Notes under the pieces: generated by a model
The model's input: only the letters and a program-made list of their open reading frames with translations
Told to the model about the DNA's origin: nothing
Databases searched by the model: none
In this document: in pieces, positions 1 to 64,000 of the stretch
Layout: the number at the start of each line of letters is the position of its first letter
Numbering within the stretch: position 1 is the stretch's first letter
Source of the DNA: a virus
Length of the DNA: 64,000 nt
Virus record (IMG/VR): IMGVR_UViG_3300045988_168162
Coordinates: 32,001 to 96,000 of that record
Reading direction: 5' to 3' (one strand)
Program-made: the position numbers and the translations under genes

Positions 1-1008
1 GTGCTTTTGAAAAAGAGAACTTAATTCTTTCGTCAGTGCCGGAATGATTTGATTCAATACACTCAAAGCACCATATTTTTTATTGAGTCCTGTTTTCTTT
101 TTGGCGAGTTTTTCTTGCCATGCAGTATCCTTATGTACGAGGTTATGATGCTTTGCGCATAAGCCAACGATATTGGCAATTGTGTTGCTGCCATTTTTAT
201 GTTGCGGTACTACATGATGGTAATGTTCAATAGGTTTCTTACAAAACAAGCAGTGCTGTTCCTGCATTTCAGAAACAGCGCTCTCAAGATCCCCTTTTTG
301 ATAGAGTGGACCCTGTTGGTACTGCCACTTCTTGATAACGGGATTATCAAGCTGCATGAAAGCAAATTTGTTAACCTCAAGCACAACATCACTGATGGGA
401 AGGAATTTTTGAATTTTCTTAACCAAGTTGATGTGTGTTTTGAGCAACTGATTTGCAGTAGGCGTAAGCCAGCCTTCCGGTCTTGTGCGATTGTTGAACT
501 TTGCTTCTTTGTTCTTGATGCCAATGCAAAGGACTTCTTTCTCGCAACCCGGAAGATGGCGCTTAATGACGCCAATTTCTTTTGCACGCTTGCTGACGCT
601 GCCATTTTGGGCAGTGTCTTGCTTCACGCACTTTTTAGAAATAGTGCCATTGGCTTTTGCTCTCCGCTGACGACGGCATCGTCTACCATTGGTACGTCTT
701 GCACGGCGGGAATCCTTACGCTTTTTCATCAATTTCGGAATTTCCTTGTTACGGGTTTCCAGATGTGCGGTAAAGACTGCCGTGCCGTCCGTTTTAACAA
801 CAGCAACACCGATATTGGTTCTGCCGGGGTCGATGCCCAAGTAAAGCGGTTGCACCACATCGTCAGTTTCATACAACAGTTGAATGGTAAACGGCTTTGT
901 TCTTACGGCTCGTGCTTTCTGCTCTTTAAGAAGATGGCGTACATGCCCACAGCGAGTCGTAGGCATTAAAGGTTTACCGTCTTTATTAAGCACATATACA
1001 GTGGACAT
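1..1008 (-). CDS. iscB: IscB-like RNA-guided nuclease (OMEGA), N-terminal 336 aa; C-terminus lies beyond the window start
   Basis: Frame is open from ATG 1008 to base 1 (checked codon by codon; absent from the ORF track). Motifs: PLMP (KDGKPLMP), RuvC-I LGIDPG, Arg-rich bridge [16 protein letters not shown], Ruv[44 protein letters not shown] lies 6 nt upstream. Confidence 0.85.
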
Positions 1009-1230
1009 ATACGCCACCTCCTTTACGATAAGTCTCCCCTGCCGAAGCGGGAGGTTATGTTTCCCTTGGCTAGGTAGCAGCTTAGTAGTGTTGCAAGCTG
1101 GGAAAACCTGCAAGTACATCTGCTATCTTGATGTACAAAAGTACATCTGCCTGTGATATTGAAGGAACTTAGTGGAATGATATTATTTTATTAAAGTTCT
1201 TCAATACCCTACGACGATGTGCCGTTTCGG
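1009..1230 (-). ncRNA. Candidate IscB omega RNA (HEARO-type scaffold); boundaries approximate
   Basis: ORF-free 220 nt directly 5' of iscB on the same strand, where IscB omega RNAs are encoded. Hairpins: GATGTAC-TTTT-GTACATC, CAGCTT..AAGCTG, and UUCG-capped CTCCCGC-TTCG-GCAGGGGAG. Confidence 0.45.
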
Positions 1231-1239
1231 AAACCCGGA

Positions 1240-1317
1240 TGGAACTGGAGGGCCTCGAACCCAAAATCATAATCCCAGTTATGAGCTGGACGCACTAACC
1301 ATTTGTGCTACAGTTCC
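1240..1317 (-). tRNA. tRNA-like gene with CAU anticodon (Met or Ile2), aberrant variable/T region
   Basis: Acceptor GGAACTG/CAGTTCC, D arm GCAC-AAATGGTTA-GTGC, anticodon arm TCCAG-CTCATAA-CTGGG, T loop TTCGAGG. Only 3 clean T-stem pairs, and about 10 nt sit between the anticodon and T arms. Confidence 0.45.
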
Positions 1318-1409
1318 TTATAAAATGGTTCCGTTTTTATCCTTAACGGTTTCCGTAACAGATAAGTAAGAATGAAACAAATATAGAAGGAGGGGGATAC
1401 CAGCCCCCA

Positions 1410-1485
1410 TGGTCGAATAGGCGAAACTCGAATTCGCGGCCTCTTGCTCCCAGGGCAAGCGTTCTACCAGCTGAACTACTACTCG
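1410..1485 (-). tRNA. tRNA-Pro (anticodon UGG), CCA encoded, unusual C at position 33
   Basis: Full 76-nt cloverleaf folded by hand: CGAGTAG TA GTTC AGCTGGTA GAAC G CTTGC CCTGGGA GCAAG AGGCC GCGAA TTCGAGT TTCGC CTATTCG A CCA. Confidence 0.8.
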
Positions 1486-1491
1486 ATAATA

Positions 1492-1580
1492 AGAGAGAAC
1501 CTACCCCTGGATGACTCGAACGTCCGTTTTCAGCCTGCGCTGCTGTCCTTGCCTATTAGACGAAGCGGCAAGCTCTCTCT
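1492..1580 (-). other. tRNA-like element or degenerate tRNA (canonical T arm, non-canonical remainder)
   Basis: 7-bp outer helix AGAGAGA/TCTCTCT, hairpin TTGCC..GGCAA, T-arm-like GGACG-TTCGAGT-CATCC. A 10-nt insert precedes the 3' strand, and there is no U33-type anticodon loop. Confidence 0.3.
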
Positions 1581-2190
1581 GAATTGGATTGAAAGTGTTT
1601 TCTTCTTGGCTCCCATTTCTATAGCCAGGATTCCGATAGTGGCGAACTATCCTAGGTGTTGGTTTATCTGCTAATGTTTACAGACTCTATAGCAGACCAC
1701 ATGCGAGTGGTGAAACCTTTGGCACCTGCCGGTTATCTGCAGGCACACGCTTTCAATCTTGGCGGGGCACTATCCCCAGCCTGTTGGTGGGACCTGGACC
1801 TTGCGGCCAGCCCCCGAGTTGTGCGAGACCTAGATCTGAGCGAGGCGAATCCTGCCTTTGCCGTTTGGCATCTCGCGGTAACGGAACCTGAATTCATGCG
1901 GATTTCACTGGGCGATATCTAATAAATAGACACCGAAACCGTTCATCATCCGAAGCAGCTGGATTCCGTTTTGCCCTGATTCCGGCTTTCGGCAGGTGAT
2001 CGGCCTGCTATAGAACCAGGGCAATGGTGCGGAATGAATCTTGACCAGACAGCCCGCGATTGGTATGTATAATGCAATGGGTGTGGCGCATGGTCTGGGT
2101 GACAAATTTGAACACTCGGATATGACCTGAGTGTGGCGCGTGTTGCAAGGGAATTCTCGTGCCTGGAGGCAGCTGCACATTTCGATTATA
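1581..2190 (-). ncRNA. Large ORF-free structured RNA candidate between tRNAs (copy A of the repeated 5' module; ROOL/GOLLD-like context)
   Basis: No credible ORF or SD. Flanked by tRNA genes on the same strand. Begins with the 42-nt module shared with 24105-24146 and 25863-25904. TATAAT lies about 52 nt upstream of the module. Confidence 0.4.
2093..2134 (-). repeat. Conserved RNA module, copy A (hairpin ACACTC-AGGTCATATCC-GAGTGT plus AATTTGTCACCCAGAC)
   Basis: 37/42 identical to copy C. The stem difference A3/T21 versus T3/A21 is compensatory. CCAGAC pairs with GTCTGG at 2045-2050. Confidence 0.8.
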
Positions 2191-2321
2191 CTGACAAAGT
2201 AGTGGCATAATCCACTGGACAACCTGGGCCGTGACTGTCATTAACCCTTGGCAGAAACCAGGTATTACTTTCGCGAGAATCCTGTGGCGCTGCTGTGCGC
2301 TGTTGGTAAGATTCATTCCGT

Positions 2322-2396
2322 TGGAGCGGCTGAGGGGCGTCGAACCCCCGTCCCCAGCTTGGAAGGCTGGTATACTGGCCGTTGTACGACAGCCGC
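2322..2396 (-). tRNA. tRNA-Gly (anticodon UCC), CCA encoded
   Basis: 75-nt cloverleaf: GCGGCTG TC GTAC AACGGCCA GTAT A CCAGC CTTCCAA GCTGG GGAC GGGGG TTCGACG CCCCT CAGCCGC T CCA. Confidence 0.85.
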
Positions 2397-2838
2397 ATAA
2401 TAGGGCGGATTATTTTTACATGCTACCGCCTTCGCATGTTGCCCATATACCAGCCTTGAGGACAGCGAACTGTCGCACAGCCGGACATATGACCTTGTAC
2501 CAAGGATTTTTAAGAAACGTTGAGCGTGTGAACCGTAATCATTAAGCGTTGACGAAAAATAAACTTTGAATCTTGAGCGTTAAGCTGTTAGCGTTGAGCT
2601 GTTAGCTTTCCCATCAATTGTCTTCGTTGGGCTGCGGGCTTCACAAGTATCCGCAGCACGATCAATAATGACAACGAAGACCGTCTTTTCAGCAATCATA
2701 ATTTTAATGATATGGCAGAGTTCCAGATTTCAGTTTCAACTCAGTCCTGAACCCCAAGGGGACGGAGCGGCTGTGATTTATCGCTTTCGATATACAGGCA
2801 AGATCTATTTAATAACGAGTGTTAAGCTCGGAAGGATA

Positions 2839-3501
2839 TCAGTATTCGATGGTGATGGTTGTGGTGGCGTTGGAGACCGAGAGGGCAGCATCCAGATCGT
2901 TCTGGAAGGTGGTTACCATAGTCTCCAGCTCCTCGATGCGGGACGAGATCGTCTGCTTGTTCTGCTTCAGGCCATCGAAAACCTCGTAGGTATTGGCCTT
3001 GACGTAGGCTTCGCGGGCAGCTTCGACCTCTTTGGGATCGGCCGCCTTGGCCGCCTTATCGCCGCCGTACAGAGATGCGATATAGGAATCCGTGCGCTTA
3101 TCCAGCGTGGCGTTTTCATCCTCGACTTCCGATACGGCGTTGCTGTACTGGTAGCGCAGCTGGTTGAGCAGGTCTTTATACGGCTGGTAGCCAACCTGTT
3201 TCATAACGATAGCCTCGGCCACGGTCATGGTTTTATCGCCGACCTGGATCTTGGTGGTGGCGTTGGATACGGGGATGGCCATTTTAATGGCGTTGCGGCG
3301 ATGGATCAGCTCACTGATTTTATCGTAGGCGGAGACTGCCTTTGCGGTGAACTCTTCTGTGGGCTGACCGAGCAGCTTTTTGGCATTCATCTTGGCGCTC
3401 ATGCAGAAGTTGGCTTCACCAATGGCCTTGCCGATGCGCTTATCAATGGTTTTGAGCTCGACAAGGGCGCGGTGGATGGTCATGGTTTCGGTAGTGGACA
3501 T
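2839..3501 (-). CDS. Hypothetical protein (220 aa, helical/coiled-coil character)
   Basis: ORF track. SD GGAGG upstream of ATG 3501. The antisense ORF 2668-3525 is a low-complexity shadow. Confidence 0.7.
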   Translation of the reverse strand: MSTTETMTIHRALVELKTIDKRIGKAIGEANFCMSAKMNAKKLLGQPTEEFTAKAVSAYDKISELIHRRNAIKMAIPVSNATTKIQVGDKTMTVAEAIVMKQVGYQPYKDLLNQLRYQYSNAVSEVEDENATLDKRTDSYIASLYGGDKAAKAADPKEVEAAREAYVKANTYEVFDGLKQNKQTISSRIEELETMVTTFQNDLDAALSVSNATTTITIEY

Positions 3502-3574
3502 GGGAAGGACCTCCTTGAAGTTTGAAATTTTATGGTTTATGTTTATGTGCCGTTAATTCTTGACGGCTTAAATA

Positions 3575-3603
3575 TCCCGGCCTGTATGACCGGGGTATTT
3601 TTT
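3575..3603. terminator. Hairpin CCCGG-N9-CCGGG with T-run on the + side and A-run on the - side (bidirectional-looking)
   Basis: Lies immediately 3' of the minus gene that ends at 3602. GTATTTTTTA follows the stem on the + strand. Confidence 0.45.
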
Positions 3604-4693
3604 ATTGGTCGCTGATTTCACACCAACGATAATAATTGATAGTGCAAAGGCGTTTATTGCAAGTGGAAACGTAGGAATCTGCAATTGCTTTTGCCTCTTC
3701 AGGCGGAAGATTCTCTTTTTTTAAACGATAGAATATCCCGCTTAACATGATGGTTTCAGGGGTAAGTGTTTTGCTGCGGAACGGAGAATCCGACGGCAAT
3801 CTTTCCTGATGGGGTTTCATATTGCGGCTAAACGTATGCAGATATTCAAGACGTGTGCCATTTTTAGCTTTGTTCTCTGCACGATCCGACTTGATATTAC
3901 TTCTTGCTTTTACGACACGGCGAAGAATGTAGTCGGTTTCATCGTCGCAATATCTTAACACAGTGGGAGTATAAGTGCCATCGTTACGCGGAGATTTATA
4001 GAGACCGTTACAAGTATCTGACACAATGGCCAGTTTTATTGTGCGTAAGAAATCTGCATCCGTGATACTGATGCTATGACCATTATACTGGATATACGCG
4101 GGGCTGTTTTCTGTCTTATCGTGAAAATCCTTATGAGTCATATTCTCGATTTCATTACGTGAGAAACCGATCCACAGTAAGACAAGGCTGGCAGCCAGGT
4201 GAATATACGTATCATTGGGGAATACCGCGAAACAGAAATCTTTAAATTCCTGCTCAGAAAAGAACATGGAATGACGATAATCTTCATCTGACTGAAATAC
4301 CAACTTATTGCCGATTACTGGCTTTTTGGTAGCATTGCCATCGCGGAGCATTTTTGTTCTGAAATAGATATCTTGTAGTGGATGCTGATTGCAGACAGCG
4401 TTAGGCACATAACCGGAAGAAGAGAGCCAATCAAGATACTGACGCATGGAGTTAATATAATAAATCAAGGAACGGTATTTCTCTGAATTTGTTTCTTTTA
4501 CAATAGCAGAATAGGAAAAATATTGTTCCAGACATTGCTCGACCTGGGAAGGTGTGAGATCTTGAAATGGGCACTGGACCTGCTTTTCAAAAAGAGCAAT
4601 TACTTTATTGATATATTTTTTAGTTGCGATGGTGGTGGTCTTATTATATTGATCGATATAGGAAATATGCGCGGAATCGTTTTGAGTTGCCAT
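3602..4693 (-). CDS. Hypothetical protein (363 aa)
   Basis: ORF track. A segment LLWIGFSRNEIENMTHKDF faintly resembles tyrosine-recombinase box I, but no HxxR..Y was found. Confidence 0.6.
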   Translation of the reverse strand: MATQNDSAHISYIDQYNKTTTIATKKYINKVIALFEKQVQCPFQDLTPSQVEQCLEQYFSYSAIVKETNSEKYRSLIYYINSMRQYLDWLSSSGYVPNAVCNQHPLQDIYFRTKMLRDGNATKKPVIGNKLVFQSDEDYRHSMFFSEQEFKDFCFAVFPNDTYIHLAASLVLLWIGFSRNEIENMTHKDFHDKTENSPAYIQYNGHSISITDADFLRTIKLAIVSDTCNGLYKSPRNDGTYTPTVLRYCDDETDYILRRVVKARSNIKSDRAENKAKNGTRLEYLHTFSRNMKPHQERLPSDSPFRSKTLTPETIMLSGIFYRLKKENLPPEEAKAIADSYVSTCNKRLCTINYYRWCEISDQ

Positions 4694-4751
4694 AGTAGGC
4701 CCACCTTTCTATAGTATTATTTTACACTATGTAGGTGGGCTTTTCAAGCCC

Positions 4752-5177
4752 TTAGCAGGGAATCGCTACTTGCTCAGACTGTGGAGCCGGCATATTAGAA
4801 ATGATCATGAAAGGATTTTGTGCGAGGATAGCCGGGATGACACGCTGCCAATTTTCGTTTGTGAAATAGCCAATCGGCTCAGACAATTGAGAATGCAGCA
4901 GCACATCGCGGCTTTCCACGACCAGGGTGGAATCATAGATAAGGCCATCCACTTCTGCCGCGGCAAAATCTACGTGAGCAGGATTGCGGCGGCCAAAGCG
5001 CTTTGTTGTGAAAGGAATCACCTCGCACTGGCCGGAGAAGCGGTTGTAGCGATTGTTGCTGATGACCAGATAGGGGTGAAGACCAACATACTTGTGAGTC
5101 GGGCTGGGGGTGCCCTGTTCGACGTACCCCAGCCGGATCTCTCCCAATTTAGGGATCGAAGTGCCGGGTGTAAACAT
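4752..5177 (-). CDS. PemK/MazF-family endoribonuclease toxin-like protein
   Basis: GEIRLGYV..HPYLVISNNRYNRFSGQCEVIPFTTK..NPAHVDF..DSTLVVESRDVL aligns motif by motif with MazF/EndoA (RPVLVIQND.GNRFSPT..V..IT..LPTHV). Confidence 0.75.
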   Translation of the reverse strand: MFTPGTSIPKLGEIRLGYVEQGTPSPTHKYVGLHPYLVISNNRYNRFSGQCEVIPFTTKRFGRRNPAHVDFAAAEVDGLIYDSTLVVESRDVLLHSQLSEPIGYFTNENWQRVIPAILAQNPFMIISNMPAPQSEQVAIPC

Positions 5178-5298
5178 AGGTTTAAATTCCTCCTTAAAGG
5201 ATATTCAGTAGGATTTTGGGTGCTTGCTTTGTTTTTTCTTACTGTAGCTATAGTATAGCATAGTTTTAACGGCACGTCAATAGCTTTTTGAAAAAAAT

Positions 5299-5604
5299 TT
5301 ATGCCATGGTAATGCGGAACGCCATGCCATGGGACAGCACTTGAAGTGCCACGCAAGAGGGGGTGGAGCCAAGCTCATATTCAACCTTAACAGCAGGGCC
5401 CTCGATACAAAAAGAAGCGGTATCGTTTACAAGATCCAACTGTTTTACGGTTCCGCCTGATTTATAAAGGGAAAGAGAAGCGCTGTTAAAACGGATCGTC
5501 AGGCCAGTTCGTCCATCAGGGCTATAATGATGTACGCTGATCGCATTGTACTGGCGAAAGATACTGGCAAGCTCCTGAAGCGTGATGGTTTTAGATTGCG
5601 GCAT
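5299..5604 (-). CDS. Hypothetical protein (101 aa)
   Basis: Internal ATG 5604 is preceded by GAGGAGGAGA. The longer ORF-track start lacks an SD. Confidence 0.55.
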   Translation of the reverse strand: MPQSKTITLQELASIFRQYNAISVHHYSPDGRTGLTIRFNSASLSLYKSGGTVKQLDLVNDTASFCIEGPAVKVEYELGSTPSCVALQVLSHGMAFRITMA

Positions 5605-5840
5605 GAAATTTCTCCTCCTCTTTGCCTGGATGTCCGAATTATAGGACACACTATATTGTATAATACTGTTATGTAAAGAAAGCACCCGCTGCCAGGCCCC
5701 TCATCCTGGCAACAACCGGCAACAACGATACAACCAACTGTTGTGTTTTGAATCTAGTATACACCAATCATTTCCAGATTGCAATAGGGAACCGGTAGCA
5801 ATTGGTTGCTCCTACTGAGATTTGAACGGAGGCATGTAGT

Positions 5841-6056
5841 ATGGTAAATGTTGGAAGCAAAATCAAATTATGGCGGACAAACCGCGGAATCAACCAGAAA
5901 CAGATGGCTGCCTTGACCGGGTTTAGTTTGCGGGCGCTGCAAGGATGGGAAAGAGGGGAGACATCACCCAGCCTGGACGCCGTAGTAGCACTGGCACTGG
6001 CTATGAACGTTACGGCGGATTGGTTGCTTGGGCTGGACGAAGATCAGAAGTCCTGA
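5841..6056 (+). CDS. XRE/Cro-CI family helix-turn-helix regulator
   Basis: IKLWRTNRGINQKQMAALTGFSLRALQGWERGETSPSLDAVVALALAMNV is the classic HTH_3 pattern. It is the only + gene in the leftward block. Confidence 0.8.
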   Translation: MVNVGSKIKLWRTNRGINQKQMAALTGFSLRALQGWERGETSPSLDAVVALALAMNVTADWLLGLDEDQKS

Positions 6057-6310
6057 AGTGCGGAGATCATTTCGCGCAGATCGTCGACCATGTTGGCAAG
6101 GTCATCCTTTTGTTCTTCCAGCGTGCCGATTCCTTCTTCCATTTCGATACCGCGGTCAGACTGCTGCAAAGATTCCGGCATGTTATCAAAGGCTTCGGAT
6201 TCATCATCATAGATTTGTTCGAGCAGGATCTGCTGTTCTTCGAGTGCGTCAGCAATAGTGCCTAGCCGTTTTGCGACGGACTTGAGCTGCTTACGACGAT
6301 CGTTATTCAT
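6044..6310 (-). CDS. Hypothetical acidic protein (88 aa)
   Basis: ORF track; compact fit to neighbours. Confidence 0.55.
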   Translation of the reverse strand: MNNDRRKQLKSVAKRLGTIADALEEQQILLEQIYDDESEAFDNMPESLQQSDRGIEMEEGIGTLEEQKDDLANMVDDLREMISALQDF

Positions 6311-6325
6311 AATAGACCTTCCTTA

Positions 6326-7792
6326 TTATAATAGGGGAGCATTGTGCTCCTGCATAAAAAGTTCTGCGTTTCGGCGCAGGAGACAGGGATCATTTTGGAA
6401 CTTGCCATCTACCACGCATTGCAGAAGATGGTTAAAGCATTGGCCGAACAAAGGGCCAGGACGATAGCCCATCTCCATAAGATCATGACCATTGATGTGC
6501 AGGTCCTGGATGGAGAGCTTGCGCCCCTCGAAAATTGCGATAGCGAGATACAGGTATGTGATTTCGGCCTTGCGCATAGCGTTCATAGTGCCAAACTTGG
6601 TATAATCGACACCGTGGGCGTAGAGATCAGCAAAACGGACAGCCATAAGCAGCTGGGCATTGACAGGACCAAGAGCGGCCAGCAGACGATTGGCACAGCG
6701 GACGGTGGGTTCAAATTGGCGGTCGTGGTTTTTGATGAGCAGGACGATCCGTTCCCGTTCCGCGTTAGAAAACTTGAGGCGGCGAAGAATGTCATCGGCA
6801 AGTTCGGCACTTTTTTCAGCATGGCCGTAAAAGTGGCCGGTGCCGCCATCATCGACCGTATAGCATACTGGTTTGGCAATATCATGCAAAAGCATCGTTA
6901 TGCAGAGCTCGAACCAGTGAGCGTGGATAGCAGCGGTAAACTCGGGGAGTTTTTGGGTGACGCTCTTCAGTTCCACGACAGACTTTAGAATATGATCTTG
7001 CACGGTGTAGATATGATAGGGACTGTGCTGCTGAAAATCACGACTGAGATAAAGTTCCGGGATAATTTCTTCCAGTACGTCGATATAATCGAAAAGAAGC
7101 AGACTGAAATCATCGTGCTCATAGCTGGAGGTGAAGATTTTGCGGAGTTCGGACTGTACACGTTCGGCGGAAAGACCGACAAGCATCTGAACATTCGCAT
7201 GAATTGCTGCTTCGGTTTGTACATCGATCGTCAAATCATAGCTGACGGCAAAGCGCAGGGCACGTAAGATACGCAGAGGGTCCTCCTGGAAGCGTTTGTT
7301 AGGGTCACCAACGCATTTGATGAAATTGCTGCACATATCCGCATAGCCTTTAAAGGGGTCGACGATCCCAATCGTGTAAGTGCCTTCTTGGGATGCATCA
7401 TCATTCGGTAAAATTCTGCCAGCGATGGCATTCATGGTGAAATCACGGCGGGCAAGATCTTCTGTGATATCATCGACAAACTCGACCGTATCAGGATGGC
7501 GGTGGTCTTTGTAAATGCCGTCTTTACGCATGGTTGTGACTTCGTACTGGCCGTCCGGCATGATAACTGTAACAGTGCCATGCTTGATGCCGGTATCAAT
7601 GGTAGGAGAGAAGAGAGATTTTACCGTGGTTGGGTCGGCCTGGGTGACAACATCATAATCGTGCGGTGTTTTATCGAATAGAATGTCCCGCATACAGCCA
7701 CCAACAAGGTAGGTTTTATAACCGGCACCTTCTAACTGGAGGACAAGGGTAACAAGATCATGCGGCAGGGGGATACCTTGTAGTACAGGCAT
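6326..7792 (-). CDS. cca: CCA-adding tRNA nucleotidyltransferase with C-terminal HD domain
   Basis: LVGGCMRDILF..PHDYDVVT, RKDGIYKDHRHPDTVEF, EDLARRDFTMNAIA (class II head domain). HD motif MLLHDIAKP. Confidence 0.9.
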   Translation of the reverse strand: MPVLQGIPLPHDLVTLVLQLEGAGYKTYLVGGCMRDILFDKTPHDYDVVTQADPTTVKSLFSPTIDTGIKHGTVTVIMPDGQYEVTTMRKDGIYKDHRHPDTVEFVDDITEDLARRDFTMNAIAGRILPNDDASQEGTYTIGIVDPFKGYADMCSNFIKCVGDPNKRFQEDPLRILRALRFAVSYDLTIDVQTEAAIHANVQMLVGLSAERVQSELRKIFTSSYEHDDFSLLLFDYIDVLEEIIPELYLSRDFQQHSPYHIYTVQDHILKSVVELKSVTQKLPEFTAAIHAHWFELCITMLLHDIAKPVCYTVDDGGTGHFYGHAEKSAELADDILRRLKFSNAERERIVLLIKNHDRQFEPTVRCANRLLAALGPVNAQLLMAVRFADLYAHGVDYTKFGTMNAMRKAEITYLYLAIAIFEGRKLSIQDLHINGHDLMEMGYRPGPLFGQCFNHLLQCVVDGKFQNDPCLLRRNAELFMQEHNAPLL

Positions 7793-8798
7793 GGTAGTTT
7801 ACCTCCATAACGAGTTCTTCTACCCGTTTATAATCCGAGGTTTTGGGGAGCATGGTGTTGGCTTTGTCATATTGCAGGCGCTTTTCATACTGATCGATGA
7901 GATCGAAAAACTCCTGGTAGTAAGTGCCGTCCGGCTTTTGGAACTTACCGGCGCGGATCTCCAAGAGGAAATCGCGGTCGTTTTCGCGGTAGGTGTTGAT
8001 CTCGCCTTTTTCAAGAATATCAAAGCACATGAGATAAAGCCAGACCAGGTGCATGGCGTGCTTATTCAGATGCAGATCATCCTTTTTGCTGTTGCGCTTT
8101 CCGAGCTTGGCGTACTGGCCGATGACCGTGCCGAGATCAGAATTCATTTCCTTAAAGCTGCGGAGTGGATAATGTTTAAGGTCGCAGTCAATGAAGATTT
8201 CTGTCTCCATGCCCTCTGTTACGCCTTTGTCAATATATAGGTGAACGGAATCACCAGGGATATCGGCGTGCTGCAAACGGAAGTTTTCAAAGACAGATTT
8301 GCAGGTGCCTAGAATATGGCGCTCTTTTTCATCCTGGTGATAGTGGTCATGTGCCAGGGCATTTTGCAGGCGGCGCAGCTGCTGATTGGCATAACCGCCA
8401 AAAGCGTGGACGGCCGTTTGAGAGAGAAATAGTTTTTTATTTTCAATAAGCATCTGGCCCGCCGGAGTGATGTAAAAATACTGGTCCGGTTTATTGCCGA
8501 GAAGTTCGATCGTGTTGGGATTACAAGAGAGCAGTAGACTGACGAGCTTATTGAAACCGAAGATCGTAGTGTCGGTGCCAGTATCAACACGCTGCTCAAA
8601 ATTAGAGAAACCGAGAATATCCTGCGGGGAGTTCATGGCACAGCCGCGGACATCCACATCCGAACCTTCGACATTGGTGCCATAGGCGTGACTGCCGCCG
8701 AGCGTTAGGAACATAATGTTTTCGCCCAGGTGCGGATCGGTGCGCAAGAAATCATAAGCAGGGGACAAGATCAGGTCATCGAATTCGTTTTGTGTCAT
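7758..8798 (-). CDS. Pol-beta-fold nucleotidyltransferase, RlaP-like (RNA-repair-associated family)
   Basis: N-terminal LTLGGSHAYGTNVEGSDVDVRGC matches the GS-x-YG..SD-x-D signature. Overlaps the cca start by 35 nt. Confidence 0.55.
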   Translation of the reverse strand: MTQNEFDDLILSPAYDFLRTDPHLGENIMFLTLGGSHAYGTNVEGSDVDVRGCAMNSPQDILGFSNFEQRVDTGTDTTIFGFNKLVSLLLSCNPNTIELLGNKPDQYFYITPAGQMLIENKKLFLSQTAVHAFGGYANQQLRRLQNALAHDHYHQDEKERHILGTCKSVFENFRLQHADIPGDSVHLYIDKGVTEGMETEIFIDCDLKHYPLRSFKEMNSDLGTVIGQYAKLGKRNSKKDDLHLNKHAMHLVWLYLMCFDILEKGEINTYRENDRDFLLEIRAGKFQKPDGTYYQEFFDLIDQYEKRLQYDKANTMLPKTSDYKRVEELVMEVNYHACTTRYPPAA

Positions 8799-8810
8799 AG
8801 GACCTCCTTA

Positions 8811-9446
8811 TCAATCGAGTAATGCTTTGTCGATGGTTTGGAAATTGGCGCGGTGGATATAGAGCGCACGGCCGTCGATCATGAGTTTGGTTGTCTTGGG
8901 CAGATTTTGACAGACTTCCCAATAGACATTCTCGCCGCTGTAAGCGCAGATGGGATCACCGAGCTGGCTTTGGATAACGACAACAACGGGCTTACCGAAA
9001 GCGTTTTTATAAGAATTGACGGTTTTAGCAATAATAGGGTTCTCACCCAGACTGCCATCGGTCGTGCTGTGAATATCCTGAACCTGAAAGTCAACATCAG
9101 GCTCCAAGCCTTCCTCGGCAAAAATAACGGTGGAGCCGCAGTTATTGATCTGTTTACCATCTACCGTAATGGTAACGACGGACGACATCGTTTTTGTAAC
9201 GCCCCAGCCGCCATCACTGGTGTAGGTGTATTCCTTAACGACGTTGGCGTTCATATCAATTTTTGAACCGGCGACATCCATGAATTCTTCGCCGTCATTG
9301 GTATAGAACTGGCAATTATATGTATGGCCTGTGATGCTGCCATTCATATCATGGACGCCGCTTTCTACGTTGGCGCAGGAAGAGAGGGATGCCGCCAGGA
9401 CGATGACGAGTGCAAGCGATGTGATATGGTGTATTGTCTTTTTCAT
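8811..9446 (-). CDS. Lipoprotein (211 aa)
   Basis: Signal peptide plus lipobox: MKKTIHHITSLALVIVLAASLSSC. Confidence 0.7.
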   Translation of the reverse strand: MKKTIHHITSLALVIVLAASLSSCANVESGVHDMNGSITGHTYNCQFYTNDGEEFMDVAGSKIDMNANVVKEYTYTSDGGWGVTKTMSSVVTITVDGKQINNCGSTVIFAEEGLEPDVDFQVQDIHSTTDGSLGENPIIAKTVNSYKNAFGKPVVVVIQSQLGDPICAYSGENVYWEVCQNLPKTTKLMIDGRALYIHRANFQTIDKALLD

Positions 9447-9457
9447 TGTGGGCCTCC

Positions 9458-10423
9458 TTACTGATTGGCGAGAGCGATCAGGGAGTTGCCGCAGGTGATG
9501 CGGTCGGCGTCCTCTTCTTTACTGGGAACAAACACGATGACGTCCCAACCGTCTTTGACGAGTGGCTGCTCGAACTTTTCGTAAACATCAAAATCGGTAA
9601 CGATTTCATAACCTTCGCTGACGGCCTCGACCGTTTCGTGGATGGGGGTGATCTTGACAATACACTTTTCTTTATCGAAGTATTTATTCATCAGATCCAC
9701 ATCGAGATTGTTCTGGGACGTGACAGCGAAGTTAAGGGTGTATTTACGTTTTTTAGGGGCGGGCAATTCTTTGATAATGTTGCTGATCTCCTGCAAAGAA
9801 AGGGAATGGCCGCGGAACATTTCATTGCGGGCGGCTTCATCCAATGTGTTGATGGAGAACTGCAGGCCGAAGCCATCCTCGCCGCCATAAACAGCGCCGG
9901 TACTGACCCATTGGTGCAGGAACTCTTTCAGGTTTTTATTTGCCTTTGGCATCATGGTAGAAACAACAGGATGATAGGTATCGAATTTGATATCGGAATT
10001 ACGGTCTTGCAGCATCCGTGCAATGAGCCTGGCGGACGTGATGACGTTGGGATTGAAAGTCGGTTCACCCATACGGGCGTAGTGAACATTCAATCTGGCG
10101 CCGTTATGGATACCTGACAGAGAGATGGCGGACATGATCTCGGACAAAAGCTCGGCCGTGGTGGCATTACCGTGGAACCCGAGCTTAGGGCAATCGCAGA
10201 AATTACAATTCATCGGGCAGCCCTTCTGACTGGAGACTGTGACGACCAGTTTTTCTTTGATATTCACCGGCTTATGCTCGACTTTTTCGATACGTTTGGT
10301 GTAGCCGAGAAAATCGGCTTTGATATTGTTTTCTTTGCCATAATCACCGACATAGAGATACTCAAGGCAAAGATCTGTATCGGAAATGATTTTGCCGGTG
10401 TGGGTTTGTGTAATCGTTCTCAT
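9458..10423 (-). CDS. Radical SAM enzyme, RlmN/Cfr-like
   Basis: VSSQKGCPMNCNFCDC (CxxxCxxC in the RlmN-type context VSSQ.GC), MGEPTFNP, and C-terminal DADRITCGNS, comparable to RlmN GDDIDAACGQ. Confidence 0.6.
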   Translation of the reverse strand: MRTITQTHTGKIISDTDLCLEYLYVGDYGKENNIKADFLGYTKRIEKVEHKPVNIKEKLVVTVSSQKGCPMNCNFCDCPKLGFHGNATTAELLSEIMSAISLSGIHNGARLNVHYARMGEPTFNPNVITSARLIARMLQDRNSDIKFDTYHPVVSTMMPKANKNLKEFLHQWVSTGAVYGGEDGFGLQFSINTLDEAARNEMFRGHSLSLQEISNIIKELPAPKKRKYTLNFAVTSQNNLDVDLMNKYFDKEKCIVKITPIHETVEAVSEGYEIVTDFDVYEKFEQPLVKDGWDVIVFVPSKEEDADRITCGNSLIALANQ

Positions 10424-10435
10424 TTTAAAACCTCC

Positions 10436-10813
10436 TTATCTGCGCCGCCGTTTCATCTCAGCAAGCCGTCCATACTCGCAGGAATACCGGAAATCCCAGC
10501 CGCTGATATGGTTGAGGTATCCCTCTGATACGGGAACACCTTCGTCCTCGTAAACATGCTGCCACCAGATCTTTTTGCGTTGCTCCGGCCACATGCCATC
10601 GGTGCCAAGCTGGTTGTACCACTCGCCGCGCTGGTTGTTGTAAGTGCCAGACCATTTGCGACGCACAGCACGAACCTGAGCAGAAACATCATTATCGGTC
10701 TCGCTGGGAATGCCGTAGCCTCCGGTGGAGTTGCTGCGATTCTCCGCGCCCATCATGGCGGCAGAGCCAAACAGGCCAGCGACACCTAACAGAAAAGCAG
10801 TTGCACCTAACAT
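10436..10813 (-). CDS. Membrane-anchored hypothetical protein (125 aa)
   Basis: ATG 10813 is preceded by TAGGAGTG. N-terminal TM segment MLGATAFLLGVAGLFGSAAMM. Confidence 0.6.
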   Translation of the reverse strand: MLGATAFLLGVAGLFGSAAMMGAENRSNSTGGYGIPSETDNDVSAQVRAVRRKWSGTYNNQRGEWYNQLGTDGMWPEQRKKIWWQHVYEDEGVPVSEGYLNHISGWDFRYSCEYGRLAEMKRRRR

Positions 10814-10826
10814 AAGATCACTCCTA

Positions 10827-11033
10827 TTAAATTTTTTTAGCACGACAGCGCATGATTTGGATGGCTTGTACGCTGCGGTTTAGTTTTGCGGACAGTTCGC
10901 GGTCTGGAATGGTATGGGAAAGAACCTGTGTGATTTCATGTGCGGTCCAGCCGCGGGGCTCGTACCCTTGGGTTTGCCGGTAATTATTGCGGCGATAGGT
11001 ATTTTTGGCTTCGTTATCTAATGTACTTCTTAT
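10827..11033 (-). CDS. Start-less in-frame ORF with Myb/SANT-like HTH (..GWTAHEITQVLSHTIPDRELSAKLNRSVQAIQIMRCRAKKI)
   Basis: Same frame as the 11040-11432 gene and separated from it only by TGA TGA. No ATG/GTG/TTG occurs until 7 codons before the stop. Confidence 0.3.
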   Translation of the reverse strand: MRSTLDNEAKNTYRRNNYRQTQGYEPRGWTAHEITQVLSHTIPDRELSAKLNRSVQAIQIMRCRAKKI

Positions 11034-11039
11034 GATTCA

Positions 11040-11432
11040 TCATATCCTTTCAGGCACAGGCTGCATGGTATCAATCAGATCATCCAGATCCATATTGACA
11101 ATGGCTGCGAACATATTGGCAGCTGCAATGCCGCTGTTGTGTCCCACATCCATTACGGCTGCGTAACCGGTATTAGCCACAGAGCGTCCCAAGGTTTCAT
11201 CGGTAACAGAATCCTCGTACATGGTTTCGGAAATACGAAAGCCAAGTTCCTCTTGCAGTTCTGGAATACGAGCAATAACGGCCAGCTTTTGCGCAGTGCT
11301 CTGATTGGTAAACGGAACAAGTTCATGGTCACAGTCGATACAGTTTGGCCGCTGATAAAGACCTGTACCAACATAGATCTGCTTACGGCCACAGTCAGGA
11401 CAGGTAAGCACATACCACGGGGTGTCGTTCAT
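11040..11432 (-). CDS. Zinc-ribbon protein (130 aa)
   Basis: ATG 11432 follows GAAAGGA. Contains CPDCGRKQ..NCIDCDHE. The upstream part of the ORF-track call overlaps the next gene. Confidence 0.6.
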   Translation of the reverse strand: MNDTPWYVLTCPDCGRKQIYVGTGLYQRPNCIDCDHELVPFTNQSTAQKLAVIARIPELQEELGFRISETMYEDSVTDETLGRSVANTGYAAVMDVGHNSGIAAANMFAAIVNMDLDDLIDTMQPVPERI

Positions 11433-11445
11433 AAGGATCATCCTT

Positions 11446-11787
11446 TCATTCCTTGATAATAAGAGCGCAGCTGCCGATGCGGTTGATGAAATCCTCGCCG
11501 TAGGTTTTATACAGCTCTTCAAAATCAGGGGTGTAGATGACATCATCGACATCGTGGAAATACTGGGCGAGCAGCTCGGCCATATCAACATCGGTAAGAC
11601 CGTAAAACTCATTGGTGAGGAACAGCTGGCCCAAGAGATTGCCGACTTCTTCAAACGGCGGGCCAAACTTGTCCAGCGAAATGTAATCGATATACTCGCC
11701 GTCGGAATCATAGAATTTGAGACGATCAGATTCCTCGGCGTTATTGGCGGACAGGAACTGGTTAGAAAATGAAAGAGATACGGACAT
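11446..11787 (-). CDS. Hypothetical acidic protein (113 aa)
   Basis: ORF track; AGGAGG upstream. Confidence 0.6.
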   Translation of the reverse strand: MSVSLSFSNQFLSANNAEESDRLKFYDSDGEYIDYISLDKFGPPFEEVGNLLGQLFLTNEFYGLTDVDMAELLAQYFHDVDDVIYTPDFEELYKTYGEDFINRIGSCALIIKE

Positions 11788-11789
11788 AA

Positions 11790-11954
11790 TTATTCCTCCT
11801 GTACAGGATGCAGGTCAATATGCCAGCCGTCATCTTCTTTGGTGCAGATGACACGGTCGATCAGTTGGCCGCCAACCGTCATAGCGATGGTCTCGCCCTT
11901 ACTTGGCAGACCATTGACGAGTTGTTTGAAATCTTTAAATGTAAAGGGAATCAT
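11790..11954 (-). CDS. Small hypothetical protein (54 aa, MIPFTFKDFKQLVNG..)
   Basis: Below the ORF-track cutoff. Fills the gap between neighbours exactly. Confidence 0.45.
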   Translation of the reverse strand: MIPFTFKDFKQLVNGLPSKGETIAMTVGGQLIDRVICTKEDDGWHIDLHPVQEE

Positions 11955-11956
11955 GG

Positions 11957-12292
11957 TTAGTCCTCAACTTTTACTTCTTCAACGCGGAACTCAGCAAAGG
12001 CATACAGGCCGCCAATTTCATTTCGATTCGGATCTGTGACCGTCATGCGGCTCCAATGGTAATCATCCGTCGGATCATCGGTTTCCTGATAATCAAACTT
12101 GAGCTGGCTGTTTTTGACTTCACAGTTTTGACGATACGAGTACATTTCCATTTCACCATAAGCAATAGCAGAATCGCGGTCAGGAAAGAAATGCACGTCT
12201 GTATTGATCTCGACAAGGTCGGCCATATCTGTAATCCAACCAGGGGTGTAGCTGTCAACACAGTGGTTGAGCGTTAATGTATAATACATCAC
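11957..12292 (-). CDS. Hypothetical protein (111 aa)
   Basis: ORF track; tight packing. Confidence 0.55.
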   Translation of the reverse strand: MMYYTLTLNHCVDSYTPGWITDMADLVEINTDVHFFPDRDSAIAYGEMEMYSYRQNCEVKNSQLKFDYQETDDPTDDYHWSRMTVTDPNRNEIGGLYAFAEFRVEEVKVED

Positions 12293-12303
12293 AACATCTC
12301 CTT

Positions 12304-12891
12304 TTAATTAAGGCATCCATAGAGCGGGTTCTTATCGCCGTACCAATAGGCATCATCGGTGAAGACGGAGGTTTCTTCTTTGTCGTCCCAATCAATGATG
12401 TCATCGGCATTGATGCATGGATAGGTCCCGCCATCAATGGTGACTGTTTCATTTTCGAGCTGGGCATCCTCGCCGGGGCAGCCTGCGCAGCCGATGTTGA
12501 ATACACGGTGTGTGAAAAGATCGACTTTGCAGGGGGAATCGAAATAGGAGCCGTCGTCCCAGTTGGAGGTAAAGGTGGCGTCCACGATCTGGGAGCTAGT
12601 GGTAAACAGGGGTTCATCTAGCGGCTTATGGTTGAACAGCTTGCTAAAGACATTGTTGTACTGCTCGTCCTTGAAGTGTTCGCCGTCATCAGTTTCTTGT
12701 GGATATTCAAATTCACCCTGAAATTCAGCCTGGTCGCCAATTTCATCGAAAATGGCAATGATGCCCTGCAGCATATTGTCGAGATCGCCGTTATGATATG
12801 TATCGAAAAACTTGTCCGTCAGTTCAACCAGAAGCATTTTTTGCTGGTAGAAAGATACTGGATCAAGGTTCAGATTTACAGTAGTATTCAT
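12304..12891 (-). CDS. Hypothetical protein (195 aa)
   Basis: ATG 12891 follows AGAGGTG. Confidence 0.55.
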   Translation of the reverse strand: MNTTVNLNLDPVSFYQQKMLLVELTDKFFDTYHNGDLDNMLQGIIAIFDEIGDQAEFQGEFEYPQETDDGEHFKDEQYNNVFSKLFNHKPLDEPLFTTSSQIVDATFTSNWDDGSYFDSPCKVDLFTHRVFNIGCAGCPGEDAQLENETVTIDGGTYPCINADDIIDWDDKEETSVFTDDAYWYGDKNPLYGCLN

Positions 12892-12967
12892 ATGGTTCAC
12901 CTCTTTTACTCCAGCGTGATCTTGACTTGACATTGGTTGTAATTCTTTGACATGGTGCAGAGCCTCC

Positions 12968-13600
12968 TTATTTAAGCGTTTCGTTTACGAAAAAGATGTT
13001 GTTATGTTCGTAGCATTTATGACATGTCAGGCAGTTGCGGGCACCGCAGTTGATTTCGACATTGTGCTGTTTGCTGTACGCCTTATCGTAGACGGTGAAT
13101 ACCTTATCGATCCAGCTGTAGTTGGAGAAATCCTGCGAGACCTGATTGAGGTGGTCGGAGCTGTATACGCAAATCAGATTGTCCGGCTTGCCAAGCTCCT
13201 TAATGGCCTTATCCATGAAAGCTGCGTTCTTCGTCCAGAGAGCGATCGTACACCACGGATTCGCCCTGGCAATGCGGATGTAGTTCTTGGCGTGGGTCAC
13301 ATTGACAAGGTCGCCATGGCTTTCAAACCGGGCAATGCGGCTATTCAGGACGGGCAGCTCGTAAACCTCAAGGTCATGACTGGAAAGGATCTTGGTGTTT
13401 CCTGCATAGCGGTTTCGTGCGGCGGGATAGATGGCCAGACCACGCTTGGCATAGCAGTGTGAGCATACGCTGGTTTCATCCTTGGCACGCTGCTCACAAA
13501 TGGGATTGCAGAGCATACTGGTGGTGATGGTCGGAATGCCATTCATTTTGCCTTGCGGGTGAGAGATAAAAATCTGTTCTATGACACGATCATTTTTCAT
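12968..13600 (-). CDS. Cys-rich hypothetical protein (210 aa)
   Basis: ATG 13600 follows GAAAGGAT. Contains LCNPICEQRAKDETSVCSHCY and FESHGDL..ALWTKN. Confidence 0.55.
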   Translation of the reverse strand: MKNDRVIEQIFISHPQGKMNGIPTITTSMLCNPICEQRAKDETSVCSHCYAKRGLAIYPAARNRYAGNTKILSSHDLEVYELPVLNSRIARFESHGDLVNVTHAKNYIRIARANPWCTIALWTKNAAFMDKAIKELGKPDNLICVYSSDHLNQVSQDFSNYSWIDKVFTVYDKAYSKQHNVEINCGARNCLTCHKCYEHNNIFFVNETLK

Positions 13601-13749
13601 TTTATGTATCCTTTCTTGGCAGCGCACAAGAGCGGATACAATATTCAATTTTTATATCTCACCCTTGGTGGCTGGTATTACAGCATCAGCGCGACGAAAA
13701 GTGGTTGTTTTGTTTCAATCAGGGCAAGGAGATCCATTATGATTCCTCC

Positions 13750-13950
13750 TCACTCATCCATCGGGATGGCATCCGTCACCTCATAGTGGCCGTTTCGCAT
13801 GGAATAGCCAATGTTACTGGCAACATCAGCGCTCATGTTTGCATCACCATTATTCAATGCCTGACTTACCTTTTCGATGGCATCATCAGCGCTCTCAGCA
13901 TCAATGTAGACAGTCGTGGAAACAGAAATGACAACTTTGTAGGTATTCAT
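13750..13950 (-). CDS. Hypothetical protein (66 aa)
   Basis: ORF track; stop/start overlap with the next gene. Confidence 0.5.
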   Translation of the reverse strand: MNTYKVVISVSTTVYIDAESADDAIEKVSQALNNGDANMSADVASNIGYSMRNGHYEVTDAIPMDE

Positions 13951-14186
13951 AATACACTCTCCTTGAAAAAGCCCCAGTTTGTCATAGTCGATTCGATACG
14001 GTCGGAAAGATCGCCATAATCACAGCCGTAGATGTTTGTATCACTGCAGGATGCATCACCGATGGCATCCATGTCGCGGTCGGGATTGTCGATCTTGACA
14101 CCCTTTTCATCGAGAAAGTCTTCGAAGATGTCAATGATCTGGCCGATAAATTCGAGCTTATCGCTGTTTGTCATATGATATATCAC
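13947..14186 (-). CDS. Hypothetical acidic protein (79 aa)
   Basis: ORF track; operon packing. Confidence 0.5.
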   Translation of the reverse strand: MIYHMTNSDKLEFIGQIIDIFEDFLDEKGVKIDNPDRDMDAIGDASCSDTNIYGCDYGDLSDRIESTMTNWGFFKESVL

Positions 14187-14248
14187 TCCTTTGTGTAACC
14201 GGTGGCGGTGATTTCATTTTTAAAGTTGATCATTTTCAGAACCTCTTA

Positions 14249-14437
14249 TCAGTCATTCATATATTGGAAGTCGTGAATAATACCGAGCTTGTTTAGAAGA
14301 TCGATTAGGCCATCATGGACCCCTTCAATATAACCAGTATCATAACCAGGGTCAGAAATTTCAAGATTGTCGTCATTGTCTTTGATAAGAGCGGCAACAA
14401 CATTGCGGATTTGTGACGACGTATAGGAATTTTCCAT
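14249..14437 (-). CDS. Hypothetical protein (62 aa)
   Basis: ORF track. Confidence 0.45.
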   Translation of the reverse strand: MENSYTSSQIRNVVAALIKDNDDNLEISDPGYDTGYIEGVHDGLIDLLNKLGIIHDFQYMND

Positions 14438-14455
14438 TTGCAGAACCCCTCCGTT

Positions 14456-14632
14456 TTATTCAACTTCTACCATTTCGAGCAGATCATATGCACTGGAGCC
14501 GTCATCGGTTTCATCGTCAAGGCGCTGAAGCAGCTCTTTCATTGCATCATTTTTATCTTCTGCTGTGACAAGGTAGGTATCGCTAAATTTGCGTTTATTG
14601 TTGTAAACACGACAATCATACAGATGTCTCAT
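14456..14632 (-). CDS. Small hypothetical protein (58 aa, MRHLYDCRVYNNKRKF..)
   Basis: Below the ORF-track cutoff; overlaps the upstream stop. Confidence 0.4.
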   Translation of the reverse strand: MRHLYDCRVYNNKRKFSDTYLVTAEDKNDAMKELLQRLDDETDDGSSAYDLLEMVEVE

Positions 14633-14823
14633 ACTTCGTCATGCTCCTTTGCGACAAGTTTCTGCAGCTTTTCATACAGTTTGCTGCAGGCATTAGCTCG
14701 CTGCTTTGCCAACTTGGCCTCTCCGCCTTCAAGTGTGCTTGCATATTCCTCGAAGTTTTCGCGGTTGGCTTCCAAGGCATCAATAATGGTCCAGAGTTGA
14801 TTATCAGTTAAAGTGATTTTCAT
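14629..14823 (-). CDS. Hypothetical protein (64 aa)
   Basis: ATG 14823 follows GGAGGTG. Confidence 0.5.
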   Translation of the reverse strand: MKITLTDNQLWTIIDALEANRENFEEYASTLEGGEAKLAKQRANACSKLYEKLQKLVAKEHDEV

Positions 14824-14836
14824 GGTTACACCTCCG

Positions 14837-15055
14837 TCAATGCCAGTCGTGGGAATTAAATTCTTCGATTGCACGGTCAAGCTCGTCACAATCATTTGAA
14901 ATGCGTTTTTGATCGTCCAACCACTTAGGAGGAACAACCATATCTTTCCTTTCATTTCTTGTGATTTGTTCTTCTGCAAAACACAGTGATTCGTTTGCGC
15001 GTTCCCGCTCATCAGAAAGAGCCTTATAAATTCGTTGTAAGGTTTTAAAGGTCAT
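14837..15055 (-). CDS. Hypothetical protein (72 aa)
   Basis: ATG 15055 follows GAGGTG. Confidence 0.5.
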   Translation of the reverse strand: MTFKTLQRIYKALSDERERANESLCFAEEQITRNERKDMVVPPKWLDDQKRISNDCDELDRAIEEFNSHDWH

Positions 15056-15082
15056 ACCGCACCTCAATCGAAGCTTTGTTTT

Positions 15083-15355
15083 TTATTCGTCCGTTAAAAT
15101 GATATCTTCGCCAACGACCAGCGAGAGCGGATGAGAATTATAATGATCTGTGATACCCCAGCAGTTATAATACTCGTTATCTTCATCCAGACCAACGCCC
15201 TCATTTACATCATCCAAAATATCTTGCGTAGTTGGAAGTTCGGTTTCGTCGGCAGTATCAATGCCAGCATCCAAAACCTCTTTTCGCTTGGCAGCGCACT
15301 CTGCAATAAAGCGTTTGACAGTCCGATAACCATTGACAGTAAAAACGTATCGCAT
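15083..15355 (-). CDS. Hypothetical protein (90 aa)
   Basis: ORF track. Confidence 0.5.
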   Translation of the reverse strand: MRYVFTVNGYRTVKRFIAECAAKRKEVLDAGIDTADETELPTTQDILDDVNEGVGLDEDNEYYNCWGITDHYNSHPLSLVVGEDIILTDE

Positions 15356-15367
15356 GTTGTACCTCCG

Positions 15368-15754
15368 TCATTGACAAATTTCCCAGCCTTCATCCCACAG
15401 ATAACGTTCTCTAAGCTCACACCAAATCTGTCTTGAAATATCCTTGATCTCTTGATGTACACAGATGTGTTTCCAAATTTCTTTGGTTTCCTCGACTGTG
15501 CGTGGTTCGTAGATGTTGTTGAGCCACTTTGCAATGGTTTCGTTGGTACCATCTGGAAATATAAAGCGCGGTTTGTTTGTGTCATCGGAAATGTAGGACC
15601 CAAACCACCGGTTGAGGGTGCCTTTCGGCGCGGCTTTTTCGCGCTGTTTCAGATCCTTTGTTTTGACACCACCAAAGACGGCGGCGACTGCGCAGACTTC
15701 CTCGTCAAAGCGCGGATAGCTGGCGCTACCGGCATATTCATAACTCATGCCCAT
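15368..15754 (-). CDS. Hypothetical protein (128 aa)
   Basis: ATG 15754 follows AAAGGGAA. Confidence 0.5.
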   Translation of the reverse strand: MGMSYEYAGSASYPRFDEEVCAVAAVFGGVKTKDLKQREKAAPKGTLNRWFGSYISDDTNKPRFIFPDGTNETIAKWLNNIYEPRTVEETKEIWKHICVHQEIKDISRQIWCELRERYLWDEGWEICQ

Positions 15755-15814
15755 AATAGGTTCCCTTTCATCAAACATAAACTTTATTGATTCGCGATTA
15801 ACGTAGTATCGTTG

Positions 15815-16270
15815 TTATTCCTTTTCTACAACTTCTATAATTTTATAAAAGTCTCCATATTCCTTAAAGATACGTTCCTGCTCTGCAGATGCGGCCTCAA
15901 AATCAAACCTTTTTGCAGCAGCAAGGCAAGCTGTATCTGCGCATTCGTCCAAAGAAATATAAAGTGGAACACGGGATGTACGGATGCTTCGCTTAAGAAC
16001 ATATTGAGGTTCATCGATGCTAATACTGAATACAGACCATGTTGTAACATCATTTGCTGGCGTATTTTTTTCTAGTGTGATTTTTAATGTCTGATGGTCA
16101 CTTCTCATACAACAATTGATACCATTTTTAAGGCTATTGTCGAATTCTTTGTTGGCGTCACGAACTGCTGCTTGAAAGCACTCAACATCACTATCAAATG
16201 GGCCAACCACAGTAATATCTGGATCAAAAGAATATGTACACAAGTAATACCATTTACACATAAGTTTCAC
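15815..16270 (-). CDS. Hypothetical protein (151 aa)
   Basis: ORF track. Confidence 0.5.
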   Translation of the reverse strand: MKLMCKWYYLCTYSFDPDITVVGPFDSDVECFQAAVRDANKEFDNSLKNGINCCMRSDHQTLKITLEKNTPANDVTTWSVFSISIDEPQYVLKRSIRTSRVPLYISLDECADTACLAAAKRFDFEAASAEQERIFKEYGDFYKIIEVVEKE

Positions 16271-16299
16271 CTCATCTTTTCACAAAAATAGAAAACCTA

Positions 16300-16698
16300 T
16301 CAGTCGTAGAAATCTCTCACGATAGTTTCGCACCATTCATCATTCGGGATGCCGTCATCGGCGCTGTCGATGAAAGAGTTGGCAATCGTCTCCGCATCGC
16401 CTTCATCCATGGCACGCTTGATACGATCTTCGATTTCATCTGTAGACCATTCATCATCGTATCTGTATTTGTTTTGGAAGTATTCACGGATGTAATACTT
16501 GGCTTCTTCAGTAGCACGTCGCATGAGTTCATTTTCATGCTCATCTACAACGATAGAATCAAGGTTTGTGAGGACAAGTTCAAAAGATTCAATGCGACCG
16601 AGTTCGTACATTGAAAGAAACTTGTCACCGAGCATCACATAATTGTCCATTTTCTTTTTGCTGGTAGCCAGTAATTCTTCTAAGTTTTTCTTAGTCAT
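16300..16698 (-). CDS. Hypothetical acidic protein (132 aa)
   Basis: ORF track. Confidence 0.55.
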   Translation of the reverse strand: MTKKNLEELLATSKKKMDNYVMLGDKFLSMYELGRIESFELVLTNLDSIVVDEHENELMRRATEEAKYYIREYFQNKYRYDDEWSTDEIEDRIKRAMDEGDAETIANSFIDSADDGIPNDEWCETIVRDFYD

Positions 16699-16728
16699 AA
16701 ATGTTACCTCAATTCATAAAACGATTTC

Positions 16729-16947
16729 TTAGCGAATGGGGATATTCTTTCTGAGAGAAAAAACGTAAGCAAACTTAGGGTCAAGATCAAAAACGTGGTC
16801 TGTGCGGAACACTTCTTCGGCGTTGTTTTGCAAAACTCGTTTTGCTTTTTCACTGGCTTCCTGTTTGGAGTTGGCGGCAAGAATAACTTCTTCACCATAA
16901 ATTCTTGCGCCGTCATCCATAACACCAACAACTTTGTACCAATTCAT
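16729..16947 (-). CDS. Hypothetical protein (72 aa)
   Basis: ORF track. Confidence 0.5.
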   Translation of the reverse strand: MNWYKVVGVMDDGARIYGEEVILAANSKQEASEKAKRVLQNNAEEVFRTDHVFDLDPKFAYVFSLRKNIPIR

Positions 16948-16961
16948 GTTGTCACCTTAAC

Positions 16962-17294
16962 TTACTTTTTTACAGCATTCGATAAATGTTCACACAGGGA
17001 ATTAAGCTTCTCGGCCATTTCGTCCGCGTCACGAAGCAAGGTGCGGATACCAGGTGCCTCACGCATATCGACGCAGAAGAGAGCGTGTTCTTCGGGATCG
17101 AAATCTTCAGCGTATTCGTACAGGCTATGTAAAATTTCATCATCGTTGCTGCCATAAAGATAGACAAGGAAATCCTCACCGGCGGGAGACCATGTTTCAA
17201 GTTCAAGACCAATGGGATTTGTATCGTTATCAAAATCGACACTATAGAGCCAACCTTTTTCTTGGATGGCATTAAGTAGAGTATTAGAAAACAT
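16962..17294 (-). CDS. Hypothetical acidic protein (110 aa)
   Basis: ORF track. Confidence 0.55.
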   Translation of the reverse strand: MFSNTLLNAIQEKGWLYSVDFDNDTNPIGLELETWSPAGEDFLVYLYGSNDDEILHSLYEYAEDFDPEEHALFCVDMREAPGIRTLLRDADEMAEKLNSLCEHLSNAVKK

Positions 17295-17371
17295 TATGCT
17301 CTCCTTTGTTGGTTAAAAATGAATTCTTTTGTACATTGGGCGCCGAGGATATGTATGTGCCACGAGATATT

Positions 17372-17686
17372 TCATTTTACATTCACCTTTAACAGATAAT
17401 TGATGGTGTCTGTTAGATTCTGTACGGAATTGATGCCGTAACCGTAGACACATTCGATTATTGTGTCAGAGCTTCCCTGCACGAGTTCACAGTAGTGTTC
17501 CCACTGGAATGTGCCGTCGTCTTTCATGCAAAGTTCAAAGGAAATGTCGAGCAGGACATCCGGCGTATCGGTGACGAATACCATGGTTCTAGTATCAAAC
17601 CCGGCAGGCATTTCACCTTGGCCGTCCCAGTTTGTGGGATTCATTTCATGCAGAAATGCTTTTGCGATTTCATCAGGCTTCATCAT
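17372..17686 (-). CDS. Hypothetical protein (104 aa)
   Basis: ATG 17686 follows GGGAGGGA. Confidence 0.5.
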   Translation of the reverse strand: MMKPDEIAKAFLHEMNPTNWDGQGEMPAGFDTRTMVFVTDTPDVLLDISFELCMKDDGTFQWEHYCELVQGSSDTIIECVYGYGINSVQNLTDTINYLLKVNVK

Positions 17687-17706
17687 GCGATTCGTCCCTC
17701 CCAACC

Positions 17707-18105
17707 TTACTGTGAAAGCATATAGCCGCGCTGAAAGTCTACGCAGCGATTCCAGTCCATGACTTCAGAGATGGAATTATCGCCGACTTCATTTTCAAAG
17801 GCACACTCGGCAATGAGCTGGCAATAGTCTGCGACCGACATATCCTTGCCATAAGACTCGACCATAGCCTGGACGGAATCATAGAAGCCGCAGATGGCAG
17901 TCTCGATCTTATCAAGATCCATGGAGCCGACATTGACCGTGGAGTTTGTGACGCAGTAGTCTGAGTCTTCGCGCGGGAGCATATCCATCAACTGGAGTTG
18001 GACAAACTCGTACTCGGTATCCGTGATTTTACGGCAATACTGGGCGCAGGAATCATCGGTAAGGAACCATGGGCCTACGGTGGCGGGCAGAGAGCAGACA
18101 GACAT
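17707..18105 (-). CDS. Hypothetical protein (132 aa)
   Basis: ORF track. Confidence 0.5.
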   Translation of the reverse strand: MSVCSLPATVGPWFLTDDSCAQYCRKITDTEYEFVQLQLMDMLPREDSDYCVTNSTVNVGSMDLDKIETAICGFYDSVQAMVESYGKDMSVADYCQLIAECAFENEVGDNSISEVMDWNRCVDFQRGYMLSQ

Positions 18106-18107
18106 GG

Positions 18108-18455
18108 TTAATCCTCCAGCGTTTCATCGACAATTTTGTATTTTATAGAGGACGGAAGACCATCGTACTGCGGATGATCAAAGAAAAGATAGGAGAGGAC
18201 ATCTTCCATGATGTATTTCATATTGCCGTTGTTGATATGCTCCATCTCTTTTTCGGAGCACATGTAGGTATCACTATCGCCAGAGATAAAACCACAGTCA
18301 TCTTCAGCATGACCAACAAATTCATCGACAGCGCAATTGATATAACCGGCATAGCCTTCCTCGATATCTTCGGGCAGAAGGTTATCGCCGGTGCCGGGAG
18401 TCAGAGTGACGATATAATTCTTACCGGCATCTTCATCTTTTACATAAACAAGCAT
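18108..18455 (-). CDS. Hypothetical acidic protein (115 aa)
   Basis: ORF track. Confidence 0.5.
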   Translation of the reverse strand: MLVYVKDEDAGKNYIVTLTPGTGDNLLPEDIEEGYAGYINCAVDEFVGHAEDDCGFISGDSDTYMCSEKEMEHINNGNMKYIMEDVLSYLFFDHPQYDGLPSSIKYKIVDETLED

Positions 18456-18485
18456 TGAGAAACTTCCTTTCTTGAAAAAAATAAA

Positions 18486-18800
18486 TCAGACCATACTGTA
18501 CAGGTCTGCGAATGTAAGAATGGGGTGGACTGCTTCGGCCTGTACCGTGCCGGTAGCACAATCAATTTCTGCTATATCCACCATCATAAGGTGTCCATCC
18601 CAGGTTCTAATCATATATGTTTCACTATAGAGGGAGTTGGCACAATCCATAATAGTAGCCAGGTGGCCATAACGATGTTTATTAGAGCTGAAAGCCCAGA
18701 CTTCACCAATTTTGATATCGCCATGATTATCTTCGCCAAATTCCTTTGCTAGATCATCCCAGCTGCGGAGCTTGACGGTGTCATCGATGTTGTAGGTCAT
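18486..18800 (-). CDS. Paralog family 1, member 1 (one GDxV(R/K)(V/L)R-type domain; tail PILTFADLYSMV)
   Basis: N-terminus MTYNIDDTVKLRSWDDLAKEFG; shares the domain and C-terminal motif with the next five genes. Confidence 0.65.
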   Translation of the reverse strand: MTYNIDDTVKLRSWDDLAKEFGEDNHGDIKIGEVWAFSSNKHRYGHLATIMDCANSLYSETYMIRTWDGHLMMVDIAEIDCATGTVQAEAVHPILTFADLYSMV

Positions 18801-18814
18801 AAAATCACCTGCCT

Positions 18815-19393
18815 TTACGGTGTAACAGAAAAGAGATCGTCGAACGAAATGGTGGGGGCGATGATAGTTGCGGAATCCTTAATGACGCAATCAATGCAGT
18901 ATTTGGTGAACTCAAAATATTGGAATGAAAATTCAGGCTCGGGCATATCCTCGACGATAATTCCTTCAATTCTTTCATCACCCTGCTTATAGGTTTTGAT
19001 TTCTTTGATCGTAAGCGGAACATCGACGAAGAATTTAGAAAAATCACCGCTAAGGCAGGTCGGGTTGTCATTCTCGGGGCCCAGGCCGTTCATATTAAAA
19101 TCGGCCTGCATATCAGCCCAGGAGCGAAGCTGAATCCTATCGCCGGGGTAATAGGCTGGTTCCGGCTCGAGCATTTCATCGCCCCAGCTCCAATAACTTA
19201 AATCAGACAAGAAATCTATATAATAACTACATTCATATACACACGTGATTTTGCCCCAGCGGCCGCAATATTCACGCATAGTATCGGTAAATGTCAAGGG
19301 AACCAGAATGTTTCCATATACGTCCATACCATATTCAGCTTCCATATCGTCCCACTGGCGGATACGGACCCAATCGCCTACTTTATGCTGCAT
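18815..19393 (-). CDS. Paralog family 1, member 2 (two domains; tail PTISFDDLFSVTP)
   Basis: KVGDWVRIRQWDDMEAEYG..YCGRWGKIT, plus a second copy YPGDRIQLRSWADMQADF. Confidence 0.65.
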   Translation of the reverse strand: MQHKVGDWVRIRQWDDMEAEYGMDVYGNILVPLTFTDTMREYCGRWGKITCVYECSYYIDFLSDLSYWSWGDEMLEPEPAYYPGDRIQLRSWADMQADFNMNGLGPENDNPTCLSGDFSKFFVDVPLTIKEIKTYKQGDERIEGIIVEDMPEPEFSFQYFEFTKYCIDCVIKDSATIIAPTISFDDLFSVTP

Positions 19394-19404
19394 ACAAAAT
19401 CACC

Positions 19405-19977
19405 TCACATTGCGGCATCAGAGAAAAGATCGGAAAAAGACAGCGTGGGGACGACTTGCGGTAAAGAGGTTGGCACAGCGTGGCAAAACTCATAGCCAGA
19501 AAAAACATACATTTCGAGGTGTGTGTTCTCTTTACAGAATATATGATAGTGATAAATACCTGCACCTCTGTGCGTTATATCCTTGATCGTGGCAAGGACA
19601 GGATTTTGAAACCTGGATTCAAATTCAGGCTTCGTAAAAAATGTCGGATTTATACTTTTGTCGACCCCATTCATATCGAAATCACGATCCAGTGCGTCCA
19701 TACTGCTGACGATGACCTGATCTCCTACCTGGTAGGGCTCATTTGGTTCCAGCATAGCATCTTTCCAGTACCAATTATTATCGACACCTTTAAAGGAGAT
19801 CCGACAAGCATTGCCCCATATGTCTGTTATTTTGCCCCAGCGGCCGCAGAGCTTTTGCATTTTGGGAGCAAAACAAAATTCATCAACCAGAAGGCAATCA
19901 TGATCATCCTTACGGTATTCTTGACAAAGGTCATCCCATTGGCGAACACGCACCCAGTCACCAATTTTATATTTCAC
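19405..19977 (-). CDS. Paralog family 1, member 3 (two domains; tail PTLSFSDLFSDAAM)
   Basis: KIGDWVRVRQWDDLCQEY..LCGRWGKIT, plus a second copy QVGDQVIVSSMDALDRDF. Confidence 0.65.
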   Translation of the reverse strand: MKYKIGDWVRVRQWDDLCQEYRKDDHDCLLVDEFCFAPKMQKLCGRWGKITDIWGNACRISFKGVDNNWYWKDAMLEPNEPYQVGDQVIVSSMDALDRDFDMNGVDKSINPTFFTKPEFESRFQNPVLATIKDITHRGAGIYHYHIFCKENTHLEMYVFSGYEFCHAVPTSLPQVVPTLSFSDLFSDAAM

Positions 19978-19989
19978 GGCAAAATCACC

Positions 19990-20322
19990 TCACATTGCAA
20001 AAAGTTCTTCAAAGGAGACTGTAGGTTCGACCTGGTCGGAAACAGGATCTAACATATCATCGTTAAAACCCCATAGCATGTAAGATATATCATCGGGAGA
20101 TAAAACATTGCCGTTATCATCCTGTAAATTGTAGCGATTACCAGACCTGCTTACCGTAAAAACCTGGCCGCAATACTTACGCATAGCTGGGTTAAAATAC
20201 AAACCGTTTACATTTGGCCCTGCCATGCTCGGTATCTTTTCATACTGCATAGCCCACTTAGAAACCAGCTCGTCCCAATCCTTGACGCGGACACAATCGC
20301 CGGGTTTGAATTTGTTTTTCAT
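19990..20322 (-). CDS. Paralog family 1, member 4 (tail PTVSFEELFAM)
   Basis: KPGDCVRVKDWDELVSKW..YCGQVFTV. Confidence 0.65.
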   Translation of the reverse strand: MKNKFKPGDCVRVKDWDELVSKWAMQYEKIPSMAGPNVNGLYFNPAMRKYCGQVFTVSRSGNRYNLQDDNGNVLSPDDISYMLWGFNDDMLDPVSDQVEPTVSFEELFAM

Positions 20323-20669
20323 TGCAGTGCCCCTTTGGCAAAAAGTTTTTCAAAAGACAAGGCGGGCTCGATCGCCATAGTAGGGACATCCTCGGCAGGC
20401 TCCAGCATTTTTTCACTGAATGACCATGTTATTTTGAAATCACGAGAGCGAAGAATATCCCCGGCATCGTCTACAAGATTGAAATAATCTCCGCTGTATT
20501 TGCAAATTGTATAAACATGACCGCAATACGGGATCATGCGGGAGTTAAATAAAAGACCGTCGATACGAAATCCGTCTACGACGGGCACCATATCTTTGGC
20601 ATTCTCGCTGATGGCTGTGAGTGCTTCCAAGCTTTTGACACGGACGCGGTCGCCGATACGATAGGGCAT
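20319..20669 (-). CDS. Paralog family 1, member 5 (tail PALSFEKLFAKGALQ)
   Basis: RIGDRVRVKSLEALTAI..YCGHVYTI. Confidence 0.65.
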   Translation of the reverse strand: MPYRIGDRVRVKSLEALTAISENAKDMVPVVDGFRIDGLLFNSRMIPYCGHVYTICKYSGDYFNLVDDAGDILRSRDFKITWSFSEKMLEPAEDVPTMAIEPALSFEKLFAKGALQ

Positions 20670-20672
20670 GTA

Positions 20673-21296
20673 TCATTCATCCTTTCCAAAAAGTTCTTCA
20701 AAAGAAACAGTGGGCTGTGTGATGATGGACTGGACAAATTTGCTGCAGTAATAAAGCGTGCTGAGGGGAAATTTCCAGGTAGTATCATTCTCGTCCTGCA
20801 GATTGGCAGCAGTAGTGTCGCCATTGCGATCATAACTTATATGAACGATCTGATACTTTTTAAGGCACATCTTTTTCATGCTTCTGGTGATAAAGATGTT
20901 ATTGACCATACAGTCAGGATCAACCAATGTGGCAGGGGGATTTGCCTGGGCAATGATTTCATTCCAGGGACGCACCCAGACGCTGCTGCCTACTGTTACA
21001 GGAACCTCAGAAGCAGGAACGGCTTCGTACAAAAGAGTATCAGAGAAGATCATCTGACCGCCATCTTTGTAGCGGACAACCATGCACGTCATAGGATCAA
21101 TAAGATCATAACGGATGAGGCATGTCCTTGCATGTATCTGCCCAACACGCATAAGACGGCCGCAGTAAGCAGCTTTTTCCTTATTGAAGCTGATACCGTC
21201 CCTTGTATAAAACGCCTCATCGTTACTACGGCCATTTTCCGCGAGGATCGTTTCAAGGCTGCGGACGATGACCCAATCTCCTGCTTTATAACTCAT
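20673..21296 (-). CDS. Paralog family 1, member 6 (two domains; tail PTVSFEELFGKDE)
   Basis: ATG 21296. KAGDWVIVRSLETILAENG..YCGRLMRV, plus a second copy VGSSVWVRPWNEIIAQ. Confidence 0.65.
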   Translation of the reverse strand: MSYKAGDWVIVRSLETILAENGRSNDEAFYTRDGISFNKEKAAYCGRLMRVGQIHARTCLIRYDLIDPMTCMVVRYKDGGQMIFSDTLLYEAVPASEVPVTVGSSVWVRPWNEIIAQANPPATLVDPDCMVNNIFITRSMKKMCLKKYQIVHISYDRNGDTTAANLQDENDTTWKFPLSTLYYCSKFVQSIITQPTVSFEELFGKDE

Positions 21297-21912
21297 ACAG
21301 CTCCCTCGCTTTTTCTTCCGGAATGATTTCGGCATGGCTGCTGCCAAAGAAAGCCTCAAACATTTCATCGTCGTGATCGGTATGGAAGCCGCTGCAGCTA
21401 TCATGGTATTCCCAGGAACCCGTGTCAGTATCATAGACATAAACATCATAGACGTAGCTGGGACCGGTGAGATAATCATCGTAAGCCCGGATCTCATCCC
21501 GAATCAGCTTCTGTGCAGTCTGCTGCCAGTTTTCATCCGTGCCGAACTGGTCGATCACATTCTGTTTGGTGCAGATGGCGTAACCAATCTGACCGGAATC
21601 CCACTGATCATGATAGGGCAGCACACTGATGGAAATACCGCTGTGCGCATACAGGAACAACGGCAGAGCCACGAACTCCTGACCGATTTCACGGCGGGAA
21701 TCCAGTTCCGTGCGCGGATCATCGCAGGTGATATCGCCCCAGAAATAGCGGTTCTTGGTGGTGACAAGTTCGATCGTGCCGTAATCTTCGTGCGGGTTGA
21801 CGGGGTCGGTATCGTAGCTGGCGGTGACAAAATACAGTTCCCCATCCTTGGTAAGAACATAAATACCATCCATGGTCTGGGTCGTTTTGACCTCGATCGT
21901 AAGAGCGGACAT
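21286..21912 (-). CDS. Hypothetical protein (208 aa)
   Basis: ATG 21912 shares one base with the upstream stop (TGATG). Contains LFLYAHSGISISVLPYHDQWDSGQIGYAI. Confidence 0.6.
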   Translation of the reverse strand: MSALTIEVKTTQTMDGIYVLTKDGELYFVTASYDTDPVNPHEDYGTIELVTTKNRYFWGDITCDDPRTELDSRREIGQEFVALPLFLYAHSGISISVLPYHDQWDSGQIGYAICTKQNVIDQFGTDENWQQTAQKLIRDEIRAYDDYLTGPSYVYDVYVYDTDTGSWEYHDSCSGFHTDHDDEMFEAFFGSSHAEIIPEEKARELYEL

Positions 21913-23336
21913 CAGGCTTCCTCCTTTTGGGAGCACTTTGTGACCACGGCATCGGCTGCGAAAACAAACCGGTCGGTCAGAGAATCGCTGTTGATGAAGA
22001 GCTCGCGGCGCAGATTGGCCTTGACGCCGAATTTTTCTTGAAAGGCAGTGAATAACGCGGGCCAATTCGGTTTCATCTCGTCATAGATCAGGTGATAGCT
22101 GGCGGCGCTGTGTGCGGTGCGGTCGTTGGTGACATCGACAACAGACTTGACTGCCGCATCAATACGGCTGCCGTTGTTCGGGTTGGCGGTGGTGGAACGC
22201 AGCCATTTGATCTTGGGCTTGGCGGAAGCTTTCTGCTCCGGCGTTTCCTGCTTAGGGGCTTCATTCCCAAAGCTGTTGGCATCAAACTCGGCCAGACCGT
22301 TTTTATCGTACTTGACCTTGGGGTTATCCTTGACGCAGTGGAGAATGGAATCGTTATAGAAATCCTCCAGCACCGTATCAAAGATCTCGCGCCACTGGCG
22401 GTTGTCCTCGATGGCGGTCATGGTGCTGAAGTTGCCGCCCGTGCGGGGATGCTTGTTCATGTAATCGCGGCGGAGCTGCCATTTGACAAAGCCATACGTC
22501 CTGGTCATTTTGTCGTAAATCAGATTGACGACTTCGCGGGAATCATCATATTTGCCGGGCTGATTGGCAAGGATCTTACGGACAGTGTCATATACTTCGC
22601 CCTTCCACTCGCTGGTGGTAGCGCGGTGCTTGGTCGGCTTGACATGGGGAATCTTGCACTGGGCGCTCTCCGCCTTTTCGTTGGCAGCAGCGGTGAACTC
22701 GGCATCAACAGCGGCGTCATCCGTGGATTGTGACTCGGCGACAGGTTCGTTCTTGGCAGTGAGCATGCGCTGGTTCTGCTCCAGGATATGGTTGGCCAGC
22801 AGGGACATGGTGTTCATCATGGCAGCCATGGCGGTGCGGGAATCCTTCTGATCCTCGATAAAAGACTGGACAAGCGTGTTGGTAGTCTCCTGAGACTTGA
22901 CCAGCGTATCAAACATCAATTTGAAGGTATCATTGCTGACGGCAGTCTGCTGGTCAGGGGCGGCGAGAACGGAGTTGCCGTTATAGAGGGACTCCATCAC
23001 ATTCCAGACAAAGTCCATGAACTTATCGGCTTTATCTTGGCGGGAGAAGCGGCAGATCTCCATGGTGCCACGAAGAGTGTAGACAAAAGTCTCATGATCT
23101 CGACCATCAGCCCCCCTCAAAGTGAGGTAGGCTGACAGGGGATTCAATCTGTCTGCATTTCTCGAATGGATCTGCTGAATAGCGTCATTAGGCTTTGCGT
23201 ATTCAAGGGCAGTCCCAATCTGATTGCGGGTCATATAGAATTCGTTGTCGTTGCCCTGCCAGAAATCACAGGTCAGAGTGCCAAAAGGCTTCTGGGTGGC
23301 GAGGGTGAGAGAAGTAGTTGCGGTAGGCATAATCAT
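21912..23336 (-). CDS. Bro-N / antirepressor-like N-terminal domain protein (474 aa)
   Basis: ATG 23336 follows GAAAGGAAA. FGTLTCDFWQGNDNEFYMTRNQIGTALEY..IQQIHSRN..ETFVYTLRGTMEICRFSRQDKADKFMDFVWNVMESL fits the BRO-N pattern. Confidence 0.6.
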   Translation of the reverse strand: MIMPTATTSLTLATQKPFGTLTCDFWQGNDNEFYMTRNQIGTALEYAKPNDAIQQIHSRNADRLNPLSAYLTLRGADGRDHETFVYTLRGTMEICRFSRQDKADKFMDFVWNVMESLYNGNSVLAAPDQQTAVSNDTFKLMFDTLVKSQETTNTLVQSFIEDQKDSRTAMAAMMNTMSLLANHILEQNQRMLTAKNEPVAESQSTDDAAVDAEFTAAANEKAESAQCKIPHVKPTKHRATTSEWKGEVYDTVRKILANQPGKYDDSREVVNLIYDKMTRTYGFVKWQLRRDYMNKHPRTGGNFSTMTAIEDNRQWREIFDTVLEDFYNDSILHCVKDNPKVKYDKNGLAEFDANSFGNEAPKQETPEQKASAKPKIKWLRSTTANPNNGSRIDAAVKSVVDVTNDRTAHSAASYHLIYDEMKPNWPALFTAFQEKFGVKANLRRELFINSDSLTDRFVFAADAVVTKCSQKEEA

Positions 23337-23362
23337 TTTCCTTTCTTTGAAACAGATTTCTT

Positions 23363-23653
23363 TTAGTATTCGTCCGGGAAGAGGACCGTGGTTACGGAAC
23401 GGTCCCACTCGGTGATGATCCAGATGCGCCAATCGGGATGATCGGCGGGGTTATAGACGCTGAACAGGCGATCATTGCCAGAGGTAAGAGCTTCATTATT
23501 GAGCTGGGCATCCTCGGCACAGCAATCACCCCAGTCAGCGTTTTCGTGGCGGGTGATACACTGATACACATAGGTAAAGAAATTACGGTCATCATTCATC
23601 TTGGCGGCGATTTCATCCGTGACTACAAGAGAGCCAAGCTTGAATTTACTCAT
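23363..23653 (-). CDS. Hypothetical protein (96 aa; ..IWIITEWDRSVTTVLFPDEY)
   Basis: ORF track; ATGA-type overlap with the upstream small ORF. Confidence 0.6.
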   Translation of the reverse strand: MSKFKLGSLVVTDEIAAKMNDDRNFFTYVYQCITRHENADWGDCCAEDAQLNNEALTSGNDRLFSVYNPADHPDWRIWIITEWDRSVTTVLFPDEY

Positions 23654-23817
23654 ACAGAAGCACTTCCTTTCGGGTTGGCCGCGAAGAACTCATCCTCGGG
23701 GCAGAAGGGGCAATACCAGGAACCGCCGCGGTAGAAAGCGCCGGGTGTGTCCGGCAGACATTCGTAACAGACGGTGCCGTCTACAAAAGCAAGGGTGTAG
23801 GTGATGGATTTCATCAT
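23650..23817 (-). CDS. Small zinc-ribbon-like protein (55 aa; CYEC..CPFC)
   Basis: Not in the ORF track. MMKSITYTLAFVDGTVCYECLPDTPGAFYRGGSWYCPFCPEDEFFAANPKGSASV. GAAAGGAAA upstream; its stop overlaps the next ATG. Confidence 0.55.
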   Translation of the reverse strand: MMKSITYTLAFVDGTVCYECLPDTPGAFYRGGSWYCPFCPEDEFFAANPKGSASV

Positions 23818-23845
23818 TGAATATCATTTCCTTTCTGTGTGGTTT

Positions 23846-24190
23846 TGTGTGATGTAAGCTGATAAGGTGGCTGCCTGGACCAGGAGGTGGTCCCAACTCG
23901 TTATTCAGAAGCTGCTGCTCAATTTTAGGAAGTCCTGGTACGATTTTCTGGGTACGAAGCACTGTTGATTGGACGTGTAAGTGAGCTAATCGCTATGGAC
24001 TCTGACGCTTTTGCCAGTCGTTAGTTGGCAGTAAACTCTGAATCTTCGCTGAAGAATCACTAGGATCGCGATGGCCATCGGCGACTCGCCGATCGTGGTG
24101 GGTGGACTGGGTAACAAATTCATACTCTCGGATATGACCTGAGAGTTTTTGCCTTGAACTACAAAGCAAAAGTAAACCTTACATAACACA
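23846..24190 (-). ncRNA. Structured RNA, copy B (345 nt, closed by a 13-bp long-range helix)
   Basis: 5' arm TGTGTTATGTAAG (24178-24190) pairs with CTTACATCACACA (23846-23858), 12/13 bp. G then UUUAC follow the 5' arm, as in copy C. Carries the 42-nt module. Confidence 0.5.
24105..24146 (-). repeat. Conserved RNA module, copy B
   Basis: 40/42 identical to copy C. CCAGTC pairs with GACTGG at 24014-24019, so the A-to-T change is compensated. Confidence 0.8.
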
Positions 24191-24213
24191 GTTTATAGAA
24201 TGTAAAAACATTT

Positions 24214-24377
24214 CTGCGGCATTACCGAGCGCTCCAGATGGGGGTCTGAAGCGCCGGCAAGAAAGGAAGAAAAAATGAACAAGGGCTGCATGGAATCACC
24301 ACAAACCATGCGCCCGGTGGCCGGACGAACAACCGAAAGAAAGGAAGAAACGGCTGAAGCGCCCGGTAACACCGCAG
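24214..24377 (-). other. RT-proximal element: 20-bp long-range helix enclosing 124 nt with two UUCUUCCUUUCUU tracts
   Basis: CTGCGGTGTTACCGGGCGCT (24358-24377, minus sense) pairs with AGCGCTCGGTAATGCCGCAG (24214-24233). 17 Watson-Crick pairs plus 3 G.U pairs that work only in the minus-sense RNA. Confidence 0.45.
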
Positions 24378-24398
24378 AAACGGCGGGGGAAAACTGAA

Positions 24399-25589
24399 TC
24401 AAGCTGCTTTGGGCTTGAGATCGTCAGAGATACAGGTGAGAAGATCGGCACCATATCTGGCGTTGTACTTTTGGATGACACCGGCAATGGTGGCGGGTTC
24501 TACACTAAGGTAGTAGCTGATATTGCCGCGGAACTTTTGGAGATCCTCTTCGTCCCATTTTTTGCCGTTGCGGCGGTCTTTGAAATAGGTTTCGATGGTA
24601 GCTTTAAGGATTTTGTGGTTTCGATAACCAACGGTAATATCGCCATCCTTATTGAGCATCAGACCGAGCATCCAGTTACGACCGGCGCGGGTGCCGAAGT
24701 GGGTCTTTTCGGTATTCAAGGTAAAGGGAGCATCGAGTTCATGAAGCATGGCGATCAGTTCCCGCTCGACCTTGCGGTAGTTGAAGAAGACCCGGCAGGA
24801 GATATGAATATCATCGGCATAGCGGGTGTAACAGATGCGGTCTGTGATGGGCGTGCCATCTGGGTTGACTTTGCCGCTTTGGAACTGGTTGAGCAGGCGG
24901 GCAAACTTATGGTCGAAGGGAATCATCATGACATTGGTGATGAAAGGGGAGAACGGGGTGCCCTGTGGCAGGCCGTTATTGAGAAACGCCAGGCTTAAAG
25001 CGCGGCGAAGCTCCCTGCGGCCGGTGGGGTCTGCCAGGATCAGGTTGAAGGGATAGATCTCTTCCATCTGTTTGAAGACAAAGTGCGGTGTGGTGGATGG
25101 GAAAAAGCCGTGGAAATCATAATGGCAGAAGTACCAGCTGCGGAACCGCTGATGCTTGATAACGGCATCCTTGGTGGAGCGGCCATTGACATAGGCAAAA
25201 GCGCAGGTGTGGTGGTCGGCAAACATCCAGCCGGACATCATATCCTTGAGCTGAGCCAATGCCTTTTTGAGTTCCGGGTGCGGGGCATCAATGGGACGCA
25301 TCTTGCCGCCGGTCTTTTTCGGGATCTCGAAATGATCGTAGAGTTCCCATTTGTTGGGGTAATCGATCAGATCCTTATAGCAGGTATTGAACATCTTGAG
25401 CTGGCTGATCATGGCGTCCAGGCAAGTGATTTTCATAATGCGCTCAGGAACTTTGTCGCATACAACGGTGCGGGTGGAGCCGTGACCGCCGGAACGTAAG
25501 GAATCCAGCGGAATATCGACACCGAGCATAAGTTCCTCGAACGTGATTTGACGAACGGTTTCGGGGGTATTGTAAGTTATGTATACCAT
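24399..25589 (-). CDS. Reverse transcriptase, retron-like (396 aa)
   Basis: FEIPKKTGGKMRPIDAP, GRSTKDAVIKH (NAxxH-like), YDFHGFFPS, LPQGTPFSPFITN, YTRYADDIHIS, RNWMLGLMLN (VTG-like). ATG 25589 follows GAGGT; the ORF-track N-terminal extension covers the structured RNA. Confidence 0.85.
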   Translation of the reverse strand: MVYITYNTPETVRQITFEELMLGVDIPLDSLRSGGHGSTRTVVCDKVPERIMKITCLDAMISQLKMFNTCYKDLIDYPNKWELYDHFEIPKKTGGKMRPIDAPHPELKKALAQLKDMMSGWMFADHHTCAFAYVNGRSTKDAVIKHQRFRSWYFCHYDFHGFFPSTTPHFVFKQMEEIYPFNLILADPTGRRELRRALSLAFLNNGLPQGTPFSPFITNVMMIPFDHKFARLLNQFQSGKVNPDGTPITDRICYTRYADDIHISCRVFFNYRKVERELIAMLHELDAPFTLNTEKTHFGTRAGRNWMLGLMLNKDGDITVGYRNHKILKATIETYFKDRRNGKKWDEEDLQKFRGNISYYLSVEPATIAGVIQKYNARYGADLLTCISDDLKPKAA

Positions 25590-25607
25590 AGTGGTGTACC
25601 TCGATTG

Positions 25608-25944
25608 TGTTTGTGATCTTGAAGGAATGATGCTGATCTTGCGAAGCTGATCAGCTTCCTGGATTAGCTCCATACAGTGGTGGAATTGGCTTAAAACTCC
25701 AATCAGACAACTGACTGATGTCCAATCTGCGGCTGCCAAGTCTATTACATGACCAATCGACATCGATTGCCCGCTAAGTTAGCTTAAAATGCCCTTGATG
25801 TGAGCGGCGGAACTCGGCGATTCTTGTGGCACCCCCAGATGCGCCTGGCGCGTGCCTGCCCGGTCTGGGTAACAAATTCGTACTCTCGGATATGACCTGA
25901 GAGTCGTTGCGATTTACAAAATGCAACGGTAAACATCACAAACA
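25608..25944 (-). ncRNA. Structured RNA, copy C (337 nt) directly upstream of the RT; msr-msd-like candidate
   Basis: Perfect 10-bp closing helix TGTTTGTGAT (25935-25944) with ATCACAAACA (25608-25617). G then UUUAC follow the 5' arm. Contains the 42-nt module and many local hairpins. Confidence 0.55.
25863..25904 (-). repeat. Conserved RNA module, copy C (ACTCTC-AGGTCATATCC-GAGAGT ACGAATTTGTTACCCAGAC)
   Basis: CCCAGA pairs with TCTGGG at 25834-25839. Confidence 0.8.
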
Positions 25945-25993
25945 AATTTAAATTACAAAGTGTATTATACGGACGATATATTACATAGTGATA

Positions 25994-26677
25994 TTACATG
26001 GCCGTGATAGCTCCTTCCGTGTCGAGATTGAAAGGCGCAACCAGGATCAAATCCTTGATCTTGCCATCCGTGACAAACTTTTGGAAGTTGATAACGGTCA
26101 TGGTGGCAGCCATGCGAACCGTGGGCGCTACACCAAGGACCTCGCCACAGGCGGAACGGGGCACCTCAGCGGTCGCTTCCTCGTGGGTGAAGTTCATACT
26201 GTCGAGCAGTGCTTTCTTGGCCTGCGGGTCACGCCAGTCGGCTGCATAAAGCTGGGCATCAAACAATGCCGTGCGGACATCAAACATCGCCTTGATATTG
26301 GCGTTGTACTGATTGCGCTTGACAATGTCGCGCCGGATCGCAATATCATCCACGGCCAGGAACACATAGCCTGCCAGCGGCTCACCATGCCAGCCATCGG
26401 GTTTGACCTTGACGGTTTCATTACAGGTCAGATTGATATTACCAAGAATATCTCGCAAGGCATCGACCTTTTTCATGCCGACATGGTCATCGAAGAACAT
26501 CTGGTTGACGAGGTTTTTCTCCTCGACCTTGTCCATATCCCAAAGGGTGAACTTGGTGAGACCGTAGCGGGCCAGCAGCTCGGCGATGGTAGAACCGACA
26601 GAACCGCAGCCAATAATGTGAATGGGAGCGGTGATCTTGGCGGGGTCGAAAACCTCGCGGCTCTTATTTAAATTCAT
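25994..26677 (-). CDS. ThiF/MoeB/E1-like adenylyltransferase (227 aa), PRTRC-ThiF-like
   Basis: ATG 26677 follows AGGAGG and overlaps the JAB stop by 14 nt. Rossmann motif IHIIGCGSVGSTIAELLARYG; DMDKVEEKNLVNQ corresponds to the ThiF D-x-D-x-V..NL.RQ motif. Confidence 0.75.
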   Translation of the reverse strand: MNLNKSREVFDPAKITAPIHIIGCGSVGSTIAELLARYGLTKFTLWDMDKVEEKNLVNQMFFDDHVGMKKVDALRDILGNINLTCNETVKVKPDGWHGEPLAGYVFLAVDDIAIRRDIVKRNQYNANIKAMFDVRTALFDAQLYAADWRDPQAKKALLDSMNFTHEEATAEVPRSACGEVLGVAPTVRMAATMTVINFQKFVTDGKIKDLILVAPFNLDTEGAITAM

Positions 26678-27296
26678 CGGGGACCTCCTGACCGTAGGTG
26701 TACCAATCGTACTGCTTATAGTGGTTGTACTGGTTGAAATAGATGGGCGGCTGAACGACCGGCAGCGATTCGACCTTGACCATGGTTTTGACTTCATCCA
26801 GGAAGGACGGGTCAAAAGTATCGTAGGTAAGAAGAACTTCGTCCTGTTCACGAATCGTGCCATGATCGTAGATGTGGGCTGTGTAGTAGAGATCCTTGTT
26901 CCAGATCATGAAGATATAGAACTGGTTATCCGGGATGTGGCGTTCCTCCTGGCTTTGGATATCCGTACCGGAGGGGTGCGTGTCCATATAGACGTGGCTG
27001 TGACCGTGGTAGTGCAGGTCATCAAAGTTGGGATGCTCAAAGTACCAGCGGCCATATTCCTCCTGATCGACCACCACCGTAGCAGCGGTGACCGTTTGCG
27101 GATAGACCGTGATATCATAGACCTCCCAGCCATCCTGGATGGGGCGGGTAAGACCATGCCAGCCGATTTCGGTGTTATACTCGTTCAGCAGAGCGAGCTG
27201 TTTGTTCCAGGCATTGGCCGTGAAGTGGATATGAATGGGTTTCTTTGCGGGTGCCTTGACGGCGGGGGCCTTTTCATTCGGGCTCGTTTTGGACAT
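26664..27296 (-). CDS. JAB/MPN+ (JAMM) metallopeptidase-like protein
   Basis: HSHVYMDTHPSGTD fits HxH-x7-S-xx-D, with an upstream Glu in NTEIGWHG. Strong SD GAAAGGAGG. Confidence 0.7.
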   Translation of the reverse strand: MSKTSPNEKAPAVKAPAKKPIHIHFTANAWNKQLALLNEYNTEIGWHGLTRPIQDGWEVYDITVYPQTVTAATVVVDQEEYGRWYFEHPNFDDLHYHGHSHVYMDTHPSGTDIQSQEERHIPDNQFYIFMIWNKDLYYTAHIYDHGTIREQDEVLLTYDTFDPSFLDEVKTMVKVESLPVVQPPIYFNQYNHYKQYDWYTYGQEVPDEFK

Positions 27297-27299
27297 GGC

Positions 27300-28673
27300 T
27301 TACGCCTCCTTTCCGTTCATTTCATCACAGACGATCTGCATGGCTTCCTTGAATGTGATATCGGTGCCATCTTGCGTGCGGATGACCTTGCCACTGCCGA
27401 GAACCAGCTGCTGCGTAACACGACCCATGGCCCAAGTCTCAGACAGGGACACATTGGATGCGCTTTGCTGCGTGATAGCCAGGGCAGCGATATAATCATG
27501 GTTGCGCTCGGCATCTGCAAGATCGCCTGCATAGCCGCCCAGGCAGGTGGCAAAAGCGATATGCGGGTTATTGATATAGTCCGCAGCAATAGGCTCCATG
27601 GGATCATCGGCTTCCACAGCGTGGACAGCGGCATCTCTGTTGATGATGTAAGTGGCGGCCATCTTGATCGTGAACCGATGATCAACAAAGACAGCGCGGT
27701 AGAACGCGGTCATCTGATCGTTATCATACGGGTTATCGATTTCATGGGAGCCGCGGCCGATGCTGGAATAACCATCGAGAACGTCAGGGTAGTTCAGCAC
27801 ATAAGAATCGACCATGTCCTCATCATAACAGGAGAGGGTGGTGAGCACCGTGTACTGGATATAACCACTGCCGATGCCGATATGATCGATACGGAATCCG
27901 CCGCTGCGCAGGTAATCATAGATTTCCTGGCGAAGCTGATTCGTGTCGGTTTTGCGAAGGTAGGCAATCTTTGCGTTGTACTCTGCAATGAGACGAAGAT
28001 GATCGGAGATGCGGCGCTGGTAGCTCTTGATCTCTTGTTCGGCTTCCTCGATATTGCGGGAGGCGGAGCGGATCTGATCAGCCTGTGCGTTGACGGTGAT
28101 CTCCTGGGCGGCAGAACGATACTCGATCATATCGTAAGCGTACTTAGCGATAAAGGAAGCCGTGGCGTCCCAGAAATCTTTGCGCGATGCTGCGTTATCT
28201 TTTTGACTGATCTTGTAGACCAGCTGAAGCAGCGCGTATTCATCGGGCTGAAGCTTCTGTTCACCCTCGAACAGCCAGGGCAGGAGCATGGGGATGGCAC
28301 TAATCACACGAAGCCAGATCGCATGGCGTGGACGTACCGCCTGGTCAACATTCACGACGGCCCTGCGCTTATCGGGCAGGATAAAGACCTTGCTGTGCTC
28401 CGGGGCGATATAGTTTTCAAGCCGGGTCACACTGGTAAGGTTACTGGTAACAGGGAACGGAACCGTCCTGAGATAAAGGAACTCCGCATCCGTATCACCG
28501 TTATGGCCGTTTTCAAGATGAAGCGTTTCCGTTCTGGGGGCAACCACACACATCCAGACGGCCTGGAGGACGAGCAGATCATCACCGCTGACGGCGTAAT
28601 ACTGGTCACTGGTGAACCGCCCCTGCATGGAGCTTTCAAACGCTTTCGAGAGGATTCTTTCGTTGATTTCCAA
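27300..28673 (-). CDS. Large cassette protein of unknown function (457 aa, central coiled coil)
   Basis: TTG start follows AAAGGAGTG. Sits between the small Gly-terminated protein and JAB. Confidence 0.6.
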   Translation of the reverse strand: MEINERILSKAFESSMQGRFTSDQYYAVSGDDLLVLQAVWMCVVAPRTETLHLENGHNGDTDAEFLYLRTVPFPVTSNLTSVTRLENYIAPEHSKVFILPDKRRAVVNVDQAVRPRHAIWLRVISAIPMLLPWLFEGEQKLQPDEYALLQLVYKISQKDNAASRKDFWDATASFIAKYAYDMIEYRSAAQEITVNAQADQIRSASRNIEEAEQEIKSYQRRISDHLRLIAEYNAKIAYLRKTDTNQLRQEIYDYLRSGGFRIDHIGIGSGYIQYTVLTTLSCYDEDMVDSYVLNYPDVLDGYSSIGRGSHEIDNPYDNDQMTAFYRAVFVDHRFTIKMAATYIINRDAAVHAVEADDPMEPIAADYINNPHIAFATCLGGYAGDLADAERNHDYIAALAITQQSASNVSLSETWAMGRVTQQLVLGSGKVIRTQDGTDITFKEAMQIVCDEMNGKEA

Positions 28674-28705
28674 AACGGAAACACTCCTTTCTTTAAGCAG
28701 CGGAC

Positions 28706-28978
28706 TTAGCCGCGGCAGGCGTTATCCTGCTTGGGGATGTTGAGCATGTAGAAGCTGGTGGCGGTGTTGATCTTCTCGAAATTATCGGCGAACCAGCGGA
28801 TGGGCTTGTCCAGGTTTTCCTCGCCCAGAGCGATGCCGTTGAAATTCGTCTGGCCGACATGGTAGTCAACGCCGAACTGATCCAGCAGCTGACGGGGCGT
28901 GGTGGTGTCCACAGAGATGGGGGCGGACTCGTGACGATCGAAAGAAGTGCCGACTTTAACCTTGATGATGCTTTCCAT
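28706..28978 (-). CDS. Small protein ending in Gly (90 aa, ..IPKQDNACRG); ubiquitin-like candidate by context only
   Basis: ATG 28978 follows AAAGGAG. Size, position in an E1/JAB operon and the terminal Gly are the only evidence. Confidence 0.5.
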   Translation of the reverse strand: MESIIKVKVGTSFDRHESAPISVDTTTPRQLLDQFGVDYHVGQTNFNGIALGEENLDKPIRWFADNFEKINTATSFYMLNIPKQDNACRG

Positions 28979-29062
28979 AAAACTTGTCTCCTTTGAAATA
29001 TACATTTATTTTGTGATTTTATACAGTGTTTGTATGCGGGCTTTGGATGTAAAAGAGGGGGA

Positions 29063-29482
29063 TCAGCCCTCTGCGGTGGTGTCCTCGGCGTTGGCTTCAC
29101 CGGTCAGTTCCCGGATGAAGGCGGCCTTGCGATCCTTTTCATTCTGGACAGCGGTGGTGGCGGTGGCCTCGATCTCGTCCAGCTTGGCCTTGGCAGCGCC
29201 GACCTTATCAAAGATCTCGTTCAGCTGCTCATCTGCGGGCTTATTGGTGTCCAGCGTGTAGGTCAGGACGGCCTTGCCATCGCGGGTCTTGTTGGCGAAA
29301 ACGATGCCGTACTGGCTGATGCTGCCCATGGTGCCGCCGGTTTTGACAACGAACTGGACGTCGCCGTCCTTATCCTTGATGGCCAGGGCGTCGGGATTCT
29401 GCTTCTCCAGCAGTTTGATGTCGTCCAGCGACAGGGTGGAGATGAGGTCGAAAGTGGTTGCGTTCAGGGTGATCTTAGACAT
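29063..29482 (-). CDS. Hypothetical protein (139 aa, acidic tail), first gene of the cassette
   Basis: AAAGGAG upstream; ORF track. Confidence 0.6.
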   Translation of the reverse strand: MSKITLNATTFDLISTLSLDDIKLLEKQNPDALAIKDKDGDVQFVVKTGGTMGSISQYGIVFANKTRDGKAVLTYTLDTNKPADEQLNEIFDKVGAAKAKLDEIEATATTAVQNEKDRKAAFIRELTGEANAEDTTAEG

Positions 29483-29547
29483 AGTAGTTACTCCTTTGAA
29501 TTTGTTTTGTACGTTAGTACGTTATTGTGTGGATGGCGGATATATCA

Positions 29548-29664
29548 TCAAGACCTTGCGGCCTCGATTTCGTGGTAGGCTTCACGGATGGAATCCGCAG
29601 AGCAAAAGAACTGGCGGTCAAGATAGACTTCATAATGACCGCGGCGGTAATGGATGGTGAACAT
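29548..29664 (-). CDS. Possible micro-ORF (38 aa, MFTIHYRRGHYEVYLDRQFFCSADSIREAYHEIEAARS)
   Basis: GAAAGGAG lies 8 nt upstream. Below the ORF-track cutoff. Confidence 0.35.
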   Translation of the reverse strand: MFTIHYRRGHYEVYLDRQFFCSADSIREAYHEIEAARS

Positions 29665-29997
29665 AGGCATCACTCCTTTCTGTTGCATTTATGTACCGTT
29701 AAATGTAGGGCGAAAATTTGGACCTGCTGCGCAATGCAGGTGAGAACACCGACTGCGAGCAGGATCAGACTTGGCTATTCATGCGCCGTTAAATCTTGCC
29801 TAAAGGATACCACCGCACCATCGTTTTGTCAAGTGGGGTGGCAAAAGATTGCTTCTTGGTGCGCAAAATATGTGCGGTCTTGCGAAACGGCAGGGTTGGA
29901 CACGAGGCAAAACTACGAAATCCAAAATCGCCTAAGTAGGGGGTAAAGTTGCAGAAAGTGTTAAAGTATATTAGCAGTAATGACATTCGTAAAGTTA

Positions 29998-30082
29998 CTC
30001 CGTAATCCAGTCCTCTCCGAAATCCAGGTCCTTCGAGAACAAGTTCTCTGCGAACCAGTCTTTCTACGAGTCCAGTATTACT
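29998..30082 (+). repeat. Five tandem iteron-like repeats, 16-18 nt each (CGWAATCCAGKTCYT-type)
   Basis: CTCCGTAATCCAGTCCT / CTCCGAAATCCAGGTCCT / TCGAGAACAAGTTCT / CTGCGAACCAGTCTTT / CTACGAGTCCAGTATT. Confidence 0.6.
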
Positions 30083-30617
30083 ACATAACTTTACTCATGT
30101 CTTTGCGGCATTGTTCGGGTTTCGTCCTTGTTCGTGTTTGTTCAGGGTTTCGATTTTGTTCTGGTCTCGCAGGGGTCCAGGCTCTAAGAGGTGTCATCGT
30201 ACATAGTGTTCGTCCTTTTCTTGTCATGGTTTACAGGGTGTCATGGGCTTGGTTGTGCCCTTGTTTACGGAAATCGGTCTGAGAGGGCTTGTGCGGGGCT
30301 TGCTTGGTTCGGGAATATAAGCTGTCGGATTTGGTAAAGAACAGCTTGTAAGGCTTGCTAGGTGTCTTGTAGCGTGTCCTTACCAAAATCATGCTCGTGC
30401 TATAAGTGGTTCCGGGCTTCTCAGATCGTCTGTGGGGCGGCTGTGCGGCCTTGTACGGGGGTCACTTGGCTTGGCAGGGTAACTTACTTATGTAAAGGTA
30501 CAGGCTCGCAGAGAGGCTTATTGGCGGGCGTTACATGGTCGGTGCGGAAACGGCATTGGTCTTTTACTATGTAATTTGTAATTGTCGTTTTGCATGTATA
30601 TACACATTTTATGTATA

Positions 30618-30833
30618 TCAGCTGGCAAGGTGGTAGCTGCCGTGCGGGTCGATAAATTCGCTAACATAGAACATCTGCCCGGCATGGAAGAAGAAATCGC
30701 CCCCGCCCTTAGTGCGGCACAGGTGATGGATCTTGTGCTCAGTCAGGCGGCCATTGCGCCAAACGGTCAGCAGGATTCGTTCGTGGTCGCGGCTATGCTG
30801 GATGCGGTAGGTGGTGGAGCCGAGTTTAAGCAT
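30618..30833 (-). CDS. Hypothetical protein (71 aa)
   Basis: ATG 30833 follows AAAGGAGG. Confidence 0.55.
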   Translation of the reverse strand: MLKLGSTTYRIQHSRDHERILLTVWRNGRLTEHKIHHLCRTKGGGDFFFHAGQMFYVSEFIDPHGSYHLAS

Positions 30834-30865
30834 CTGCGATGGCCTCCTTTCAGGCAAGCAAATCA

Positions 30866-31069
30866 TCATTTAGAAATCAATTCAAAGGGCAAATTTTCAG
30901 CGGCCTGGACGCCGTAGGTGAAGCGCAGACCGTTGTGCAGGTTCTGAAATACGAAACGGGACGGAATTAAATCTCCACGCCAAATATCGCTGTTATCCTG
31001 ATAGCCGACGATCTTATAGTGGGTTCGTTTACCTTGGATGCGGACGATCATGCCGGGTTCAAGTTTCAT
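30866..31069 (-). CDS. Hypothetical protein (67 aa)
   Basis: ATG 31069; overlaps the upstream stop by 11 nt. Confidence 0.5.
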   Translation of the reverse strand: MKLEPGMIVRIQGKRTHYKIVGYQDNSDIWRGDLIPSRFVFQNLHNGLRFTYGVQAAENLPFELISK

Positions 31070-31349
31070 CGTTGACATCATCTCCTTCATCCTCGTCATC
31101 TTTGTCATCCTCGCCGTCATTGTAGCGCTCAAGGGCTTTCCAGTTTTTGAAGCCGAGCAGCTGGGCAATATAGTCATCCTCAAACCAGAACAGGTCGTTG
31201 ATTGCGGTGTCGGTCGGGTTTTCGCCCAGGACTTCCGGTAGCAGGCCATCCAGCCGGTCAAGCTGGTCGGTGGTCAAGTGGTCGATGCGTCCTTTAGCGC
31301 CGGACCAGAATTCAAACTGGCGCAGGGGCTTCTCTACGGTATAGGTCAT
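31059..31349 (-). CDS. Hypothetical protein with poly-acidic tail (96 aa)
   Basis: ORF track. Tail DGEDDKDDEDEGDDVNDET. Confidence 0.6.
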   Translation of the reverse strand: MTYTVEKPLRQFEFWSGAKGRIDHLTTDQLDRLDGLLPEVLGENPTDTAINDLFWFEDDYIAQLLGFKNWKALERYNDGEDDKDDEDEGDDVNDET

Positions 31350-31729
31350 GGTGTTCGTTCTCCCCTCTGTGATGTTTTGTCCAATAGGGAACGGCTTTGG
31401 TGGCCGCAGGCATACTCGATCATAACATCGGGGTTACTGCTGTGGCCGTGTGCCCAATCGACCTGGATAAGACCGCGGGTCTCACCGCAAACGGGGCATT
31501 TCATATCGGTCAGGTCATTGTAATACGGTTCGATCTGCACCCAGCCATCCGGGTTGCCGAGAATGACCTGCTCGATGAGGAACTTTTCGACCTCGGATTC
31601 CAGGTAGGGACGGGTTTGGTTGAACAATTTCAATTCCGGGTCATGGCTGAAGCTGCGATTGACATACCGGAACTCAGTGCCAGCCTTAATGCCGGGCAGG
31701 TCTTTGAGCGTGGTAACTTTGTAGATCAT
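31346..31729 (-). CDS. Hypothetical protein (127 aa)
   Basis: ORF track; contains CPVCGE. Confidence 0.55.
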   Translation of the reverse strand: MIYKVTTLKDLPGIKAGTEFRYVNRSFSHDPELKLFNQTRPYLESEVEKFLIEQVILGNPDGWVQIEPYYNDLTDMKCPVCGETRGLIQVDWAHGHSSNPDVMIEYACGHQSRSLLDKTSQRGERTP

Positions 31730-31778
31730 CTTCTGGCGGAGCCTTCTTTCTCTGACGGAGTCTTAGCTGGCGGCGTCA

Positions 31779-31958
31779 TTATTCATGAGACAGATCGTGC
31801 CAGTACATGACGGCAACCGTGACAAGTGCGGCAACGACCAGAGGGAACACGACCCAGCCGGGCAGGGTAGCGGCCAGCCACAGAATCATGATGAACAGGG
31901 CAAGGACGGCCAGGGTTGCGAGGATGCAGGCCAGGTGGAAAAGCGGTTTGGATTTCAT
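31779..31958 (-). CDS. Small membrane protein (59 aa, two TM segments)
   Basis: ATG 31958 follows AAGGAGTG. Confidence 0.5.
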   Translation of the reverse strand: MKSKPLFHLACILATLAVLALFIMILWLAATLPGWVVFPLVVAALVTVAVMYWHDLSHE

Positions 31959-32068
31959 TTCGTGTTCACTCCTTGATTGCTTTATCATAAATTTATTGAT
32001 TGATAGGGTAAAAGAAAAGCACCCTTAGTCCAGGATGCTGGCGGTTGCGACACTGGTCTCGCGGAGCG

Positions 32069-32248
32069 TCACTCTCCGATGGTGTACTCGTCGGTCTGAC
32101 CCCAGGCGGTGAGGTATACGGTGTCGCGTGCAATTTCGACCTGGATCTGGTTCATTGTGGCACGGTAGGTGAGCCAGGCGGTGGCCAGGACGGTGGCGGT
32201 GACGAGTGCGAGGGTGAGGATGATGCGGACGATGGGGTTCATTTTCAT
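32069..32248 (-). CDS. Small membrane protein (59 aa, one TM segment)
   Basis: ATG 32248 lies downstream of AAAGGAG. Confidence 0.5.
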   Translation of the reverse strand: MKMNPIVRIILTLALVTATVLATAWLTYRATMNQIQVEIARDTVYLTAWGQTDEYTIGE

Positions 32249-32360
32249 GGCGATTTCAGGCTCCTTTCTTGGATAGAAAATGGGCATAAAAATAGCGCCC
32301 GGCTTTTTAGGCAGGACGCTTTTGAGTAGTATTCGGTTTTCATTCTGATTTGGTTACAGG

Positions 32361-32540
32361 TTAATAAACGACCAATTCACCTTTACAAATCTTTTTGATT
32401 AGTTGGGTAACATTGGCGCAATTCGTCTCTTGCAAAATCGTTTCAAGCTGTTCGCCCTCTTGTTTTGTAAGAACGACATTTAGACGCTTTTTTGTGGACT
32501 CATGCAGTTTTTCATCCTGCGGCACGAAATCACTCTCCAT
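32361..32540 (-). CDS. RHH-like small protein (59 aa), paralog of 32564-32803
   Basis: Not in the ORF track. ..LTKQEGEQLETILQETNCANVTQLIKKICKGELVVY parallels ..PKEGEKLETEILPAFDCKNVSQFVKKIVNGELVV. No SD. Confidence 0.45.
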   Translation of the reverse strand: MESDFVPQDEKLHESTKKRLNVVLTKQEGEQLETILQETNCANVTQLIKKICKGELVVY

Positions 32541-32563
32541 TTACAATTGTATGTAAATGTAGT

Positions 32564-32803
32564 TTATTCTGGTTTAATCACAACCAATTCACCGTTGACA
32601 ATCTTTTTTACAAATTGCGAAACATTTTTGCAGTCGAAAGCTGGTAGAATTTCAGTTTCAAGTTTTTCGCCCTCTTTTGGTGCGAGAACACATGCCTTTT
32701 GCCATTTATATTGCTTATTTTTGCTCCTCATCATCTCAAGAAGCTCTTCTTTGGTCATATTGTCGTAATCAATTCTTTTAGGCACAGTTCGCCCTCCATT
32801 CAT
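32564..32803 (-). CDS. RHH-like small protein (79 aa)
   Basis: ORF track; paralogy with 32361-32540. Confidence 0.5.
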   Translation of the reverse strand: MNGGRTVPKRIDYDNMTKEELLEMMRSKNKQYKWQKACVLAPKEGEKLETEILPAFDCKNVSQFVKKIVNGELVVIKPE

Positions 32804-32920
32804 AGTAGTATGTAATTATGAATGTAGTCTACCATAAACGGAGAGCATTTTCAAGCCGGTTTCATTTTAGTTTCCGCTTGCAACCTGGGGCGCTATTGCA
32901 TCCCAGCTCCACGGCACTAA

Positions 32921-33109
32921 TTAGGCGGCCTTATGGGTGTTCATCCATTCTACAAGAGCGGTCTCTGCTACTTTGCTGTAACAATAGACAACGACAATGT
33001 CCTCGCCGGGATGGATTTCACGTCGGAAATCATATTGGTATTTAACAAGCCAATCCAAAAAGAGATTGGTAAGGGGTTTTGAAGTGAAACGGCAATTGAA
33101 CTTGGCCAT
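32921..33109 (-). CDS. Hypothetical protein (62 aa)
   Basis: ATG 33109 follows AAAGGAAG. Confidence 0.5.
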   Translation of the reverse strand: MAKFNCRFTSKPLTNLFLDWLVKYQYDFRREIHPGEDIVVVYCYSKVAETALVEWMNTHKAA

Positions 33110-33126
33110 GGTAATACTTCCTTTTA

Positions 33127-33612
33127 TCAATGCTTGAAAACACGAATACGATCCGGGAATCCTTTCGTATTGTCGTATAAATCAGCGGCGAAAACACTCT
33201 GATCTGCTTCAAAATCAAGGAAATCGTGCAGAGCTTCATCTTTGTCCCAGTACCCGTGAATACGGACAGGACCACAAGCGCCCGCGTATTCCTCGATAGT
33301 ATACGACGGAATGGGCTCTGCATCCTCGTCCAAATCGCACTCAATCGTGGCAAGGATTGCAATTTCCATGCAGTCGATCCACTGCGCGTTGGGGTACAGC
33401 TGTTCCGCAGTTTCGGTATCGGATTCATCCGGGCTAAACGCAAGAACACGGCGAATGTTATCATGCTGCAAATCCAGCACCTTATTTTCGGCACCACCAT
33501 TAGAGTATGCCGGAATCATCGTTTTATAGACGTTTCCGTCTACGGTTTCAAAACGGACAGGAAATAGCTGCAATTTAGAATTGTCCACGGTGGTACTTCC
33601 TTTCTCTGGCAA
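33127..33612 (-). CDS. Hypothetical protein (153-161 aa; alternative GTG start at 33588)
   Basis: ORF track. AGAAAGGAAG precedes GTG 33588. Confidence 0.55.
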   Translation of the reverse strand: MPEKGSTTVDNSKLQLFPVRFETVDGNVYKTMIPAYSNGGAENKVLDLQHDNIRRVLAFSPDESDTETAEQLYPNAQWIDCMEIAILATIECDLDEDAEPIPSYTIEEYAGACGPVRIHGYWDKDEALHDFLDFEADQSVFAADLYDNTKGFPDRIRVFKH

Positions 33613-33649
33613 GAGCCTTTTATTGTGTAGGCTTGCATAGCATTACTAC

Positions 33650-33690
33650 ATAGCAAAGCAAAAGCCCCGCGAATACAATCATCACGGGGC
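33650..33690 (-). terminator. Rho-independent terminator
   Basis: Minus sense: GCCCCG-tgatgattgtattc-GCGGGGC followed by TTTTGCTTTGC. Lies 3' of the gene ending at 33734. Confidence 0.7.
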
Positions 33691-33733
33691 AAGTCTTGCG
33701 TGTTCGGTTTTTCGCGCTACCAACTGCGTAGCA

Positions 33734-34267
33734 TTAGCGGATCGTGCCACCGTCCAGGTAGAAGCCCACCTTATCGGTGACGGTTACGCGGCGGCCATTC
33801 ATTTCGACGGTTGCGCCGTACTGTTCAATTGTAGCAAGGCGATATTCGGCACAATTGCCATGCTGGCGGCTCTTAAACTTCATGCCGCGCTTGCGAATAA
33901 CGCTTGTCTGTTCACCGCGCCAGATAGCGGCGGCGCTGTTTTGGCGTACCTTGCGGACTTCTTCGGCACGGGCTTTTTCTAGAGCGGATACCTTTACCGG
34001 CGGCATAGATACCCAGCGGCCAAGGATCTGACGCACAGTTTCCGCGCTTTTCGACTCTTTACAAGCCGACCAAAACAAGGGATTGTTAACGGAAGGGCGG
34101 CGGAATGACATGAAGCCCTTGTACATGGTTTTGTCCGTAACATAAGGGCCTTTTTCGTCAACGCCGTACACTTCGCCCGGCTTGACTTGCGTACCTTGCC
34201 AGTACATGAGCTGGACACACTCGCGCGGGGCACGCATTGCCTGGTTGCGCTGGTTCTTTTTTGCCAT
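33734..34267 (-). CDS. Hypothetical basic protein (177 aa)
   Basis: ATG 34267; ORF track. Confidence 0.55.
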   Translation of the reverse strand: MAKKNQRNQAMRAPRECVQLMYWQGTQVKPGEVYGVDEKGPYVTDKTMYKGFMSFRRPSVNNPLFWSACKESKSAETVRQILGRWVSMPPVKVSALEKARAEEVRKVRQNSAAAIWRGEQTSVIRKRGMKFKSRQHGNCAEYRLATIEQYGATVEMNGRRVTVTDKVGFYLDGGTIR

Positions 34268-34831
34268 TCTTAAACACTTCCAATCCACGATATTTTAGAT
34301 GTGCGGTTTTTCGCCGCTTGCTTTTGCAAATTCCGCTTCCCGCGCTCTTGCGCACGGGCGGCGGTTATATAAGCAACGGCGCGGCTTTACACCAGCGCGG
34401 ATATGTAAAAGCGTACACTTTGCCCCTTGCTTAAACCCGGCGAACATGGTATAATACCTATGTGTAAAAACACTTTCCGGGCGAGGGGCGGCACACCGGC
34501 CGCGCGGTTTTCGCTGGCCGTTGCTTTTGCCCTGTTTCCATTCTTCACATAGCCATTGCGGTTTTTGGCTGGTACACTTTCCGGGCGGAATTGTCGCGGC
34601 CCTTTTTGTCCCGCGCTATGTGAAGCGGCTGTTTTAAGTTGTCAATGTACTATACCTTTGCTTGCTAGGGGTTTAAGCCTTTACGGCTGGCCATGTTGCC
34701 CTTTATGGGCGGCGCTGAAACTTTCCTTGCGTGTTCCCGGTTGCGCGTGTATCCGTGCGGCGCACGGTATCGGACGCGGTATGTAGTGCAACCATTTGCC
34801 GCCCTTTACCGCGGGCGGCGGCGGTATGTAG

Positions 34832-35470
34832 TTAAGCGGCGGCGGCTTCCTTTACGGGGGCGGCGGTTTTTGCTTCCTTGGCGGCCTTGGCGGCTTCCTT
34901 CTTTGCTTTTGCGGCGGCCTTGCGTGCGGCTTTATCGGCCATAAATGCGGCGCTATCCATGACGGCCACATTATTGATACGATTGTAGACGTATGTTTCA
35001 AGAGCTTCAGAAGCGGCGGCAGTTGCGGCGGTATCGTTCAAAAGGTTAACACGTCCAACGCGTACGCCGTCCACGTCCCGCGCCGTGCCATTGATAGCGG
35101 CGGGCAAAATAGCGGTTGCAATACGAGCGGCGGCGGCGGCGGTTTTTTCGCCTTCCTTGACATTAAAGGCAATTGCAAGGCCGTCCGCTTTATTGGCGGC
35201 AAAAAAGAAACAATAGTCTTTTGCGGCGGTGGTCAGGGCGGCGGCGGTTGTCTTGATTGTTTCAGGTTCACCAGTGATAGCGGCGGCGCGATAATCGGCG
35301 GCGGCAGTGATGACCTTTGCAAGGGCGGCGCGGTATGCCTTGACGGCTTCACGCGCGGCGGCGGTTGCGCCTTCCTGGTTGTCAAGCGCGGCGGCGATGA
35401 TTTTTGCATTGATAGGCTTGTGTGCTTCATGGGCGGCGGTCAATGCGCGGCGGTATTCGTTAGCGGTCAT
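34832..35470 (-). CDS. Ala-rich protein with Lys/Ala-rich tail (212 aa)
   Basis: ORF track. Tail KAARKAAAKAKKEAAKAAKEAKTAAPVKEAAAA. First gene of the leftward block. Confidence 0.6.
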   Translation of the reverse strand: MTANEYRRALTAAHEAHKPINAKIIAAALDNQEGATAAAREAVKAYRAALAKVITAAADYRAAAITGEPETIKTTAAALTTAAKDYCFFFAANKADGLAIAFNVKEGEKTAAAAARIATAILPAAINGTARDVDGVRVGRVNLLNDTAATAAASEALETYVYNRINNVAVMDSAAFMADKAARKAAAKAKKEAAKAAKEAKTAAPVKEAAAA

Positions 35471-35707
35471 AGTGTGTACTTCCTTTCATGTGTTGTGTGT
35501 TGTGGTGAATTGTCAAGCGCGGGCTGTTCTGCTTGTTCCCCGTGTTTGATTGTAGCTGTATTGTAGCACGTAGGAAATGCCATTACCATGCACAAAACGC
35601 GTAAGTTTGCAAAGCTGCAAAAACGGCGATAATACGAAAGAAAATATATAAAAAGGGCACGGGGGACATGCACTATTGTTGCATGCGTTACGTGTTATAG
35701 GTGTGTC

Positions 35708-35920
35708 ATGCCAAAAACAAGTATAAAAAAATTAGCATCAAACAAAAAATATAACGATAAAGCGACGGATACCATAACAATAAGACTACAAAAAAAAGAC
35801 ATAGTCAATAAAGACAGTATCCGTATGTGGGCGGAAAACGCAGGTATTAGCATAAATAAATACGTTGTAACGGCAATATTTGAGAAGCACGCAAGGGATG
35901 AAGAAGCGCAAAAAATGTAA
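35708..35920 (+). CDS. RHH (CopG/Arc-like) small DNA-binding protein
   Basis: ..ITIRLQKKDIVNKDSIRMWAENAGISINKYVVTAIF. Paralog of the next gene. Confidence 0.55.
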   Translation: MPKTSIKKLASNKKYNDKATDTITIRLQKKDIVNKDSIRMWAENAGISINKYVVTAIFEKHARDEEAQKM

Positions 35921-35932
35921 AGGCGCATAATC

Positions 35933-36139
35933 ATGCGAAAAAAGCAGAACAAAACAAGCGCAAAAAAATTGGCTACAAATCAGCGTTATATCGACGAAAA
36001 AACAGATAAAATACAAGCGAATTTGCCACGCGGATATGCTGATAAACTGAATAAAATTGCAGAATCAGCCGGTACGAGCAAGGCGCAAGTGCTTAAAAAT
36101 TGCATAGATACGGCATATAATGCGTTATTTGATGAATGA
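35933..36139 (+). CDS. RHH (CopG/Arc-like) small DNA-binding protein
   Basis: ..IQANLPRGYADKLNKIAESAGTSKAQVLKNCI. Confidence 0.55.
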   Translation: MRKKQNKTSAKKLATNQRYIDEKTDKIQANLPRGYADKLNKIAESAGTSKAQVLKNCIDTAYNALFDE

Positions 36140-36150
36140 ATATATGCAAG

Positions 36151-36412
36151 GCGTGGGCGGCACACGGGCCACGGTATCCGGGCATATAAGGAACGCGCGA
36201 ACATTATATAGTAGTGAGAAACAATATATCGAAAAACGATAAATGTGTTGCCGTGGCAACAACTGGTAAAATATGGTAGTATGTTGTAGATACAACAAAC
36301 TGTGTATATTGTCTATATACAGTTATAAATATAACCATTAGCCGATACCAACTAACATAGTAGGTTATAGCAAAAAACAGGCCCACGGCCCACGCAATAC
36401 AGCCGCCCACGC
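36151..36412. repeat. AT-rich, palindrome-dense core bounded by a perfect 11-bp inverted repeat GCGTGGGCGGC / GCCGCCCACGC
   Basis: Arms at 36151-36161 and 36402-36412. Inside: GTTGCCGTGGCAAC, GTTGTAGATACAAC, TGTATATtgtcTATATACA, TATAACC..GGTTATA. Confidence 0.6.
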
Positions 36413-36911
36413 TGTACAGCGTACAAGTCCGCGCCGCTATGTTACCGCCCTATACTATGCAAAAGATTTGAAGTTTTTTGCATAGTGCATTTTTTAGCGA
36501 TAATACGTGTAAAAAGTGCCATACAATGGGGCGGGGGATGGTTAAAAATCCGGATCGGTTTTACTCTTTACTATTAAGGTAAGTAGTCCATTCTAACTCT
36601 CGGCTCTCATTTCTGGCTCTCATTTCGCCAAACCATCCAGCATCCCAGTCCGCGTCCCAGATCCAGCATTTTCCTTCGGCCCACCGCTTCGGCAATTCCA
36701 CGCTCCACCGTCCAAAATCACCGTTTCAAAACGCCTTCAAAACCATAAATTCCGGCCTATTTTTGCATCAAAATGATCAATTTCAGCCCATTTTCAACAA
36801 AAAACAGCGCATTTTCGTTCATTTTGCAGTAGCACCGCTCCATGCGGTCCCGAAAACGCCCTGCGAGGCCACTTTTACGCCTTTCAGGGGCATATTTTTT
36901 CGCGATTTCTA

Positions 36912-36940
36912 TTGACGTGCCGTTAAATGTAGTGTATAAT
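36912..36940 (+). promoter_or_regulatory. Sigma-70-type promoter for the recombinase operon
   Basis: TTGACG, 17-nt spacer, TATAAT. The spacer carries the CCGTTAAAT motif. Confidence 0.6.
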
Positions 36941-37007
36941 ATAGTTACGGAAACGAAAAAGCGCCGCAAAATACCGCTAATGCACACAGACTAAGGAGTT
37001 CCACACT

Positions 37008-37904
37008 ATGAAACGCTCTAATAAGCTCGTCGCCGCCACTAATGCAGCCAATGAATCCAAAATTCAGGCTTTGACAGCCATGTTGCTCCGCGCCAAGACC
37101 CAGGATGAGCGTTCTGTGTTGATTGAGGCTTTGGCAGAAGCCAATAATATGAACATCGTAGTGGGTGGCGCCCATAAGACCCCGGTCAGGAGCCATGACC
37201 GCTGTTTGACTTTGTCGCCATATAAGTCCAACGGTGCCCGCAAAGCTACCGCAGCCGAGCCCATCCGCAATCAGGATGATTTCCGCGCAATTGGCAACTA
37301 CCTGCTGACCCACGGCAACGAACGAAACCGGCAGCGCAACTATACCTTATATATATGTGGTATTACGCTTGGCCTACGAGTAGGGGACTTGCTGAATCTG
37401 ACCATTGGCGATGTGTATGATCTGGCAGAGGCATCTGTTCGCGGCCATCTTCAGATCATCAACCAGAAAACGCACAAGCGCACAACTGATCTGATAACTC
37501 CAATGGCCGCCAATGCAATTACTGATTTGGTCAATGAGATCCGCACAGCACAGAGCGGCGTGCTGGATGCCAGTTGGCCGTTGTTCCAGAGCCAAAAGTG
37601 GTGCCGCGCCGGTGGTATGACTAAGAAGCTTTCCAAAAGCCAAGTTTATCGGTTTTTGACAGAGGCTGCTAAGGCATGTGAAGTTCAAGGCCATATCAGT
37701 ACGCATAGTATGCGCAAGACCTATGGTTATGCTGCTAATAGTACACTAAGCCAGAGCGGAGTACCGGCAGCACAGATCATGGAGACCCTGCAGGCCAAAT
37801 TCCGCCATAGTGACCAGACTACAACAATGCGTTATATCGGTTTGCAACAGGAACAGATTGACGCAACCGCACTTAGTGTTGATGCCGCATTGGGCGGCTT
37901 ATAA
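37008..37904 (+). CDS. Tyrosine recombinase / integrase
   Basis: GLRVGDLLNL (Arg box), HISTHSMRKTYGY (HxxR), FRHSDQTTTMRYIG (catalytic Tyr region). Confidence 0.85.
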   Translation: MKRSNKLVAATNAANESKIQALTAMLLRAKTQDERSVLIEALAEANNMNIVVGGAHKTPVRSHDRCLTLSPYKSNGARKATAAEPIRNQDDFRAIGNYLLTHGNERNRQRNYTLYICGITLGLRVGDLLNLTIGDVYDLAEASVRGHLQIINQKTHKRTTDLITPMAANAITDLVNEIRTAQSGVLDASWPLFQSQKWCRAGGMTKKLSKSQVYRFLTEAAKACEVQGHISTHSMRKTYGYAANSTLSQSGVPAAQIMETLQAKFRHSDQTTTMRYIGLQQEQIDATALSVDAALGGL

Positions 37905-37963
37905 ATTCAGGCTACAATTAACGGCACATAAATATTATAAATGTATGATAAGAGGTTTTAACA

Positions 37964-38227
37964 ATGAGCAATACACAAACAACCGTCAGTACACTTTCGC
38001 CAGCTGCCAAGGACTTTATCAACCGCAATCGGCCGGGATTCCGCGCTGATATGCGCCACTTAATGATCACATTCATTGATGACATTGTAGACTTTGCGGA
38101 CGCGCACCATGTGGACCGCGAAACTACGATGCTGGAGGTAGGGCAGCAGCTGCGGATGATACCGAGCTATGCGGATCTGACGAGATATCGGCCAACTCCG
38201 TTAGATGACGATGCTCCGCAGGATTGA
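37964..38227 (+). CDS. Hypothetical protein (87 aa)
   Basis: ORF track; AGAGG upstream. Confidence 0.55.
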   Translation: MSNTQTTVSTLSPAAKDFINRNRPGFRADMRHLMITFIDDIVDFADAHHVDRETTMLEVGQQLRMIPSYADLTRYRPTPLDDDAPQD

Positions 38228-38472
38228 TGCTGCGCACCAGAGAGGTTCTACCAGAAATGATTACATATAATGGTGCACCCGTTATGGGCAGACATGTCGG
38301 CCTGCATGCCGTTACATTGGAAGATAGCAACCCGTATGAAGTGATTTACCATGTACGGCGCTGGATGAACATGATTGACGATAAGCGCGAAATTGATATT
38401 CAGAACATCACGCAGATTGCGGATGACCGCCGTGTCTACACAACGATTTGGTATACCGAGGTGGCGCGATGA
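38227..38472 (+). CDS. Hypothetical protein (81 aa)
   Basis: ATG overlaps the upstream TGA (TGATG). Confidence 0.55.
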   Translation: MLRTREVLPEMITYNGAPVMGRHVGLHAVTLEDSNPYEVIYHVRRWMNMIDDKREIDIQNITQIADDRRVYTTIWYTEVAR

Positions 38473-38595
38473 GATCGATTGATGCAAGCGCTGAGAACCG
38501 TTCACTGGAGCGTGCTGCGGTGACAACAGCCCATATGTCGCGGGTTTCGTAGATGGTGATTGCTGCTGTGGCGACTGGAAAGCGAGGCTAAAGAA

Positions 38596-39339
38596 GTGAC
38601 AACTATACTGACCAATATCCTGATATTTATTGTCGCAACCATAGTGTTTGTGCGGACATCAGGCCAGACACATGAGATTTATAAGCTACCCGGACTTTTA
38701 ATGCCATCAATACTGTCTGCGGCGTGTCTCGTTTTAGCTAGCATTAGCTCCATTGCTTATACGTATACCGAGTATCGCGTGGCTGCGGAACTCTTTAAGA
38801 ACGAGGGTAAAGAAGACTCCAATATGTTTGCTTTTGCGCTTATCGTATGCGCCGTTATTTGTGGCTTAACTATTTGCGTCTTCATATTTTGTTACGACAA
38901 CTTCCCGCTCGTAGAACTGCTTGCCTATCACAAACAGGTAGACAGTGCTTTTGACAACATCCCGCGTATTCCATACAGTACATTTAAAAAAATGTATAAG
39001 CTGCACCCTGAGAATTTCAAATTTATCGATTCGCAGATTTACTTTCCTTCTTATGGGTTTGAATATCGCGGTAAGAGGTTTTCTCTAAACTTTCTGGACT
39101 TTATGCGGGCGCTAAGCCTGGTCGATGAGCATATAACAGAAAAGGACTTAGCGCACGAAAGGGCCAAGCGGGTCAAAAAATATGAAGAGCAGGCAAAGCT
39201 TTACGCCATGATGCGCGATGACCTAGCCCGCGACCTTGCCGCCATAGAAAAGCAGAAGGTAGATGCCTATGACAAAATCAAAACATCTACAGATAACATC
39301 AACGAGATAGCCAGAAGGCTGACAAAGGAGGCGCACTGA
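38596..39339 (+). CDS. Membrane protein with C-terminal coiled coil (about 247 aa)
   Basis: GTG 38596 follows GAGG. About three TM segments, then a helical tail. Confidence 0.55.
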   Translation: MTTILTNILIFIVATIVFVRTSGQTHEIYKLPGLLMPSILSAACLVLASISSIAYTYTEYRVAAELFKNEGKEDSNMFAFALIVCAVICGLTICVFIFCYDNFPLVELLAYHKQVDSAFDNIPRIPYSTFKKMYKLHPENFKFIDSQIYFPSYGFEYRGKRFSLNFLDFMRALSLVDEHITEKDLAHERAKRVKKYEEQAKLYAMMRDDLARDLAAIEKQKVDAYDKIKTSTDNINEIARRLTKEAH

Positions 39340-39518
39340 TGGCACGAATTGTATTAGACGAACGACCTATTGGCTGCTGGGATTGCCCGTTCTATGCCTT
39401 ATTCGATTGCAGGTATTACAGAGACGACCAGATCTTTCCGGGATATTGCGAGTATATTACCACACCGGATGAACTTAAAGAAGAAAGAAAACACTATATA
39501 GAGGAGGTGCTCGACTAA
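39339..39518 (+). CDS. Small Cys-rich protein (59 aa, MARIVLDERPIGCWDCPFYALFDCRYY..)
   Basis: Not in the ORF track. ATG overlaps the upstream TGA, and its stop overlaps the next ATG. Confidence 0.5.
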   Translation: MARIVLDERPIGCWDCPFYALFDCRYYRDDQIFPGYCEYITTPDELKEERKHYIEEVLD

Positions 39519-39925
39519 TGGATGCACTACAATTCTTAAAAACGGCCAAGCGCATGTGCAACAAGCGCGGTCAATGCACCTGCTGCCCAATACACGATTT
39601 TTGCAACAATAACTTTAGCGAATGCTCAGATGCTTTGTTCCTTGACACAATAAAGGCTGTTGAACAATACAATAAGGACCATCCGGCCAAAGAGACCCGC
39701 AAAGACCGTCTGCTGCGCTCCCTTCCAACTTCGCCCATTAACGCCAATGGCGACCCGGATCTTTGCCCAGAAGATTATGGTGAAAATAATTATTACGATA
39801 ACGGATTGTTCCCTTGTGAGATTTTCAAAAGCGATTGCGCTACCTGCAAGCATGAATACTGGTCAGAAGAACCACATGGGCCAGCATATTGGGACAAGTA
39901 TTGGGAGGAAGACTATGGACGCTAA
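39518..39925 (+). CDS. Paralog family 2, member 1 (MDALQFLK.., Cys-rich)
   Basis: Shares MDAxEF(L/V)K, VEQ(W/Y).K..P, TR(Q/K)D..L..(F/L)P and C..C(K/R)..YW.EE with the next three genes. Confidence 0.65.
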   Translation: MDALQFLKTAKRMCNKRGQCTCCPIHDFCNNNFSECSDALFLDTIKAVEQYNKDHPAKETRKDRLLRSLPTSPINANGDPDLCPEDYGENNYYDNGLFPCEIFKSDCATCKHEYWSEEPHGPAYWDKYWEEDYGR

Positions 39926-40262
39926 AGAATTTTTGAAGTGTTTTATACGATATTGTAATAATACATCGTGTGATGACTGTGTGATGATTGCAGACGGGTG
40001 TTATCCCGGTGCAATTACGGATATTGATCGGCTGATTGATAAAGTCGAACAGTGGGGCAAAAACAACCCGCTTCCGCGCAAGGTTATTCGTCAGGACAGA
40101 ATGCTTGAACAGTTTCCATACGCCCCGCTTGATAAAAACGGCGTCATTGATCAATGCCCAGATTATCCGACCTATGGATTTTCGAGCGCACGATGCAAGA
40201 AATACAGCAATGATTGCTACGCTTGCCGTAAGGCATATTGGCTAGAGGAGATTGATGAGTAA
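39915..40262 (+). CDS. Paralog family 2, member 2 (MDAKEFLK..)
   Basis: ATG 39915 follows GGGAGGAAG. The ORF-track N-terminal extension is out of register with the family. Confidence 0.65.
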   Translation: MDAKEFLKCFIRYCNNTSCDDCVMIADGCYPGAITDIDRLIDKVEQWGKNNPLPRKVIRQDRMLEQFPYAPLDKNGVIDQCPDYPTYGFSSARCKKYSNDCYACRKAYWLEEIDE

Positions 40263-40579
40263 TGGACGCTGTTGAATTTCTGAAACTGCGCCGCCGCTAT
40301 TTCAATGAAAGCGGTTGGAATCCTAACATGCCCGACGGCTCCAGCCCTTACGCTGATGATGAAACTATCGAACGGTACGTTGCAAGAGTTGAACAATGGG
40401 GCAGAGAGCATCCAAAAGAAACACGGCAGAGCAAATTTTTGAAATTGTTCCCGGATGCGCCTATCGTTGATGGAACAATTCTGGTCTGTCCGAAGATTAT
40501 CGACAATGGCTGGAAACAACCTTGCGACAGAATGGATTGCCATAAATGCCGCGAAAAATATTGGAAGGAGATTTACTGA
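40262..40579 (+). CDS. Paralog family 2, member 3 (MDAVEFLK..)
   Basis: ORF track; family motifs present. Confidence 0.65.
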   Translation: MDAVEFLKLRRRYFNESGWNPNMPDGSSPYADDETIERYVARVEQWGREHPKETRQSKFLKLFPDAPIVDGTILVCPKIIDNGWKQPCDRMDCHKCREKYWKEIY

Positions 40580-40929
40580 TGGATGCAGTTGAATTTGTTA
40601 AGACGGTAAACAGGTTATGCAAAAATCTACGCTGCAAGGAATGTCCTGTTTATAAAGAGGGAATATGCACGGTTGGGTTCGACGACTATTCAGTTAAAAG
40701 CATTAAGGAAACAGTTTCAAAAGTCGAGCAATGGGCAAAAGACTATCCAGTCAAAACCAGGCAGGACGAGTTCTTGAAACTGTTTCCCAATGCCAGAATA
40801 GATAATTGTGGAATTTTGGACATTCGCCCTTGTTGTATTGAAGTTAGCCTTTGCGGTAAATGTGACCTGAGAAACTGCGATGGTTGCCGCCGCGAATACT
40901 GGCTTGAGGAGGTGACCGACAATGACTAA
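40579..40929 (+). CDS. Paralog family 2, member 4 (MDAVEFVK..)
   Basis: ATG 40579; family motifs present. Confidence 0.65.
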   Translation: MDAVEFVKTVNRLCKNLRCKECPVYKEGICTVGFDDYSVKSIKETVSKVEQWAKDYPVKTRQDEFLKLFPNARIDNCGILDIRPCCIEVSLCGKCDLRNCDGCRREYWLEEVTDND

Positions 40930-41512
40930 CATCACATCCCTGCGCCCTGGAGAACACTTCATGTTCAAAGGCTTCGAGTGGGTATGCCTTGACCCGAATC
41001 ACCCTGACGGCGGCATGCTGGCAATTATGGCAACGCCGTGGGCAAAAGATGTAAAATTCTGCCCAAGTGATAAATTCGTCGAGGAGAAAGGCAACTGGAA
41101 TAACTACCGCACGAGCTTGATTCGTGATATTCTGAATGATTCCCTTGCTAAAAAGATCAGAGCTAACAAGCTCGGAGACAACCTGCTTTTGCATACCGTT
41201 GACCTTGTTGCAGATAATGGCGACCGCGCCTATGGTGCTGTGGCAGACCTCGTTTTCATCCTCACTTGCGACGAGTACCGCAAGTACCGTGACTACATCC
41301 CGCACTACGATAGCTGTACATGGACTGCCACACCTTGGGGTTGCGGGTATGCGTATTACAACGCAGGCGCTGTTCGCCTTGTGAACACGGAAGGCAGGTT
41401 TTGTGAAAGCGGTGCGTACAACAGATATGCGGTCGTCCCAGCTTGTATTCTCAATCCGAAATCGCTCAATCTGCGCCAGAACATGGCATATGTAGAAGAG
41501 GTAGCAGAATGA
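40922..41512 (+). CDS. Hypothetical protein (196 aa)
   Basis: ORF track. Confidence 0.6.
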   Translation: MTNITSLRPGEHFMFKGFEWVCLDPNHPDGGMLAIMATPWAKDVKFCPSDKFVEEKGNWNNYRTSLIRDILNDSLAKKIRANKLGDNLLLHTVDLVADNGDRAYGAVADLVFILTCDEYRKYRDYIPHYDSCTWTATPWGCGYAYYNAGAVRLVNTEGRFCESGAYNRYAVVPACILNPKSLNLRQNMAYVEEVAE

Positions 41513-41781
41513 GCACCATTTTAAGACATAAATATGTCACGACCAGAAAACCGCATATCTGTTTTGGCTGTGGCCGTGAATTTGAACCGCCCGTAAAAAT
41601 GATTTCTGCCGCAAGCGCGGATGGCGGCACAGTGGAATCATACTACCTGTGTGAGACTTGCGACACGATTGTTTCCCGTATGAGATGGGATGATGAATAC
41701 GGCTTTGGAGAATTGCGCGAAGAAGCGTTAAAAATTGAAACAACGGCAGCTGCAAAAGGATGGGCTCCATATAATGACTAA
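41509..41781 (+). CDS. Zinc-ribbon protein (90 aa)
   Basis: ATG 41509 overlaps the upstream stop. Contains CFGCG..CETC. Confidence 0.55.
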   Translation: MSTILRHKYVTTRKPHICFGCGREFEPPVKMISAASADGGTVESYYLCETCDTIVSRMRWDDEYGFGELREEALKIETTAAAKGWAPYND

Positions 41782-41794
41782 CAGAGGATATAAC

Positions 41795-42055
41795 ATGAAC
41801 GACAACCCAGTCAAAGAAATCACACGCCCTTGCATCATGGTCTACAAAGGCTACGGTGTCACACAGATCTGTATGGAATGCGACGAAGAGACCGGCAGAG
41901 CTATCCTTTACGGCAAGCTGGATGGTATTACGGACCTTATTACGTTCCAGGCAGATTCAATGCGCGAGATTGAACAATCATTCCATAATGCTGTTGATGA
42001 CTACCTGGACTTCTGCAAGGAAGTGGGGAAGGAGCCGGAGCGGCCACAGCCGTAA
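41795..42055 (+). CDS. HicB-like fold protein (86 aa)
   Basis: YKGYGV....GRAILYGKLDGITDLITFQADSMREIEQSFHNAVDDYLDFCKEVGKEP follows the HicB N-terminal domain pattern. No HicA partner was seen. Confidence 0.45.
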   Translation: MNDNPVKEITRPCIMVYKGYGVTQICMECDEETGRAILYGKLDGITDLITFQADSMREIEQSFHNAVDDYLDFCKEVGKEPERPQP

Positions 42056-42142
42056 CGTTTACTAAGAGAAGAGGCTTTTCACTTAGCACGGTTGGATATG
42101 TTGCGGCGTTGTTTTTGATAGCAGAGCACGAACTTATAAAAA

Positions 42143-42484
42143 ATGGTGGAGAATAACAATATGTACTATGGGTTAGAGATCACTTGGCGAATGATAAACA
42201 AGACCATAAACAGGCCGAGTAAGGCTGTGCCTCATTGGATTTTCATTAAAGGCTATGACGCAGCGTCGGACAAAGCGTATGCCGAGCTGAACGGATATAA
42301 ATGGGAACCAAGTCCAGACAGATGGGTTTGCTCAAAATGCGGGGCGGCAACTAATGATATTTCTGCTAAGTGCTGCCCGCATTGTAATGTAGAGATGATT
42401 GGTAAGCCTGAAGTTATGTCGGAAACCATTGCAAGATTAAAAAAAGAAGTTCTTGAAGAAATGGAGGCAAAAAATGAGCTTTAA
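42143..42484 (+). CDS. Zinc-ribbon protein (113 aa)
   Basis: Contains CSKCG..CCPHC. Confidence 0.55.
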   Translation: MVENNNMYYGLEITWRMINKTINRPSKAVPHWIFIKGYDAASDKAYAELNGYKWEPSPDRWVCSKCGAATNDISAKCCPHCNVEMIGKPEVMSETIARLKKEVLEEMEAKNEL

Positions 42485-43298
42485 TGATGCCCTTGGTACT
42501 CGTATGAAAGAGTATTACGAGGCCGTTCCCAAAACTAAACTTATGCGACGTATGCCGGTAGCATTGAGAATCGACGGCAAGGCATTCCACACATTTACTC
42601 GTGGCTTTCAAAAACCTTTTGATATGATCCTGATGAAATCTATGTGGGACACCATGCGGTATCTTTGCCGGAATATCCAAGGCTGCGTGTTTGGCTATAC
42701 ACAGTCCGATGAAATCACGCTGATCCTGATTGACTACTAAACGCTTGCCACGGATGCTTGGTTCGATTACGAAGTCCAGAAGCTATGTAGCGTGTCCGCC
42801 AGCATGGCTACCATGGCATTTAATAATTTCTTTTCTGTTTGTGTTGACGATTATGGCAAAGCCAATATTGAAGACTGGTATCTTGGCGGCACAAATCGTG
42901 AGCTATCTGACAATGAACGCTCCGCTTTGAAGTACATAGAATCTTATACCAAATCATTGGCAGACGGCGCTATGTTTGATGCTCGTTGCTTCAATATCCC
43001 AAAAGAAGAAGTCTGCAATCTGATTTACTGGCGTCAGCTTGATGCGACACGCAATTCCATCCAGATGGTGGGACAAGCATATTTCTCACACAAACAGCTG
43101 GAGGGGAAGAAATGCAGTGATATTCAGGACATGCTTATGGAGCAATACAAAATCAATTGGGATAAATATACTACGCCATGTAAGCGCGGCACGGCCTGTA
43201 TTTATAAGGATGGCAAATGGGTCATCGACGCTGATATGCCTGTTCTGAAAGGTGAAGACCGCAAGTATGTTGACCAATACATTTTCGTAGGTGAGTAA
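42474..43298 (+). pseudogene. Thg1-like 3'-5' nucleotidyltransferase (tRNA-His guanylyltransferase family), interrupted by one in-frame TAA at 42738-42740
   Basis: GTRMKEYYE..LRIDGKAFHTFTRGF..KPFD..YTQSDEITLILIDY * TLATDAWFDYEVQKLCSVSASMATMAFNNFF. Both ORF-track pieces are in the same frame, and 42741-42791 is open. Confidence 0.65.
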
Positions 43299-43300
43299 CG

Positions 43301-43588
43301 ATGACGGAACGTGTACGATTGCGGTTAAAATCGCTGAGCAAAGACCAACTTGTCAAACTGGTGGAGGATTATAAATACGCATTAGATATCATTGGAGAGA
43401 TTTGCGTTGATGAGTCTAAGGGCGCAGACGCGCATAGTCTCTTTACTGATATTCGTTTGCTCCTTAGAGAGTTTGATAGTTATGATTTGAACAGCGACAA
43501 CCTTGTTGCAGAGATTGATTTAAGCATGGGAAAAATAACACCAGAGAAATTCAGAAGTGTTGTCTTAGGAGATGATAACGATGAGTGA
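43301..43588 (+). CDS. Hypothetical protein (95 aa)
   Basis: ORF track. Confidence 0.55.
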   Translation: MTERVRLRLKSLSKDQLVKLVEDYKYALDIIGEICVDESKGADAHSLFTDIRLLLREFDSYDLNSDNLVAEIDLSMGKITPEKFRSVVLGDDNDE

Positions 43589-44072
43589 ACATTTACTATC
43601 CTATAACGAGCGCCAGAACTGCAAGCTGGCTATGGCATGGTATGAGCGTATAGACGAAACCGTTCACAGCACGCGGCCTGTTGGCGAAACCAACTATGAC
43701 GAAGAATGCCTGAACTCTGTAAATTTCTATTGGCAGATGGCAGATGTGATGCTGCAGGAGCTGATGTTCGCGGCTGAGGATGCCAAGAAACTTGACCCGC
43801 ATTTGCAGATGTACAGTGTACGTAAGGTACATGACGAATGTGTAGAGGACCTAAAGGCGCTCCGGGCAGAGATTGATGATTGGCTGGATGAAAATACTGA
43901 GTCTGTGCCGCAGCAAACCATCAAAGAATTACTTGCCAAATATACACCAGAAGAATTACAACAAATTTTGAGAGAGGAGTTAGCCACTGTTGGAGTCGAT
44001 CCAGATGATGCAAATGCAGTACAAGAAATACTGCAACCAATTAACTGGAACGCCGCATCGGTAACATCATAA
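43581..44072 (+). CDS. Hypothetical protein (163 aa)
   Basis: ATG 43581 lies downstream of AGGAG. Confidence 0.55.
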   Translation: MSEHLLSYNERQNCKLAMAWYERIDETVHSTRPVGETNYDEECLNSVNFYWQMADVMLQELMFAAEDAKKLDPHLQMYSVRKVHDECVEDLKALRAEIDDWLDENTESVPQQTIKELLAKYTPEELQQILREELATVGVDPDDANAVQEILQPINWNAASVTS

Positions 44073-44077
44073 AAATC

Positions 44078-44974
44078 ATGGAATATATTGAACGCAAAGA
44101 TTACAACAAGGTTATCACCATAAAGCTGGTCATTCCTGGCGGCTGTAATTGTAAATGTCCTTTTTGCTATATGAAGGACTATGATGCGGTTATGGCGAAT
44201 GATTTTCAGGAATTCCATAAACATTATCTTAAATCTCTTATTGACCTCATAGAAAAAATTGGTGACAAAAACCCTATCTCGCTTGATATTACGGGGAATG
44301 AACCAACGCTGAATTTGACGCAGTTTATCACGATTCTTAGAGAGTTGGATGAGGCAGATATAAAAAGCAAAGTGCAGCGAGTTACACTGACGACGAATGG
44401 GTTTAATCTGATGAAAGTGGCCCCTTACCTTAAAGGCGTTGTGGATTATGTGAATATTTCTGTACATGATTATGATTTTGACAGGCGTCAGAGAATCATG
44501 GGGGCGAATACTTTTACGCGAGAGCAGTATTACAGTATGACGCACACGCTCAAGCAGTTGGGTATTACCACTTCTGCTTCGGCCGTGATCTATAAACCGG
44601 TTCCTGATTTTAAAAAGTGGTTTGACGAGTTTGTAAGCTGGTGTGAAGATGCTGGTTTTATTGCACTGAGACTGCGCTGCGATGTGTTTTGGCCGCAAAA
44701 AGAATTGTTTGATGACTACATGCAGCTGGCCATGGACGATAAGGAGTATACCGTTCTTACACATGAGCGTACCTTGGACTCACATTGGTGCCGGTTGCGG
44801 AAGAACGATAAATTCAGAGTCTTCTTTTTGCATGGTGTGCGTGATACATCTATTCTGACAAAGGGGATTGAATATGTAATAGATGAAGATGGCATTGCTT
44901 ACTGCGATTTTTATAAGCGGACAAAAGTCAGTGACTACAAATATGAGATTGGTAAAATCTATGATGCCATTTAA
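44078..44974 (+). CDS. Radical SAM enzyme (MoaA/viperin-like core)
   Basis: IPGGCNCKCPFCY (CxxxCxxC), ITGNEPTL, LTTNGFNL. Confidence 0.65.
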   Translation: MEYIERKDYNKVITIKLVIPGGCNCKCPFCYMKDYDAVMANDFQEFHKHYLKSLIDLIEKIGDKNPISLDITGNEPTLNLTQFITILRELDEADIKSKVQRVTLTTNGFNLMKVAPYLKGVVDYVNISVHDYDFDRRQRIMGANTFTREQYYSMTHTLKQLGITTSASAVIYKPVPDFKKWFDEFVSWCEDAGFIALRLRCDVFWPQKELFDDYMQLAMDDKEYTVLTHERTLDSHWCRLRKNDKFRVFFLHGVRDTSILTKGIEYVIDEDGIAYCDFYKRTKVSDYKYEIGKIYDAI

Positions 44975-44997
44975 CCACGTGGAGGTGGATATGACCT

Positions 44998-45258
44998 ATG
45001 CAAGATAACATATACATTGAACAGTTTGAACCACATGCAGCGGAGATTGCACATAAAACGCATAACAAAATGAAAGCTAAAGAACTGGATTATATATTCG
45101 AGGGTCTTATAGCATCTTTGTGCGAGAATAGGAATCCGGTTGTAAAGCCAGTTACGGTTCATACAAATGCACGTTATGTGTGGTGCGATGACCACTGGGA
45201 GAAAGTAGGGGAGATAGATGGGTTATTCAACTTTTCCGGGTGTTCAAACAATCAATAA
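44998..45258 (+). CDS. Hypothetical protein (86 aa)
   Basis: ORF track. Could alternatively lie inside the IS left end. Confidence 0.4.
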   Translation: MQDNIYIEQFEPHAAEIAHKTHNKMKAKELDYIFEGLIASLCENRNPVVKPVTVHTNARYVWCDDHWEKVGEIDGLFNFSGCSNNQ

Positions 45259-45289
45259 GTGCAAAAATCCTTAAAGGAGGAGAACTACT

Positions 45290-46399
45290 TTGAAGGTATA
45301 TAAAGGCTACAAGTTCAAACTTGAGCCTACAGAGGAGCAGAAAATCAAAATCAACAAAACGCTCGGCTGCTGCCGCTTTGTGTATAACTCCATGTTGGAT
45401 AGGCGCATAAAAGTCTATACACGGCGCGGTGAGAGTATAAGCTATATTGATACGCAGAATCTACTTCCTAAGATGAAGCAGTATCTACCTTGGCTTGCCG
45501 AAGTGGACAGTCAAGCGCTCAAATATAGCTGTCGTCAATTAGACGACGCTTATAAAGGGTTCTTTAAAAGTAGAAGAGGCTTTCCAAACTTCAAACGTAA
45601 AAGGGGAGAGGAAAGCTACACAACTACCAGCGCAAAGAATATTAAGATTGATGATAAATACATTCAGCTCCCAACGCTCGGAAAAGTGCGCTATCGCAAG
45701 AGCCGCAACATCGAAGGAAAGATTTGCAAGGCAACAATTCGTCGTTCCGCAAGTGGTAAATACTATGTAAGCATTCTTTGCAAAGTAGAAGTAACACCAC
45801 TTCTTGTTAAAGATACCGTCATCGGTTTAGATGTAGGCATCAAATCTTTTGCTGTTGACAGCAATGGTAACGAGCACCCAAATCATAAATATCTTCAAAA
45901 AGCGGAAGCCAAACTAAAGCGTGAACAGAAAAAGCTGTCACGTAAAAAGAAAGGCTCTGCCAACTGGGAAAAGCAGCGCATCAAGGTAGCTCGCTGCTAT
46001 GAAAAAGTTACCAATAAACGAAAAGATACATTGCACAAGTTGTCATCTACACTAGTGAAAGAAAATCAAATCATTTGTGTAGAAGACCTTAACGTTAAGG
46101 GTATGGTTCGTAATCACAACCTCGCAAAGAGTATTTCCGATGCTGCTTGGGGAGAGTTCTTCCGCCAACTTGAATATAAGGCTAATTGGGCAGGAAGAGT
46201 TATCGTTAAAGTGCCGACCTATTATCCAAGCAGCCAGACTTGCTCTTGCTGTGGATATCAAAACAAAGAAGTCAAAAACCTCAATGTGCGGCATTGGGTC
46301 TGCCCTCAATGTGGTATATCGCACGACAGAGATAAAAATGCTGCAGAAAACATTCTGAAAAAAGGAATGGACATGCTGGCTATGTTAGCTGCCTCATAA
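45290..46399 (+). CDS. tnpB: TnpB RNA-guided nuclease
   Basis: [20 protein letters not shown], RuvC D ([13 protein letters not shown]), E ([11 protein letters not shown]), Zn finger CSCCG..CPQCG, D ([11 protein letters not shown]). TTG start follows AAAGGAGG. Confidence 0.9.
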
Positions 46400-46548
46400 C
46401 TACAGGCGAACAGTACGGTCAGGACGACCGAATCTTAAAGTCTGCGGAGAGTGAGCCTCTATCAATGGCTGCGGCCTGCGGTAAGTTTGCTCTGTGAAGC
46501 AGAAATCCATACTTTTTTGCGGGAACGCCCGCAAAAAGTTGGAAGTCC
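46270..46548 (+). ncRNA. Candidate TnpB omega RNA (reRNA) scaffold; a guide would start near 46549
   Basis: Overlaps the tnpB 3' end. Ends with GTGAAGCAGAAATCC and the hairpin TTTTTGCGGG-AACG-CCCGCAAAAA, then GTTGGAAGT, as in IS605-family right ends. Confidence 0.5.
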
Positions 46549-46721
46549 GATGTCACCTGATATTGTATTGGGCTGACTGAAATGTGCCGGTTATGGACTT
46601 GGGTTAATTATTTGTATCGAGAGGACGAAACGGATAATTGTCCCACTGTTACTGTCTCGAAGATTAGTATTGCTCCAGACGGAACGATGTCACAAACTTT
46701 TGAAGTTAATGGGGGATCTGT

Positions 46722-46991
46722 ATGACAAGAAAACGATATGTAAAACTGATGATGGCCAGTGGTTGGGATAGAAATACGGCAAATTATATTGGCATTGATC
46801 CATCCAAGTGCCATCCATGTGTTCCACAGGAGCGGAGACTAATTGCCTGGGCTTATAGAGGAAGTTTCCCGTTTAAGAGTTACAAACAAGCTTGGGAAAA
46901 CGACAAAATGCTTGTAGCAATACAGCGAATGTACGATGGCTTGCCGCCGCTAAAAGCTGGCCGTGAAAAGGAGAATGTTGATGAATACTAA
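46722..46991 (+). CDS. Hypothetical protein (89 aa)
   Basis: ORF track. Confidence 0.5.
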   Translation: MTRKRYVKLMMASGWDRNTANYIGIDPSKCHPCVPQERRLIAWAYRGSFPFKSYKQAWENDKMLVAIQRMYDGLPPLKAGREKENVDEY

Positions 46992-47358
46992 AAATGATTT
47001 GATCCTGCGTGGAGATGCGATTGCCGCGCTTGGTGATGCGCCTATGAACTGGACGGATACGCCTGAAGAGATACAGGCTGTGAATGATTGGCAGGCTGCG
47101 ATTGAGGCGCTGGCTTCTATCCCTTGTACGAGTTTCCGGCTATGGGAATTGACCGAGCTGGATATTTGCGAACTGCATGGTGATATTGTTATTGTATCTG
47201 CGCCGGACATCCCGGAACTGAACAATAAAATGGTGCCGTGCCTTGGCAGCCATAAGGACCCGGATGGCCATAAATATGTTGTACTGGATGGGGAAGAATA
47301 CAGTCAGGATTTGATTGCCGGCGGGTTCATTAAGCTATACCGTATGGCCGGAGTGTGA
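46981..47358 (+). CDS. Hypothetical protein (125 aa)
   Basis: ATG 46981 follows AAAGGAG. Confidence 0.55.
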   Translation: MNTKNDLILRGDAIAALGDAPMNWTDTPEEIQAVNDWQAAIEALASIPCTSFRLWELTELDICELHGDIVIVSAPDIPELNNKMVPCLGSHKDPDGHKYVVLDGEEYSQDLIAGGFIKLYRMAGV

Positions 47359-48229
47359 TGGATTGTATTTAGAGAAAAAATATTTCGAGATACATAGGAT
47401 CATTGTGCCACAAGATTTGATTATAAATCCAGTCAATAAAATCGCGCTGCCTGTTTATTTGACCATGTACATAATGGATAACTCTACTGTAAATGACTGT
47501 TATAATTTACCTGTTACATTAAAAAATATATGTGACAGAATAAGAATTTATAAGAATATACAACTGCGGGAAGTACATTATACTGCCGTGGCAGACGCGA
47601 TTCAGTGGCTAATTGATAGAGAGTACATAGTGGTTGATAAATTTGATAGAAAATCTACCGCAAAGTTCTTTTACAAATTTACTGACGACTTGAAGAATGC
47701 CATTAAAAAAGGTGCAGACGGTAAAAAACAGCAGTTTTTATATGTGAGCATTAAAGAGATAAATAAGTTGTTTTCAGCAATATACTCCAATAATAAAAAT
47801 TGGAAATTTTCTACTGATGCACTTATTGTTTATATGTATTTAAAACTTAAAGAAACATCTTGGCAGTATACACAGAGACGTAAACCATTACCAGTATGGG
47901 TTGGCTATTTGGGAAACATGTATGATGTGCTAAATATTTCTTCAAGAAAAGTATCTCTTATTATAACATGGTTAAAATCAGAAAAAATTATACTACCTAT
48001 TTATGGTGCGAAAGAGAAAAGCAGCGGGAATAGGGCAAAAACCATTATTGTTTTTTTGTCGTGCTGCAATGAATGCGACATACGTAAAATTGTCGCGTCT
48101 GCAGAAACGCAGATAAAAGAAAAGGATAAAAATGCGTGTTGGTATCCGGTTGACATTGCCGAAGCAGATGTTGATGTACTTGATGAAACTGCGCTTGATG
48201 TGGTTTGCGACGAGGACGAACTTTACTAA
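47315..48229 (+). CDS. Hypothetical protein (about 300 aa; start uncertain, TTG in the ORF track)
   Basis: ORF track. AT-rich, with winged-helix-like character only. Confidence 0.5.
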   Translation: MPAGSLSYTVWPECDGLYLEKKYFEIHRIIVPQDLIINPVNKIALPVYLTMYIMDNSTVNDCYNLPVTLKNICDRIRIYKNIQLREVHYTAVADAIQWLIDREYIVVDKFDRKSTAKFFYKFTDDLKNAIKKGADGKKQQFLYVSIKEINKLFSAIYSNNKNWKFSTDALIVYMYLKLKETSWQYTQRRKPLPVWVGYLGNMYDVLNISSRKVSLIITWLKSEKIILPIYGAKEKSSGNRAKTIIVFLSCCNECDIRKIVASAETQIKEKDKNACWYPVDIAEADVDVLDETALDVVCDEDELY

Positions 48230-48354
48230 GAACTAACGCCCAACAGGGCGAAAATATAAATAGACTGGCCCCGATGGGGCAAGGGGGGGGTGATTTTATC
48301 GGAAATGCAGGAGTCTGGCTTTGAAATCTATGAACAGGGCATAATGGCCCCTGC

Positions 48355-48669
48355 ATGGATTGGCAAAATGTCAGACAGGGAGGTCATTATTTGGAAAAGA
48401 AAAAAATTGAAAATCTGTACTGCTTGATTGAAGCACTGTACGATGTGAAGGATGCCTTTAAGGCAATTGTATTTTTGACTTGCGCTGTATTTATCATTTG
48501 GTATTCCTCGGTAATTGTGAGCCGGGCATTCGCTATTGCTTTGTTTGTGGTATTGCCGCTGCTGATTGGCGTGCTGTGGTTCTGTATCTACAAAGAGGCT
48601 TTTGCGGATGGCGCTCTTTCTATTGAAGAGATTGAGAAAAAAGACGAGGATAACAAGGAGGGACGCTGA
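48355..48669 (+). CDS. Membrane protein (104 aa)
   Basis: Two TM segments; its stop overlaps the next ATG. Confidence 0.5.
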   Translation: MDWQNVRQGGHYLEKKKIENLYCLIEALYDVKDAFKAIVFLTCAVFIIWYSSVIVSRAFAIALFVVLPLLIGVLWFCIYKEAFADGALSIEEIEKKDEDNKEGR

Positions 48670-51245
48670 TGTTTGCACCTCCACTGTACATTGTACGGAA
48701 ATTCCCGCTATCTTTTATTATCAGCAATGACTTTAATATCCAGCTTGATGAGGATGAAGAAAAGCGGTTCCAGGTTAAGCAGCAGGACAATATGCTATTT
48801 AGGCAGATCCGGCTGATGACGTATGAAACGGACAAGTATAACCGGTTTGTAGTGTTCGTAAATTGCGTTGGCGGGCAGAACAAAAAGCCTGCCATGAAGC
48901 GGCTGATCCAGCACGGGTTCAAGATTGGCAAACAGGAATTTGTGCTGAGTGAGCGAAGTGCGAGCATGGTGCGCCAGGGAATTTTGAGCTTTGTAGATAA
49001 GCGGCTGGCTAAGGAACTGGATAAACGGATCACGATGGGAATCGAGATTGATAAGACTGTATTGCAGAAGCTATATGCTTACCGTGGGCTTATGTACTCC
49101 AGTTGCCACTGTATCGAAGGATGGCTGCCCAATATTGTAATTGTCCCTGATTGCTTTTTAACTATTAAAAATCAGCACATCAATTATGTGTATGACAAGA
49201 AGATACAATTCAAGGATAAAAATACTGGCAAAGACCGTGAATGGGAACAGAAAGATATTGCCGAGACCACCAAAGATATTGAGATAAATGCTTTTGATGG
49301 TTGTGGGATTGCACATCCTAAAATCATGGAAGAGATCCGCCGCCGGATTGGCAGCGATGAGCCGATAACTAGCTTTATAGCACGTGCGCCGTATCTAAAA
49401 GGTATGATTCACCAGTTTGATTATGAGAGTTTTTTCGCAGAACGCGGCGTGCGGTTTATTACAGATATTTGGGGCGTACAGCATGACGTAAGCCCTGGGT
49501 CTGAGCCAAAGATGTTCTGCCTGGAATCTATGTATAAAGGGTTGAAATACTTTAAGAAGACCGGAACTATAGCAGACTGGGAAGAATACTGGTATCAATT
49601 TAAAAAGTACAACCATTGTATTGGTGTGGCAAAGTGGAACTTCTCGGCAGAGCTGGAACCAATGTATACCCGCGGCAATTACCAAATCTTGCAGGATCTT
49701 GATTTGCCGTTTGAAAAGTTCAAATCATTAACCGATTATACGATTGACTGGTTTGAACGGATCACTGACGGAGACCCGGTATATACCTACTGCTTTTTGG
49801 GTATGCAGGCTGACCGCCATAAAGCGTTGAATGATTATTGTGCTGCTATCCTTAAAAATCCAGAAATGATGAATGAGGATGGAGTACGAAATTACATAGT
49901 AAATCTATTAAGCAAATATCGTGATGATATGAAGTGCGGCAAAGTTTGGCTGCATGGATCGTTCTGTTTTTTGGTGCCTGACCTGATTATGCTGGCCGAG
50001 CATATTGGTGGGTTGCCATTACAAGGGGCGCTGCAGGCGGATGAATTTTATCGATTCAATCGAGAGGGCACGTTGCTTGGAGAACATTTGATTGAACGAA
50101 ACCCACATATTTGTAAAAGCGAACATGTTATCTTAAAAGGTGTAACGAACGAGGTACTGGAAAAATATTGCGGTCACCTGGTAAATACCTGCATGGTAAA
50201 TTGCCGGTCAATTGTGCCGCAGAGATTGAATGGCGCGGATTACGATGGAGATTTAGTCCTCGTATTGGATAACAAAACTATGATGGAAGGAGTTGACAGA
50301 AACGCAGCAATAACACTGGATATTGACGATAAGGTTTGCGCCCTTGTAGAAGCTGATACGGTACAGAACAAAACAGAGTGTATTATCCGCGGATTAAAAT
50401 CCCGTATTGGTGAAATCTCTAATTTTGCAAGTTCGTACCATAATAAATGCCCCAGGACAGAAGAACAACGGCAGCGGTACAATACATTCATAAATCTTTT
50501 GAGTGTCAGTAACGGAAAAGAAATTGACGCTGCAAAGACGGGTGTACATTTTAAGATACCGCGCAACATTGAAAAGTATGGCCGCCCATTGCCGTACTTT
50601 ATGAAATACGCAAGCCCCTACTACAAGCGCATGAAGAATCTATCTGCAGCGCACAGTAATATGAACCAGTTGTGCTGGTTTATCGAACGCTGGGAGAACA
50701 CGATACGCCGCCGCAGAACAAAGAAATTTGACTGGTCCATTATGTTTGATGCGGACGTAGGATACACACAGGAGCATTTCCAAGAGATTGAAGCTATCTA
50801 TCTTGAATTTTGTAAGCTATGCAAAGACTTGGCAGAGTTTGAGCGACAGTGCAAGAATTATGATAGATACCGCGAGATCCTGGCAGAGCAGGGTGTGTCC
50901 CGTGAACAGGCGCGAGAATTTGAAACGAACTGGCAATATTATTACAGCGTATACCGCAATAGATGCCAGCTTCTCGTGCCGGATCAGCATGAACTTGCCA
51001 ATATCTGTGTTGAACTTTGCTACGGCAAATACCCAAGCCGGAACAAAAAGTTTATGTGGATGATGGCGGGGAAGGGCATTGTAGAAAATATTAAACAGGT
51101 AAATATCTGCTTGCCATTGCAGTGCGATGATGGTGAGTATGAATACCTTGGCAAACGATACACACTGGCACCAATGGAGAATGATATCCAGGTAGAATAT
51201 GTTGATGCTGAACTTATTCCCGGAGGTGATGCGGATGTATTATGA
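48669..51245 (+). CDS. YonO / cellular-RdRP-like double-psi beta-barrel RNA polymerase (858 aa)
   Basis: NGADYDGDLVLVLDN (DxDGD metal motif as in QDE-1/RDR and multisubunit beta-prime), preceded by GEHLIERNPHICKSEHVILKGV (RNP..h.gd pattern of RdRPs). Size is close to that of YonO. Confidence 0.65.
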   Translation: MFAPPLYIVRKFPLSFIISNDFNIQLDEDEEKRFQVKQQDNMLFRQIRLMTYETDKYNRFVVFVNCVGGQNKKPAMKRLIQHGFKIGKQEFVLSERSASMVRQGILSFVDKRLAKELDKRITMGIEIDKTVLQKLYAYRGLMYSSCHCIEGWLPNIVIVPDCFLTIKNQHINYVYDKKIQFKDKNTGKDREWEQKDIAETTKDIEINAFDGCGIAHPKIMEEIRRRIGSDEPITSFIARAPYLKGMIHQFDYESFFAERGVRFITDIWGVQHDVSPGSEPKMFCLESMYKGLKYFKKTGTIADWEEYWYQFKKYNHCIGVAKWNFSAELEPMYTRGNYQILQDLDLPFEKFKSLTDYTIDWFERITDGDPVYTYCFLGMQADRHKALNDYCAAILKNPEMMNEDGVRNYIVNLLSKYRDDMKCGKVWLHGSFCFLVPDLIMLAEHIGGLPLQGALQADEFYRFNREGTLLGEHLIERNPHICKSEHVILKGVTNEVLEKYCGHLVNTCMVNCRSIVPQRLNGADYDGDLVLVLDNKTMMEGVDRNAAITLDIDDKVCALVEADTVQNKTECIIRGLKSRIGEISNFASSYHNKCPRTEEQRQRYNTFINLLSVSNGKEIDAAKTGVHFKIPRNIEKYGRPLPYFMKYASPYYKRMKNLSAAHSNMNQLCWFIERWENTIRRRRTKKFDWSIMFDADVGYTQEHFQEIEAIYLEFCKLCKDLAEFERQCKNYDRYREILAEQGVSREQAREFETNWQYYYSVYRNRCQLLVPDQHELANICVELCYGKYPSRNKKFMWMMAGKGIVENIKQVNICLPLQCDDGEYEYLGKRYTLAPMENDIQVEYVDAELIPGGDADVL

Positions 51246-52053
51246 TTTTTTCTGCAATGAGAAGATGTTACTTGATCATTATGAGGATTATCATATGGGA
51301 AACCGGACTTTAAACCGGCTATTGGCCCAGAGTGGTATGCCACCGGATGTTTGTGCAGATACCTATCTGGCTAAAATGGACAACCATAAAGGGCTTACCT
51401 ATGACAGATACGATCTGATACTTGATTATGAAAAAAGATGTACGAAAACCAGCAGACTTTTAGAAATTGATAAAATACAGATTTATAAGCAGGATATTGA
51501 GTTTATTAAGGATTGCGCCAGAAAATACCCGCTAAAGCAGCGTGAGCTGCTTGTGTTGTTTGGCGTGATAGTGATGTGCCGGATCTGGCAGACCGACACG
51601 TTAGATCTGACAACAGAATTTAACTTAAAGCAATTTTGTAGTTGCTTTAATGGAAAAATCTGGAAAGTGCGGATCAAAACAGACAAATGGTATGATACAT
51701 ACCACGAGCCTGAAAATATGAAGAATCTATATAGTAAGTATAATATTTTACTACGGACACCGTGTGAACCAGGCCCCAAGAAAATTGGCTGTTATTATAC
51801 TTACAGTAACTATGAATTGTACGATAGAGAAGTCGTTTATGAATATGTGATAACACCGCGGACCAATCGGCTGAACCTGTGTGAGGTATTTAAAGAGGTA
51901 GGACTTGAAAATATCCACTTTTGCCAGTGCTGTGGGGCGGAATATCACTTGAACAGTAAATCTACAAAATATTGCTCCAAATGTGCCAAAGAAATGCGCC
52001 GCGAGAAAACACGGGTTCGGACACGAAAGTACCGTAGCCATGCGAAAATGTGA
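51235..52053 (+). CDS. Hypothetical protein with C-terminal zinc ribbon and basic tail (272 aa)
   Basis: ATG 51235 follows GGAGGTG. Contains CQCCG..CSKC. Confidence 0.55.
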   Translation: MYYDFFCNEKMLLDHYEDYHMGNRTLNRLLAQSGMPPDVCADTYLAKMDNHKGLTYDRYDLILDYEKRCTKTSRLLEIDKIQIYKQDIEFIKDCARKYPLKQRELLVLFGVIVMCRIWQTDTLDLTTEFNLKQFCSCFNGKIWKVRIKTDKWYDTYHEPENMKNLYSKYNILLRTPCEPGPKKIGCYYTYSNYELYDREVVYEYVITPRTNRLNLCEVFKEVGLENIHFCQCCGAEYHLNSKSTKYCSKCAKEMRREKTRVRTRKYRSHAKM

Positions 52054-52095
52054 CGCTTTCTGAGGAAAGAGTTTTATGTAGGATTGGGTATAGTT

Positions 52096-52128
52096 GCCCG
52101 CTTGGTTTTAAGCCTGGCGGGCTTTTTG
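52096..52128 (+). terminator. Rho-independent terminator
   Basis: GCCCGC-N15-GCGGGC followed by TTTTTG. Confidence 0.7.
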
Positions 52129-52168
52129 TATGCCCGGAATTATATTTTTAAAGGAGACTTGTTTTTTT

Positions 52169-52384
52169 ATGATTACTGTTACTAAGGCTGAGGCCAAGAT
52201 GATCCGCAAGATGTTCCCGAAAGCGCACATGAGCAAGACCGTACACCACATTATGGTGGACGAAGTAAAAGACATTTTGAATGTCCTGCCCAATAATGTT
52301 GACGCGCAGGCTGCCCTTGCGGAGATGGAGCGCGATGAAAAGCGCCGTACTGCCCGCACTTTTGATGGCGAGGTGAGTGCATGA
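52169..52384 (+). CDS. Hypothetical protein (71 aa)
   Basis: ATG 52169 lies downstream of AAAGGAG. Confidence 0.5.
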   Translation: MITVTKAEAKMIRKMFPKAHMSKTVHHIMVDEVKDILNVLPNNVDAQAALAEMERDEKRRTARTFDGEVSA

Positions 52385-53565
52385 ACAATTGGCCGATTTT
52401 TGAAGGAGAGACAGAGGACCATTACGTTTACCGCATTTGTTCCATGAAAGACCAGATTGGCACATGGCCTGATGTGGCGAATGTTATCAATGAAACGCTG
52501 GGGCAGAATAAGGGCGAGTGCGCCTACCGCAAAACTTGGAAGGCTTTCCAGGACATGCAGGATGCTTGCGGCTATGACACGACTGACTCGCAGGCGGTAC
52601 TTGAAGAAATTAAGAATGAGCGGCGCGAGTTGGAAAAGGCCAAGGTCAAGTTCCGCGATGAGCGGAATGAGGTAAGCCGCCTGATGCGTGTACAAGCCCG
52701 CGGTGAATCCATGCGCGAGCTGATTGAACGCTGCATTGATGCCTATGACCCAGCTGAATATGAGCATGTGGATGTGATGCAGTGTGTGGGGCAGGGTGAT
52801 TGCGACCTTGTGGTACACCTGACGGATCTGCATGCGGGTATCCATATTGACAATACCTTTAATAAGTTTAACCAGGAGATCATGGCTTACCGGCTGCGGA
52901 AATACGCCGGAAAGATTACAGAGATCTGGCGGCGGCACAATGCCAAGAACTGCTACATAGTGCTTGGTGGCGACATGGTGAACGGTGCGATCCACGTAAA
53001 CAGCCGCCTGGAAAACAACGAGCATGTTGTGGACCAGGTGATCACGGCCAGTGAAGCTGTGAGCTGGTTTGTGGCAGAGATGGCCAAGCTGTTTGTAAAT
53101 GTGGAAGTGTACAGCGTGCCGGGCAACCATAGCCGTGTATTCCCTAATAAGGAAGACAACCAGTATGGGGAATATCTGGACAAGTTGGTGACGTATTTTG
53201 TTGGCGCGAAATGTGCCTGCATTAACAACATCCACATGCATGATAACAAAATTGACGATACCGTGGCGAATCTCACCGTGCGCGACCAGCTGATTTATGC
53301 TGTGCATGGAGATAAGGATGCGGCTGGCAGTGTTGTGCAGACCCTGACGATGATGACGGGTGCAAAACCGGCCATTGTACTGATGGGGCACCGCCATACA
53401 AATGCCTTGACTACTGTTTACGATACCAAGGTTTACGAGAGCGGCTGCGTGAATGGCCCTGACGGGTATTGCATGGAAAAAAGACTTAGAAATAAACCGG
53501 AGCAGACCGTGCTTGTGGTAAATGACCAGGGCGTGGACTGCGCTTATGATATTAAGCTGGATTAA
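52381..53565 (+). CDS. Calcineurin-like metallophosphoesterase (Mre11/SbcD-like motif set)
   Basis: VVHLTDLHAG, VLGGDMVNG, VPGNHSR, AVHGDKD, MGHRHTN. Confidence 0.7.
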   Translation: MNNWPIFEGETEDHYVYRICSMKDQIGTWPDVANVINETLGQNKGECAYRKTWKAFQDMQDACGYDTTDSQAVLEEIKNERRELEKAKVKFRDERNEVSRLMRVQARGESMRELIERCIDAYDPAEYEHVDVMQCVGQGDCDLVVHLTDLHAGIHIDNTFNKFNQEIMAYRLRKYAGKITEIWRRHNAKNCYIVLGGDMVNGAIHVNSRLENNEHVVDQVITASEAVSWFVAEMAKLFVNVEVYSVPGNHSRVFPNKEDNQYGEYLDKLVTYFVGAKCACINNIHMHDNKIDDTVANLTVRDQLIYAVHGDKDAAGSVVQTLTMMTGAKPAIVLMGHRHTNALTTVYDTKVYESGCVNGPDGYCMEKRLRNKPEQTVLVVNDQGVDCAYDIKLD

Positions 53566-53594
53566 GCCAGCGGGAATTTTGAGAGGGAAGGGGG

Positions 53595-53855
53595 ATGGTT
53601 TTTGTGGAAGACCATGAGAAGCAGCAGCCGGAATACTTTTGCAGCTATTCTGGACGGCTGACCAGTTTTTTGAAGGCTTTTGGACTGAGCTATAGCGAAC
53701 GAGCAAAGAACCCGATTACCGGCGCAACGTTTTGTATTTTTGAGCGGAACCAGAAGCTGCTGGATATTGTGGAGTTTTGGTCTGAGTGCCGTAACAAATT
53801 TAAGGATTACGACGAGGCCGGAAACCGTATTGAGCATGAGGCGGGTGATGCATGA
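53595..53855 (+). CDS. Hypothetical protein (86 aa)
   Basis: ORF track. Confidence 0.5.
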   Translation: MVFVEDHEKQQPEYFCSYSGRLTSFLKAFGLSYSERAKNPITGATFCIFERNQKLLDIVEFWSECRNKFKDYDEAGNRIEHEAGDA

Positions 53856-54901
53856 TGCCAGGACGGCCGAAAGGATCAAAGAATAAAGCGACTATTTTGC
53901 GGGAACACGCCGAGGCCCAAGCGCGAGCACAGCGCCGGATGGAAGAAGACGAGGTCCCCGCTTATTTTGTTTGTGCGCATTGCGGCAAGCGTTTTTTGAA
54001 ACAGCAGGAAAATTTTTCGGTTTGCCAGAGTACGCTTTGGGCCGGGAATAATTATTACCTGCCGATTTGTAATAACTGCCTGAACAAGCTGTTTGACCAT
54101 TACGTGGAGACATTGGGCAATGAGAACGATGCCTGCAAGCGTATTTGCATGAAGTTTGATATTTACTACAGCCAGTCGCTGCTTGACTCTACCGCGAAAC
54201 ATGCGCCAAATATCCCGCGCATGAAAGCCTGGCTGCGGCAAACCAATATGATCCAGCACAGAGGCAAGACATTTGATACATACCTTGCCGAAGTGGAAGG
54301 ACGTATCATCAATGAGCCGGAAGAAATCTTGGACGCTAAAGGCAAGGTTAGCCAGCGTATGCTGGAATTTTGGGGCCCAGGGTTTAAGGACCAGGATTAT
54401 GTATTTTTAGATAAGGAATACAAGGACTGGATCAGCCGGTATGAGTGTAAGACCAAAGCGCAGGAGGTTTTGTTTAAAAACATTGCTATTGCGCAGCTGA
54501 ACGGCATGAAGGTTGCCAAGACGGGTGATCCAAAGGATATTAAGACTGCCAACGACAACCTGCAAAGCCTGTTGGGAAGTGCAAATATCAAACCCAACCA
54601 GACAAACGATAATGCGCTGACAGATGCCAATACATTTGGCACACTGATTGAAAAGTGGGAACGGACAAAACCGATCCCAGAGCCTGACCCTGCATGGAAA
54701 GATGTAGATGGTATTGGGCATTACTTTAGAGTCTGGGTGCTTGGTACTTTGTGCGAATTGTTTAATTTAAAAAATCCATACAAGGCCGAATATGATGCCG
54801 AGATGGAGAAGTACACGGCGCATAAACCTGAGTACCATATGGACGAAGATGAGTCCAGCACCGCCGCAATCCGTAGCGCTGTTTTTGGCGAGGCAGAGTA
54901 A
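53852..54901 (+). CDS. Hypothetical protein; small-terminase candidate by position only (349 aa)
   Basis: Immediately upstream of the large terminase. Basic N-terminus MMPGRPKGSKNK and Cys clusters. Confidence 0.4.
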   Translation: MMPGRPKGSKNKATILREHAEAQARAQRRMEEDEVPAYFVCAHCGKRFLKQQENFSVCQSTLWAGNNYYLPICNNCLNKLFDHYVETLGNENDACKRICMKFDIYYSQSLLDSTAKHAPNIPRMKAWLRQTNMIQHRGKTFDTYLAEVEGRIINEPEEILDAKGKVSQRMLEFWGPGFKDQDYVFLDKEYKDWISRYECKTKAQEVLFKNIAIAQLNGMKVAKTGDPKDIKTANDNLQSLLGSANIKPNQTNDNALTDANTFGTLIEKWERTKPIPEPDPAWKDVDGIGHYFRVWVLGTLCELFNLKNPYKAEYDAEMEKYTAHKPEYHMDEDESSTAAIRSAVFGEAE

Positions 54902-54912
54902 GGCGGTGCATT

Positions 54913-56667
54913 ATGGCTCAGAAACGAATGAGTGCAAATGAAGTTGCGAATGACAAAGCCGACCGTGTGATGAATGCGGTGGCAATATGGTGCTCTTACT
55001 ACAGGGCGAATCCGCACAGATTTTGCAAAGACTACCTTAATATAGACCTGCATCCGTTCCAGATGATCCTGATTTATATGATGAATCTGGCAACGAATTT
55101 TTGCTTCACGGGCAGTCGAGGGTTAGGCAAGACTTACCTGACAGCGGTTTTTGTTGTTACGAGGGCAATCCTTTGGCCTAAGACGAAAATTTGTATAGCA
55201 GCAAAGACGCGCGGCCAAGGGATACAAGTTCTTGAAAAGATAACAAAAGAGTTGATGCCAAACTCTGGTCTGTTGCGAGGAGAAATTAAGGATGTAGTAA
55301 TTAACCAAAGTAATGCGCAAATTACGTTCCGTAATGGAAGTTACATAGAAGTTGTTACCGCGAACGATAACTCCCGTGGCCACCGTGCCAATTTATTGGT
55401 ATGCGACGAGTTCCGTATGATCAATAAAGATGTCATCGACCTTGTTTTGAAGAAGTTTTTGACAGTTGCAAGACAGCCTGGATATTTGAAGAAGCCGGAG
55501 TACAAACATCTGATTGAGAGACCAAAGGAAATGTATTTGAGCAGTTCGTGGTTTCAGAGCCATTGGTCATGGCAGCTATGCAAAGACTACTTTGTATCAA
55601 TGCTTGACCCCAATAAAAAATATTTCTGTTTCCGGTTCCCATATCAGATGCCTGTTAAGGAAGGTATGTTGTCAATTGAGCAGGTAGAAGATGAGATGGC
55701 TGAATCCTCGTTCAGTGATATCAAGTTCCGTATGGAAATGGAAGCTATGTTTATTGGGGCTACAGATGGAGGATTGTTCAGTTTCGACGACATCAACAAA
55801 GTTCGCAATTTGAAGAAGCCGTTCTATGCACCCAATGTGATACTTGGCGGCAAAGATTTTGTACCGCCCGCAAAGAAGCCGGGGGAAAAGCGAATCTTGA
55901 CGGCTGATATTGCTTTGATGAGCAGCAAGCACAACGACAATGATGCCACGAGTATTTTCCTGAACAGCCTAGTACCGGATAGTTCTGGGCGTTGTACCAG
56001 CAATATGGTGTATACGGAAAACTGCGAGGGTATCATCACGCAGGATCTGGTGCTTAAACTGCGCCGGTATTTTAAGTGGTTTGACTGCGACTACATTGGC
56101 ATTGATGCCAAGGGCCTTGGTGCCCCCATTATGGATTTGCTGATGCATGAGTGTTATGACCCGGAGACGGGGGAGACTTATCCGCCGCTGAATTGTTGTA
56201 ACAACCCGGACTTTCAGGAACGGTGCCCGGACAAAACTGCGCCAAAGGTGATTTGGGCTATCCTGGGCAGCGCACAGCTGAACAATGATGCTACGATTTC
56301 TTTGCGAAGTGGCATACAGCAGGGAAGAATCCGGTTTTTGGAATCGGAATACGACTGCGAGGACTTGCTGCGCAAGGAGATAAAAGGTTACGACAAGATG
56401 ACGCCGACAGAAAAGACGGCTTTGCAGCTACCTTTTATAAACACGGGGCTGATGGTAAACGAATTGGTGAACCTGGAATATGAGGCCACTAATAACGTGA
56501 TCAAAGTACATGAGAAGCCTGGTGCCCGCAAAGACCGCTACAGCTCGGTTAGTTATAACTACTACATCGCACAGCAAGTAGAACGAAGCATGGCGAAAAA
56601 CTATGCTAAGAGCAAGAAAATTGAAATAAACTTTAGAGCGCCGAATCTGAGGAGGGGTAGCTTATGA
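54913..56667 (+). CDS. terL: Terminase large subunit
   Basis: Walker A GSRGLGKTYL, Walker B LLVCDEF. Size and position, directly before the portal gene, fit. Confidence 0.85.
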   Translation: MAQKRMSANEVANDKADRVMNAVAIWCSYYRANPHRFCKDYLNIDLHPFQMILIYMMNLATNFCFTGSRGLGKTYLTAVFVVTRAILWPKTKICIAAKTRGQGIQVLEKITKELMPNSGLLRGEIKDVVINQSNAQITFRNGSYIEVVTANDNSRGHRANLLVCDEFRMINKDVIDLVLKKFLTVARQPGYLKKPEYKHLIERPKEMYLSSSWFQSHWSWQLCKDYFVSMLDPNKKYFCFRFPYQMPVKEGMLSIEQVEDEMAESSFSDIKFRMEMEAMFIGATDGGLFSFDDINKVRNLKKPFYAPNVILGGKDFVPPAKKPGEKRILTADIALMSSKHNDNDATSIFLNSLVPDSSGRCTSNMVYTENCEGIITQDLVLKLRRYFKWFDCDYIGIDAKGLGAPIMDLLMHECYDPETGETYPPLNCCNNPDFQERCPDKTAPKVIWAILGSAQLNNDATISLRSGIQQGRIRFLESEYDCEDLLRKEIKGYDKMTPTEKTALQLPFINTGLMVNELVNLEYEATNNVIKVHEKPGARKDRYSSVSYNYYIAQQVERSMAKNYAKSKKIEINFRAPNLRRGSL

Positions 56668-58190
56668 CAGATAAGGAACAGCGTCAGGTTGCCGTGATTT
56701 CCCCAGACGGCAAGCGTAATTATGTGCCGGTCTCGGAATTTATGAGCAAGCTGCGCTATGCAAACTTGTCCAACATTAAAGTAAGAGACCTGGAAAACAA
56801 CAAAGATTACAACCCCACATATCGCAAATACACGAAATCACAGATCGTGACCTACCTGAGCAACCCGGCCAGCTATGAAACGCAGCTGCGCCAGATGAGC
56901 CAGTACCTTTTTAATATATCGAACTATTACCGGCGGCTGATCCAGTATTTTGCTAGTATGAGTATGTTCAGCTACATTGTGGTGCCGTATGGTGTTGACT
57001 ACTCCAAGAGCGTGAACGTAAACAAGTTTAAAAAGGGATATTACGGTGTCATTAGCCAGTTGGAACGTATGAATATCCGGCACGAGTTCTCGAAGGTATT
57101 GATGGTTGCATTCCGGGATGATGTGTATTACGGATATGCCTGGGAGACCAATGACAGTTATGCTTTACAGCAGTTGGACCCGGATTATTGTAAGATTTCC
57201 AGCATTGAAGATGGTGTTTACAATTTTGCGTTCAACTTTAGCTATTTTGATGCTAACAGCGAGCGGCTGCCGAATTTCCCGCCGGAATTTACCACGATGT
57301 ATAACGCTTACCAGAAAGACACCAACCTGAAATGGCAGGAGCTTTCCAGTGAGAATTCTGTTTGCATTAAGATCAATGAGCAAACCTATGTGCCGATCCC
57401 GCCCTTTGTGAGTCTGTTTAGTGCATTGGCGGACATTGAAGACTACCGCGCTATCAGCAAAAATGCCAGCGAAGTGAACAACTACAAAGCATTGGCGCTG
57501 GAAATCCCGGTTGATGATGAAGGTACTTTTTTGATCGACTATGATTTGTGCAAGGACTTCTACGATATGCTGTGCAACGTGTTGCCGGAAAATATCGGAG
57601 CCTTTATGAGCCCGATGAAAGTATCCAGCTGGGATTTTGAAAAGAGCGGTGCCGTGAGCGGTAGTGATGATGTTGAGAAGGCTGAAGCGTCCATGTGGAC
57701 GCAAGCTGGCGTAAACAGCATCCTGTTTGGCGGCGGAGATAAGGACTCGGCCACCTCGGTCAAATGGTCCACCATCAACGACCAGATGATCGTGTTTACT
57801 GTGATGCGGCAAATTGAACGCTGGATCAACCGCAAATTGAAGAGTGTTTCTACGGCATATAAGTTTAAGGTAAATATCTTAGATGTTACATATTTTAACC
57901 GTGACGAGATGCATGACCGCTATATTAAGGACGGCCAGTATGGATTGCCTGTCCGCGCTGCTATTATGGCGACCGGCGGCTATACGCCCAGTGATGTAGA
58001 AAACCTGATGTATTTGGAAAACACGATTTTGGACTTGAGTTCCAAGGAAGTGCCGCTGAAAAGCTCCAATACGCAGACTGTAGATAACGGTGACGGCGGA
58101 CGGCCTACCAATGAGAGCCAGGGGAAAGACCTGAGCGATGCGGGGGCTGTCACACAGAAGAATGACTCCAACGCGAACTCGGAGGGCTAA
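56664..58190 (+). CDS. Portal protein
   Basis: 508 aa. ATGA overlap with terL; position in the head module. Confidence 0.7.
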   Translation: MTDKEQRQVAVISPDGKRNYVPVSEFMSKLRYANLSNIKVRDLENNKDYNPTYRKYTKSQIVTYLSNPASYETQLRQMSQYLFNISNYYRRLIQYFASMSMFSYIVVPYGVDYSKSVNVNKFKKGYYGVISQLERMNIRHEFSKVLMVAFRDDVYYGYAWETNDSYALQQLDPDYCKISSIEDGVYNFAFNFSYFDANSERLPNFPPEFTTMYNAYQKDTNLKWQELSSENSVCIKINEQTYVPIPPFVSLFSALADIEDYRAISKNASEVNNYKALALEIPVDDEGTFLIDYDLCKDFYDMLCNVLPENIGAFMSPMKVSSWDFEKSGAVSGSDDVEKAEASMWTQAGVNSILFGGGDKDSATSVKWSTINDQMIVFTVMRQIERWINRKLKSVSTAYKFKVNILDVTYFNRDEMHDRYIKDGQYGLPVRAAIMATGGYTPSDVENLMYLENTILDLSSKEVPLKSSNTQTVDNGDGGRPTNESQGKDLSDAGAVTQKNDSNANSEG

Positions 58191-58196
58191 TGCTTT

Positions 58197-58382
58197 ATGG
58201 TAAAAGAAGTAAAGGTCCGAGGACGAGCGATTGCGCTGCACCTGATTTTGGGCGGTGCGGCTTTAGTGCGTGAAGAAAAAGACGAGGCAGGGCATAAGAT
58301 TTATGTGTTTGTTTTGGAAGATTGGCGCATTGAAGAGCTAAAAGAATATGTGAAAGAACAACAGGATAGAAACTACTTTTGA
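58197..58382 (+). CDS. Hypothetical protein (61 aa)
   Basis: ORF track. Confidence 0.45.
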   Translation: MVKEVKVRGRAIALHLILGGAALVREEKDEAGHKIYVFVLEDWRIEELKEYVKEQQDRNYF

Positions 58383-58438
58383 CCGGCGGCCGGGCTTATA
58401 CCCGACTGGCGGCCTTTTTGATTTGTGGGGGTATAACG

Positions 58439-60100
58439 GTGGATAAGAGACTTAACCGCTTGCCCGTCACCTTTGAGAAAACGGGAGAAGTTGCCGGTAA
58501 AGATGTGCGTTTTATCAACGTAACGATTGATGTGATGCACACCGGCGACAACTTGAACGGCTCCACTTTCTCGAAAGAGGTGGTGGAACAAGCTTTGGAC
58601 AGTATCAAGAATACACCGATCCTTGGTTATATTGAGCAGAACAAAGATGGCGACCTTGATTTTAAGGGCCATGAACATGAGCTGCAGGTAGACGAGGACG
58701 GTATTAAATATGTGTACGCGGGCAGTGCTTACGGAGTGATCCCGGAAAGCTGCAATGCCCGTTGGGTGACACGCGACGATGGAACGGGAACCGAGCGGGA
58801 GTACCTGCGCGTGGATGGTTTGCTGTGGACCAAATTTGATGATTCCTGTGATATTTTTACGCGGGATGGTGTGAAAGCGCAGAGCATGGAACTGACCGAA
58901 ATGGATGGCCGGGTAGATAAACGCGGTTATTACATTGTGGACAAGTTTGCCTTTGATGGCTGCTGTGTGCTTTCGACCACTGACCCGCGCATTAAGCCAG
59001 CTATGACGGGCAGCGAGGTTGTGGCGAATTTTAGCGCCGGGACGATTGCTGGCCAGATCAAGGATATGCTGGCTGAATACACAGCTTTACAAGGATCTCA
59101 ATCCTCCAAGGAGGCTGAGATAGATAATTTTGCGAAAGGAGAAGATGTTTTGGAGAAGAAGAATGAAATTCTTGCATCCTACGGCATCGATGCTTCTAAG
59201 CTGGATTTCTCTTTGGAGGATATTACCATTGAGGAACTGGAAGAGAAGTGCAAAGCCATGACGGCAGAGCCTGCTCAGGAACCGGAAGCTGAACCTGCTG
59301 CTGAAATGACGGCGGAAGAGCCGGAGCAGGAACCTGTCCAGGAGCCTGCTGCGCAGATGAGTGCCGAGCCTGAATCTGTTGAGCCTGCGGCCGAGCCGAA
59401 AGAGTTTAGCCTGACGGTAAACCAGCAGATGAACGAGCTGCGTAGTGCTATTGCTCAGGTTACTTTTGTTGACCGTTGGGGCGATGAAGGCGTCCGCTAC
59501 TGGATGCAGGATGTACAGGACAACCGTGCCATTGTTTGCGATATGCAGGACTGGAAAACTTACGCAATTCCGTTTGCCATGGACGGCGACAATGTTGTTG
59601 TTGACTGGGACGGTAAGAAGCGCGTGAAGGTACAGTATGTGGACTGGGAGGACGGCGCTGCCGAGCCTGAGCTGCCTGTGCTGTATGAAGAGCTGGCTGG
59701 CCGCATTGATGCTGCTAAGAAAGCGATCTCTGATTATGCAGAGGTAAAGGCACAGCTGAATGAGATCCAGCCGAAGTACGATGCCTATGTGGCTGCAGAA
59801 GCCGCCGCGAAACAGGCTGCTGATGAGGCGAAACGCGCACAGCTGTTTGAACTGATGGACAAAAAGCTGGAGGGTGTTGCAGAATATGCTGCCCTGCGCG
59901 AAAACAAGGATATGGAATTTAGTGCCCTTGAGGACGAGTGCTATAAGCTGCTTGGCAAGAAGGCCGCTGAATTCAGCTACATGCCGCCCAAAAATGCTAA
60001 GGGCGAAGTGAAGAATGCACGCTTTGGCGTGGACGGGGTCCAGATGCAGCCTGCTGAGGGCAAATACGGTGACCTGTTTGAACGCTATCACGTTCGATAA
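58439..60100 (+). CDS. Head scaffold / prohead-protease-like protein (about 553 aa)
   Basis: GTG 58439 lies after GGGGGT. Acidic Pro/Glu repeat AEPAQEPEAEPAAEMTAEEPEQEPVQEPAAQ and a coiled-coil C-terminus. Sits between portal and capsid. Confidence 0.5.
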   Translation: MDKRLNRLPVTFEKTGEVAGKDVRFINVTIDVMHTGDNLNGSTFSKEVVEQALDSIKNTPILGYIEQNKDGDLDFKGHEHELQVDEDGIKYVYAGSAYGVIPESCNARWVTRDDGTGTEREYLRVDGLLWTKFDDSCDIFTRDGVKAQSMELTEMDGRVDKRGYYIVDKFAFDGCCVLSTTDPRIKPAMTGSEVVANFSAGTIAGQIKDMLAEYTALQGSQSSKEAEIDNFAKGEDVLEKKNEILASYGIDASKLDFSLEDITIEELEEKCKAMTAEPAQEPEAEPAAEMTAEEPEQEPVQEPAAQMSAEPESVEPAAEPKEFSLTVNQQMNELRSAIAQVTFVDRWGDEGVRYWMQDVQDNRAIVCDMQDWKTYAIPFAMDGDNVVVDWDGKKRVKVQYVDWEDGAAEPELPVLYEELAGRIDAAKKAISDYAEVKAQLNEIQPKYDAYVAAEAAAKQAADEAKRAQLFELMDKKLEGVAEYAALRENKDMEFSALEDECYKLLGKKAAEFSYMPPKNAKGEVKNARFGVDGVQMQPAEGKYGDLFERYHVR

Positions 60101-60134
60101 ATTAAAAAAACATACCATATGGAGGTAATTTACT

Positions 60135-60644
60135 ATGGCTGAAAAGCATGCTGTTGTGCGTCTGGACAATATGTCCGGCACCAAAGATGGCTCTCTGCTG
60201 AAGAGTGTCAAGGTTTATAAGAGCGATGCCGCTGTTGCGATTGATAACGCACAGCTGGTTGTCCTGGGTGACCGCGAGGGTCGTGAAGTTTATAAGGCTA
60301 CCGCTCCTGTCGCCGCTTCTAAGGTTTCTGACCTGGTGCTGATTGCCAGCGAGGAGCTGTTCTATGATGAGACCCGCACCCACTACCTGACCGAGTGGGA
60401 GAACGAGGCCGGTTCTATCTGCCGTGGCTATAAGCTGCACAACGGCGACATTTTTAGTGCCACCGCCGAGGCATTTAACGAGGCCCCCGCTGTTGGCAAG
60501 TTTGTTGGCTTTGCTGCTGATGACACCAAGATCCAGGTCCAGGCCGCTGCCGACGATAAGACCTTTGGTAAGATTGCCAGCTCTGAGAAGGTTGGCTTTG
60601 GCGACGGCGCTTACGAGTATTTCGAGATCGACGTTGCTCTGTAA
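60135..60644 (+). CDS. Head-module protein (169 aa; decoration/scaffold candidate)
   Basis: Strong SD GGAGGT; highly-expressed-type codon usage; precedes the capsid gene. Confidence 0.5.
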   Translation: MAEKHAVVRLDNMSGTKDGSLLKSVKVYKSDAAVAIDNAQLVVLGDREGREVYKATAPVAASKVSDLVLIASEELFYDETRTHYLTEWENEAGSICRGYKLHNGDIFSATAEAFNEAPAVGKFVGFAADDTKIQVQAAADDKTFGKIASSEKVGFGDGAYEYFEIDVAL

Positions 60645-60684
60645 TTGACGGTTAGCTAAAACTAATTAAATGTTGAAATTATCT

Positions 60685-60716
60685 GCGCTGCCCTGAAATA
60701 TGGGCGGCGCTTTTTC
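60685..60716 (+). terminator. Rho-independent terminator
   Basis: GCGCTGCCC-N8-GGGCGGCGC followed by TTTTT. Confidence 0.65.
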
Positions 60717-60735
60717 TATTTAGGAGGAAAATACT

Positions 60736-61728
60736 ATGATCGATGAGAAGCTGATTAAGCTTGCCGTTGACGGCTACCATGGTCGACTGGGCAATGAATA
60801 TAGCGTTGCTGACAGCCAGGAAGTGCTGCGCCAGGCGCTGATTGAGGCTAATAATGGCAGCACCAAGCTGGATTACAAGGCCGTTCGTGATGGTAAATGC
60901 CAGAATCTGTTCGCTATTGCCGAAGTCCTGGTCGAGAAGGTCAGCGAGGAAGGTCTGAAGGGCGACGAGTTCTTTACCAACTTTATTGAGGACCGCAACA
61001 AGGCGCTGGGCGACGAGGATGTTTTCCATATCACCAAGGATTGCCTGTTTGCCATTGCTGACATTGCCGAGGGCACCCAGGGCATTCGTCGTCAGCGCAT
61101 TGAGGCTGGCCAGGACATTACCCTGCACACCAAGCTGCAGGCTGTCAAGGTTTACGAGGAGCTGAACCGCGTTCTGGCTGGTCGTGTTGACTTTAACCAC
61201 ATGGTTGAGTTGGTTGGCCGCAGCTTTACCCAGAATGATCTGGACGCTGCCTATGCCGCTTTCAATGGCCTGGTTGGCAGCCTGAGTGCCCCCTACATGC
61301 AGACCGGCACCTTTGACGAGGATAAGATGCTGGACCTGATTGCCCATGTTGAGGCTTCTACCGGCGAGACCGCTACCATTGTTGGCACCAAGAAGGCTCT
61401 GCGTAAGATCACTACTGCTGTTATGGCTGATGAGGCCAAGAGCGACATTTACGCAATGGGCTACATGGGCAAACTGGCAGGTACTAACCTGATCTCCATG
61501 AAGCAGCGCCACCAGATTGGCTCTACCAACTTTATCCTGCCTGACGACGTGCTGTATGTTATTGCTGGCGACACCAAGCCCGTGAAGCGCGTTACCGAGG
61601 GCAGTGTTACTATGCTGATGGGCGACCCCATGAACAATGCTGATTTGAGCCAGGATTACCTGATGATGAAGCGCACCGGCATTGGCCTGATCATGGACCG
61701 TGATTTTGGTGTTTACAAGCTGTCCTGA
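60736..61728 (+). CDS. Major capsid protein candidate (330 aa)
   Basis: AGGAGG upstream, biased codon usage, strong terminator directly after; size and position are typical of an HK97-fold MCP. Confidence 0.65.
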   Translation: MIDEKLIKLAVDGYHGRLGNEYSVADSQEVLRQALIEANNGSTKLDYKAVRDGKCQNLFAIAEVLVEKVSEEGLKGDEFFTNFIEDRNKALGDEDVFHITKDCLFAIADIAEGTQGIRRQRIEAGQDITLHTKLQAVKVYEELNRVLAGRVDFNHMVELVGRSFTQNDLDAAYAAFNGLVGSLSAPYMQTGTFDEDKMLDLIAHVEASTGETATIVGTKKALRKITTAVMADEAKSDIYAMGYMGKLAGTNLISMKQRHQIGSTNFILPDDVLYVIAGDTKPVKRVTEGSVTMLMGDPMNNADLSQDYLMMKRTGIGLIMDRDFGVYKLS

Positions 61729-61746
61729 TAGATAGCGTAACAATAT

Positions 61747-61780
61747 CCCTGGGCGGGTGACCGCCTGGGGCTTTTTATTT
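61747..61780 (+). terminator. Rho-independent terminator
   Basis: CCCTGGGCGG-GTGA-CCGCCTGGGG followed by CTTTTTATTT. Confidence 0.75.
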
Positions 61781-61803
61781 GAGTATTTTTGGAGGTACTT
61801 ATT

Positions 61804-62322
61804 TTGGCAGCAACAAGAAAAATCACGAACGACACCATGGTGGAATGTAAAAACGGCACCCATGGCCCACTGATTTACAAGAGTAGCCGCAATGCCGGTT
61901 ATGTTGTGGAGTGGGAGAACTTTGGCGAGGTGCAGGAGATCGACTATGGTGAGCTTTTGAATATGCGAGCCAGCCAGCAGCGCTTTTTCCGCGATAACTG
62001 GATCTTGATTGAAGATGCAGAGGTACTGAGAAAGCTTGGTATGGACCGTTATTACAAAAACGCTCTGACTACGGAGAATTTTGACGAGGTGTTCCACTGG
62101 GCACCCGCCGACATCCGCAGCAAAGTAGCAGCTATGAGCAACGGTATGAAGGACTCTATCCGTATCCGTGCCAAGGAGCTGGTGAAAACCGGAGAACTGG
62201 ACAGCCGCGGCGTGATCAAAGCACTGAACGAGGTGCTGCACTGCGACCTGGAAGAAGATATTGAGCTGGAAACCAAGAAGCCCAAAGCCAAGAAAGCCAT
62301 TGAGACTTTTACCATTGAATAA
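61804..62322 (+). CDS. Hypothetical head-module protein (about 172 aa)
   Basis: TTG 61804 lies 7 nt after GGAGGT, in frame with the ORF-track call. Confidence 0.5.
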   Translation: MAATRKITNDTMVECKNGTHGPLIYKSSRNAGYVVEWENFGEVQEIDYGELLNMRASQQRFFRDNWILIEDAEVLRKLGMDRYYKNALTTENFDEVFHWAPADIRSKVAAMSNGMKDSIRIRAKELVKTGELDSRGVIKALNEVLHCDLEEDIELETKKPKAKKAIETFTIE

Positions 62323-62336
62323 TGGAGGTGTGAGCC

Positions 62337-62771
62337 ATGGGCACTAAATACGAGGAAGTCTATGAGCGTTATCGTGCCCGAGTTCGCAACTACGAATTTC
62401 TGGACTACGATGCATTGACACGCGGGACATATCAGCTGGATCTTTTACATTTGGCTATTAGTGATTTTGAGGAGATCTGCAAGCAGGATTTAAACGATAG
62501 GGAAGACGATATCCTGCGCTTTAACATTACTTTGACCAACCGGGAGAAGGATATTTTGGCGCTGGGAATGGTACTTCATTTCGTGGAGCCATATGTGTAC
62601 AACACGGATGCTTTGCAGAATGCCTTGAACACAAAGGACTTTACGCTATACAGCCCAGCCAATCTGCTGGAAAAGATGACAGACTTGATGAACATTACCA
62701 GCAAGCGGCTGAAAGGGGAGATCAACCTGTATTCCTTTAGGAATGGAGAGATTTCCAGCCTGACCGAGTGA
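62337..62771 (+). CDS. Hypothetical protein (144 aa; head-tail connector candidate by position)
   Basis: ORF track; GGAGGTG upstream. Confidence 0.5.
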   Translation: MGTKYEEVYERYRARVRNYEFLDYDALTRGTYQLDLLHLAISDFEEICKQDLNDREDDILRFNITLTNREKDILALGMVLHFVEPYVYNTDALQNALNTKDFTLYSPANLLEKMTDLMNITSKRLKGEINLYSFRNGEISSLTE

Positions 62772-62783
62772 GGTGATGTCCCC

Positions 62784-63788
62784 ATGAACTATGAGATGTA
62801 TGCCGCTATGCTTGGCGGGGCAGGAAGCAGCCGCCGAAGCCGCATTATTGCGAAATCTGCCCATGATACAAACCACATGGGGCCTGATTCGCCCGCCTAT
62901 AAACAGGTGGAGATCGAGGGTGTGCCGCACCACATGATGATTATTTCCAGCACGGTCACGAACCAGAAGATCATACGCACTTTACCTGGCGATGATTTTG
63001 AGATCGGCAAGATCATGCTGTGGAGTAAGAGCCATTGGTTGATCACGGAGCGTGATGCTGACGATGAAATTACGGTGCGCGGCAAGATCGAGCTGTGTAA
63101 CCGCAATATCCAATGGCAGGATGACGAGACCGGCGAGATCATTACCCGCTGGGCCGTTGTGGACAAGCCTTATTTCTCGAACCTTTCGGAAAACAAGCTG
63201 ATGACGCTTTCGAGCCGCGAATTCCAGATAAAAATACCGTATGACGAAGAATCCAGTTTACTGGACATTGGCAAACGATTGATGCTGGAAGAGATCAATG
63301 GCCAGGCCAAAACCTACCGCATTACCTGTGTGGATGGTATGACCGAGCGCTATGACCGCGACGATGAGCAGACCGGTTTTTTGGTGTTGAACCTTGAGCA
63401 GGATCAGCTTGACCCGAGCACGGATAGCAAGGCCGAGATGATTTGCGATTATAAGGAAGCGAAGAAGGTGCCGGAAGTTGGCAACGTAGCGATCAAGTAC
63501 AGCGGCGAAGCCAAAGTACGTATTTGCGGCCGTGGCAAAGTATTGACTGCTACCCGTGACGGCAAAGAATACAATGACTGCATCTGGCATATTGAGCCGG
63601 ATGATGAGCTGCTTCGTGAACAGGTGTATTTTGCGGAATCGGCAAATTGGGACCATTTTGTGGGAGGCAAGTGCCGGATTGCTGCGGCGGATAATCCAAA
63701 ATTGAACGGGCATAGTGTTACGGTTACGGTACTATCCCCGGACGAAAAGAGCCGAGACAGTGTTGTGATAAAGGTGGTGGATGCATGA
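62784..63788 (+). CDS. Hypothetical structural-module protein (334 aa)
   Basis: ORF track. Confidence 0.55.
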   Translation: MNYEMYAAMLGGAGSSRRSRIIAKSAHDTNHMGPDSPAYKQVEIEGVPHHMMIISSTVTNQKIIRTLPGDDFEIGKIMLWSKSHWLITERDADDEITVRGKIELCNRNIQWQDDETGEIITRWAVVDKPYFSNLSENKLMTLSSREFQIKIPYDEESSLLDIGKRLMLEEINGQAKTYRITCVDGMTERYDRDDEQTGFLVLNLEQDQLDPSTDSKAEMICDYKEAKKVPEVGNVAIKYSGEAKVRICGRGKVLTATRDGKEYNDCIWHIEPDDELLREQVYFAESANWDHFVGGKCRIAAADNPKLNGHSVTVTVLSPDEKSRDSVVIKVVDA

Positions 63789-64000
63789 ACCTGAGCGAAC
63801 TTGGCGCGTACAAGCACAAGGTGGCCGGGTTGTTTGCAAGTGACCCCGATATTATTGACTTGATGCTTGGCCCTGTTGATGACGATGCGGATACTGATGA
63901 AATGCTGCTGGGAGACGACAAAGACTCCTGCGGGCATATTTACGAGTTTGAGTATACGCCGGACATTAACGAAACAACAGATACTTACCTTTGTATGGAG
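63785..64000 (+). CDS. Hypothetical protein, 5' partial (runs off the window end)
   Basis: ATG 63785 overlaps the upstream TGA. The frame is open for 72 codons to base 64000. Confidence 0.55.
   Translation, partial: MNLSELGAYKHKVAGLFASDPDIIDLMLGPVDDDADTDEMLLGDDKDSCGHIYEFEYTPDINETTDTYLCME

Follow-up and report, generated by a model that had tools for sequence, protein, structure and literature searches.

A retron-clade reverse transcriptase in a family of large phages, flanked by retron-like RNAs with hypervariable bodies: a putative template array

Retrons are bacterial anti-phage systems, in which one reverse transcriptase (RT) is accompanied by one ncRNA. The locus described here, located in the window (the whole 64-kb stretch of viral DNA that was analysed), raises the question of what a retron-like RT would do in a phage when more than one RNA beside it looks like its template. 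The earlier note, which was made by reading the letters without database searches, had claimed that one such RT is accompanied by two, possibly three, templates. The RT gene is the following:

24399..25589, minus strand: RT of 396 aa, retron-clade, extended at its N-terminus by about 80 aa that are family-specific (MxYITY..RQITFEE)

This ORF matches Pfam RVT_1 (E = 4e-16) and carries the motifs EIPKKTGGKMRPI, GRSTKDAVIKH, YDFHGFFPS, LPQGTPFSP, YADD, and MLGLMLN, which had been read beforehand as retron-type signatures; motifs and coordinates were all confirmed. The top PADLOC matches are retron RT models (RT_II-A, 2.5e-45; RT_I-A, 1.4e-35), and besides RT_II-A, 60 other retron RT models match as well. 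The best NCBIfam family is retron_St85_RT with 172 bits, which is lower than the cutoff of 235, and the RT was therefore placed outside this subfamily. The NCBIfam model of group II RT/maturase reached 64 bits against a cutoff of 300, and an RT of the UG/Abi clade was rejected, with weak NCBIfam matches of 29 bits to Drt2 and 16 bits to Drt3a compared with the 172 bits to retron St85. Moreover, all 13 of the PDB matches are retron RTs. According to a previous study, retron RTs are characterized by NAxxH in region X and VTG in region Y, of which H and G, respectively, are the most conserved residues (PMC7736814). In an alignment with a retron RT of solved structure, H146 and G309 correspond to the H of its NALAH and the G of its VTG, respectively, and both are invariant among 28 homologues together with YADD and QGxxxSP; the N of NAxxH and the V and T of VTG are replaced in this family, which has DAVIKH and MLG instead. 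The lack of conservation of this N and of VT, as well as a score below the nearest NCBIfam retron cutoff, is an observation that counts against a retron reading. The earlier note had left the placement among retron, UG, Abi, group II and DGR (diversity-generating retroelement) RTs to be made and had named a position inside the group II or DGR clades as a refutation. The RT is closest to retron RTs in three libraries, and on model scores this refutation was not met; its membership of the retron clade is shown by profile-library and PDB matches, without a formal phylogeny.

The RT family has over 3,900 homologues at the protein level and is found at no fewer than 534 loci in IMG/VR. It forms a discrete group in the genome scan, with contigs binned mostly with Clostridia, and is carried by large phages of 75-150 kb. 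The host is probably a member of the Oscillospiraceae or Lachnospiraceae. Ordinary retron RTs have only 25-30% identity to the family and do not possess the N-terminal extension. With blastn, the locus had no counterpart among 50,697 phage genomes, and at the protein level the sole relative in these genomes is MT835544, with 44% identity.

Two RNAs, both on the RT strand, lie on either side of the RT gene and share the same module:

25608..25944, minus strand: upstream retron-like ncRNA of 337 nt with a1/a2 geometry and the shared module, consisting of a1 (25935-25944), candidate branching G (25934), hairpin 1 (25905-25928), hairpin 2 (25882-25904), conserved tail (25865-25881), hypervariable body (about 25620-25864), AG (25618-25619), and a2 (25608-25617)
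23846..24190, minus strand: downstream retron-like ncRNA of 345 nt with a1/a2 geometry and the shared module, consisting of a1 (24178-24190), G (24177), hairpin 1 (24147-24171), hairpin 2 (24124-24146), tail (24107-24123), hypervariable body (about 23861-24106), AG (23859-23860), and a2 (23846-23858)

In the upstream RNA, 25935-25944 (TGTTTGTGAT) is perfectly complementary to 25608-25617 (ATCACAAACA) over 10 bp, G25934 directly follows the 5' arm, AG lies just before the 3' arm, and the minimum free energy fold contains the closing helix (z = -3.4). The downstream RNA is closed by a helix of 13 bp with one mismatch between 24178-24190 and 23846-23858, with G and UUUAC following a1 and AG preceding a2. 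The two RNAs have in common a 40-nt block of 97.5% identity, which consists of hairpin 2 and GAAUUUGUUACCCAG. Taken by itself, one helix of 10 bp is barely more than shuffles yield in this search space. Both RNAs overlap with minus-strand ORFs of 50-90 aa, and coding is considered unlikely because of the one-base indels and hypervariability among relatives. None of the RNAs matched an Rfam family (gathering score in the whole window, E up to 10 in 23700-26100), and a promoter and terminator scan revealed no sigma-70-like promoter or intrinsic terminator bracketing them. The claims of a 337-nt upstream RNA with a perfect 10-bp end helix and a G after the 5' arm, and of a second, 345-nt RNA at 23846-24190 with the same closing-helix/G/UUUAC architecture, thus held. 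The description of the upstream RNA as ORF-free held only in part, given the overlapping ORFs, and that of the RNAs as structured holds at the ends only, the long body being without conserved structure.

Relatives of the locus provided a helix-independent test, for which a covariance model (CM) excluding a1 was used and 90 modules were scored. An anchored closing helix (score >=8) was present in 68 of these 90 CM-detected modules (76%), compared with 1.5% for shifted anchors and 1.1% for the other strand, and the other 24% were without a clean anchored helix. In 67 of the 68 anchored modules a G stands directly before a2, in 62 of them as part of AG, and 30 distinct a1 8-mers with a matching a2 were observed, with a median RNA length of 288 nt and a range of about 190-390 nt. 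The closing helix upstream of the RT is found in all clades with differing sequence (clade a1 sequences include TGTTTGTGAT, GTTTGTGTT, GTTTCTGTAAT, AAATCGTGAT, CTAATAAA, and TTGAGAAAT), and a G follows a1 in every clade; it should be noted that the scan required this G, and that the R2 model, which starts at G, was built on the module alone. Compensatory changes in a1/a2 were found for the upstream RNA in loci L176 and L177 and in other clades, and for the downstream RNA in L176 and L177. For hairpin 2, 86.6% of cells are paired versus 65% in shuffles, double-change cells number 192 versus 50, and all nine pairs covary, and the observed value was not attained in any of 500 shuffles. Hairpin 1, as judged by eye, occurs in every clade and varies in length. 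The two short hairpins after the G form an msr-like layout, from which recognition by the RT is inferred. All 91 CM matches lie on the RT strand, with 2-5 per locus. In the clade of the window, hairpin 2 has a different bulge register, so that the R2 model (E up to 0.01) misses the modules of the window, which are recovered by the R1 model. Both flanking RNAs have the geometry of a retron ncRNA, with a closing helix and a hairpin 2 that covary over more than 90 RNAs, while an actual 2'-5' branch at the candidate G is inferred from sequence alone. Hence the covariation check proposed in the earlier note, run with CMs and shuffles, supports its a1/a2 stem and branching-G geometry, and the multiplicity it had claimed held as well, with 2-5 modules in more than 80 phage loci. 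No description of a multi-template phage retron layout was found in the literature searched, which did not include most subscription journals, so that this absence is not proof.

The segment between the conserved ends behaves differently from its surroundings. The RNA bodies of about 150-250 nt fall to about 30-60% identity between phages with flanks 95-99.9% identical. In the 62% clade, bodies are 36-63% identical with flanks at 94-99%, and in near-identical pairs, flanks of 99.9% go with a body of 78% and flanks of 99.1% with a body of 57%. In the window's own clade, the identity of the upstream body is 0.32-0.41 versus 0.75-0.9 in flanks (eight relatives), and that of the downstream body is 0.20-0.50 among relatives. 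The ratio of transitions to transversions is about 1.0 in bodies versus 4.1 in flanks, and body divergence is 29-36% versus 8.7% at RT third codon positions; in pairs that can still be aligned, bodies diverge only 1-2 times as much as third codon positions. Body divergences follow a continuous distribution, point differences are scattered in bodies of genomes 99.9% identical elsewhere, and one-base indels are common between close alleles. As well, L017 and L031 have flanks 99.1% identical and a downstream body of 57%, and L031 possesses the allele of L012 and L016 (96-97%); such allele swaps between backbones suggest that recombination of pre-existing alleles explains much of the pattern. The hypervariable tract equals the predicted reverse-transcribed segment and is sharply bounded by the conserved ends.

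No conserved structure was detected in the bodies by RNAalifold. Folding of 42 bodies gave a median z of -1.0 with only 26% below -2, most being no better than shuffles, and a few downstream copies reach z of -6 to -10, in which classical hairpins are possible. A single or double long hairpin of msd type (10-50 bp stem) was not met as a conserved body feature, and a body without the long conserved hairpin that defines a classical msd counts against a retron reading. Low U content as a general trait of the bodies was rejected, as it is only mild (U 0.17-0.22) and absent in the window. Stop-free frames spanning the body number 37 versus 23.5 expected from dinucleotide shuffles, with none of 200 shuffles reaching 37; coding or DRT2-like open frames were rejected as a general feature, the enrichment being mild overall and such frames being absent from the two RNAs of the window. 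The hypervariability of the bodies, together with the linked gene cassette described below, is a feature that the earlier reader could not see.

Further module-like or structured sequences are present in the window:

24211..24380, minus strand: element E3, a structured RNA with a 27-bp helix that lies between the stop codon of the RT and the downstream ncRNA
2095..2135, minus strand: third, partial module copy, hairpin 2 and tail only (CM R1, 43.6 bits, E = 3e-7)

The E3 helix pairs 24354-24380 with 24211-24237 over 27 bp with four G.U pairs, which exist on the RT-sense strand only, and encloses about 115 nt with two UUUCUUCCUUUCUU tracts. It shows compensatory changes in the 62% clade and in L176, and the region is more strongly conserved than the RT gene (0.75-0.92). 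No 5' module was found in E3 by the CMs. E3 is a separate conserved structured RNA, which is not template-like and does not add a third template. The earlier note had described a 20-bp helix with three sense-only G.U pairs at this place, which held in part, and had considered it a possible third template, which failed in the absence of the 5' module. The partial copy at 2095-2135 sits in a tRNA cluster 23 kb downstream of the RT, and the sequence downstream of it is not hypervariable. It is kept in relatives, in which a fourth copy lies about 2.4 kb further on, and by this position a fourth copy probably lies just beyond the left end of the window. The two partial copies in the window phage, the 24% of modules without a clean helix, and the lack of a bracketing promoter or terminator are further observations against a retron reading.

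Directly upstream of the first ncRNA, four genes form a cassette:

25994..26677, minus strand: ThiF/E1-like adenylyltransferase, 227 aa from an internal Met, directly upstream of the first ncRNA
26664..27296, minus strand: JAB/MPN+ (JAMM) metalloprotease-like protein of 210 aa, by motif, PADLOC and Foldseek
27300..28673, minus strand: conserved protein X of 457 aa with a central coiled coil, syntenic in all loci
28706..29005, minus strand: small protein of about 75-99 aa with a conserved C-terminal K-x-D-N-A, candidate ubiquitin-like (Ubl) partner

The E1-like protein matches Pfam ThiF (2.8e-20) and the E1 domain of the PADLOC E1-E2 (Cap2-type) model (5e-17), with a weak NCBIfam match to PRTRC_ThiF (1.4e-4). 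The JAB-like protein carries an invariant GHSHVxMxxxPSxxD, corresponding to HxHx7Sx2D, and matches PADLOC JAB over nearly its full length (2.6e-4), and its top Foldseek matches are all MPN/JAMM, although the model is of low confidence (pLDDT 49). Resting on the motif, the PADLOC model and Foldseek matches from a weak predicted model, the JAB assignment is likely. Protein X has no Pfam, PHROG or NCBIfam family; its AF2 model, which is of low confidence (pLDDT 60.6), gave no Foldseek match with E below 1, and a PDB profile search matched the coiled-coil segment only. Homologues of the small protein occur at the equivalent position in L090, L092 and L094, and it was tentatively inferred from its size, position and E1/JAB neighbours that it could be the Ubl partner of the E1/JAB pair. 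The order Ubl-X-JAB-E1 precedes the RT unit in all 82 IMG/VR loci as well as in L090-L094 and L175-L178, with the cassette partly cut off in L093 and L176. This synteny is established, and it is conceivable that the adjacency is merely a conserved gene order within one phage lineage.

We propose that the locus is a phage retron-type retroelement with a template array, in which one RT would produce several long branched msDNAs whose bodies serve as specificity determinants; this reading is inferred from sequence alone, and we give it a probability of about 0.6. The conserved 5' module (hairpin 1, hairpin 2, and a GAAUUUGUUACC-type tail) would be the msr equivalent recognised by the RT, and each RNA would close its own a1/a2 helix. 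The invariant G that directly follows a1 would prime synthesis with its 2'-OH, and the RT would copy the body from the AG beside a2 back towards the module, giving a branched msDNA of about 150-250 nt, one species per template. The window phage would thus make two full msDNA species, from 25608-25944 and 23846-24190, while the partial modules (2095-2135 and the one just off the window) may add RT-binding sites. The use of the G as primer, the synthesis of cDNA and how far it extends, the link to the cassette, and the biological role are all inferred, with no cDNA, branch or transcript data. Bodies turn over by allele exchange between the conserved ends and by dense point substitution, far faster than the rest of the genome. 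Since the body is free of a common-fold constraint and turns over rapidly, the bodies or their cDNAs are read as putative sequence-specific determinants under diversifying selection. The arena may be phage-host or phage-phage conflict, in which the unit would act with the adjacent Ubl-like/X/JAB/E1 cassette. A bolder reading, offered only as a possibility, is that the bodies are programmable specificity cassettes, with personal sets of long msDNAs serving as guides, decoys or identity tags in such conflicts, which would be read out via Ubl/JAB/E1 and renewed by RT self-mutagenesis and exchange between the conserved ends.

Several other explanations were weighed against the template array. The locus might be a self-diversifying retroelement, DGR-like in function but with retron machinery, in which error-prone cDNA anneals to its own locus at the replication fork and overwrites the template; the conserved 5' module and 3' end would then be homology arms, and the hypervariability made by the RT would be either the purpose or an unavoidable by-product. 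Support comes from the coincidence of the hypervariable tract with the predicted reverse-transcribed segment between sharp conserved bounds, from the body transition/transversion ratio of about 1 unlike the 4.1 of flanks, and from the scattered point differences in otherwise 99.9% identical genomes with a continuous divergence distribution. However, a DGR-style adenine-specific bias is absent, there is no separate variable-repeat target within the 64-kb window, clear allele swaps occur between backbones (L017/L031, with the L012/L016 allele), and alignable pairs diverge only 1-2 times as much as third codon positions, and we regard this explanation as unlikely. Alternatively, the modules might be cis-acting signals of the early operon (nut/put-like antitermination, RNase processing, or translational operators), with the closing helices insulating freely drifting intergenic spacers and the RT acting elsewhere or on nothing. 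The modules do repeat on one strand within a single transcription unit, partial ones that have no closing helix occur 23 kb off among tRNA genes, the bodies have no conserved structure and own promoters or terminators were not detected, and a2 lies beside the Shine-Dalgarno sequence of the RT, its end 19-30 nt from the start codon. This view does not sit well with the retron-specific geometry, with its invariant G after a1 and G before a2, with the tight clustering of full modules at a retron-clade RT in every clade even where other neighbours differ, with a divergence of 29-36% versus 8.7% at third codon positions, which is beyond neutral drift, or with a spacer length kept at about 190-390 nt, and it is likewise improbable.

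A system of DRT2 or another DRT type, in which the RT copies the body, possibly repeatedly, and the cDNA yields dsDNA expressed as a new ORF or a repetitive product, is still less credible. Whole-body stop-free frames are enriched (37 versus 23.5 expected), and weak NCBIfam matches to Drt2 and Drt3a exist; against this, neither of the two window RNAs has a stop-free frame, one-base indels are frequent between close alleles, and the retron RT model scores 172 bits versus 29 bits for Drt2. DRT2 ncRNAs are reported to be without the a1/a2 helix and G architecture (Tang et al. 2024; Wilkinson et al. 2024). A mis-called group II intron or DGR would be conceivable, as group II intron RTs are known to be mislabelled "retron-type" (PMC12350094) and DGRs are common in gut phages (PMC8008677), but this is all but ruled out. 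For a group II intron, no Rfam group II family was found (window at gathering score; 23700-26100 at E up to 10), and the RT/maturase score is 64 bits against 300. For a DGR, no TR/VR pair was detected, as blastn-short of the three RNAs against the 64-kb window gave no second body copy; the substitutions show no specificity for A, and the RT is matched by retron models and has QGxxxSP. DGR RTs carry a motif that differs from QGxxxSP.

Compared with known systems, the putative template array resembles bacterial retrons, of which the St85/type II-A and type I-A RT clades are nearest (Mestre et al. 2020, PMC7736814), in its retron-clade RT with an ncRNA immediately 5' of the RT gene, in the a1/a2 terminal helix with a G after a1 and an opposing G before a2, in the two short msr-like hairpins, and in putative accessory genes in a fixed cassette. 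Unlike bacterial retrons, the family resides in large phages (75-150 kb) rather than in bacterial defence islands; it has 2-5 ncRNAs per RT on both sides of the gene; its RNAs of 190-390 nt have a hypervariable body without a conserved long msd hairpin; its RT bears the N-terminal extension of about 80 aa, with NAxxH lacking its N and VTG lacking its V and T; and its putative accessory set encodes an E1 enzyme and a JAB protease together with a Ubl-like and an unknown protein. To our knowledge, this set does not occur in any of the 13 described retron types, and the term "ThiF" is absent from the text of PMC7736814. Engineered retron arrays, the multitrons and recombitrons, are synthetic constructs that also combine one retron RT with several tandem ncRNA templates, whereas the phage array is natural, conserved and fast-evolving. 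Similar to the DGRs of gut phages, a phage-borne RT lies beside a sharply bounded hypervariable tract, but the RT belongs to another clade, no TR/VR pair, Avd gene or adenine-specific pattern was seen, and the variable tract is the putative non-coding template itself instead of a protein-coding target. The cassette is similar to CBASS type II Cap2/Cap3 and PRTRC-type cassettes in combining an E1-like adenylyltransferase, a JAB protease and a small candidate Ubl, while it has no E2 domain, CD-NTase or ParB partner. The literature searched contained no case of such an E1/JAB/Ubl cassette linked with an RT and ncRNAs.

If cDNA is made, an RT serving several long (150-250 nt), sequence-unconstrained templates would have a property that is needed in retron editing. 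In that case the locus would be the first natural multi-template retron and a new example of hypervariation that is localised within non-coding sequence, and it might link reverse transcription for the first time with a ubiquitin-like conjugation cassette. The bolder reading, if true, would make it a multiplexed retron of natural origin, in which hypervariation is targeted by a mechanism distinct from those of DGRs and CRISPR. For the phages themselves, the putative template arrays are the fastest-evolving part of the genome in a discrete and very abundant group of gut phages.

A reverse transcriptase (RT) of retron type, together with the RNAs around it, is encoded in the window at the following positions:

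24399–25589 (−): RT ORF, 396 aa, with a Pfam RVT_1 match
25608–25944: RNA upstream of the RT gene
23846–24190: RNA downstream of the RT gene

Every motif on which the earlier note based its call of a retron-type RT is present in this ORF, and the call held in three kinds of comparison. More than 60 PADLOC models match the protein, with the retron RT models first (best RT_II-A, 2.5e-45), the best NCBIfam model is retron_St85_RT, at 172 bits and under its cutoff of 235 (group II RT model, 64 bits; Drt2, 29 bits), and all 13 of the 13 PDB matches are retron RTs. YADD, LPQGTP.SP, H146 and G309 are invariant in 28 homologues (44–85% identity), with H146 corresponding to the region X histidine of retrons and G309 to the glycine of the VTG triplet; according to the homologue alignment and the PDB comparison, the RT family does not retain the N of NAxxH or the VT of VTG. 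This family comprises 3,905 proteins at E up to 1e-3 and at least 534 IMG/VR loci, mostly on contigs of 75–150 kb, and in the species-representative genome collection it is present on MAG contigs only, most of them binned with Clostridia. Beyond the family, the same genome scan falls sharply to ordinary retron RTs of 25–30% identity without the N-terminal extension, a conserved stretch of about 80 aa found in this RT family only.

Retron ncRNAs are characterized by a1/a2 ends, a branching G, 'two opposing G residues' and short msr hairpins (PMC7736814), and both RNAs of the window likewise have a1/a2 ends, a candidate branching G, an opposing G and short hairpins. The perfect 10-bp end helix and following G proposed for the upstream RNA were confirmed: a1 TGTTTGTGAT (25935–25944) is fully complementary to a2 ATCACAAACA (25608–25617), with G25934 after the 5' arm and AG before the 3' arm. 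The like architecture (closing helix, G, UUUAC) proposed for the downstream RNA also held, its helix being 13 bp with one mismatch (24178–24190 with 23846–23858), G24177 directly after a1 and AG before a2. Common to both is a 5' module consisting of G-UUUAC, hairpin 1 (unlike in sequence between the two copies, with its pairing retained), hairpin 2 ACUCUCAGGUCAUAUCCGAGAGU and a tail GAAUUUGUUACCCAG. Whole-RNA folds are more stable than shuffles (z = −3.4 upstream and −2.7 downstream), and no Rfam family matches either RNA.

Covariation in relatives, which the earlier note had suggested as a check, is present in both the closing helix and hairpin 2. The closing helix upstream of the RT occupies the same place in every clade, with a different sequence and the G always next to it; in two loci of the clade to which the window belongs (L176 and L177), a1/a2 of both RNAs have changed in a compensatory way, and each downstream copy in relatives has its own unrelated a1/a2 pair of up to 18 bp. 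As a helix-independent test, a covariance model built from the module alone, with the G as its first position, picked up 91 modules across 62 sequences, with two to five per locus and none off the RT strand. In 68 of the 90 testable modules, an uninterrupted helix anchored at the base preceding the G (score ≥8, within 150–460 nt downstream) was present, against 1.5% for shifted anchors and 1.1% for the opposite strand. These anchored helices, which comprise 30 distinct a1 8-mers, are preceded by AG in 62 and by G in 67 of the 68 cases, and delimit RNAs with a median length of 288 nt (range 192–388). Hairpin 2 covaries at 9/9 pairs, with 86.6% of cells paired (65% in shuffles, 29–51% in slid controls) and 192 double-change cells versus 50 in shuffles, none of 500 shuffles attaining the observed value; this alignment had been fitted to the structure. 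By comparison among relatives, the retron-like RNA geometry is selected rather than due to chance.

The layout that had been described as one RT with two templates held and recurs in relatives, while use of the RNAs by the RT is inferred. Besides its two full RNAs, the window has a partial module, limited to hairpin 2 and the tail, among its tRNA genes (2095–2135), and close relatives possess a fourth copy about 2.4 kb beyond the third, the corresponding site being just outside the window's left edge. In other clades a single upstream RNA is accompanied by one to three downstream RNAs in tandem. The upstream RNA does not always abut the RT start, because a called 155-aa ORF intervenes between it and the RT gene in one distant clade (L092 5531–5998, L093 2118–2585). 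Such multiplicity of putative templates per RT distinguishes this phage family from classical retrons.

The bodies, which extend up to the AG before a2, also differ from classical retrons in having no conserved structure and in being hypervariable. For 28 aligned upstream RNAs, RNAalifold recovered only the closing helix and two hairpins, and no conserved body structure; the median fold z-score of 42 bodies is −1.0, and about a quarter of them, mostly downstream copies, form very stable structures (z down to −9.7). The variable tract is bounded by the conserved tail, which it follows directly, and by a conserved ..CAUCAG/..UUUAG preceding a2. Where four genomes have flanks of 95–100% identity, identity drops to 25–59% at 2750–2950 and 4600–4700 of an alignment centred on the RT (with its start at 3001), and these two stretches fall within the two bodies. 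Comparison of eight genomes from the window's clade gave identities of 0.32–0.41 at 25839–25640 and 0.20–0.50 at 24089–23890, with flanks at 0.75–0.9, and among 25 genomes of another clade of relatives (the 62% clade) bodies are 36–63% identical versus 94–99% for flanks. Downstream bodies are 78% identical between loci L025 and L034 (flanks 99.9%) and 57% between L017 and L031 (flanks 99.1%). Mean divergence reaches 36% in the upstream and 29% in the downstream body versus 8.7% at RT third codon positions, so relaxed constraint alone cannot account for it. The ts/tv ratio is about 1.0 in bodies versus 4.1 in flanking genes, and within a phage the variation of one body is independent of that of the other (r = 0.14). 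Body alignments contain whole-allele or segment swaps between backbones as well as dense scattered substitutions, and one-base indels between alleles disfavour a coding role. As a separate observation, C/T accounts for 59% and A/G for 21% of differences (RT-sense strand) in flanking coding regions of the near-identical phages L005–L034, where transitions across the early region show strong strand asymmetry.

The order X, Y, ThiF, ncRNA, RT is present in 82 of 82 IMG/VR loci, as well as in distant or newly fetched loci, barring upstream genes lost at contig ends. X (about 457–499 aa, with a coiled-coil centre) gave no family or fold match in family-profile and structure searches. Y carries the JAMM motif HxHx7Sx2D, matches the PADLOC JAB model (2.6e-4) and, from a weak structure model, retrieves only MPN/JAMM structures in Foldseek, while ThiF matches the E1 domain of Cap2-type E1-E2 proteins (5e-17). 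A small ORF lies 5' of X in the window and in the relatives L090, L092 and L094:

28706–29005: small ORF upstream of X, with a conserved C-terminal K-x-D-N-A

Its product might be a ubiquitin-like partner, which is an inference. These accessory genes are a further difference from classical retrons. The constant adjacency of cassette and RT hints at a functional unit but falls short of proving one, because clades differ in the genes downstream of the RNAs, and in a termite-gut relative the cassette is interrupted between X and the JAB gene by an oppositely oriented PIN/MazE toxin-antitoxin pair (L090 3345–4012).

A 20-bp helix, previously read as a possible third template, was only partly confirmed. 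It belongs to a structured element, E3, which is followed by the downstream RNA and a small ORF:

24211–24380 (−): E3
23650–23817: small ORF just past the downstream RNA

The helix is real and measures 27 bp (24354–24380 with 24211–24237), with four rather than three G.U pairs possible in RT-sense RNA only. The covariance-model scan found no 5' module in E3, and E3 is not considered a further template. Compensatory changes occur in the 62% clade, where E3 lies after and not before the downstream RNA, and in L176; its conservation is higher than that of the RT gene. E3 carries two UUUCUUCCUUUCUU polypyrimidine tracts complementary to the AGAAAGGAAA Shine-Dalgarno region (23833–23842 (−)) of the small ORF. 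An anti-SD interaction is conceivable from this complementarity, and a regulatory or processing function of E3 can only be guessed.

The RT and RNAs lie in a minus-strand gene block of about 36 kb that also contains an anti-repressor/Bro-N protein, tRNA genes and nucleotidyltransferases. This block faces a plus-strand one that includes terminase, portal and further virion genes, which identifies the window as phage DNA; its close relatives are IMG/VR contigs of 89–138 kb. Further features are:

1240–2396 and 6326–8798 (−): tRNA cluster (Met-CAT, Pro-TGG, Gly-TCC) together with nucleotidyltransferases
1765–1814 (−): DUF3800-XI RNA motif (Rfam 44.3 bits, gathering score 37.8)
45290–46399 (+): transposase (phrog_506, E = 1e-135), several kb upstream of the terminase and portal genes

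The tRNA cluster has two nucleotidyltransferases nearby, one of them a tRNA nucleotidyltransferase, and the phage can be read as bringing its own tRNA maturation kit. The DUF3800-XI motif, which varies slightly among relatives, is located between tRNA-Gly and tRNA-Pro, about 300 nt 3' of the partial module. One close relative (L088+L083, IMGVR_UViG_3300023506_000358) has an insertion of about 0.9 kb, apparently with an ORF, directly after tRNA-Pro (aligned to about window 1400–1300), and the 3' part of its tRNA-Pro and the following tRNA are unlike the window's; a mobile element may have inserted into the cluster here.

The best-supported mechanism is that one RT makes several long msDNAs in the manner of retrons, a reading we favour modestly (about 0.6) without any experiment. 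The module would be the handle for the RT, the G following a1 the primer and the body the template for reverse transcription. Confidence is moderate for cDNA synthesis, which is inferred from sequence alone, and low for the biological role, with experimental data for neither. Diversifying selection together with allele exchange would account for the body variability, to which RT-mediated self-mutagenesis might add.

Other explanations are less well placed. A group II intron or DGR is all but ruled out, as both fail their defining tests: Rfam searches returned no group II intron family, the RT is closer to retron models, and no TR/VR pair was found within the window. DRT2-like synthesis of genes from the bodies has mild support in an enrichment of stop-free whole-body frames (37 versus 23.5 expected over 42 bodies from many loci, about 1.6 times dinucleotide shuffles, on both strands), but neither window RNA contains such a frame, and this explanation is very improbable; examples of these frames are L001 8121–8374 and L075 5123–5374. 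That the system is a self-diversifying retrohoming element, or that the RNAs are purely regulatory, is also considered unlikely, less strongly so.

No description of phage-encoded retrons with multiple ncRNAs, of hypervariable msd regions or of linkage between an RT and an E1/JAB cassette was found in the literature searched, the coverage of which was incomplete, so that these are 'not found' rather than 'never described'. The phage system resembles retrons in its enzyme and RNA geometry, and differs from them in carrier, multiplicity, template architecture, template evolution and accessory genes. Under the retron-type reading, its hypervariable bodies may function as specificity determinants.

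Follow-up and report, generated by a model that had tools for sequence, protein, structure and literature searches.

A phage operon joins a minimal E1/JAB gene set to a retron-like ncRNA and a retron-type reverse transcriptase (RT). In the window (the whole 64,000-nt stretch of viral DNA analysed here) the order of this operon is g0, g1, g2, g3, g4, g5, retron-like ncRNA, RT. The elements that carry it are best read as temperate phages of gut Clostridia, and the explanation towards which we lean is that, in these phages, a minimal E1/JAB module for carrier activation or conjugation is coupled to the RT. Our literature search found no earlier description of such a pairing of a retron with an E1, a JAMM peptidase and a carrier, and no paper joining a retron to ThiF/JAB or to ubiquitin-like adenylation.

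An initial annotation had proposed five co-directional genes between positions 25994 and 29482, and all five were confirmed as minus-strand ORFs with these coordinates. The unit is nevertheless larger, with a 38-aa gene on one side and the ncRNA and RT (24399-25957) on the other:

29548..29664, minus strand: g0, a 38-aa conserved protein (MFTIHYRRGHYEVYLDRQFFCSADSIREAYHEIEAARS) outside the coordinates first annotated
29063..29482, minus strand: g1, 139 aa, with an acidic C-terminal tail
28706..28978, minus strand: g2, 90 aa, ending in NACRG; orthologues start at the inner Met
27300..28673, minus strand: g3, 457 aa, with a TTG start
26664..27296, minus strand: g4, 210 aa (HSHVYMDTHPSGTD), a JAMM/JAB metallopeptidase with a Tyr-rich C-terminal tail
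25994..26677, minus strand: g5, 227 aa, a minimal ThiF/E1-type adenylating enzyme
25595..25957, minus strand: retron-like ncRNA 1, whose 5' arm (25957-25932) pairs with its 3' arm (25620-25595)
24399..25589, minus strand: retron-type RT, 396 aa from MVYITYN, with YADD
23846..24191, minus strand: second copy of the hairpin element (24104-24177), downstream of the RT and with its own flanking inverted repeat

Conservation of the gene set

The order of the five genes is constant across lineages in which g3 identity is only 22-44%. Since the set is conserved, with g3 identities as low as 22-35%, in more than 120 independent loci, the five ORFs cannot be attributed to chance. Translational coupling, which had been claimed for all of them, holds for g4/g5, which overlap by 14 nt, and for g3/g4, set 3 nt apart, but not for g1-g2 and g2-g3, which are separated by 84 and 32 nt, respectively. 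The window encodes a terminase and a portal, so that an E1, a JAMM peptidase and a small candidate carrier are indeed found together in a phage, as had been proposed. Related loci lie on IMG/VR contigs of 70-150 kb, and tRNA genes and tRNA enzymes are abundant in the carrier phages. The relatives are all related phages, and part of the adjacency may reflect inherited synteny.

Immediately 5' of g1, a g0 ORF of 38-41 aa with the motifs GHYE and SAD(T/S)xxEA is present in L001, L003/L004, L007, L012, L018 and L023; it has no match in Pfam. The description of g1 as a 139-aa protein with an acidic tail proved correct, and the gene is kept at the same position in all lineages. Its family (70 clusters) lacks an informative Pfam domain, and no similarity to the PDB or to PRTRC_E was found. 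One 232-aa member of the family carries ABC-transporter domains and is probably a chimera.

The family of g3 is large (1225 representatives at E<=1e-3) and unannotated, with no Pfam or NCBIfam family assigned to it. Its AF2 model (pLDDT 91.4, from a 68-sequence alignment) consists of an N-terminal alpha/beta domain, a helix of ~60 residues and a C-terminal alpha/beta domain. Foldseek searches with this model gave nothing better than E=0.65 in the PDB and, in BFVD, a single match to one uncharacterised phage protein; the predicted structure points to a novel fold, unmatched in the PDB. Cys377 is the only invariant residue of g3 other than Met, and lies in the C-terminal domain within the motif Y-x-(P/N)-N-P-H-I-x4-C-L-G. 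A non-significant hhalign alignment matches the P-N-x7-C-L of g3 with the UBE2D2 active site, HPN...C. Against an E2-like g3, a possibility raised in the initial annotation, Foldseek detected no UBC-like fold and the strand order differs from that of UBC.

An adenylating enzyme, a peptidase and a candidate carrier

By sequence, g5 is a solid member of the ThiF/E1 family, matching Pfam ThiF at 1.4e-20 (73.9 bits, cut-off 28.1) and NCBIfam ThiF PRK08644 at 7e-20. Its best NCBIfam matches are ThiS adenylyltransferases, and its adenylation core also matches the PADLOC E1-E2 models and the NCBIfam 6A-MBL cap2_3 model. The call of a minimal ThiF/E1 gene that shares 14 nt with the JAB gene was accurate. 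Alignment with E. coli MoeB gave a more divided picture of the adenylation residues. The GxGxxG motif, D47, K70 (MoeB K86), D110 (MoeB D130), R115 and C177 (MoeB C187) are invariant, which conserves the Mg-binding Asp, the Lys and the crossover-loop Cys, but the position of MoeB R73 is occupied by Asn throughout the family. Nor is the N-terminal Arg conserved, and canonical adenylation is therefore not assured. The family has no CxxC zinc motifs.

The JAMM motif of g4 (E43, H99-S-H101, S109, D112) is invariant across orthologues, upholding its annotation as a JAMM peptidase. The protein matches the PADLOC JAB model at 2.6e-4 over nearly the full length of that model, and the L007 orthologue matches Pfam Prok-JAB at 0.0059. 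Its best PDB profile matches, Rpn11 and archaeal JAMM1, are aligned on the motif (E 0.17-1.8); indeed, every weak HMM or PDB match of g4 is a JAB/JAMM protein.

We regard g2 as a candidate beta-grasp carrier of the Ubl/ThiS type, a fold suggested by weak Pfam matches. Those common to most members (DUF2604, TUG-UBL1 and RA) are all ubiquitin-like and none is significant, while the same test on g3 returned coiled-coil noise only; no significant match of g2 to any Ubl family was found. The family spans 75-90 aa and is conserved along its entire length up to a C-terminal K-x-D-N-A motif, of which K83, N86 and A87 show no variation among 67 sequences. Of the 120 best clusters in the family, 118 have [DE]-N-A with 0-3 or 8 residues after it (none in 61 clusters, one in 35, two in 5, three in 16 and eight in 1), the tail being CRG in the window. 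The terminal Gly had been taken as a ubiquitin-like hallmark. However, the conserved end is Ala and orthologues stop at K-x-D-N-A or carry other short tails, so the Gly of the window protein is incidental. A variable tail past a conserved end is the pattern that a processed carrier precursor would be expected to leave. On the other hand, that this end is Ala after Asp-Asn, not Gly-Gly, counts against the reading that we prefer.

The same features could be read as sulfur transfer: g2 would be a ThiS/MoaD-type carrier trimmed by g4 and converted by g5 to a thiocarboxylate, used to thiolate tRNA, msDNA, phage DNA or a small molecule, perhaps through the g3 Cys. An E1, a carrier and a JAMM protein without an E2 make up CysO/MoeZ/Mec+ and QbsE/QbsC/QbsD, and the ThiS-adenylyltransferase matches of g5, the variable g2 tail and the wealth of tRNA genes and enzymes in these phages all agree with it. 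We nonetheless judge it distinctly unlikely: neither the cassette nor its flanks showed a recognisable rhodanese domain, cysteine desulfurase or sulfur-inserting enzyme, g2 ends in D-N-A rather than G-G, and what constantly accompanies the cassette is an RT rather than a biosynthetic enzyme.

A peptide product of the microcin C or pantocin type, in which g5 would modify the C-terminal Asn/Ala of g2 and g4 would free a bioactive fragment, is barely credible. The invariant Asn beside the g2 C-terminus and the presence of MccB and PaaA among the PDB sequence matches of g5 speak for it. Yet g5 matches Uba5 and ThiF better than it does MccB, g2 is conserved over 75-90 aa with no short leader-core peptide, and neither an exporter nor an immunity gene was found.

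Under the preferred reading of carrier activation or conjugation, we infer each chemical step, the target, the part played by g3, the biological role and the coupling to the RT. The g4 peptidase would trim the variable g2 tail (CRG here) and expose the carboxylate of the conserved K-x-D-N-A, which g5 would adenylate with ATP; g5 might also hold the carrier on its invariant Cys177. Activated g2 could then pass to the invariant Cys377 of g3 or straight to a target amine, and g4 could reverse the conjugation. No recognisable E2 was detected in the cassette; in archaeal SAMP and Thermus TtuB systems the E1 alone suffices, without an E2. The RT, with an msDNA-type product, may be the sensor, regulator or target of conjugation, and the system might serve defence (superinfection exclusion) or counter-defence. 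Such an arrangement would be akin to retron defence, which pairs RT-msDNA with an effector, and to CBASS, where Cap2/Cap3 act on the cyclase.

The retron-like ncRNA and the reverse transcriptase

The RT had been predicted as a 454-aa ORF, which is over-extended, as orthologues begin at MVYITYN. It matches the NCBIfam retron St85-family RT at 1.8e-50 (171.9 bits, under the cut-off of 235) and PADLOC RT_II-A at 3.9e-45. In the window, the retron-like ncRNA begins 60 nt past ThiF. Its arms correspond to inverted repeat I2, the 3' arm lying just 5' of the RT start, and its layout is the 5' arm, a G immediately after it, two conserved hairpins (element 25862-25934) and a variable structured region. 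The minimum free energy fold closes both arms (z = -3.4). In the alignment of the hairpin element, 91% of cells are paired and three of the seven pairs have changed on both sides, whereas slid controls collapse. Against the reading that we favour, the a1/a2 pairing does not exceed in length that of shuffled controls. ncRNA 1 has no match in Rfam.

Covariance-model matches were found directly 3' of ThiF in most lineages searched, starting 27-120 nt past its stop; three IMG/VR clades gave no match. The element directly follows ThiF in the RT-less loci L003, L005, L007 and L053, and also in L015, whose contig ends before the RT position. The second copy in the window contains a 49-nt direct repeat 92% identical to the first and matches the covariance model at 67 bits; its arms, read from the sequence, are CTGTGTTATGTAAG and CTTACATCACACA. 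It is possibly a second ncRNA. Such a copy is found in some clades only, and some clades hold two or three copies.

The RT and its ncRNA had been flagged as a meaningful neighbour, and co-occurrence strongly supports this: an RT lies downstream of ThiF in 79 of 80 IMG/VR loci and in 37 of 41 Clostridia MAG loci counted at species level. It persists where ThiF is 47-100% identical and g3 as little as 22%, while other neighbours change. The cassette is also retained without the RT (L003/L005, L053, L124/L125), and the RT is therefore not strictly needed by it.

These losses bear on the view that the cassette conjugates alone and that the RT is a separate, repeat-flanked insertion that happens to adjoin it within one phage lineage's early region. 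In some clades the RT lies between direct copies of the hairpin element, it has been deleted between such copies in L003/L005 and L053 with the cassette left intact, the RT position of L007 holds a different gene, and all loci come from related phages. We consider this view unlikely, in light of the persistence of the RT in both sets of loci despite wide ThiF and g3 divergence and changing neighbours, and of the placement of the ncRNA element shortly after the ThiF stop in most lineages searched, RT-less loci included. Coupling of the E1/JAB module to the RT remains the reading that we favour.

Comparison with known systems

The initial annotation had likened the cassette to PRTRC (TIGR03734-03742), the ParB-related, ThiF-related cassette found on plasmids and ICEs, and membership in that group appears very improbable. 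Both reside on mobile elements, with a ThiF-type E1 last and a parallel order of gene sizes (~140/small/~460-480/~210-240/ThiF); in Azotobacter these are ~150 aa (with an acidic tail), 70, ~480 and 237 aa, then ThiF. A weak PRTRC_ThiF match of g5 (7.9e-5) points the same way. That match, however, reaches 22 bits against a cut-off of 145, g1-g4 match none of the PRTRC_A/B/C/E/F HMMs, and these are unmatched in ten distant g3 relatives too. PRTRC C and B are Pfam Prok_Ub and Prok-E2_D, and g2 matches neither. ThiF is preceded by a JAMM peptidase here and by a Prok-E2_D E2 in Azotobacter pAcX50e/f, hhalign comparisons with PRTRC E, C and B and with the 480-aa protein were negative, and PRTRC ThiF keeps the Arg missing from the g5 family. 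No ParB gene lies nearby, as already noted in that annotation. At the sequence level, the HMM, profile and ParB tests thus already contradict the PRTRC reading: the phage cassette has no sequence or profile similarity to PRTRC outside ThiF, and has an RT and ncRNA attached.

CBASS type II comprises Cap2, an E1-E2 fusion, and Cap3, a JAB; Bil comprises BilABCD. The analogy drawn with them stands insofar as both pair an E1 with a JAB acting on a protein C-terminus in phage-host conflict, and fails in that no E2 domain, CD-NTase or Bil-type Ubl was detected in the cassette. Moreover, they are encoded by host defence islands, while the cassette is encoded by phages.

Retrons, the closest being St85 with its type II-A RT, share with this locus the YADD, full-length similarity of the RT to the models, an upstream ncRNA that has conserved hairpins between inverted arms and a G following the 5' one, and adjacent accessory genes. 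The locus differs in an RT whose 172 bits fall short of the family cut-off of 235, a long ncRNA (~280-360 nt) with multiple element copies in some clades, a putative msDNA, and accessory genes that form an E1/JAMM/carrier set. To our knowledge this set is absent from published retron types, and our literature search found no paper describing it.

The SAMP/UbaA/HvJAMM1 and TtuB/TtuC systems resemble the cassette in composition: a minimal E1 of the MoeB/ThiF type, a JAMM protein and a small carrier, with no recognisable E2 or E3. Their carriers end in Gly-Gly and also supply sulfur for tRNA thiolation and Moco synthesis, whereas the cassette carrier ends in D-N-A plus a variable tail, and the phage cassette adds three further conserved proteins and an RT. 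CysO/MoeZ/Mec+ and QbsE/QbsC/QbsD differ from it in their rhodanese or biosynthetic partners, as the cassette is phage-borne and RT-linked and has neither. In both, however, a JAMM protein works on the C-terminus of an E1-activated, ThiS-like carrier, and QbsD removes the residues past the activated end of QbsE, which is what the variable tails of g2 suggest here.

Genes of the cassette and their predicted products

The initial annotation placed five co-directional genes at 25994-29482, and all five were found there on the minus strand.

Genes of the cassette
29063-29482, minus strand: g1, 139 aa, with an acidic tail
28706-28978, minus strand: g2, candidate carrier, 90 aa counted from the Met used in orthologues, C-terminus NACRG
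27300-28673, minus strand: g3, large protein, 457 aa, TTG start
26664-27296, minus strand: g4, predicted JAMM/JAB peptidase, 210 aa, carrying HSHVYMDTHPSGTD
25994-26677, minus strand: g5, predicted ThiF/E1, 227 aa, with IIGCGSVGST and a 14-nt overlap with g4

The translational coupling ascribed to these genes holds for g3/g4 (3-nt spacer) and g4/g5 (overlap) but not for g1-g2 and g2-g3, which are separated by 84 and 32 nt. Furthermore, the operon extends beyond the five genes, with a 38-41-aa ORF upstream (g0, 29548-29664) that is kept in most lineages. Approximately 140 nt 5′ of g0, a sigma-70-like site on the minus strand (29804-29832; TTGACA, 17-nt spacer, TATCCT and an upstream TG) is a possible promoter of the operon, which we treat as a lead only; the promoter scan as a whole yielded fewer sites than expected by chance. 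The phage origin of the window is confirmed by genes for a terminase large subunit (54913-56667) and a portal protein (56664-58190). The operon is part of a long run of small, early-type genes that all point the same way, and in orthologous loci an integrase lies 8-10 kb from the cassette. A megablast search of INPHARED with the 6-kb region gave no match, and tblastn of g3 against known phages returned one unannotated faecal phage record.

Several other features were observed in these genomes. The window encodes a 369-aa transposase within the phage genome (45290-46399, plus strand; phrog_506, 1.3e-135) and tRNA nucleotidyltransferase-like proteins (6326-7792 and 7758-8798), and near the cassette, related phages carry a tmRNA, a RAGATH-36 RNA and tRNA genes in arrays of as many as eight (L023 84-469; L019 1569-1713; many loci). 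In some lineages from metagenome-assembled genomes (MAGs; L115, L124, L125, L146), g1 and g2 have exchanged places. In the L019-L022 lineage, a 273-aa gene lies between the ThiF gene and the downstream non-coding RNA (for example, L020 6517-7228; L022 from 14046), and a second g1-g2 pair, with an identical g2 product, is found 3′ of both the reverse transcriptase (RT) and two tRNA genes.

By homology, g5 is an enzyme of the ThiF/E1 superfamily. It matches Pfam ThiF (PF00899) at 1.4e-20 (73.9 bits, gathering score 28.1) and the NCBIfam ThiF model PRK08644 at 7e-20, and its relatives in the PDB include Uba5, TcdA, MccB and MoeB. We aligned eight family members with E. coli MoeB and one PRTRC ThiF. 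The glycines of the GxGxxG motif (G23, G25 and G28), D47, K70 (MoeB K86), D110 (MoeB D130) and R115 are invariant, as is the crossover-loop cysteine C177 at the position of MoeB C187; CxxC zinc motifs are absent from the g5 family in this alignment. The concern that the E1 might lack adenylation residues is hence mostly dispelled, with one anomaly: the position of MoeB R73, the ATP-phosphate arginine, is occupied by Asn in all eight family members, whereas MoeB and the PRTRC ThiF keep the Arg.

The g4 product is predicted to be a JAMM/JAB metallopeptidase from its zinc site (E43, H99-x-H101, S109 and D112, that is, HxH-x7-S-xx-D), which is invariant in six lineages. Its weak matches are all to JAB/JAMM families (PADLOC JAB, 2.6e-4; Prok-JAB, 0.0059 for an orthologue). 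Sequence and profile searches of the PDB with g1, g2 and g4 gave nothing significant, Rpn11 and JAMM1 being the top matches of the g4 profile. The C-terminal tails of g4 are variable and of low complexity, rich in Tyr, Gly and Ser (YFNQYNHYKQYDWYTYG in the window, 26664-26760), and in 300-aa forms of the protein (L014 8829-9770; L018 5138-6049) the tail contains SYGGSSYNGSSYGG repeats.

The g2 family comprises 351 clusters without a Pfam domain, and g2 itself has no significant match among protein families or in the PDB. Near the C-terminus, 118 of the 120 best clusters carry the motif K-x-[DE]-N-A, followed by 0 (61 clusters), 1 (35), 2 (5), 3 (16) or 8 (1) residues, and in a set of 67 sequences K83, N86 and A87 do not vary. 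The initial annotation had taken a terminal Gly as the hallmark of this protein. This Gly ends a CRG extension that is not conserved, one of the variable tails, and is therefore incidental; neither Gly-Gly nor Gly as an activated end is present in the conserved C-terminus, which has K-x-[DE]-N-A instead. A conserved end bearing short variable extensions looks like a processed carrier precursor, and removal of these tails would be an obvious job for the JAMM peptidase. When the 67 members were scanned leniently against Pfam, the most frequent weak matches were DUF2604 (14), TUG-UBL1 (6) and RA (5). Of these, TUG-UBL1 and RA have ubiquitin-like folds, and we take DUF2604 to be a member of the Pfam ubiquitin clan. 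Applied to g3, the test returned coiled-coil noise only. This weak consensus is suggestive of a ubiquitin-like (beta-grasp) fold for g2, and is not proof of it.

A search for close relatives of g3 gave 50 clusters, and when 1.84 billion representatives were searched with a profile, 1225 proteins were retrieved at E<=1e-3 (845 at E<=1e-10), most of them 470-490 aa long. No family in Pfam, NCBIfam, PHROG or PADLOC covers these proteins. AlphaFold modelled g3 with a pLDDT of 91.4 from a 68-sequence alignment, and poorly (59.9) from five sequences. The better model predicts an N-terminal alpha/beta domain, a helical region including a helix of about 60 residues, and a C-terminal alpha/beta domain. 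Its best Foldseek match in the PDB had E=0.65, with no UBC fold among the matches listed, and its sole match in BFVD was an uncharacterised Siphoviridae protein. We therefore rejected g3 as a UBC-fold E2, its Pfam consensus being noise as well. A profile search of the PDB with g3 also gave coiled-coil noise only, and no cassette protein matches the Pfam UQ_con or Prok-E2 families. Cys377 is the only invariant residue of g3 besides Met1 and lies in the motif Y-x-(P/N)-N-P-H-I-x4-C-L-G. The top hhalign alignment of g3 with UBE2D2 superimposes this motif on the YHPN-x7-CL active site, the distance from Asn to Cys being identical, at a non-significant probability of 0.1%. We consider Cys377 as a candidate E2-like acceptor cysteine, a lead at the level of the motif.

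Association with a retron-like reverse transcriptase

To establish that the adjoining RT is a meaningful neighbour, as the initial annotation had proposed, the two must co-occur elsewhere. We identified 246 IMG/VR contigs carrying the ThiF of this cassette family and fetched 80 of them, from at least six clades; a same-strand RT homologue was present in 79 of the 80, starting 280-400 nt downstream. Loci in GTDB species representatives were found by a ThiF-alignment scan (a scan with g3 patterns found nothing). Among the 47 MAGs recovered, 41 had enough downstream sequence, and 37 of these carry a same-strand RT within 2.5 kb. In three further MAG loci the RT is 2.2-6 kb away, and L124 and L125 have none. 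These MAGs are mostly Clostridia (Lachnospiraceae, Oscillospiraceae, Acutalibacteraceae, Ruminococcus and Defluviitaleaceae) and were recovered from the guts of humans, rabbits, horses, deer and termites. Co-occurrence elsewhere is thus decisively upheld.

Comparison of L003/L005 with L004, and of L053 with L031, revealed a deletion of precisely what lies between two direct copies of the RNA element described below, RT included, with the five-gene cassette intact. The exceptions lacking an RT hence look like secondary losses. In L003, an unrelated 444-aa RT is found 2.5 kb further on. These losses also show the cassette to be capable of persisting in the absence of the RT, and we have for this reason kept the alternative that both are independent neighbours; set beside their co-occurrence across viral and MAG loci, we judge it unlikely.

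Features of the RT region and of the third element copy
25595-25957, minus strand: retron-like RNA, with conserved hairpin element
24399-25589, minus strand: RT, 396 aa from the orthologue start MVYITYN
23846-24191, minus strand: second copy of the hairpin element
23650-23817: 55-aa gene
2322-2396, minus strand: tRNA-Gly
2092-2156, minus strand: third copy of the hairpin element (42.5 bits)
1765-1814: match to Rfam DUF3800-XI RNA (44.3 bits, gathering score 37.8)
1410-1485, minus strand: tRNA-Pro
1240-1317, minus strand: tRNA-Met

The 404-nt spacer between ThiF and RT contains a conserved RNA-like element, in which two hairpins are accompanied by a tail that is likewise conserved. Pairing in the second hairpin reaches 91%, and 3 of its 7 pairs show changes on both sides; controls in slid registers collapse. 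A covariance model of the element matched directly after ThiF in most of the lineages searched, including loci without an adjacent RT, and gave no match at E<=0.05 in three IMG/VR clades. Ahead of the element lies a 5′ arm, itself followed by a G, that pairs with a 3′ arm located 15-27 nt 5′ of the RT start. The positions of the arms are constant and their sequences clade-specific (T-rich/A-rich in the window, A-rich/T-rich in L018), and the fold of the window RNA closes them (z = -3.4). Since the arms are no longer than those of shuffled sequences (9.0 versus 8.3 ± 1.3 nt, not significant), the retron call rests on position, arm covariation and RT family. An Rfam scan of 23-31 kb detected no family. 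The RT has a YADD motif and its best models are full-length retron RTs (NCBIfam St85 family, 1.8e-50 and 171.9 bits, below the cut-off of 235; PADLOC RT_II-A, 3.9e-45); its 454-aa ORF (24399-25763, minus strand) is over-extended 5′ into the non-coding RNA. Together, these features of RNA and RT amount to a retron-like module with a putative msDNA.

The second copy of the hairpin element is located 3′ of the RT and has its own flanking inverted repeat, which ends just 5′ of the ribosome-binding site of the 55-aa gene. The RT thus has a retron-like RNA locus on either side. The L031 clade, too, has second or third copies of the element, which are absent from the L067 clade. In the window, the third copy is found inside the cluster of three tRNA genes, approximately 280 nt upstream of the DUF3800-XI match, and the region 970-2840 holds no convincing ORF. 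As DUF3800 proteins are, we assume, retron type VII effectors, this copy may be a further template RNA of the RT.

Proposed function and comparison with known systems

From the nature of the components we infer a series of reactions. The peptidase g4 would trim g2 to ...DNA-COOH, and g5 would adenylate the trimmed protein and may form a thioester with it on C177. The carrier would then pass to C377 of g3 or straight to a target, g4 would reverse conjugation, and the RT product might sense, regulate or receive it. The main chemical alternative is a sulfur-carrier pathway like CysO/Mec+ or QbsE/QbsD, which is weakened because no sulfur-transfer partner was recognised in the cassette or beside it. 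The operon could protect the lysogen or help the phage against host defences, and the early-type gene block fits either role.

Under the fullest reading, the operon would represent a new class of retron-type system whose accessory module is a ubiquitin-like (Ubl) activation and conjugation machine, carried by phages and not by host defence islands. Its parts would be a carrier whose ...DNA end is processed, together with an E1, a JAMM peptidase and, as E2-like acceptor, a cysteine protein of novel fold, and the RT product would either trigger conjugation or be its target; the RT, msDNA-bound proteins or the proteins of a rival phage could, for example, be conjugated with the carrier. Taken jointly, we put this forward tentatively, as a real possibility that has somewhat less than even chances. 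It would offer retron-like RTs with a new effector logic, an E1 substrate ending in Asp-Asn-Ala rather than Gly-Gly, and a large family with a confident but unmatched predicted fold and a single invariant cysteine. With 246 IMG/VR contigs, 47 species-level gut MAGs and 1225 representatives of the large-protein family, the operon is common, and the system is widespread and directly testable. The E1, the JAMM peptidase and the retron-type RT are components of known kinds. Pfam, NCBIfam, PHROGs and PADLOC cover neither their combination nor the non-Gly end of the carrier nor the families of g0, g1 and g3, and in the literature we found no description of these, none of a retron paired with ThiF, JAB or ubiquitin-like proteins, nor relevant work on phage-encoded Ubl or DUF2604 proteins.

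The cassette had been likened to PRTRC, for which we took as reference the Azotobacter chroococcum plasmids pAcX50e/f. There, the order is ParB, a 150-aa protein with an acidic tail, protein C (70 aa), proteins of about 480 and 237 aa, and ThiF. The size order matches that of the phage genes well, but the content differs. Protein C is a Pfam Prok_Ub protein (6.5e-16) and the 237-aa protein before ThiF is a Prok-E2_D E2 (4e-20), whereas the small phage protein matches neither family and the phage gene before ThiF encodes the JAMM peptidase. Prok_Ub has no match in g2 and 66 relatives even at E<=10, and hhalign of g2 with protein C is negative (E 0.026-0.09, probability below 2%), as it is for the g1, g3 and g4 profiles against the Azotobacter 150-aa, 480-aa and 237-aa counterparts. 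PRTRC models match none of g1-g4 nor, with NCBIfam, ten distant g3 relatives. Against PRTRC_ThiF (TIGR03736), g5 scores 22.1 bits for a cut-off of 144.75, and generic ThiF models score far higher. In agreement with the initial annotation, there is no ParB nearby: ten flanking ORFs of the window are without any Pfam family, and no ParB family was found within 10 kb of the cassette in L001, L003, L007 and L012. In contrast, the Azotobacter cassette has a ParB-family gene (TIGR03734 type) directly upstream. With the NCBIfam, Pfam and hhalign comparisons all negative, PRTRC identity was rejected, and the phage cassette is at most an architectural analogue. The long unexplained PRTRC layout has an architectural parallel in phages, which may help to approach it.

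The suggested likeness to Bil and CBASS Cap2/Cap3 stands for the E1 and the JAB and not for the rest. In the E1-E2 models, the match of g5 is confined to the E1 core, and PADLOC and NCBIfam scans detected no CD-NTase, E2 or Bil components in g1-g4. The archaeal SAMP and Thermus TtuB systems are E1-only, and direct transfer from carrier to target, if it takes place here, would proceed as in these. To our knowledge, retron-type RTs and bacterial Ubl conjugation (CBASS Cap2/Cap3, Bil, Bub) have until now been observed apart from each other; this conserved operon would link these two active themes of phage-host conflict.
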